Source: a virus (Duplodnaviria > Heunggongvirae > Uroviricota > Caudoviricetes). From it: a DNA stretch of 8,047 nucleotides. The DNA lies in the IMG/VR virus record IMGVR_UViG_2531839580_000015. One strand, written 5' to 3'. The first letter of the stretch is position 1. Every line of letters begins with the position of its first letter. The position numbers were made by a program, and so were the translations under genes. Of this stretch, positions 1 to 8,047 are shown one piece after another. The notes below the pieces were generated by a model that worked only from the letters and a program-made list of their open reading frames with translations, was not told the origin of the DNA and ran no database searches.

Positions 1-136
1 ACAACTGAGTAAACGAGAGAGGTATACCGACAAATGGCAGCGACGCACACACTCCCTCTGGCGTCACCGGGAATGGCACGCATCTGCCTTTACGGGGATT
101 TGCAACGATTTGGCCGCCGCATCGACCTTCGTGTGA
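1..136 (+). CDS. K: 3' end of tail assembly protein K homolog (partial, 5' truncated by window start)
   Basis: The frame using positions 2,5,8... is open from the window edge to TGA at 134-136 (44 codons). It overlaps the ATG of the downstream I gene (34) by 103 nt in a different frame, which is the K/I overlap I recall for phage lambda. The fragment is too short for me to confirm by sequence recall. Confidence 0.5.
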   Translation, partial: QLSKRERYTDKWQRRTHSLWRHREWHASAFTGICNDLAAASTFV

Positions 137-675
137 AAACGGGGGCCGAAGCCATCCGGGCGCTGGCCATGCAGATCCCGGCGTTTCGTCAGAAGCTGAG
201 CGACGGCTGGTATCAGGTACGCATTGCCGGGCGTGATGCAGGTAAAACCGAATTGTCTGCCCGTCTTAATGAGCCGCTGGAAAATGGTGCCGTGATCCAT
301 ATCGTGCCGCGTCTGGCAGGAGCCAAAAGTGGCGGTGTGTTTCAGGCTGTGCTGGGGGCGGCTGTTATGGCGGTTGCTATATGGATGCCGGGGGTAGGAA
401 TTATGGCGAGTAATCTGCTGTTTTCTCTCGGTGCCAGTATGGTGCTCGGTGGTGTGGCGCAGATGCTGGCACCGAAAGCCAGAACTCCCCGTACACAGAC
501 AACGGATAACGGCAAACAGAACACCTATTTCTCCTCACTGGATAACATGGTTGCCCAGGGCAATGTTCTGCCTGTTCTGTACGGTGAAATGCGCGTGGGG
601 TCACGTGTGGTTTCTCAGGAGATCAGCACGGCAGACGAAGGGGATGGTGGTCAGGTTGTGGTGATTGGTCGCTGA
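34..675 (+). CDS. I: Tail assembly protein I (lambda gpI family), 213 aa, apparently intact
   Basis: ATG at 34 preceded by GAGAGG at 17-22. The translation (MAATHTLPLASPGMARICLYGDLQRFGRRIDLRVKTGAEAIRALA...VVSQEISTADEGDGGQVVVIGR) matches lambda gpI at both ends, with a shorter, divergent hydrophobic Gly/Ala-rich centre. It sits 60 nt upstream of J, as in lambda. Confidence 0.9.
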   Translation: MAATHTLPLASPGMARICLYGDLQRFGRRIDLRVKTGAEAIRALAMQIPAFRQKLSDGWYQVRIAGRDAGKTELSARLNEPLENGAVIHIVPRLAGAKSGGVFQAVLGAAVMAVAIWMPGVGIMASNLLFSLGASMVLGGVAQMLAPKARTPRTQTTDNGKQNTYFSSLDNMVAQGNVLPVLYGEMRVGSRVVSQEISTADEGDGGQVVVIGR

Positions 676-693
676 TGCAAAATGTTTTATGTG

Positions 694-721
694 AAACCGC
701 CTCCGGGCGGTTTTGTCGTTT
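694..721 (+). terminator. I-J intergenic stem-loop with T tract (possible attenuator or mRNA structure in the late operon)
   Basis: AAACCGCC (694-701) and GGCGGTTT (706-713) form a perfect 8-bp inverted repeat around a 4-nt loop TCCG, followed by a T-rich tract TTTTGTCGTTT. It lies in the 60-nt gap between the I stop and the J start. Confidence 0.4.
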
Positions 722-735
722 ATGGAGCATGACGA

Positions 736-3700
736 ATGGGTAAAGGCAGCAGTAAGGGGCATACCCCGCGCGAAGCAAAGGACAACCTGAAGTCCACGCA
801 GTTGCTGAGTGTGATCGATGCCATCAGCGAAGGGCCGGTTGAAGGTCCGGTGGATGGATTAAAAAGCGTGCTGCTGAACAGTACACCGGTGCTGGACAGT
901 GAGGGGAATACTAACATCTCTGGTGTCACGGTGGTGTTCCGGGCAGGTGAGCAGGAACAGACACCGCCGGAGGGATTTGAATCATCAGGTTCCGAGACGG
1001 TACTGGGTACGGAAGTGAAATACGACACGCCGATTACCCGGACCATCACGTCGGCAAACATCGACCGTCTGCGCTTTACCTTCGGTGTGCAGGCACTGGT
1101 GGAAACCACCTCAAAGGGGGACCGGAATCCGTCGGAAGTCGCCTGCTGGTTCAGATACACGTAAGGTGGCTGGGTGACGGAAAAAGACATCACCATTAAG
1201 GGCAAAACCACTCCAGTATCTGGCCTCGGTGGTGGTGGATAACCTGCCGCCGCGCCCGTTTAATATCCGGATGCGCAGATGACGCCGGACAGCACCACAG
1301 ACCAGCTGCAGAACAAAACGCTCTGGTCGTCATACACCGAAATATCGATGTGAAACAGTGCTACCCGAACACGGCACTGGTCGGCGTGCAGGTGGACTCG
1401 GAGCAGTTCGGCAGCCAGCAGGTGAGCCGTAATTATCATCTGCGCGGGCGTATTCTGCAGGTGCCGTCGAACTATAACCCGCAGACGCGGCAATACAGCG
1501 GTATCTGGGACGGAACGTTTAAGCCAGCATACAGCAACAACATGGCCTGGTGTCTGTGGGATATGCTGACCCATCCGCGCTACGGCATGGGGAAACGTCT
1601 TGGTGCGGCAGATGTGGATAAATGGGCGCTGTATGTCATCGGCCAGTACTGCGACCAGTCGGTGCCGGACGGTTTTGGCGGCACGGAGCCGCGCATCACC
1701 TGTAATGCCTACCTGACCACGCAGCGTAAGGCGTGGGATGTGCTCAGTGATTTCTGCTCGGCGATGCGCTGTATGCCGGTATGGAACGGGCAGACGCTGA
1801 CGTTCGTGCAGGACCGACCATCAGATAAGGTGTGGACCTATAACCGCAGTAATGTGGTGATGCCGGATGATGGCGCGCCGTTCCGCTACAGCTTCAGCGC
1901 CCTGAAGGACCGCCATAATGCCGTTGAGGTGAACTGGATTGACCCGAACAACGGCTGGGAGACGGCGACAGAGCTTGTTGAAGATACGCAGGCCATTGCC
2001 CGTTACGGTCGTAACGTCACGAAGATGGATGCCTTTGGCTGTACCAGCCGGGGGCAGGCACACCGCGCCGGGCTGTGGCTGATTAAAACGGAACTGCTGG
2101 AAACGCAGACCGTGGACTTCAGCGTGGGTGCGAAGGGCTTCGCCATGTACCGGGGATGTCATTGAAATCTGCGATGATGACTATGCGGTATCGCACCGGG
2201 GGCGCGTGCTGGCGGTGAACAGCCAGACCCGGACGCTGACGCTCGACCGTGAAATCACGCTGCCATCTCCGGACCACGCTGATAAGCCTGGTTGACGGAG
2301 GGATCCGGTCAGCGTGGAGGTCAGTCCGTCACCGACGGCGTGAAGGTAAAGTGAGCCGTGTTCCTGACGGCGTTGCGATACAGCGTTGGGGGCTGAAGCT
2401 GCCGACGTGCGCCAGCGCCTGTTCCGCTGCGTGAGTATCCGTGAGAACGAGACGGCACGTATGCCATCACCGCCGTGCAGCATGTACCGGAAAAAGAGCC
2501 ATCGTGGATAACGGGGCGCACTTTGACGGCGACCAGAGCGGCACGGTGAATGGTGTCACGCCGCCGCGTGCAGCACTGACGCGAAGTCACCGCAGACAGC
2601 GGGGATATCAGGTCTGGCCGCTGGGAACGCCGAAGGTGGTGAAGGGCGTGAGTTCATGCTTCGCCTGACCGTGGCAGCGGATGACGGCAGTGAGCGGCTG
2701 GTCAGCACGGCCCGGACGACGGAAACCACTTACCGCTTCACACAACTGGCGCTGGGGAACTACAGGCTGACAGTCCGGGCAGTAAATGCGTGGGGGCAGC
2801 AGGGCGATCCGGCATCGGTATCGTTCCGGATTGCCGCACCGGCAGCGCCGTCGCAGATTGAGCTGACACCGGGGTATTTTCAGATAACCGCCACGCCGCA
2901 TCTTGCGGTTTATGACCCGACGGTACAGTTTGAGTTCTGGTTCTCGGAAAAGCGGATTGCGGATATCAGGCAGGTTGAAACCGCAGCCCGCTATCTTGGC
3001 TCGGCGCTGTACTGGATAGCTGCCAGTATCAATATCAAACCGGGCCATGATTATTACTTTTATATCCGCAGTGTGAACACCGTTGGCAAATCGGCATTCG
3101 TGGAGGCCGTCGGTCGGGCGAGCGATGATGCGGAAGGTTACCTGGATTTTTTCAAAGGCAAGATAACCGAATCCCATCTCGGCAAGGAGCTGCTGGAAAA
3201 AGTCGAGCTGACGGAGGATAACGCCAGCAGACTGGAGGAGTTTTCGAAAGAGTGGAAGGACGCCAACGATAAGTGGAATGCCATGTGGGCTGTCAAAATT
3301 GAGCAGACCAAAGACGGCAAACATTATGTCGCGGGTATTGGCCTCAGCATGGAGGACACGGAAGAAGGCAAGCTGAGCCAGTTCCTGGTTGCCGCTAACC
3401 GTATCGCGTTTATTGATCCGTCTAATGGCAACACAAGACCAATGTTTGTTGGTCAGGGCGATCAGATATTCATGAACGACGTGTTCCTGAAACGCCTGAC
3501 GGCTCCGACCATTACCAGCGGCGGTAATCCTCCGGCATTTTCCCTGACACCGGACGGGCGGCTGACGGCGAAAAATGCCGATATCAGCGGTAACGTGAAT
3601 GCGAACTCCGGGACGCTCAACAACGTCACGATTAACGAGAACTGTCGGGTTCTGGGAAAACTGTCCGCCAACCAGATTGAAGGCGATCTCGTTAAAACAG

Positions 3701-4095
3701 TGGGCAAAGCTTTCCCCCGGGACTCCCGTGCACCGGAACGGTGGCCATCAGGGACCATCACCGTCAGGGTTTATGACGATCAGCCGTTTGACCGGCAGAT
3801 TGTTATTCCGGCGGTGGCATTCAGCGGCGCTAAACATGAGAGGGAGAATAACGATATTTATTCGTCATGCCGCCTGATAGTACGGAAAAACGGTGCTGAA
3901 ATTTATAACCGTACCGCGCTGGATAATACGCTGATTTACAGTGGTGTTATTGATATGCCAGCTGGTCGCGGCCACATGACGCTGGAGTTTTCGGTGTCAT
4001 CATGGCTGGTAAATGACTGGTATCCCACAGCAAGTATCAGCGATTTGCTGGTTGTGGTGATGAAGAAAGCCACCGCAGGCATCAGTATCAGCTGA
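736..4095 (+). pseudogene. J: Tail tip host-specificity protein J (lambda gpJ family); reading frame broken into at least five segments
   Basis: ATG at 736 with GGAG at 724-727. The N-terminus MGKGSSKGHTPREAKDNLKSTQLLSVIDAISEGP... matches lambda J. The homologous reading continues through 736-1164, short pieces in alternating frames across 1165-1350 (in-frame TAA at 1162-1164, stops at 1240-1242, 1280-1282 and 1351-1353), 1350-2165, 2249-2434 and 2441-2668, then 2656-4095, which ends ...[10 protein letters not shown] with stop TGA at 4093-4095. Total span is 3360 nt against 3399 nt for lambda J. J-like peptides ([47 protein letters not shown]) are recoverable from different frames in 2165-2660. 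Confidence 0.85.
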
Positions 4096-4114
4096 ATTTT
4101 ATAACCCATATACG

Positions 4115-4138
4115 GGCGCCAGAAATGGCGCCTTTTTT
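4115..4138 (+). terminator. Rho-independent terminator downstream of J
   Basis: GGCGCC (4115-4120) and GGCGCC (4127-4132) form a 6-bp GC-only stem around the loop AGAAAT, immediately followed by TTTTTT (4133-4138). It starts 20 nt after the J stop. Confidence 0.7.
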
Positions 4139-4162
4139 ATTGCAGAAAAGCGAGAGGTAATT

Positions 4163-4759
4163 ATGCGTAAAGTTTGTGCAGCCATTTTGTCCGCAGCCAT
4201 CTGTCTGGCCGTATCCGGTGCGCCTGCATGGGCGTCTGAGCAGCAGGCCACACTGAGCGCAGGGTATCTTCATGCCCGTACGAACGCTCCCGGCAGCGAT
4301 AATCTGAACGGGATTAACGTGAAATACCGTTATGAGTTTACGGACACGCTGGGGCTGATTACGTCATTCAGTTATGCCAACGCTGAGATGAGCAAAAAAC
4401 GCATTACAGCGATACCCGCTGGCATGAGATTCCGTGCGTAACCGCTGGTTCAGCGTGATGGCGGGCCGTCTGTGCGCGTGAATGAATGGTTCAGCGCGTA
4501 TGCGATGGCGGGTGTGGCTTACAGCCGTGTGTCGACTTTCTCCGGGGATTATCTTCGCGTAACTGACAACAAGGGGAAAAAGCACGATGTGCTGACCGGA
4601 AGTGATGACGGTCGCCACAGCAACACGTCTCTGGCGTGGGGGGCTGGCGTGCAGTTTAACCCGACCGAATCCGTGGCCATTGATATTGCTTATGAAGGCT
4701 CCGGCAGTGGTGACTGGCGCACTGACGGTTTCATCGTGGGTGTCGGTTATAAATTCTGA
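4163..4759 (+). pseudogene. lom: Lom outer-membrane protein (Ail/Lom/OmpX/PagC beta-barrel family), prophage moron; frame interrupted mid-gene
   Basis: ATG at 4163 preceded by GAGAGG. The N-terminus MRKVCAAILSAAICLAVSGAPAWA is a typical signal peptide, and SEQQATLSAGYLHARTNAPGSDNLNGINVKYRYEFTDTLG... matches lambda Lom, as does the C-terminus ...AIDIAYEGSGSGDWRTDGFIVGVGYKF (stop TGA 4757-4759). Between about 4386 and 4462 the Lom-like reading moves through all three frames: DEQKTHYSDTRWHE in one, DSVRNRWFSVMA in another, then back to GPSVRVNEW. This leaves an in-frame TAA at 4439-4441. If the three shifts are sequencing errors the gene is intact. Confidence 0.8.
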
Positions 4760-4785
4760 TTAGCCAGGTAACACAGTGTTATGAC

Positions 4786-4812
4786 AGCCCGCCGGTTCAG
4801 GCGGGCTTTTTT
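4786..4812 (+). terminator. Rho-independent terminator downstream of lom
   Basis: AGCCCGCC (4786-4793) and GGCGGGCT (4800-4807) form a perfect 8-bp stem around the loop GGTTCA, running into TTTTTT (4807-4812). It lies between the lom stop and the stf start. Confidence 0.7.
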
Positions 4813-4823
4813 GTGGGGTGAAT

Positions 4824-7800
4824 ATGGCAGTAAAGATTTCAGGTGTACTGAAAGACGGCACAGGAAAACCGGTACAGAACTGCACAATCCAGCTGAAAGC
4901 AAAACGTAACAGCACCACGGTGGTGGTGAACACGCTGGCCTCAGAAAATCCGGATGAAGCCGGGCGTTACAGTATGGACGTTGAGTACGGTCAGTACAGC
5001 GTTATTCTGTTGGTGGAAGGATTCCCGCCGTCACATGCCGGGACCATCACCGTGTATGAAGATTCCCGACCCGGTACGCTGAATGATTTTCTCGGTGCCA
5101 TGACGGAGGATGATGCCCGTCCGGAGGCACTGCGCCGTTTTGAGCTGATGGTGGAAGAGGTGGCGCGTAACGCGTCCGTGGTGGCACAGAACACGGCAGC
5201 CGCAAAGAAGTCAGCCAGTGATGCCGGCACATCTGCCAGTGAGGCGGCAACCCATGCGACTGATGCTGCAGGCTCAGCACGCGCAGCCAGCACGTCAGCC
5301 GGACAGGCCGCGTCGTCGGCTCAGTCAGCATCTTCCAGCGCAGGAACGGCATCAACAAAGGCCAGTGAAGCATCGAAAAGTGCTGCTGCTGCAGAGTCCT
5401 CAAAAAGCGCGGCAGCTACCAGTGCCGCTGCGGCGAAAACGTCAGAAACGAATGCGGCAGCGTCACAACAATCAGCAGCCACTTCTGCATCCGCCGCGAC
5501 CACGAAGGCGTCAGAAGCAGCCACCTCAGCCCGGGATGCGGCGGCCTCAAAAGAGGCAGCGAAATCATCAGAAACGAACGCATCATCAAGCGCCAGTAGT
5601 GCCGCTTCCTCGGCAACGGCGGCAGGAAATTCCGCGAAGGCGGCAAAAACGTCCGAGACGAACGCCAGGTCTTCTGAAACGGCAGCGGGACAGAGTGCCT
5701 CAGCTGCGGCAGGCTCAAAAACAGCGGCTGCATCATCTGCCAGTGCCGCATCAACAAGTGCCGGGCAGGCCTCAGCCAGTGCCACCGCTGCCGGAAAGTC
5801 GGCAGAAAGTGCCGCATCGTCTGCTTCAACAGCCACAACGAAGGCTGGCGAAGCCACTGAACAGGCCAGCGCAGCAGCGAGGTCAGCTTCCGCAGCGAAG
5901 ACATCCGAAACGAACGCGAAAGCGTCGGAAACCCGTGCAGAATCCTCAAAAACGGCTGCCGCATCGTCAGCCAGTTCGGCGGCGTCATCGGCATCATCGG
6001 CGTCTGCTTCAAAAGATGAGGCGACCATACAGGCGTCAGCAGCGAAGGGCAGCGCCACGACGGCATCCACGAAGGCGACAGAGGCTGCTGGTAGTGCGAC
6101 GGCAGCAGCTCAGAGCAAAAGTACGGCGGAATCTGCAGCAACGCGCGCTGAGACAGCGGCAAAACGGGCAGAGGATATTGCATCCGCCGTGGCGCTTGAG
6201 GATGCGAGCACGACGAAAAAGGGGATAGTACAGCTCAGTAGTGCGACTAACAGCACGTCTGAAACGCTGGCGGCAACGCCAAAGGCAGTAAAATCAGCCT
6301 ATGACAATGCAGAGAAACGTCTGCAGAAAGACCAGAACGGCGCTGATATACCCGATAAGGGACGCTTCCTGAACAACATTAACGCGGTCAGTAAAACAGA
6401 CTTTGCTGATAAGCGTGGTATGCGTTATGTGCGGGTTAACGCTCCTGCAGGTGCAACATCTGGAAAATATTACCCTGTTGTTGTTATGCGTTCTGCTGGC
6501 TCAGTAAGCGAACTGGCATCAAGGGTCATTATCACCACGGCAACGCGAACCGCAGGCGATCCGATGAATAACTGCGAGTTTAACGGATTTGTTATGCCTG
6601 GTGGCTGGACTGACAGGGGGCGTTATGCTTATGGAATGTTCTGGCAATATCAAAACAATGAACGAGCCATCCACTCAATAATGATGAGTAATAAGGGCGA
6701 TGATTTGCGCTCTGTGTTCTATGTTGATGGCGCTGCTTTCCCTGTTTTTGCGTTTATCGAAGATGGCCTGTCAATATCCGCACCTGGTGCTGATCTCGTT
6801 GTTAATGATACGACCTATAAGTTTGGGGCAACAAATCCGGCGACTGAATGTATCGCGGCGGACGTTATCCTTGATTTTAAGAGTGGGCGTGGTTTTTATG
6901 AGTCTCATTCGTTAATCGTTAACGATAACTTGTCGTGCAAAAAACTTTTTGCCACAGACGAAATTGTAGCGCGTGGTGGTAATCAGATTCGAATGATAGG
7001 TGGGGAGTATGGGGCATTATGGCGTAATGATGGCGCTAAAACTTACCTGCTGCTTACCAATCAAGGTGATGTTTATGGTGGCTGGAATACATTAAGACCG
7101 TTTGCTATTGATAACGCAACCGGCGAACTGGTTATTGGAACCAAACTGTCTGCAAGTCTGAACGGTAACGCATTGACAGCAACAAAGCTGCAAACGCCAA
7201 GACGGGTTTCTGGGATTGAGTTTGATGGTTCCAGAGATATTACTTTAACCGCCGCGCATGTGGCTGCTTTTGCCAGAAGGGCAACGGATACATATGCCGA
7301 TGCGGATGGTGGCGTTCCCTGGAATGCCGAATCAGGCGCTTATAATGTCACCCGCTCTGGCGACAGCTATATTCTGGTTAACTTCTATACCGGAGTCGGA
7401 AGTTGCCGGACCTTGCAGATGAAGGCACATTACAGAAATGGAGGTCTGTTCTACCGTTCCTCAAGAGATGGCTATGGTTTTGAGGAAGACTGGGCAGAAG
7501 TTTATACCTCGAAAAATCTTCCACCAGAAAGCTACCCAGTCGGCGCACCAATCCCGTGGCCATCAGATACCGTTCCGTCTGGTTATGCCCTGATGCAGGG
7601 GCAGACTTTTAACAAATCTGCCTACCCGAAACTTGCAGCCGCTTATCCGTCAGGCGTGATCCCTGATATGCGTGGCTGGACGATTAAGGGCAAGCCCGCC
7701 AGTGGTCGTGCCGTATTGTCTCAGGAACAGGACGGCATAAAATCGCATACCCACAGCGCCAGCGCATCCAGTACTGATTTGGGGACGAAAACCACATCGT

Positions 7801-8047
7801 CGTTTGATTACGGCACTAAATCCACGAATAACACTGGTGCGCATACCCATAGTTTAAGTGGCAGCACGAATGCAGCTGGTAATCACAGCCATAGAGATGG
7901 CCGTCGATTTAACCCCAGTGTTTTTAAAGATACTTATCAATATGGTTATACAAGCTCAGGTCAAAATACCTGGGGTGTACAAGGCTCAGTAGGTATGTCT
8001 ACGGGGGCGTTAGCTAATACCAGTACAGATGGTAACCATAGCCACTC
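4824..8047 (+). CDS. stf: Side tail fibre protein (lambda Stf / Rac StfR-like), 3' truncated by window end; 1074 complete codons without a stop
   Basis: ATG at 4824 preceded by GGGGTGA. I translated the whole frame by hand from 4824 to 8047 and found no stop codon. The N-terminus [62 protein letters not shown]... is the conserved lambda Stf / StfR start. An Ala/Ser/Thr-rich shaft follows, then ...[76 protein letters not shown]... with repeated His-x-His motifs. The ORF track omits it only because it runs off the window. Confidence 0.9.
5190..6200 (+). repeat. Low-complexity Ala/Ser/Thr-rich degenerate repeat region encoding the stf shaft
   Basis: About 1 kb in which roughly two thirds of codons are GCN, TCN/AGY or ACN. 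An 18-nt motif AAR-ACN/TCN-TCN-GAR-ACG-AAY (peptide K-T/S-S-E-T-N) recurs four times at irregular spacing, at about 5436-5456, 5562-5579, 5645-5662 and 5898-5915. The region is stop-free in several frames on both strands. Confidence 0.75.

Follow-up and report, generated by a model that had tools for sequence, protein, structure and literature searches.

Organization of the tail module

The window, by which we mean the whole 8,047-nucleotide stretch analysed here, is sequence-identical to contig AQBV01000091.1 (8,047 bp, the entire contig) of the ETEC isolate Escherichia coli p0305293.12 (GCA_000358595.2). This is an unfinished draft contig that starts inside K and ends inside stf, both of which are repeated prophage genes. 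It matches the lambda-type K-I-J-lom-stf-tfa module of E. coli lambdoid prophages in gene order, gene sizes and Pfam domains (Table 1), and the gene identities are confirmed by the Pfam matches and by the way in which the best relative is annotated in RefSeq. The domains include FNIII-A_GpJ, Phage-tail_3, Ig_J, Phage_Tail_Tip and Ig_GpJ_C in J, and phage_tail_N, Gp34_trimer and Collar in stf. Over its full length the window is 96.4% identical to a RefSeq prophage adjoining zinT in APEC E14033, and it shares 95% identity with phages 2H10, PhiR34_1 and Kati. It differs from the lambda-type tail module in 39 missing bases and an allele mosaic alone, and the biology is the same.

The genes at the two sides of the module are open. 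Frame 1 is open over positions 13–675, covering I, and frame 3 has no stop between 4785 and the end of the contig, with the stf ATG at 4824, 3,224 nt of the gene present and the stop codon approximately 175 nt beyond the contig end. Neither has an indel relative to its relatives, in agreement with the preliminary description, in which I (642 nt) and this part of stf were reported to be free of frame breaks. The repetitive shaft that was described in stf (~5200–6300) is present as a degenerate Ala/Ser/Thr-rich repeat with spacings that are multiples of 21 nt and 60–88% identity, but TRF finds no tandem array there. J is open in three pieces, at 733–1164 (frame 1), 1200–2165 (frame 3) and 2527–4095 (frame 1), and further short stretches of open frame occur between 2083 and 2668. 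Two frame-2 pieces, 4064–4441 and 4442–4759, make up the open parts of lom, with a single stop between them; the third of the lom deletions restores the frame, and the stop arises before it.

Table 1. Genes, deletion patches and shared segment in the window (coordinates are window positions).
Feature	Coordinates	Strand	Basis
K, tail-tip gene (C40 family peptidase), 3' end, cut by contig start	1..136	+	RefSeq annotation of relative L001 (CDS 2393-3136; window = locus minus 3000)
I, tail assembly gene, intact, 213 aa	34..675	+	ATG ORF of 642 nt; Pfam Lambda_tail_I; no indel versus relatives
J, tail tip / host specificity gene, fragmented, 36 bases missing; repaired 1131 aa	736..4095	+	Open frames, Pfam, repair
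Patch 1, in J, seven 1-nt deletions at switch from allele A to allele B	1139..1344	+	Comparison with relatives
Patch 2, in J, 27 deletion events, 29 nt	2132..2653	+	Comparison with relatives; putative mixture of reads from the two J copies
lom (Ail/Lom outer membrane protein), three 1-nt deletions	4163..4759	+	Open frames, Pfam, repair, alignment
Patch 3, in lom, three 1-nt deletions	4386..4466	+	Alignment; all three also in sibling contig L003
Segment also in widespread defective prophage (lysozyme - 'lom - stf - tfa)	4404..8047	+	Homology of L005-L012 begins at 4404
stf, side tail fibre gene, open to contig end, 1075 aa of ~1132	4824..8047	+	Open frame, Pfam, RefSeq annotation; no indel versus relatives

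Deletions in J and lom

Comparison with the best full-length relative reveals 31 indel events totalling 39 nt, all of which are deletions in the window and none of which lies in I or stf. When references with zero mismatches are used, the identical 39 nt are split among 37 events, of which 35 remove 1 nt and two remove 2 nt. As previously described, the frame breaks are limited to three patches in J and lom (Table 1), and position 4404, where the homology shared with the defective prophage starts, falls within the third of these. Within the patches the deletions are the sole difference from the closest relatives, with 0 insertions and 0 substitutions, and patch 2 has zero mismatches to its reference L093 outside of the deletions. 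The packing of the events into ~800 nt is far beyond chance. In contrast, the presence of all three patches in J and lom, which constitute about half of the coding sequence, has a chance of ~0.13 by our own arithmetic, taking patches rather than the 37 events as the units; because the three patches are the independent units, confinement to J and lom is not significant by itself.

Eighteen of the 37 events are outside any base run and the remainder are in runs of 2–5 nt, and no simple-sequence repeats were found at the deletion sites. This pattern speaks against slipped-strand phase variation or programmed frameshifting, which would place indels in homopolymers or simple repeats. Putting the 39 bases back yields a single open J of 1131 codons and an open lom, with no lesion left in either, and 1106 of the 1131 residues of the repaired J are identical to those of a RefSeq J.

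Not one of the complete E. coli genomes that match, more than 4,400 in number, has the deletions, and for patch 2 there is no complete-genome record at 99% identity or above. The J fragments are present in one contig only, and the lom fragment only in AQBV01000091.1 and one draft of neighbouring accession. The segments themselves are commonly repeated: in a count over 5,426 complete genomes of E. coli, the median was 2 places per genome for the stf segment, the J patches and lom alike, and the maxima were 16 for stf, 10–14 for the J patches and 13 for lom. The earlier proposal that J and lom are more often multi-copy than stf is not borne out by these counts.

Deleted sites and the allele mosaic

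We asked where the deletions lie relative to natural variation, placing them with zero-mismatch pairwise references and shift-equivalent deletion spans, and scoring a column as polymorphic if the minor allele frequency was at least 0.05 in panels of 12–81 J/lom homologs. Polymorphic columns hold 34 of the 37 events (7 of 7 in patch 1 and 24 of 27 in patch 2), compared to a null expectation of ~6. Permutation matched the observed overlap in 0 of 5000 trials for each of patches 1 and 2, and in 19 of 5000 for patch 3, which has three events only. An independent alignment places 26 of 31 events on polymorphic columns, with 4.8–7.4 expected; a first test with a MAFFT keeplength alignment had arbitrary gap placement and 12 apparent mismatches in patch 2, and the conclusion is unchanged. 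There is also a strong codon bias. Of the 18 deletions that can be placed without ambiguity, 16 affect the third codon position (p = 1.7e-6), and for 34 of the 37 events it is again position 3 that holds the most variable base in the deletion span.

Many of the deleted sites correspond to differences between particular pairs of public sequences. In patch 1, the zero-mismatch reference L090 differs from either L093 or L048 at all seven deleted sites and at one other site. In patch 2, L015 and L093 differ at the sites of 19 of the 27 events and at three other sites; most of the remaining eight events, which are not L015/L093 differences, are polymorphic in the panel. In lom, there is an A/G base difference between L015 and L093 exactly at each of the three deletions. 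The rule is not absolute, and some of the allelic differences inside the patches are kept as a called base rather than dropped.

Using L015 and L093 as public stand-ins for two alleles (A and B, respectively), we mapped the sites at which they differ along the contig. From the left, the contig is A over 10–1123, has dropped sites over 1139–1343, is B over 1388–2117 and has dropped sites again over 2131–2652. It is then mostly B to 3021, A over 3057–3559 and B over 3669–4222, and, following dropped sites at 4385–4465, mostly A over 4555–5519. Gene I is of the A allele at all 71 informative sites (10–645), and six dropped sites on this map accompany the A-to-B switch in patch 1. The contig thus combines two alleles in a chimera, with the patches located where these meet or mix.

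A second contig, AQBY01000093.1 (L003), is informative in this regard. It appears to derive from a sibling colony, as suggested by the neighbouring accession numbers and by identity extending over 1,452 nt, idiosyncratic deletions included. Its J is intact (944 aa). The contig begins downstream of the first six patch 1 deletions and does not cover them, and it lacks both the last deletion of patch 1 and all of those in patch 2. It has allele A where the window has B, and over 2301–2652, within patch 2, its bases alternate between A and B. It carries the same three lom deletions as the window, together with extra lesions at 4474 and 4556–4562. Because L003 has allele A where the window has B, and because the allele map is chimeric, we infer that there is probably a second copy of J in the genome, the A and B alleles being putative paralogs within it. 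ETEC strain 120899 was examined as a candidate closed genome with both alleles, but its second prophage (L094), which is in the same complete genome as the B-like L093, is not A-like.

Origin and significance of the frame breaks

We conclude with high confidence that the frame breaks are an artefact of the assembly consensus, arising from co-assembled paralogous prophage copies and not from selective decay, and that J and lom are most likely intact in the bacterium. The most likely scenario is that the source clone has two or more lambdoid prophages, with J and lom genes that have diverged by a few percent, and that in an Illumina-only Celera Assembler draft the reads or unitigs of both copies were fused in one contig, which would hop between the two alleles. 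In three zones of pile-up, the consensus step would have dropped the column at many of the sites where the copies disagree, and each dropped column would appear as a 1-nt deletion. Candidates for the step responsible include a gap call at the disputed column, the handling of polymorphic regions, and a later stripping of ambiguous characters. On this point the CABOG paper reports only that the consensus module gives special treatment to 'regions of apparent polymorphism' (PMC2639302). The Dhaka multi-colony ETEC isolates were sequenced by HiSeq with paired ends and 300-bp inserts, and assembled with Celera Assembler at more than 200x coverage (PMC4462620). P0305293 is absent from the main text of that study, and inclusion of the isolate is assumed; P0305293.1 is a 2011 ETEC from Bangladesh sequenced at the same centre (PMC4309559).

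This situation resembles consensus errors in collapsed repeats or collapsed haplotypes, in which two diverged copies are fused, the consensus alternates between them and the errors are at copy-variant sites, and a short contig that starts and ends in repeated prophage genes is a further likeness. It departs from typical errors of this type in that the disputed column is lost instead of being assigned one of the two bases, giving a signature purely of 1-nt deletions. The preliminary description had offered repeat-induced mis-polishing as one explanation. An artefact arising from repeated copies is upheld, but there was no long-read polishing in the published method, which used Illumina only (PMC4462620), and the errors are not random low-quality ones, a base being dropped specifically where the co-assembled copies differ.

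The same consensus artefact could have formed from two strains in mixed or contaminated DNA instead of from two prophages of one genome. The chimeric contig is compatible with this, and in the published study divergent ETEC lineages were recovered from two of 12 patients (PMC4462620). However, both the zone of collapse and the lom lesions are reproduced in an independent assembly from the sibling, which argues for variation within the clone; several copies of J, lom and stf per genome are also the norm in E. coli (median 2–3 places), and the defective prophage sharing 4404–8047 is widespread. We thus regard a mixed source as improbable.

Genuine pseudogenisation, in which J and lom decay by frameshifts while I and stf are retained, is still harder to sustain. 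It would account for broken J and lom genes beside open neighbours, and the three lom deletions do recur in a second assembly. In bacteria, however, substitutions far outnumber indels during natural decay, whereas here all 37 lesions are deletions of 1–2 nt, unaccompanied by substitutions, insertions, nonsense mutations or larger deletions. A mutational process would also be blind to the allele-variant and third-codon sites at which the deletions fall, the deletions are in none of the complete genomes and J is intact in L003. Only the lom lesions recur in L003, each at an A/B difference and beside extra lesions specific to that assembly. Selective decay of the central-fibre genes, the other explanation put forward in the preliminary description, is therefore rejected, the lesions being deletions only, at allele-variant third-codon sites, in genes that are intact once refilled. 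The proposal that identical indels in related strains would indicate decay is likewise not valid here, as the recurrence is in a sibling draft from the same pipeline and each deletion is on an A/B allele difference. Inactivation of a lambdoid tail fibre gene by a frameshift has a known precedent in lambda PaPa, where the stf frameshift (orf-401/orf-314) is a real, single and verified mutation of a laboratory strain. In the window it is stf that is clean and J and lom that have the 37 site-specific pseudo-deletions, of which those in J are gone from the part that the sibling assembly covers.

Random local errors of sequencing or polishing that are independent of copy differences, such as those from low coverage, an unpolished long-read consensus or homopolymer miscalls, seem equally remote. 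The clustered, deletion-only pattern does look like an unpolished long-read consensus, but about half of the deletions are outside base runs, the longest run is 5 nt, and errors of this kind would be predicted to hit polymorphic columns in ~6 of 37 events rather than 34, and codon position 3 in one third of cases rather than 16 of 18. A further point against random errors is that these isolates were, by the published account, sequenced with Illumina alone to more than 200x and assembled with Celera Assembler (PMC4462620).

Least credible of all is that the deletions were made in the cell, by recombination between J/lom copies, heteroduplex formation and aberrant repair removing one nucleotide per mismatch: no process in E. 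coli is known to remove one nucleotide at each heteroduplex mismatch, and the intact but allele-scrambled J of the sibling assembly weighs strongly against it.

The consensus artefact has consequences for annotation. Truncated products of the contig are in public protein databases under misleading names (e.g. ENG45179.1, 'fibronectin type-III family protein'). There are ~200 ETEC drafts from the same pipeline, and similar pseudo-frameshifts are likely in their multi-copy prophage genes; such drafts would give wrong pseudogene counts and lead to wrong inferences of prophage 'domestication'. The signature can be recognized without reads, as 1-nt deletions only, with no substitutions relative to the nearest relative, at allele-variant third-codon sites and with allele switching in the flanks, and this could allow such artefacts to be flagged automatically. 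For the prophage itself there is no biological consequence: its host-range genes are very probably intact, with no selective loss of the central fibre.

Gene content and reading frames

The window is the entire contig AQBV01000091.1 (8,047 bp) of assembly GCA_000358595.2, Escherichia coli p0305293.12, and it is filled by the distal portion of a lambda-type tail module. Pfam matches on the called genes (Lambda_tail_I; FNIII-A_GpJ, Phage-tail_3, Ig_J, Phage_Tail_Tip and Ig_GpJ_C; Ail_Lom; phage_tail_N, Gp34_trimer and Collar) and the RefSeq annotation of the E. coli APEC E14033 prophage, which is 96.4% identical to the window, support the gene identities, as do phages such as 2H10, PhiR34_1 and Kati (~95% identical). 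A stop-to-stop frame map bears out the preliminary description that I and stf are open and that J and lom are in pieces; the J pieces occupy frame 1, then frame 3, then frame 1 again, with scraps between, and lom consists of two same-frame pieces with one stop between them.

Genes of the tail module and allele assignment along the contig (informative sites distinguish locus L015, standing for allele A, from locus L093, standing for allele B)
Feature	Position	Strand	State	Informative sites
K, 3' end	1–136	+	truncated by contig start	
I	34–675	+	intact	
J	736–4095	+	broken	
lom	4163–4759	+	broken	
stf, first 3224 nt	4824–8047	+	open up to contig end	
Segment	10–1123		allele A	91/93
Segment	1139–1343		dropped	
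Segment	1388–2117		allele B	22/25
Segment	2131–2652		dropped	
Segment	2655–3021		mostly B	
Segment	3057–3559		allele A	122
Segment	3669–4222		allele B	23
Segment	4385–4465		dropped	
Segment	4555–5519		mostly A	

The start of gene I differs among related RefSeq records, giving 180 aa (from the equivalent of window position 133) or, elsewhere, 213–215 aa (window 34–675 vs 3133–3675 in L001, the E14033 prophage), and the exact 213-aa I protein is on record solely in the window's own contig. The stf shaft has ~61% GC, is Ala/Ser/Thr-rich and carries degenerate repeats whose spacings are multiples of 21 nt; no tandem array was reported in it by TRF. Long open reading frames of 249–359 aa overlie the shaft in other frames or on the other strand, at 5149–6228 (+, frame 1), 5321–6070 (−) and 5416–6183 (−), and one of them (5321–6058, −) is called as a gene in the public record; these are a by-product of shaft composition and the degenerate repeats.

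Deletions in J and lom

Alignment to the best full-length relative revealed 31 indel events totalling 39 nt, all deletions in the window, at 1140–1344 (patch 1), 2132–2653 (patch 2) and 4386–4463 (patch 3), with no insertions in the window and no indel of either kind in I or stf; the breaks lie where they had been placed earlier. A patch-by-patch search against 5,426 complete E. coli genomes returned best matches of 308 nt for 301 nt of the window (patch 1) and 630 nt for 601 nt (patch 2), with no other difference, and of 264 nt for 261 nt (patch 3), with one substitution besides. The window's deletions are present in none of the >4,400 matching complete genomes. Zero-mismatch references (the homologous loci L090, L093 and L015) put the number of events that make up these 39 nt at 37 (35 of 1 nt, two of 2 nt), with no substitutions or insertions. 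With the loss of seven bases J passes out of frame 1 into frame 3, the loss of 29 more returns it to frame 1, and lom, having lost three, regains its frame after one created stop. Restoring all 39 bases yields a single open J of 1131 aa, matching a RefSeq J at 1106 of 1131 residues, and an open lom, with no further defects in either gene.

The deletions coincide with positions that vary among homologs, for which panels of 80 IMG/VR loci plus fetched genomes were assembled. In the first alignment 26 of 31 events fall on columns with a minor allele frequency of at least 0.05 (expected 4.8–7.4; 0 of 5000 permutations as extreme). When the test was repeated with the zero-mismatch references, allowing shift-equivalent placements, events on polymorphic positions numbered 7/7, 24/27 and 3/3 in patches 1, 2 and 3 (null means 0.9, 4.9 and 0.45), with 0, 0 and 19 of 5000 permutations as extreme, the last for a patch of only three events. 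A codon-position test, which needs no homolog panel, places 16 of 18 unambiguously placed deletions at third positions (p = 1.7e-6), and for 34 of 37 events a third position is also the most variable base within the span of the deletion. No mutational process or random read error can target synonymous, allele-variable sites in this way; to do so, a process must have two alleles in view at the same time. Polymorphic columns are rarer in the patches (9–13%) than in the rest of J (~20%), and these low-polymorphism patches are where the two copies are alike enough for merging.

Copy number does not set J and lom apart. They had been taken to be the genes most often multi-copy, yet the stf segment is just as multi-copy, with a median of two places per genome (maximum 16), the same median as for the J patches (maximum 10–14) and lom (maximum 13). 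By our arithmetic, the chance that three independent patches all fall within J and lom, half of the coding length, is ~0.13. All that the clean stf shows is that disputed columns were not lost in it; its nearest match reaches 99.0%, and it may itself be a mosaic, natural or artefactual. The closed genome of ETEC strain 120899 (NZ_CP025916.1) holds both the best patch 2 match (L093, 137–143 kb) and the best stf match (L094, 556–572 kb), in two different prophages ~420 kb apart, and by megablast has five places matching patch 2 and seven matching stf, illustrating how many near-identical tail modules an ETEC chromosome can carry.

Two alleles in the contig and in a sibling assembly

Scoring the window at all sites that distinguish L015 from L093 shows the contig to be a chimera of two alleles, with the patches as dropped segments (Table). 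In patch 1, L090 differs from L093 and L048 (a further J/lom homolog) at all seven deletions and one other site; for patch 2, 19 of 27 deletions and three other sites separate L015 from L093; and these two loci differ at all three lom deletions, in each case by a simple A versus G whose column the window lacks.

Contig AQBY01000093.1 (GCA_000358655.2, 3,981 bp), three accession steps from the window's, spans window 1291–5249 and is almost certainly from a clonal sibling, judging from the accession series and shared idiosyncrasies; fifteen sibling strains, p0305293.1 to.15, are listed in the taxonomy. Over 3022–4473 the two contigs agree at 100% identity, the three lom deletions included, and AQBY01000093.1 has its own 1-nt and 7-nt lom lesions at 4474 and 4556–4562. 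It lacks all patch 2 deletions and the last patch 1 deletion, and its J has an unbroken 944-aa reading frame. It carries allele A at 1343–2202 and 2652–3559, where the window is mostly B, and over 2301–2652, within patch 2, it alternates between A and B nearly site by site. In this assembly too, both copies piled up in the same zone; the calls at the disputed columns diverge from the window's in J and agree with them in lom. Its J, despite looking intact, is a scrambled haplotype equal to no real allele.

A widespread defective prophage (loci L005–L012; lysozyme, 'lom, stf, tfa) shares window 4404–8047, its deletion junction at 4404 lying inside patch 3. This remnant occurs in numerous assemblies of E. 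coli and in metagenomes, with a phage lysozyme gene immediately before the 3' half of lom and, after that, stf and tfa; its 95-aa lom product is identical to that of window 4472–4759 and recorded in 24 contigs. In the homologous prophage of another assembly, L004 (GCA_020556185.1, JACWBF010000003.1, a 4.9-Mb contig), J, lom, stf and the gene for the tape measure are each split into several called genes, which suggests an error-rich assembly of another kind; L004 has the same lom C-terminal product as the window.

Origin of the frame breaks

The lesions are deletion-only, private to the assembly and at sites that vary between copies, and the consensus is chimeric, with a collapse zone common to the sibling assembly. 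Selective decay of the central-fibre genes, one of two explanations first proposed, is refuted: the sibling's behaviour shows that the J lesions are not biology, and the lom lesions common to both drafts do not prove decay, since the same two copies and software produce the same error. The other, repeat-induced mis-polishing, was essentially right as an artefact and wrong in its details. P0305293.1 is listed as an ETEC isolate from Bangladesh in 2011, associated with cholera-like illness and sequenced at IGS GSCID (PMC4309559). A study of multiple colonies per patient used HiSeq2000 paired-end reads, 300-bp inserts and Celera Assembler at >200x, keeping contigs of at least 500 bp (PMC4462620; P0305293 does not appear in its main text); if this method is valid for p0305293.12, neither long reads nor polishing were involved. 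Celera Assembler merges unitigs into contigs and gives 'regions of apparent polymorphism' a special treatment (PMC2639302), and the columns may have been lost while it built the contig or scaffold consensus, or during clean-up afterwards. The two alleles are probably two prophages in one genome rather than a mixed culture, an origin made likelier by how the sibling assembly behaves and by multiple lambdoid prophages being ubiquitous.

The artefactual fragments of J and lom have been deposited as separate proteins (ENG45175.1, ENG45176.1, ENG45179.1 and ENG45180.1), with names such as 'fibronectin type-III family protein' and 'phage tail family protein'. Database records of the 479-aa J fragment point to exactly one contig, AQBV01000091.1; the 271-aa J fragment falls among TerC family proteins in the 90% clustering, apparently a clustering oddity. 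'Intact' genes of this assembly series can likewise be artefactual mosaics. As a feature of this prophage the frame breaks are not real, and the biology is ordinary.

Follow-up and report, generated by a model that had tools for sequence, protein, structure and literature searches.

The window analysed here, 8,047 nucleotides in length, corresponds by exact protein match to the complete 8047-bp contig AQBV01000091.1 of the E. coli p0305293.12 assembly (GCA_000358595.2). Open reading frames (ORFs), matches to annotated phages and prophages, and Pfam domains showed that it is filled by a lambda-type tail-tip region comprising the 3' end of K, gene I, gene J, lom, and the start of stf (Table 1). 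At the DNA level, the J sequence of the window was about 94–95% identical to J of phages, and identity to E. coli prophage J reached 97%. The Pfam domains detected across its fragments followed the order found in lambda J, namely FNIII-A_GpJ, Phage-tail_3, Ig_J, Ig_J_second, Phage_Tail_Tip, and Ig_GpJ_C. As assembled, both J and lom were interrupted, with two patches of missing bases in J and one in lom. The long J-frame ORFs reported in the first-pass annotation of this DNA (736–1164, 1350–2165, and 2656–4095) were all present.

Table 1. Genes and deletion patches in the window.
Feature	Position	Strand	Remarks
Tail assembly gene I	34..675	+	Intact, 213 aa; Pfam Lambda_tail_I, ORF, annotated neighbours
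Gene J (tail-tip / host specificity protein), as assembled	736..4095	+	ORFs, Pfam
J pieces, five called ORFs	736-1164, 1350-2165, 2128-2295, 2504-2668, 2656-4095	+	
Deletion patch 1	1138..1343	+	7 single-base losses; switch from L001-like to L004-like allele
Deletion patch 2	2131..2652	+	29 missing bases, about 27 events
lom (Ail/Lom outer-membrane protein)	4163..4759	+	Split: ORFs 4163-4441 (92 aa) and 4472-4759 (95 aa)
Deletion patch 3, inside lom	4385..4465	+	3 single-base losses
stf (side tail fibre gene), N-terminal 1075 codons	4824..8047	+	Open at contig end

The stf part of the window aligned to the references with zero indels. Within it, the stretch 5200–6400 showed an AT skew of 0.34–0.41 at about 60% GC, and stf contained long antisense or out-of-frame ORFs at 5218–6228 (plus strand), 5321–6070 (minus strand), and 5416–6183 (minus strand). 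The called gene at 5321–6058, an ORF found on AQBV01000091.1 only, is probably spurious. Upstream of J, gene I is otherwise highly conserved; a search of about 15 billion proteins found a sequence identical to the window I on AQBV01000091.1 only, and the window I may itself be a chimera or carry a consensus error. An antisense ORF at 4760–4933 was very widespread and served as a source of additional J alleles for comparison.

We aligned the window globally to five references, consisting of four E. coli prophage loci and lambda. The results showed that 39 bases present in every reference were absent from the window, 36 in J and 3 in lom, while no insertion was found relative to all five references in this alignment (39 deletions against 0 insertions, sign test p = 4e-12). 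Nearly every loss was a single-base event, with the exception of one cluster. The losses of patch 1 were located at about 1138, 1159, 1164, 1210, 1213, 1278, and 1343. Those of lom were located at about 4385, 4427, and 4465 and amounted to a net 3 nt, hence the frame was regained; in the references, lom encodes one 199-aa Lom. J spanned 3360 nt in the window, compared with 3399 nt in lambda and 3396 nt in the nearest E. coli prophage alleles, giving a deficit of 39 nt and 36 nt, respectively, the former being the net loss against lambda that had been reported previously. When the 36 bases were put back, J became a single 1131-aa ORF without an internal stop. Relative to the best local reference, patch 1 matched at 301 of 308 positions and patch 2 (best local reference L004) at 601 of 630, with 0 substitutions in either case. 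An example of a deletion-spanning k-mer from the window consensus is GGTTGACGGAGGGATCCGGTCAGCGTGGAGGTCAGTCCGTC.

All 36 J deletions fell within 728 of the 3396 nt, an arrangement with a probability of about 1e-24 under uniformity for patch limits that were chosen post hoc. The first-pass annotation had likewise described two short patches of frame changes in J with clean stretches between them. Both patches were real, but the numbers of breaks given for them ("at least three" and "several") were too low, as 7 and 29 bases, respectively, are missing. Patch 2 also begins at 2131 and not at 2165, with the ORF reading through the first shifts to the stop at 2165, and the third patch, in lom, falls outside the interval 1138–2660 to which the breaks had been assigned.

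We then used two of the J copies carried by the finished genome of ETEC strain 602354 (Bangladesh), L001 and L004, as proxies for the co-resident J alleles. Of the L001/L004 SNP columns, 6 of 8 were deleted in patch 1 and 18 of 23 in patch 2; for the remaining columns the counts were 1 of 220 and 11 of 542 (Fisher p = 1e-9 for patch 1 and 3e-22 for patch 2). Pooling both J patches gave 24 of 31 SNP columns versus 12 of 762 others. Most J deletions (29/36) lay no more than 1 nt from an L001/L004 SNP. When 15 alleles were compared, variation was seen at 31 of the 39 deleted columns, and the other eight adjoined variable columns in small clusters; all three lom deletions were at allele-variable columns. 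These results show that the J deletions track sites differing between J alleles, not homopolymers, and that the patches keep the bases common to both copies and drop the ones that distinguish them.

The allele followed by the window also changed along the contig. Up to 1123, the window was identical to L001 at 91 of 93 informative sites, and from 1388 to 2117 it was identical to L004 at 22 of 24. Between 2655 and 3021 it was mostly L004-like, between 3057 and 3559 it matched L001 (122 sites), and between 3669 and 4176 it matched L004 again. Patch 1 coincided exactly with the changeover from L001 to L004. AQBV01000091.1 is best read as an allele chimera, and the repaired 1131-aa J may itself be absent from the strain. 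J is a multi-copy gene, with a median of 3 matching places per E. coli genome and 4 in strain 602354.

We searched 5426 finished E. coli genomes, which contained 10,352 J matches, and each patch was also searched alone. Across these genomes, the best match to patch 2 reached 95.4% and did so with 0 of the 29 deletions; the best full-length match to patch 1 reached 97.7% with 0 of the 7 deletions. No appreciable subset of the deletions was found in any of the 5426 genomes. The source of the window was not found among the finished E. coli genomes, where the best match was 97%. A 41-mer spanning four deleted bases was absent from GTDB species representatives and JGI metagenomes, and in IMG/VR it occurred only in L006, a contig of E. 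coli P0304777.13 from the same sequencing project. A second deletion pattern, represented by an 81-mer, gave no match in IMG/VR.

The window was next compared with contigs of related isolates. L006 and L008, the latter an 86-kb contig of the clonal sibling P0304777.7, carry the same prophage, and J and lom were also in pieces in L008. Many deletions were common to L006 and L008, yet each had 15 private one-base J deletions. Fourteen bases (2131 and 2199–2386) were missing in the window, L006, and L008 alike, and L006 and L008 come from another patient. A further contig, L020 (AQBY01000093.1, whose locus 1–3981 corresponds to window 1291–5249), has an exact frameshifted Lom fragment in common with the window and is apparently a sibling assembly of p0305293. 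Over window positions 3022–4912, L020 was identical to the window apart from 8 extra one-base lom deletions (4474, 4555–4570), and it also carried the three lom deletions of the window. L020 had all 29 of the patch 2 bases as well as base 1343, and its J formed an uninterrupted 944-codon ORF. It carried the other allele at 45 sites, indicating a lineage with at least two J copies; as the intact J of L020 partly agrees with that other allele, L020 and the window may represent separate J copies. The frameshift-specific ORFs of the window were found on AQBV01000091.1 only, except for the 55-aa ORF at 2128–2295, which was also found in p0305293.7. Such partly reproducible, partly random damage among clonal isolates fits assembly noise and not inheritance. 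We read the recurrent deletions as the outcome of one pipeline handling one allele pair repeatedly, with inheritance as the alternative reading.

Two further features of the P0304777 prophage were recorded. Its I and J genes are separated by an AT-rich insert of about 440 nt (L008 4146–4623; L006 about 3472–3912, minus strand). The insert holds an ORF (L008 4219–4557) for a protein of 112 aa that bears a lipoprotein-like signal (MNKTILFCTIIALTGC...). This protein matched phrog_914, of unknown function (E = 7e-33), and had no Pfam match; the ORF looks like a moron gene. In addition, L006 and L008 each lack 7 nt at the equivalent of window positions 3720–3726 and 5 nt at that of 3746–3750, all of which are present in every reference; the net loss of 12 nt is in frame and may reflect either an allele difference or a further artefact.

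Real pseudogenisation, in which a decaying prophage has acquired genuine frameshift deletions in J and lom, would agree with the disruption of both genes, as in cryptic prophages, and with the recurrence of some deletions in the assemblies of other isolates. However, it would need 39 independent one-base deletions, accompanied relative to the best references by no insertion, larger indel, nonsense change, or substitution. These deletions would have had to occur at about 5% per base, in three patches, and at inter-allele SNP sites (p as low as that for patch 2 above). The 15 + 15 deletions by which clonal isolates differ and the absence of the deletions from the finished genomes also argue against this explanation, and we know of no mutational process aimed at paralogue-differing sites. 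Pseudogenisation is therefore very unlikely. Real decay was one of the two alternatives put forward in the first-pass annotation, and it fared poorly; the evidence favours the other, in which confusion among near-identical J copies of several prophages had led to local errors in the consensus.

The P0305293 and P0304777 isolates, all ETEC, came from cases of cholera-like diarrhoea seen in Dhaka during 2011 and were sequenced at GSCID (PMC4309559). The project used Illumina HiSeq2000 paired-end sequencing at >200x and the Celera Assembler, and the populations were clonal in all subjects but P0299917 and P0299438 (PMC4462620). From the strain naming, the GSCID statement (PMC4309559), and the presence of subject P030477 in PMC4462620, we strongly infer that these methods apply to p0305293.12. 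Since Illumina reads are indel-poor and coverage exceeded 200x, a local deletion rate of 5% would have arisen in consensus building, not in the reads.

This bears on whether the breaks could be platform-type errors, that is, homopolymer or low-coverage indels (454, Ion Torrent, or long reads) that survived polishing. Every event being a single-base deletion, the commonest residual error on such platforms, would suit this explanation, as would the homopolymer contexts that the first-pass annotation had given for several breaks. The run lengths did not support those contexts: 22 of the 39 lost bases stood alone (run length 1), 16 came from two-base runs and 1 from a three-base run, and longer runs contributed none. 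Losses in runs of 2 or more (17/39) were not enriched over the background of 41% (p = 0.75). Platform error would also leave the coincidence with allele-variable sites unaccounted for, and the project used the Illumina platform. We regard it as still less probable than pseudogenisation, and a polishing origin, which had been suggested earlier, is not upheld for a fault lying in consensus building.

The least probable explanation, biological removal of the mismatched base at heteroduplex mismatches between recombining J genes of co-resident prophages, would place deletions at inter-copy SNPs and patch 1 at an allele switch resembling a recombination joint, but mismatch repair converts to one allele, no repair outcome that deletes a heteroduplex mismatch base is known to us, deletion sets were discordant between clonal isolates, and finished genomes rich in mosaic J genes never showed such deletions. 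There is a very slight chance, comparable to that of platform error, that the deletions are real through heteroduplex excision or, in a milder form, that only the 14-base subset at 2131–2386, found in four assemblies that represent two patients, marks a genuine J allele with frameshifts that circulates in Dhaka ETEC. DGR-type mutagenesis and programmed frameshifting were also considered and rejected: bases of all four kinds were lost, no substitution was present, and there were 34 frame shifts.

Instead, the J and lom breaks are very probably a collapsed-repeat consensus artefact of a draft assembly and not mutations. On this explanation, the strain would carry at least two lambdoid prophages with J genes about 96–97% identical. 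The Celera Assembler may have built an 8-kb repeat contig from pieces of different prophage copies. Where pieces of two copies were overlaid, the consensus would have kept the common bases and put a gap at most disagreements, leaving one-base deletions spaced like inter-copy SNPs. The likely site of overlay is the overlap joining consecutive unitigs, so that the patch lengths (about 206, 522, and 80 bp) would be those of the unitig overlaps; outside the overlaps, the consensus would follow either copy and give a chimera. The density of L001/L004 SNPs was about 3–4% in the patches as well as across the clean interval 1351–2124. SNP density was thus rejected as the cause of patch location, as the proxy alleles are about equally divergent between and inside the patches, and patch location would be set by the layout of the pieces rather than by divergence. 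The assembler step in this scheme is itself a proposal, and a point against it is that a simple majority vote picks one allele, not a gap. The artefact explanation draws on the deletion-only pattern, the allele-variable sites, the allele switching, the discordance between clonal isolates, the absence from finished genomes, and the platform and assembler used. The real J and lom of the strain are most likely intact.

The biological weight of the breaks is accordingly small, and their main consequence concerns databases. J and lom were fragmented in four assemblies of the roughly 200-genome ETEC project (AQBV01, AQBY01, AQAQ01, and the P0304777.13 contig in IMG/VR), which suggests a project-wide artefact. 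Spurious proteins have been seeded in databases, including ENG45175–ENG45181 ('host specificity J domain protein'), ENE59928-9, ENF02529-33, and split Lom entries. Pseudogene tallies, estimates of pan-genome size, and calls of 'prophage decay' would all be raised by the artefact. Deletion-only patches at paralogue-differing sites, flanked by allele switches, could be used as an automatic flag.

The locus resembles that of lambda J (gpJ / TipJ) in its I-J-lom-stf order and in the length of the repaired protein (1131 aa versus 1132 aa), whereas the deposited gene lies in five called ORFs and appears to be a chimera of two alleles. The interrupted frame also recalls J genes that have truly decayed in cryptic lambdoid prophages. 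Real decay, however, involves IS insertions, large deletions, and mixed indels and substitutions that are common to clonal relatives, and such marks are absent in the window. The closest likeness is to the collapsed-repeat or mixed-haplotype artefact of overlap-layout-consensus assemblers, with which the locus has in common a multi-copy sequence, a short repeat-bounded contig, and allele switching. A Celera Assembler consensus of mixed alleles can yield a sequence present in no read, and more than two alleles per site have been taken as the mark of a collapsed repeat (PMC1964779). The documented artefact is a mosaic of substitutions, whereas the disagreement here would have been emitted as a gap and so have left one-base deletions. 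As in a collapsed-repeat artefact, the errors in the window are confined to sites that differ between copies and are irreproducible between assemblies.

Follow-up and report, generated by a model that had tools for sequence, protein, structure and literature searches.

The 3' end of the J gene in this lambdoid prophage (positions 3620–4095, plus strand) is very probably a natural alternative allele of the J C-terminal receptor-binding domain, exchanged relative to lambda by homologous recombination. The original prediction had placed a swapped receptor-binding module with different specificity at this site. The swap is real, rightly located and rightly read as module exchange, but it is an ordinary one: modular exchange of this kind, the four variable loops and the domain itself have all been published already, and the allele has long been present in public phage records. 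The outer-membrane protein on which a lambdoid phage depends is determined by the C-terminus of J, which thereby governs the spread of prophage-borne genes, Shiga toxin genes for example. Engineers exchange this same part to redirect lambda-based delivery particles, and the allele described here is among the most common in E. coli.

The window, that is, the whole stretch of DNA analyzed (8047 bp), is one entire contig, AQBV01000091.1, of draft assembly GCA_000358595.2. It holds distal tail genes of a lambdoid prophage, in the order end of K, I, J, lom and start of stf. The features used below are as follows.

Window start: K, 3' end only
34–675: I
736–4095, plus strand: J, tail-tip / central-fibre gene (lambda gpJ homologue), delimited by three-frame translations, alignment with APEC E14033 (intact gpJ, 1131 aa) and ETEC 602354, and Pfam J domains in called genes
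2656–4095, plus strand: sole intact ORF of J (479 aa), corresponding to lambda J 653–1132, with FNIII/Ig domains, fibre (PF09327) and receptor-binding domain
3472–3620, plus strand: conserved end of the central straight fibre, likely recombination junction; 85–93% identical to lambda and 95–100% identical to ETEC 602354 (sliding identity, alignment)
3620–4095, plus strand: divergent receptor-binding ('specificity') module of J (breakpoint 3620; PF12421 match 3700–4092; predicted fold matches 9wca, 9wcb, 8xck and 8xcj)
4114–4139, plus strand: terminator-like hairpin (GGGCGCC-AGAAAT-GGCGCCT, then a T run), 3' of the J stop; unlike the lambda hairpin and part of the exchanged block
4163–4759, plus strand: lom (Ail/Lom outer-membrane protein), with three one-base deletions at 4385–4462
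4824 to window end: side tail fibre gene, start only

Extent of the divergent block

We compared the last 151 codons of J (3640–4092) with lambda J 981–1132, and the preceding 328 residues with lambda J 653–980. Amino acid identity was 44% (67/151) for the former and 95% (311/328) for the latter, a contrast with a Fisher P of 1e-34; over the whole 479-aa ORF, 378 residues are identical to lambda. The predicted divergence of the last ~150 residues therefore holds, with no sign in them of high identity to lambda. All of the short anchors said to survive there (FPR, WPSGT, DRQIV, DMPAGRG and GIS) are present in the alignment to lambda.

At the nucleotide level, a maximum chi-square scan against lambda put the left breakpoint at ~3620 (chi-square 289, a value reached in 0 of 300 permutations). 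Identity to lambda is 93.0% to the left of this point and 55.4% to the right, and stretches 100% identical to lambda occur a few hundred bases upstream. The right breakpoint (maximum chi-square 83.5) lies at ~4680, inside lom, which is ~52% identical to lambda lom up to that position and 93% identical thereafter. The block exchanged relative to lambda spans ~1.06 kb and comprises the receptor-binding domain, the J terminator and most of lom. The module had been predicted at 3640–4095; these positions lie within the divergent block, but the block is larger, running from ~3620 through the terminator and most of lom to ~4680. The stretch at 3472–3620, immediately to the left, is conserved in all types compared. 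Within it lies the codon that corresponds to lambda aa 964 (3589–3591), a position that has served as the fusion point for engineered gpJ chimeras and was picked as the 'last stretch of identity' (PMC11338833).

Reduced GC content had been offered as a further mark of the module, on the basis of hand counts of ~60% upstream and 43–45% within it. These counts are about right, with 63.3% GC at 2701–2760 and 41.7% at 3841–3960. But the figures are extremes, and sliding-window analysis showed the step to lie far upstream of the module. Segment 3640–4092 as a whole has 51.4% GC; the corresponding values are 55.3% for 2656–3639 and 55.0% for the receptor-binding domain of lambda itself. Among 456-nt windows of J, GC is lowest (50.0%) in the one starting at 3021, where the DNA is 98–100% identical to lambda. 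In the intact gpJ gene of APEC E14033, GC falls near codon 700, ~280 codons upstream of the module, and remains at 0.51–0.54 thereafter to the end. Only GC3 has its minimum in the final 151 codons (0.55, bottom 1% of windows); total GC there is in the bottom 11%. Because the drop begins well upstream, in lambda-identical DNA, the GC argument for foreign origin is weak, and we rejected it, as the step near codon 700 is shared by lambda. As a marker GC is weak, and its step and the swap lie at different places.

Domain, fold and variable loops

The module matches PF12421 (Ig_GpJ_C; 'Tip attachment protein J, C-terminal receptor binding domain') with a score of 138 bits versus a cut-off of 26.2 (E = 2.8e-40), and the profile is covered in full (positions 1–135 of 135). 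The match sits at the extreme C-terminus of J, after PF09327 as in lambda, in a K-I-J-lom-stf cluster. Across the 2656–4095 ORF, Pfam identified PF24421, PF24489, PF09327 and PF12421 in that order, all above their cut-offs.

An AlphaFold model of 3580–4092, computed as a monomer, had a pLDDT of 81.6, with low confidence for the first 35 residues. When this model was used with Foldseek, the best PDB matches were 9wca and 9wcb (A8 gpJ, E = 2e-19, 64% identity), followed by 8xck and 8xcj (lambda gpJ, E = 4e-18, 49% identity); together the four matches span E = 2e-19 to 4e-17 and TM 0.71–0.74. These entries represent closed A8 gpJ (9wca), open A8 gpJ with OmpC (9wcb), closed lambda gpJ (8xck) and open lambda gpJ with LamB (8xcj). 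The OmpC chains in 9wcb, from E. coli EDL933, were confirmed by a sequence search with K-12 OmpC. The Ig-like beta-sandwich of the model superimposes on the solved gpJ receptor-binding domains. Structure prediction, a check proposed at the outset for the C-terminal domain, gave the gpJ receptor-binding fold.

From 1207 natural homologues, Maddamsetti et al. (2018) delimited a J 'specificity region' (960–1132) with four variable/indel hot spots, at lambda J residues 1012, 1048, 1077 and 1107; the phylogeny of this region conflicts with that of the rest of J, which they read as frequent recombination (PMC6646904). Alignment of six allele types defined four variable segments in the window, one at each hot spot.

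3721–3741, plus strand: variable segment 1 (DSRAPER), at the lambda residue-1012 hot spot; no length difference from lambda, whereas phi21 and A8 have 6 fewer residues here; non-strand in the model
3823–3858, plus strand: variable segment 2 (12 residues), at the lambda residue-1048 hot spot; no length difference from lambda, whereas phi21 and A8 have 5 more residues here
3907–3933, plus strand: variable segment 3 (NRTALDNTL), at the lambda residue-1077 hot spot; same length as lambda
4000–4035, plus strand: variable segment 4 (12 residues), at the lambda residue-1107 hot spot; 1 residue shorter than lambda

In the model, these segments correspond to alternate inter-strand loops, and the turns between them (DQPFD, NG and PAGRG) are conserved. 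This topology fits a domain with one variable end that would face the receptor and one conserved end that would face the fibre.

Distribution of the allele and state of J in the contig

The allele is widespread and is paired with different shafts. Several ETEC and APEC chromosomes contain the 456-nt module at 100% identity. Of 5426 complete E. coli genomes, 3350 have related copies that cover the 456-nt query, and the median is two copies per genome. At amino acid identities of at least 95%, the allele is found in 52 phage records. These include VT1-Sakai (Sp15), the Stx2a_1447/WGPS2 phages and several Stx2a and Stx1a phages, PPompW prophages, JLK-2012, 2G7b, PhiR55_1, PhiR5_1 and P-EibA. In the J proteins of the phages named, the identity is 95–98.7% over all 151 residues; yet their shafts are unlike that of the window, as in some cases are the downstream genes. 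A word-indexed protein search yielded mostly gene fragments, from E. coli, E. albertii and Shigella, and returned no lambda- or 434-type relatives.

Two chromosomes are particularly informative. In ETEC 602354, the identical module (identical from ~3440 to 4160) is joined to a different shaft, which departs strongly from that of the window at 3076–3411 and has in addition an 84-nt insertion. An identical domain on a different shaft shows modular exchange. In the complete genome of APEC E14033, gpJ is intact (1131 aa) and joins the module to a lambda-like shaft. Since this finished genome has the same pairing of shaft and module as the window, the pairing exists independently of the draft contig. 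The reading of this region as a swapped receptor-binding module is thus borne out by the sharp break at ~3620, the full PF12421 match, the matching predicted fold and the identical 456 nt on another shaft.

In the contig itself, J has 28 small deletions (1–4 bases each) with respect to intact homologues, clustered at 1139–1343 and 2131–2652. Counting lom, there are 31 such deletions, and every event is a loss in the window. Between 2100 and 2700, the best complete genomes are identical to the window apart from 29 missing bases (601/630, 95.4%), and the J deletions of this interval are shared by none of these best-matching genomes. We considered 454-type homopolymer errors as the cause and rejected them, because only 10 of 26 deletion events fall in homopolymers. 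The clustered deletions look like consensus errors from a collapsed repeat, given that E. coli genomes have a median of two related J copies; gene decay does not fit. The contig copy may in part merge several prophage copies into one consensus. The original prediction had described the rest of the gene as close to lambda J. This is so for the 328 codons upstream of the module, at 95% identity, but J as a whole is broken by the 28 deletions and is open only over 2656–4095. The divergent module falls within this open part. As J is not intact in the contig, functional statements apply to the intact copies in finished genomes.

Could the junction between the lambda-like shaft and the domain be an assembly chimera, made from several prophage J copies collapsed into an 8-kb contig? 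The window is an entire 8047-bp draft contig, the 31 clustered deletions are absent from every complete genome, related copies number a median of two per E. coli genome, and blocks identical to lambda (3046–3350) alternate with blocks identical to ETEC 602354 (2746–3045 and 3440–4160), all of which would fit a chimera. But the APEC E14033 genome, the best single-piece match to the entire window (96.4%), shows the same combination with an intact gpJ, and in ~1078 complete genomes a single place accounts for 80% or more of the window. We regard a chimera as very improbable. Less probable still is divergence in place, by point mutations under diversifying selection, without recombination. The specificity region does evolve fast at residues 1012 and 1107 (PMC6646904). 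Against this explanation, nucleotide identity to lambda drops from 93% to 55% at a single breakpoint, a few hundred bases downstream of perfectly identical stretches; the divergent block runs on through the intergenic terminator into lom; and an identical domain occurs on another shaft. Recombinational exchange of the domain is thus strongly preferred.

Receptor of the allele

To place the allele, we set it beside J proteins with known receptors. Lambda J 981–1132, which binds LamB (8xck, 8xcj), has the same Pfam domain, fold and position, and its loop lengths are equal at 1012, 1048 and 1077. However, it is only 44% identical to the window in amino acids and ~55% in nucleotides, with all four segments unrelated in sequence, and the terminator and most of lom differ as well. 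Of the solved structures, the closest is A8 gpJ (phmmer E = 2.8e-102 over 231 aa), whose domain is identical to that of phage 2H10 and with which lambda particles have been engineered (Brodel et al. 2024, PMC11338833). A8 gpJ and the window have in common the domain, the conserved framework and a C-terminal strand (18 residues) that is almost unchanged. Yet identity is 60%, with indels of 6 and 5 residues in segments 1 and 2, respectively, and all four segments differ in sequence. The J domain of phage 21 (phi21) is the most similar among alleles with a known receptor (65%); it exhibits the same two indels as A8, and again the variable segments differ. Phage 434 J (h434), an OmpC user, belongs to the same domain family and has the same modular position, but is 41% identical and has longer loops at three hot spots. 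It is the classical case of host range exchanged via the J C-terminus, in lambda h434 hybrids (PMC11101478).

With identities of 65, 60, 44 and 41% to phi21, A8, lambda and 434, respectively, the window allele forms a class of its own. The comparison with J proteins of known receptor, as originally proposed, ranked the relatives from phi21 down to 434 but revealed near-identity to none of the four alleles, be it lambda (LamB), A8/2H10 (OmpC), phi21 (LamB) or 434 (OmpC). Moreover, domain identity is no guide to the receptor. LamB serves both lambda and phi21, and OmpC serves A8 (PMC11336670; PMC11338833); yet the lambda and phi21 domains are 46% identical, whereas those of phi21 and A8 are 82% identical. 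For phi21 J, which natively uses LamB, a single I1025T change adds OmpC use (PMC11336670). The window has L in place of phi21 I1025 (3688–3690). It follows that the step from divergence to 'different specificity' in the original prediction does not hold: the first pair shares a receptor at 46% identity, and the second does not at 82%.

We found no published receptor assignment for the window allele in the searchable literature on lambdoid J/OmpC/LamB/FhuA, PhiR phages, A8/1A2 gpJ and DUF3672/PF12421; likewise, searchable papers yielded no receptor for phages of the VT1-Sakai/2G7b/PhiR group. A 2026 receptor-prediction preprint was set aside as a source, its scope being Drexlerviridae-type GpJ and not lambdoid J alleles. 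Every receptor known for the domain family in coliphages is a trimeric porin. Two natural C-termini, A8 and 1A2, have been grafted functionally at lambda aa 964, and both use OmpC, which in the case of 1A2 gpJ means OmpC of EDL933 and not of K-12 (Brodel et al. 2024, PMC11338833). We tentatively put OmpC first among the candidate receptors, at a little under an even chance, since it is bound by A8, the nearest relative of solved structure, and is used by both of these natural prophage C-termini.

Second comes LamB: it is less likely, though quite conceivable, that the module was swapped while the receptor remained LamB, the divergence then representing drift or antigenic-type diversification. 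The lambda and phi21 domains, both of which use LamB natively, are themselves only 46% identical (PMC11336670), and the window has lambda-like loop lengths at three of the four hot spots. But in sequence the loops have next to nothing in common with lambda or phi21, OmpC is bound by A8, the nearest relative of solved structure, and both natural prophage C-termini tested functionally, A8 and 1A2, use OmpC (PMC11338833). Another porin or outer-membrane protein would be slightly less likely than LamB. As the four variable loops resemble no allele with a known receptor, the allele might even bind an outer-membrane protein outside the known lambdoid J receptors (none of LamB, OmpC and OmpF), which we think improbable.

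How would such a domain act? In lambda, the trimeric J domain puts four bottom loops into the LamB trimer, and the base of the J trimer opens; new fibre hydrogen bonds then form, a twist travels up the fibre, and the tail tip opens (PMC11101478). Because domain, fold and position are shared with lambda and A8, we infer the same mechanism for the window allele. The left junction of the exchange falls within the conserved final part of the central straight fibre, and the right one close to the lom 3' end. Judging from the solved lambda gpJ–LamB and A8 gpJ–OmpC homologues, three copies of the beta-sandwich domain would sit at the fibre tip, and the four distal variable loops, as the predicted contact surface, would reach into a trimeric porin of the outer membrane. 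Once the porin is bound, the domain trimer would open and a twist would pass up the fibre, opening the tail tube for DNA ejection.

Recorded hosts were also inspected. None of the six PhiR phages with a window-type domain lists K-12, a sample too small to mean anything. E. coli C, the recorded host of PhiR55_1 and PhiR5_1, has an intact ompC (376 aa), and so provides no argument against OmpC.

Extent of the divergent block and composition of stf

The block that diverges from lambda spans window positions 3620–4680 and extends past the C-terminus of J, the tail-tip/central-fibre gene. Most of lom lies inside it (∼52% identity to lambda), and 93% identity is regained only over the final ∼80 nt of that gene. 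Also inside the block is a hairpin unlike its lambda counterpart:
4114–4133, terminator hairpin

In the side tail fibre gene (stf), GC content falls from 0.59–0.64 at 5100–6200 to 0.43–0.50 at 6200–7200, and AT skew is strongly positive across 5300–6400. This shift in composition probably marks a further module boundary within stf.

Small deletions in J and lom

Comparison with intact homologues revealed 31 deletions of 1–4 nt and no insertions, clustered at 1139–1343, 2131–2652 and 4385–4462. With these deletions, the coding sequence of J is divided among three or more frames, and lom is cut into two pieces. They are shared by no complete E. coli genome, and a homopolymer context was seen for only 10 of 26 deletion events. 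Because the window is the entire 8-kb contig of a draft assembly (GCA_000358595.2), the deletions look like consensus errors, with prophage repeats collapsed in assembly.

Possible mosaicism and single residues in J

Within the 3′ half of J, at 2746–3380, blocks identical to ETEC 602354, in which a prophage carries the same C-terminal module on a different shaft, alternate with blocks identical to lambda:
2746–3045, block identical to ETEC 602354
3046–3350, block identical to lambda

This alternation reflects either fine-scale natural mosaicism or several J copies mixed in the contig. Further downstream is a short patch:
3382–3471, mosaic patch in the J fibre domain (lambda J codons ∼895–925)

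Here, 17 window residues align with lambda DPANGNETPMFVAQGNQ. Identity over the patch is ∼75% both to lambda and to APEC E14033, a complete genome with an intact gpJ. ETEC 602354 is much nearer, at 68–87% across the patch and 98% immediately past it. J segment 902–933 has been reported as the trigger of the abortive-infection nuclease HepS, with F924 as the trigger residue (PMC13043305). The patch falls inside this segment, and F924 is retained in the window J (QIFMNDVF).

In J of phage 21 (phi21), I1025 lies on the trimer axis, and an I-to-T change there adds OmpC use (PMC11336670). The aligned codon in the window, 3688–3690, encodes Leu (EGDLVK), as does the Stx1a_2054 allele at this position.

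Follow-up and report, generated by a model that had tools for sequence, protein, structure and literature searches.

Apparent frameshifts in the lom gene of a draft Escherichia coli prophage contig as a probable consensus artefact of collapsed prophage copies

Background

The closest described relatives of the gene considered here are Lom of bacteriophage lambda and the other members of the Ail/Lom/PagC/Rck family (PF06316). As in these, the lom gene studied lies between the tail tip gene J and the side tail fibre gene (stf), has its own ribosome-binding site and is flanked by terminators, and its product has a signal-peptide-like N-terminus, ends in a terminal Phe and, once repaired, matches the family profile over residues 1-199 of 199. 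It departs from the family in that, as deposited, it is split into ORFs of 92 and 95 aa by three missing bases.

Two known sources of error in draft sequences resemble this situation. Where near-identical repeats have been collapsed into one contig, two groups of reads can be told apart at each column that differs between copies, giving the 'correlated SNPs' described with the Hawkeye assembly viewer (PMC1868940). Here too a prophage module known in several copies lies on a short contig, with anomalies at copy-differing columns and switches from one paralog type to the other; however, the published signature is one of the read alignment and the consensus normally keeps one base, whereas here the column is lost and frameshifts result. 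A search of the literature for assembler behaviour in which columns are dropped returned no description, only general accounts of collapsed repeats. The homopolymer indels of 454, Ion Torrent and nanopore sequencing likewise appear as single-base deletions that cause apparent frameshifts in otherwise intact genes. Unlike those errors, the deletions described below are in Illumina data, 40% of the single-base events lie outside runs, and their sites track the differences between paralogs.

Source of the sequence and comparison sets

The stretch of DNA analysed, called the window hereafter, is the entire 8,047-bp contig AQBV01000091.1 of the draft assembly GCA_000358595.2, as identified by exact-protein look-up. 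Through the protein cluster entry of its product ENG45180.1, the source strain was found to be Escherichia coli p0305293.12 (ETEC). P0305293.1 is listed as an enterotoxigenic isolate from Bangladesh, collected in 2011 and sequenced at GSCID/IGS, and the strain series name, the GSCID/IGS source and the WGS accession together suggest that p0305293.12 is part of the dataset of a multi-colony project. The paper describing that project reports several colonies per patient, Illumina HiSeq2000 paired-end sequencing at >200x and the use of Celera Assembler.

Four intact relatives (L001, L002, L005 and L006) were used as references for alignment of the whole window. Two of these, L005 at 1.63 Mb and L006 at 2.10 Mb, form a paralog pair in the closed genome of ETEC 504237. 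A further contig, AQBY01000093.1 of assembly GCA_000358655.2 (L004), is referred to as the sister contig. For lom, the allele set comprised 84 intact sequences, namely 80 viral-contig loci and the four references. Complete E. coli genomes carry a median of 2-3 copies of the module and up to 14, and the closest matches to the J segment of the window include complete ETEC genomes with 4-7 copies, of which 504237 has 4; it is from these related closed genomes that the multi-copy state is taken and that we infer the copy number of the source strain itself.

Content of the window

The window contains the tail end of a lambdoid prophage, in the order I-J-lom-stf, with the following features:

34-675, plus strand: tail assembly gene I, intact, L006-type
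736-4095 (about), plus strand: tail tip gene J, called as five separate ORFs
4114-4133, plus strand: terminator-like hairpin with a T-run after it, between J and lom
4163-4759, plus strand: lom, an Ail/Lom outer-membrane beta-barrel gene of a lambdoid prophage, from ORF calls and profile match
4439-4441, plus strand: TAA, out of frame in intact lom, ending the ATG-frame ORF 4163-4441
4786-4807, plus strand: terminator-like hairpin with a T-run after it, 3' of lom
4824-8047, plus strand: N-terminal part of the side tail fibre gene stf, open at the contig end, with no short deletions

An exact look-up of the 213-aa product of gene I returned this contig alone, because its start was called further upstream than in RefSeq; the sequence itself is that of the L006 protein. 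Near the other end of the window, between 7819 and 8047 in stf, all references diverge from the window and from one another with many indels, as is consistent with the mosaicism of side tail fibre genes in their C-terminal part; this mosaicism is likely to be the reason why the contig breaks there, near 8047. Several ORFs lie on the minus strand: 5321-6070 and 5416-6183 are antisense within stf, and a 57-aa ORF at 4760-4933 overlies the lom terminator. The gene table of the contig lists 5321-6058 and 4760-4933 as genes; all three minus-strand ORFs (5321-6070, 5416-6183 and 4760-4933) are probably spurious.

The lom gene as deposited and after repair

In the deposited record lom is present in two pieces, 4163-4441 (92 aa, ENG45180.1) and 4472-4759 (95 aa, ENG45181.1). 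When aligned with the intact lom of E. coli 99COLEC, the window is 99.1% identical (701 versus 704 bases), with exactly three 1-bp gaps. Each of these can be written as a column of an intact alignment that is missing from the window:

Between G4385 and A4386, plus strand: dropped column 1, GCTG[A/G]AGATG giving GCTGAGATG; G in L005, A in L006
Between A4427 and G4428, plus strand: dropped column 2, CATGA[A/G]GAT giving CATGAGAT; A in L005, G in L006
4463-4466, plus strand: dropped column 3, in or next to the G-run 4463-4465, GGCGGG[G/A]CC giving GGCGGGCC

At the second site, the local haplotypes of the 84 intact lom sequences divide into about 56 with A and 28 with G. At the third, L005 reads GGCGGGGCC and L006 reads GGCGGGACC, and removal of the G/A column from either gives the sequence of the window.

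An original prediction, made from the letters of the window alone, held that the Lom reading passes through all three reading frames and then returns to the first, leaving an in-frame TAA at 4439-4441, and both the alignment and the three-frame translation bear this out. As far as 4385 the Lom reading is in the ATG frame; from there DEQKTHYSDTRWHE is read in the second frame and then DSVRNRWFSVMAG in the third, and the ATG frame is regained after the third drop with PSVRVNEWF...GYKF; it is because of drops 1 and 2 that the TAA enters the ATG frame. The interval given for these shifts, 4386-4462, stops a little short, the third gap falling at the G-run 4463-4465, one to four bases past that end. 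The remainder of the gene was said to be intact and this was confirmed, with GAGAGG as ribosome-binding site 7 nt upstream of the ATG, the hairpins at 4114-4133 and 4786-4807 on either side, and a terminal Phe.

Conceptual repair of the three shifts, which had been expected to yield a product aligning end to end with the family, does so. With the three bases restored, the gene encodes a 199-aa Lom that ends in YKF, differs by 1 aa from WP_205897104.1 and matches Pfam Ail_Lom (PF06316) over 1-199 of 199 (E 1.3e-126, 420 bits for a cut-off of 23), whereas the profile match of the deposited fragments covers positions 1-79 and 105-199. The uninterrupted ORF expected for a signal peptide followed by a barrel is thus broken by the TAA in the record and whole once the three columns are put back. 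The lambdoid context is also the usual one, with lom between J and the side tail fibre gene in 99COLEC, in APEC E14033, in the annotation of 504237 and in the gene calls of the window. On the evidence here, the split would belong to the record, and the lom of the organism would be an ordinary member of the Ail/Lom family in its usual position. A gene that elsewhere is 99% identical to intact alleles, yet has three deletions adding up to -3 inside 80 bp, does not give the impression of random decay.

Short deletions in J and lom

Alignment of the window with the four intact relatives revealed 31 short deletion events within 700-4800. These form three patches, one in lom at 4386-4465 and two in J, which carries 28 of the events and is called as five ORFs because of them:

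1139-1344, plus strand: J patch 1, 6 events, 7 bases
2131-2653, plus strand: J patch 2, 22 events, 29 bases

Outside the patches and before position 5000, the window has no private substitution when compared with all four references. At 3193-3239, the J of the window is 36, 27 and 21 bp shorter than the J of L001 and L005, always in frame. We considered these length differences as a possible artefact and rejected this, the intact J of L002 and L006 being also short; they are natural allelic variation.

The positions of the short deletions coincide with sites that vary between the two paralogs of 504237. Within 700-4800, 27 of the 31 events touch a column that differs between L005 and L006 (25 if the alignment is taken strictly), for a chance expectation of 4.1 +/- 1.9 and a maximum of 12 in 2,000 trials of random placement. 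Seen from the other side, 25 of the 36 variable columns inside the patches are gaps in the window. Elsewhere, at L005/L006 differences, the window agrees over long stretches with one or the other of the two copies, whereas in the patches the column is usually missing.

The same relation holds when whole segments are compared. The segment 1125-1360, around patch 1, is 1 edit away from an L005/L006 consensus from which the variable columns have been removed and 7-8 edits from either parent, and the segment of patch 2 is 12 edits from such a consensus versus 29-32 from either parent. Apparent 2-bp deletions with flanking substitutions, at 1213, 2376, 2566 and 2580, turn out to be exactly single columns dropped at neighbouring variable sites, as for example in GTTGC[C/T]G[G/A]ATAC, which becomes GTTGCGATAC.

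In lom, the 504237 paralogs differ at five positions within 4375-4470, and the three gaps of the window are three of these five; the other two differences (4436 and 4457) are kept, with the L006 base. For the interval 4378-4435, 171 allele pairs were compared with the window after removal of their variable columns, and only the combination of L005 with an L006-type allele gave its sequence. No single pair among the sequences compared reproduces the entire interval 4378-4470, nor the interval 4378-4582 of the sister contig, the matches being confined to sub-intervals. The paralogs of the source strain must therefore be mosaics absent from the sampled alleles. The 4 events of 31 that lie off any L005/L006 difference are to be expected, because these mosaic paralogs differ from those of 504237.

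A collapsed repeat as the probable origin

We consider it highly probable (about 0.93), from these sequence comparisons, that the three lom frameshifts are an assembly consensus artefact of a collapsed repeat and not a real feature. According to this explanation, p0305293.12 would carry two or more lambdoid prophages with J-lom-stf modules ~94-99% identical to one another, and the short-read assembler would in some stretches have piled the reads of both copies into one contig. Each column differing between the copies would then have been left out of the consensus, producing patches of 1-bp deletions; with three such columns falling within 80 bp of lom, the reading would step through all three frames and then return. 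The removal of the columns predates deposit, because the GenBank proteins are already truncated. The software step responsible may have been the calling of a gap at ~50:50 columns in the Celera consensus or, alternatively, the stripping of ambiguity codes before deposit. Several points stand against the artefact: 4 of the 31 events lie off any L005/L006 difference, two of the L005/L006 differences in the lom patch (4436 and 4457) are retained, no single pair of the alleles compared gives the whole of 4378-4470, and the three lom gaps recur in a second deposited assembly, which taken alone could be read as a sign of real mutations.

The original prediction had offered a local error patch or a very recent inactivation of lom as the two more typical causes of such a pattern. 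The first of these is retained and the second is not, since the losses are at paralog-variable sites and J has 28 more of them. The errors would nevertheless be of a different kind from those envisaged, being systematic drops of columns, neither random nor confined to lom.

The sister contig and the possibility of a pseudogene

The second assembly is that of the sister contig. The 92-aa product is found on two contigs only among 153 billion gene positions, AQBV01000091.1 and AQBY01000093.1, both from one project, and the protein of the latter, ENG64245.1, shares a cluster entry with ENG45180.1 and has the same truncated length of 92 aa. Judging from the strain names, p0305293.12 and the isolate of the sister contig are probably clonal.

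The two contigs are identical from 3021 to 4385, and the sister contig has the three lom gaps of the window together with further ones at 4474 and 4555-4570. When compared by hand, its sequence at 4555-4570 is exactly what remains of the window-type and L006-type alleles once the seven columns at which they vary are all taken out. In J, by contrast, the sister contig has a base at all 23 of the deletions of the window that fall within the overlap. At every variable site in 1388-2117 and 2814-3021, the window is L005-type and the sister contig L006-type. From its sequence, each contig looks chimeric, with parts of two co-resident prophages. Different sets of deletions and opposite paralog types, in what is probably the same clone, fit the behaviour of an assembler and not inherited mutations.

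These comparisons bear on the best-surviving of the alternatives, namely that lom is a genuine recent pseudogene whose three real 1-bp deletions were inherited by clonal isolates of the same patient. The deletions are indeed in the deposited record, and ENG45180.1 and ENG64245.1 are both truncated to 92 aa in two separate assemblies. In lambda, lom is dispensable for phage growth, and decay of a dispensable gene would be tolerated. Nevertheless, we regard this explanation as very unlikely: the deletions fall on paralog-variable columns far above chance, an essential tail gene, J, would have to have acquired 28 further deletions of the same kind on the same contig, and the sister contig differs, with more gaps in lom and none of the J deletions of the window in the overlap. 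Furthermore, in 4,589 complete E. coli genomes, which together have 13,121 lom places, no place reached 99% identity over 4360-4490, and the deletions were found in none. The best complete-genome matches over this interval have 131 of 134 positions in common with the window, that is, they are intact alleles identical to it except for the three gaps. Confirmation of the indels in independent reads had been named as the result that would point to a real pseudogene; the three gaps are present in the second assembly, but this comes from a sister colony and the same pipeline, with differing drops, and is not independent.

A related but extremely improbable explanation is that the deletions were made in the cell, by recombination or gene conversion between prophages, with aberrant repair of the heteroduplex excising the mismatched base at each heterology. 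Such removal of mismatched bases would also place 1-bp deletions exactly at paralog-variable sites.

Sequencing errors and recoding

Random or platform-dependent sequencing errors, for example miscalled homopolymers or the end of a read at low coverage, might also be invoked, as the deletions are clustered in patches and all three lom gaps can be written as shortened runs of 2-4 bases (AA, AA or GG, and GGGG). We tested and rejected the homopolymer explanation, run context being a poor predictor of the deletion sites: 60% of the single-base events are in runs of at least 2 versus 44% for the background, and 10 of the 25 are in non-repeated bases, whereas paralog variability, which accounts for 27 of the 31 events, is a far better predictor. 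Random consensus indels are moreover not expected in Illumina data at >200x, and the three lom sites recur in the second assembly, so that an origin in sequencing error is scarcely credible.

Decoding of the frame changes by programmed ribosomal frameshifting or recoding into a full-length Lom, to which the net change of -3 and the intact start and end of the gene would lend themselves, has practically no chance of being correct, as it would need three successive shifts and bypass of the TAA at 4439-4441, the shift sites are the positions of paralog SNPs, and the arrangement is absent from the complete genomes searched and from the best 80 viral-contig relatives, all of which match residues 1-199 in one frame, without conservation of a programmed shift.

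Conclusions

A collapsed-repeat artefact in AQBV01000091.1 calls for a data-quality flag on this contig and probably on other multi-copy regions in the assemblies of the same project. It also serves as a warning that clusters of false frameshifts in multi-copy prophage genes can occur in the short-read drafts of this project and possibly in further drafts produced by that pipeline. The consequences are inflated pseudogene counts, the deposition of partial proteins, of which ENG45180.1 and ENG45181.1 are examples, and contigs that are chimeras of two prophages. The signature can be screened for, as it consists of short deletions that coincide with paralog SNPs.

For the organism itself the biological weight of the observation is small. 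To judge by the alleles compared, the real lom copies in p0305293.12 are most likely intact genes for a 199-aa protein, and the strain most likely has an ordinary, intact lom and J.

Follow-up and report, generated by a model that had tools for sequence, protein, structure and literature searches.

A Rac StfR-type side tail fibre gene with a probably exchanged middle cassette between two conserved anchors

Introduction

Which part of a side tail fibre has been exchanged, and what in the DNA reveals the exchange? The question is raised by the stf gene at the end of an 8,047-nt stretch of caudoviricete DNA (IMG/VR record IMGVR_UViG_2531839580_000015; the whole stretch is hereinafter designated the window). 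A preliminary description of the sequence had noticed that the GC content falls after the Ala-rich shaft of the gene, had delimited a module of about 415 codons at 6290-7545, and had proposed that the distal fibre was acquired from a different lineage. It has been textbook matter since the early 1990s that tail fibres are mosaic among lambdoid, P2/Mu/P1-type and T-even phages, and a swappable middle cassette is a classic instance of this known phenomenon, by which phages reshuffle the parts used in host recognition. We conclude, with a probability of about 0.9, that the gene is a lambdoid stf of the Rac StfR type, that it encodes a fibre built of serial modules, and that its middle cassette was most likely exchanged at the anchors by homologous recombination.

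Results

Genomic setting and module map of stf

The window contains, in order, I (34-675), fragments of J (736-4095), fragments of lom (4163-4759) and stf. The position of stf directly downstream of J and lom is the same in lambda, E. coli 602354 and the nearest E. coli prophages. The window comprises the 5' 95% of stf in its canonical slot after I, J and lom; the stop codon and tfa fall beyond the window end. In the nearest relatives, Ec-U11, Chlobot and K-12 Rac, tfa lies immediately 3' of stf. The modules of the gene are as follows.

4824-8047 (window end), plus strand: stf, an open frame from the ATG with 1,074 codons and no stops
4824-5183, plus strand, residues 1-120 (Pfam match to residue 134): Stf N-terminal attachment domain, PF08400 (phage_tail_N), lambdoid-specific
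5184-6221, plus strand, residues 121-466: Ala/Ser/Thr-rich repetitive shaft, assigned from composition, repeats and partial lambda homology
6222-6293, plus strand, residues 467-490: left conserved anchor, the final lambda-shared stretch ahead of the cassette
6294-6374, plus strand, residues 491-517: cassette block a, a linker aligned to Mu S and without a lambda counterpart
6375-6923, plus strand, residues 518-700: cassette block b, an all-beta globular domain without a close solved structure
6924-7151, plus strand, residues 701-776: cassette block c, a predicted beta-prism of the T4 gp34 P4 type flanked by triple beta-helix, assigned from PF21446 and alignments to gp34 and Mu S
7152-7541, plus strand, residues 777-906: cassette block d, a Mu S'-like and P2-like-H-like domain, assigned from alignments to the Mu S/S' chimera and P2-like H
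7542-7685, plus strand, residues 907-954: right conserved anchor and collar domain, PF07484 (Collar), E=5.7e-12
7686-7862, plus strand, residues 955-1013: conserved proximal His-box (GxHxH), putative receptor-binding end, assigned from colinearity and gp37 homology
7863-8047, plus strand, residues 1014-1074: distal variable tip patch, cut by the window end, assigned from divergence from Rac StfR and low GC

The Pfam architecture of the protein is thus PF08400, PF21446 and PF07484. Three features of a lambda-type Stf are present: the PF08400 N-terminus, the position after J and lom, and a C-terminus with collar and His-box. The gene is an ordinary member of the Rac StfR type of prophage side tail fibre genes and is already catalogued; in RefSeq the allele is stfR, with the product name 'prophage tail fiber N-terminal domain-containing protein'. 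Two further open reading frames, off-frame at 6700-6915 (plus strand) and antisense at 7378-7563 (minus strand), sit within the conserved open stf frame and are taken to be spurious. Searches for Rfam families, tRNAs and TRF tandem repeats returned none in the window or in the stf region.

The N-terminus matches PF08400 over residues 1-134 of 134 (E=1.5e-71, 239 bits versus a cutoff of 26.6). Identity reaches 92.5% with lambda orf-401 and 85-100% with other lambdoid and Stx phages, and the domain is matched by 318 phage records, almost all of them lambdoid. In the following 350 residues (121-470) there are 131 Ala, 83 Ser and 41 Thr, and GC2 of the shaft reaches 0.786. The shaft contains degenerate direct repeats phased by 21 nt. 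Compared with lambda it has ~305 nt of additional repeats (5732-6036). The left anchor is identical or nearly so in lambda Stf, K-12 StfR, Chlobot, Turner, mEp460, PhiR68_2, P2-like H and 9g gp70, and aligns to Mu S residues 122-145. The right anchor motif (GAPIPWPSD...) is found in lambda, Rac, Chlobot, Turner, mEp460, PhiR68_2 and gp37 of the T-even phage P896; its conservation in lambda and Rac had already been stated. The peptides quoted in the preliminary description are all present: GRFLNN... from residue 513 (6360-6500), YRSSRDG... from residue 877 (7452-7541), and GAPIPWPSD from residue 907 (7542).

Upstream of stf, J and lom are disrupted by 31 small deletions, all in one direction and grouped into three patches. 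The clustering of these deletions suggests local sequence-quality problems. Given the broken J and lom, the prophage or its assembly may be defective.

Junctions with lambda and with Rac StfR

In a blastn comparison, stf is homologous to lambda at 4824-5731, 6037-6292 and 7542-7820, with 81-87% DNA identity in the flanks of the cassette. No lambda counterpart was found for 6293-7541 by blastn or for residues ~500-902 by tblastn, and lambda holds an unrelated block of 148 residues at this site. DNA homology to lambda returns at nt 7542, at 86%. The blastn limits lie within 3 nt of those first described, and the segment is 416 codons long; its absence from lambda Stf, as first described, is borne out by both searches.

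Between the anchors of the window there are 416-417 residues. Among lambdoid Stf proteins, the same two anchors enclose 148 residues in lambda, 308 in mEp460 and PhiR68_2, and 417 in the StfR type. As judged from these alignments, the difference from lambda is a replacement, in one direction or the other, of the cassette between two conserved anchors, not an insertion. The supposed resemblance to Rac is very close, with 391 of 394 residues of the segment identical to K-12 StfR.

The exchanged part is the middle of the fibre, and the collar directly after it (7542-7820) is lambda-like. An extra junction near nt ~7862 gives the window a tip unlike that of Rac StfR. Specifically, the His-box is colinear with K-12 stfR to nt 7862, with Chlobot to 7819 and with lambda to 7820, and the protein alignment stays identical through ...NNTGAHTHS. 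Divergence past the His-box rules out that the window carries the K-12 StfR tip. Tip and cassette also occur in other combinations. mEp460_ev081 and PhiR68_2 share residues 1-522 and 876-1074 of the window, tip included, around another middle, and PhiR30_1 has a 71%-identical cassette joined to the same tip as the window. The fibre is accordingly a modular mosaic, as had been proposed; the proposal that the distal fibre was acquired has to be amended, as the replaced part is the middle and the tip has a junction of its own.

Composition along the gene

Segment GC is 0.612 in the shaft (5190-6200), 0.471 at 6290-7545 and 0.501 at 7545-8047. The spot values that had drawn attention to the region are close to the computed ones: 0.70 at 5281-5340 (reported as about 0.73), 0.45 at 6961-7020 and 0.333 at 7921-7980. 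The last of these had been counted with the low-GC module; it belongs to the separate distal patch and not to the middle cassette, the patch being 7863-8047 (GC 0.448, GC3 0.31). We computed the GC expected from amino-acid composition with the codon usage of the I, J and lom genes of the window. The expectation falls from 0.651 in the shaft to 0.553 in the cassette, which corresponds to about 10 of the 14 percentage points observed.

A shift is also seen at synonymous sites. GC3 falls from 0.50 in the shaft to 0.41 in the cassette (Fisher p=0.027), and the cassette differs more strongly from neighbouring J (0.67; p=4e-17), to which the N-terminus is close (0.60). Within the cassette, GC3 is lowest in block c (0.355). 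Four-fold GC3 alternates along stf (0.67, 0.56, 0.40, 0.62, 0.40). A blind search for a single GC3 change-point places it at residue 524 (permutation p=26/2000), but BIC favours zero splits; blind change-points at residues 124, 524, 840 and 1008 fall near homology junctions. The synonymous-site shift is therefore real yet modest, and composition plays a supporting part in the case for mosaicism. The drop in GC, the main argument first offered for mosaicism, keeps that modest synonymous component and loses the larger share to amino-acid composition. Raw GC was dropped as proof of foreign origin, as it mostly reflects the Ala/Ser/Thr composition of the shaft and BIC speaks against GC3 segmentation. 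For mosaicism the homology evidence is decisive, and composition alone is insufficient.

Composite nature and distribution of the cassette

As read from its alignments, the cassette is itself put together from three or more blocks that assort independently. Residues 471-521, which include block a, align to residues 122-172 of Mu S and the S-S' chimera (PDB 5yvq, 8ju3; i-Evalue ~6e-11). Block b is an all-beta domain that is widely shuffled among fibres. Block c corresponds to PF21446 (Gp34_trimer; residues 663-762, 95.8 bits versus a cutoff of 27); residues 706-777 align to T4 gp34 1036-1107 (9x3r, 4uxe, 5nxf, 5nxh; phmmer E 5e-12 to 2e-11) and residues 710-778 to Mu S 268-336 (5yvq). The stretch 318-415 of the Mu S/S' chimera 8ju3 is matched in block d by residues 809-907 (i-Evalue 3.8e-21), and the block is 49% identical to residues 539-662 of P2-like H. 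Over cassette residues 318-391, identity to FelixO1-like fibres is 43-54%. Block c is missing from P2-like H and P1-like S fibres, in which b is joined straight to d.

E. coli genomes that match stf number 5,141. The cassette is present at a coverage of at least 80% in 1,307 of the 5,426 complete E. coli genomes, about a quarter. The complete cassette is found in only 20 phage records, with lambdoid, Queuovirinae and P2-like backbones, and fragments of it in T-even, T5-like, rV5-like, FelixO1-like and Aeromonas phages. Its blocks are shared with Mu S/S', T4 gp34 (the P4 prism) and P2-like, P1-like and 9g/JenK1 fibres; identity is 45-65% to fibres of P1-like phages, P2-like phages, Mu and T4-type myoviruses. 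The C-terminus matches lambda Stf and T-even gp37. The tip patch is found in only 8 phage records, seven of them lambdoid and one the T-even phage P896 (87.5%); the window tip matches Ec-U11, Kati and mEp460. The best hits of N-terminus, cassette and C-terminus thus come from different phage groups, not from a single consistent set of homologs, in line with the mosaic first proposed.

Alternative explanations

Could the pattern reflect vertical divergence with no exchange at all, an Ala-rich shaft being followed by an ordinary globular region? The amino-acid share of the GC drop and the BIC preference for zero GC3 change-points in stf agree with such a view. However, the cassette has no similarity to the lambda block while its flanks remain 81-87% identical, three different cassettes stand between identical anchors, the cassette blocks resemble P1-like, P2-like, Mu and T4-type fibres at the identities given above, tip and cassette assort independently, and cassette GC3 is far below that of J (0.41 versus 0.67). 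Because the homology junctions are sharp, we regard vertical divergence as effectively refuted. An assembly artefact, in which reads of two prophages were chimerically joined, would find support in the one-directional deletions in the three patches of J and lom, but 1,230 complete E. coli genomes, and likewise the isolated phages Chlobot, Kati, 2H10 and mEp332, share the colinear architecture with 96-99% identity, and the stf frame stays open through every junction. Since independent complete genomes have the identical arrangement, the artefact is refuted, and its probability is close to nil.

The exchange might instead have been carried out by a serine invertase of the Pin/Gin/Cin type at a crossover site inside stf (cf. 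Mu, P1 and e14), not by homologous recombination. A Pin-type gene does lie just 3' of tfa in K-12 Rac (pinR), Turner, mEp460_ev081 and PhiR68_2. In addition, the mEp460-type junction at residue 522 follows an NGADIP...FLNN motif aligned to Mu S ~155-172, past which S and S' differ; we take the Mu gix site to lie at this divergence point. On the other side, a scan of the window for a AAACCNNGGTTT-like core (gix/pix type) with two or fewer mismatches found none in stf; its only two hits, both in J, are at chance level. No inverted-repeat structure is present at nt 6360-6400, a search of the whole of stf gave no significant inverted repeat either, and the lambda-type junctions at residues 490 and 906 fall in plain homology anchors. 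An invertase is thus a very improbable agent of the exchange, and homologous recombination at the anchors is the preferred reading.

Discussion

Proposed origin and function of the cassette

The exchange is inferred from the patchwork of homologies. Most likely, phages and prophages resident in one cell recombined by homology at the conserved anchors. The slot between the two anchors is filled by at least three unrelated cassettes in the lambdoid phages. Experiments have shown that lambda acquires stf/tfa DNA from Rac and Qin by Red-beta-dependent relaxed homologous recombination, at ~2e-6 (PMC3945230).

The protein would form a trimeric fibre with its modules in series: a lambdoid N-terminus docking on the tail tip, the shaft, the 416-residue cassette, and an end with collar and His-box. 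The collar and putative receptor-binding end are of the lambda Stf/T4 gp37 type, and the His-box region is homologous to T-even gp37 distal subunits. The cassette most likely supplies structural shaft and knob domains that fix the length and geometry of the fibre, and host specificity would come mainly from the separately exchangeable tip.

An AF2 monomer model of the whole cassette has a mean pLDDT of 41, with values below 50 across cassette residues 196-416. With a model this poor, structural roles for blocks a, c and d are assigned by sequence homology to fibres of solved structure, and among these the cassette is related to Mu S/S' and T4 gp34. By this homology, block c is predicted to be a P4-type prism domain of the T4 gp34 kind. 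In T4, the corresponding region of gp34 is a triangular five-stranded beta-sheet prism stacked on a triple beta-helix, and residues 1048-1104 form the P4 prism between beta-helix segments 1014-1047 and 1105-1128 (PMC5537660). A word-index protein search with block b retrieved 43 E. coli proteins, mostly fragments, which add scant alignment depth. Block b is a recurrent fibre domain without a solved structure. It is conceivable, if rather doubtful, that it adds a further binding site on the side of the fibre, with a surface glycan as one candidate ligand. StfR-type fibres would then have dual specificity, at the tip and in mid-fibre, and a cassette swap too would alter host range.

Comparison with known fibres

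The closest named relative is K-12 Rac StfR (b1372, NP_415890.2), which is colinear with the window from the start codon to nt 7862 at 96.8% DNA identity. Protein identity is 98.3% in the N-terminus, 96.6% in the shaft and 99.2% in the cassette, and the Pfam architecture is the same. After residue ~1013 the tips differ, with 71% identity and 26 gap columns over residues 907-1074. The upstream region of K-12 Rac is degraded (a ynaA fragment and an IS5-split lomR), whereas the window keeps I, J and lom. The best complete-genome match is Ec-U11 (99.0%), annotated stfR followed by tfa; it stays identical past the His-box, where K-12 StfR and Chlobot diverge from the window.

Lambda (Ur-lambda) Stf, split into orf-401 and orf-314 in lambda PaPa, occupies the same position after J and lom. 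It has both anchor motifs as in the window and a homologous shaft that is ~100 residues shorter, and lacks the PF21446 domain that the window Stf has. Lambda orf-314 is 67% identical to residues 903-1074, the collar and His-box end. Mu S/S' (PDB 5yvq, 9ki1, 8ju3) matches the left anchor with block a, block c and block d; the whole-sequence E value is 1.5e-36 for 8ju3, over three matched stretches, and 2.6e-24 for 5yvq. Block b is unmatched in these Mu chains, and the window Stf has a PF08400 N-terminus and a gp37-type collar/His-box tip, not those of Mu. T4 gp34 (1,289 residues; PDB 4uxe, 5nxf, 5nxh, 9x3r) has only the domain of ~75-100 residues in common with the window Stf. In gp37 of the T-even phage P896 (Gaprivervirus), residues 815-995 are 78% identical to residues 903-1074, and the parts N-terminal to the collar are unrelated; many T-even gp37 proteins are 57-82% identical to the C-terminus of the window Stf.

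Ur-lambda Stf forms trimeric virion fibres and gives faster adsorption (cited in PMC11338833). Lambda Stf has been engineered into functional chimeras by fusion, at R393 or S528, to fibre ends of P2, K1F, K5 and KL106 (Brodel et al. 2024, PMC11338833). R393 precedes the natural left junction by ~25 residues, and S528 lies just ahead of the right anchor. For the engineering of lambda-type delivery particles, the anchors and the His-box junction mark natural points of fusion that evolution has already tested (cf. PMC11338833). The chimeras of Brodel et al. were made in the laboratory, whereas the arrangement in the window is natural and widespread.

Mosaic structure of the side tail fibre gene

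The window covers the rightmost part of a tail gene cluster of the lambda kind, in the order I-J-lom-stf that lambda and intact E. coli prophages also have. The frame starting at ATG 4824, from which residues are numbered below, is the side tail fibre gene (stf). A low-GC module within stf, reported in a preliminary description, is confirmed, and its reading as the mark of a mosaic side tail fibre is supported with four corrections: the GC drop is mostly compositional, the event is a replacement, the middle of the fibre is the part swapped, and the module is composite, with a further junction at the tip.

Gene calls, domains and segments in the window
34–675: I
736–4095: J, in three fragments (736–1164, 1350–2165, 2656–4095)
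4163–4759: lom, in two fragments (4163–4441, 4472–4759)
4824 to past the window end: stf, 1,074 codons without a stop
stf residues 1–134: Pfam PF08400, 'prophage tail fibre N-terminal' (E=1.5e-71)
stf residues 663–762: Pfam PF21446, 'Gp34_trimer' (95.8 bits, cutoff 27)
stf residues 907–954: Pfam PF07484, 'Collar'
6294–7541: cassette, residues 491–906, blocks a–d
7863–8047: distal tip

The I-like ORF encodes 213 aa, compared with 223 aa annotated in lambda; its counterpart in E. coli 602354 is a 'tail assembly protein' of 191 aa (576 nt). J and lom are annotated as intact in the closest E. coli relative. The 31 small indels relative to it are all 1–4-nt deletions in the window, fall in three patches (1138–1343, 2131–2652 and 4385–4465), and break J and lom into the fragments listed. 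The deletions all go in one direction and are clustered, a pattern that fits poor local sequence quality better than natural decay. There is no such damage in stf. Three ORFs of 249–336 aa lie off-frame or antisense over the Ala/Ser/Thr-rich shaft (5218–6228, +; 5321–6070, −; 5416–6183, −) and are most likely by-products of stop-poor GCN-rich repeats. Similarly, the lambda GenBank record has an antisense 'orf206b' annotated within orf-401.

Replacement of the fibre middle

At the DNA level, lambda stf matches the window at 4824–5731 (87%), 6037–6292 (81%) and 7542–7820 (86%), with no homology between these segments. In tblastn against lambda, residues 1–499 match orf-401 and residues 903–1074 match orf-314, with no match for residues ~500–902. 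The two gaps agree that the segment placed at 6290–7545 in the preliminary description is absent from lambda Stf, and its limits agree to within a few bases with those of the block without lambda homology. Lambda Stf, compared as a reconstructed 774-residue protein, carries both flanking motifs (24 residues on the left, 21 on the right) but has 148 unrelated residues between them. Lambda has its own block in the same slot, which makes this a cassette replacement, not the insertion supposed earlier.

K-12 Rac StfR, which the segment was said to resemble, is indeed colinear with the window up to nt 7862 with 96.8% DNA identity, and its cassette is 99.2% identical at the protein level. Of the proposed acquisition of a distal fibre, the mosaic origin stands, but the swapped part is the fibre middle rather than its distal end. 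Besides the cassette swap, a shaft-length polymorphism is indicated: the shaft exceeds that of lambda stf by ~305 nt (~100 residues; 5732–6036) of degenerate Ala/Ser/Thr-rich repeats, which are phased in 21-nt multiples.

Base composition

The peptides quoted earlier were found where they had been placed, and the spot GC values of 0.73, 0.45 and 0.33 were measured as 0.70, 0.45 and 0.333. GC falls from 0.612 in the shaft (5190–6200) to 0.471 at 6290–7545. Of the 350 shaft residues, 131 are Ala, 83 Ser and 41 Thr, and second-position GC is 0.786. Under I/J/lom codon usage, the amino-acid sequence by itself predicts a drop in GC from 0.651 in the shaft to 0.553 in the cassette, so that ~10 of the 14 observed GC points are an effect of protein composition. 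The drop taken as a sign of mosaicism is therefore genuine but mostly compositional, with a modest synonymous shift remaining. Along the gene, GC3 goes from 0.60 (N-terminus) through 0.50 (shaft) to 0.41 (cassette), then to 0.53 (collar/His-box region) and 0.31 (tip); shaft versus cassette gives a Fisher p of 0.027, and cassette versus J gives p=4e-17. Blind maximum-likelihood segmentation of GC3 places change-points at residues 124, 524, 840 and 1008; a single change-point has a permutation p of 26/2000, and BIC prefers no split of the stf GC3 series. The synonymous-site signal is real and modest, and composition supports mosaicism without deciding it. AT skew is very strong in the shaft (5301–6400; A >> T, +0.31 to +0.49) and falls to ~0 where the cassette starts, a sharper boundary marker than GC.

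Composite cassette and distribution

The alignments show the cassette to be a composite module. The left anchor and block a (residues 491–517) align at 471–521 with Mu S 122–172 (PDB 5yvq, 8ju3). Block b (518–700) shares 65% identity with a section of a P1-like S fibre and ~49% with a P2-like H fibre, and is also found in T5-like, rV5-like, and Vibrio and Aeromonas T4-like fibres. Block c (701–776) aligns at 706–777 with T4 gp34 1036–1107 and at 710–778 with Mu S 268–336; in gp34 the corresponding region is seen by crystallography as the P4 triangular beta-prism, flanked on both sides by triple beta-helix (PMC5537660). Block d (777–906) aligns at 809–907 with the Mu S/S' chimera 318–415, and also matches P2-like H 539–662 and FelixO1-like fibres. 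In P2-like and P1-like fibres, block b directly abuts block d, with block c either missing or at another position.

The complete E. coli genomes surveyed number 5,426; of these, 5,141 match some part of stf, 1,230 have the full-length arrangement, and 1,307 match the cassette alone (at least 80% coverage). In a set of 50,697 phage records, 318 match the N-terminus, nearly all of them lambdoid, and 20 contain the complete cassette, on three backbone types: lambdoid (Chlobot, 2H10, mEp332, Kati and ev099 at 99%; Turner, 71%), Queuovirinae siphovirus (9g, 65%; JenK1, 56%) and a P2-like myovirus. Matches to the C-terminus come from phages of the lambda type and from many gp37 genes of T-even phages. 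Clearly, neither GC nor the set of homologues is uniform along stf.

Several StfR-type fibre fragments bear the NCBI/nr name 'short-chain fatty acid transporter, partial', and other homologues are called 'terminase large subunit' or 'ATP-dependent Clp protease proteolytic subunit 1'; the latter two kinds have additional Pfam domains, as would result from fused gene calls. All such names (homologues of 6294–7541 with handles P0033, P0037, P0038, P0042, P0090 and P0110) look like annotation errors.

Distal tip

Past the His box, at residue ~1013 (nt 7862), the window departs from K-12 StfR and phage Chlobot and stays identical to E. coli Ec-U11. The 33% GC stretch falls within this patch, which only eight phage records share: those of seven lambdoids and of the T-even phage P896. 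The gp37-like fibre of Escherichia phage P896 (Tevenvirinae; locus L011, 1208–4396) matches residues 903–1074 (collar and tip) with 78% amino-acid and 73% nucleotide identity, rising to 87.5% over the last 64 residues. This tip variant has therefore crossed between lambdoid and T-even phages.

Two of the seven lambdoids, mEp460_ev081 and PhiR68_2, match the window at residues 1–522 and 876–1074, with a different middle of 308 residues between the anchors; these junctions, 522/876, adjoin the blind change-points 524/840. PhiR30_1 has a 71%-identical cassette and the same tip as the window. Cassette and tip therefore assort independently.

Probable exchange mechanism and comparison with known fibres

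The junctions fall on short motifs that are conserved among fibre genes with no other relationship, a pattern characteristic of homologous recombination at such linkers, which most likely produced the cassette exchange. In experiments, infecting lambda takes up marked stf/tfa DNA from Rac and Qin prophages at a frequency of ~2e-6, and most of this uptake goes through Red-beta, which acts on diverged homologous DNA (De Paepe et al., PMC3945230). A Pin/Gin-type invertase might instead do the swapping, since Rac and a number of carrier phages have Pin-type genes beside tfa; however, stf in the window, which stops short of the region downstream, has no crossover-like site and no meaningful inverted repeats. 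In K-12 Rac, Turner, mEp460_ev081 and PhiR68_2 (loci L002, 13085–13675, pinR; L009, 5563–6153; L010, 4542–5132; L012, 4542–5132), the Pin-type serine invertase gene closely follows tfa and is encoded on the opposite strand, and PhiR68_2 has a stray tfa fragment further on.

By homology to Mu S and T4 gp34 shaft domains, the cassette would supply structural rod and knob domains, specificity would lie mainly in the collar/His-box tip, and the tip would need the Tfa chaperone, whose gene is beyond the window. Chimeras in which P2, K1F, K5 or KL106 fibre ends are joined to lambda Stf at R393 or S528 are functional (Brodel et al., PMC11338833), and these fusion points flank the natural cassette slot.

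The allele is annotated stfR in RefSeq, and the phage 9g record carries the remark 'similar to lambdoid Rac prophage'. Block b, which is without a solved structure, is the sole loose end with some potential for novelty. That stf is mosaic is nothing new: descriptions of mosaic tail fibres common to lambda, P2, Mu, P1 and T-even phages go back to about 1989–1994.
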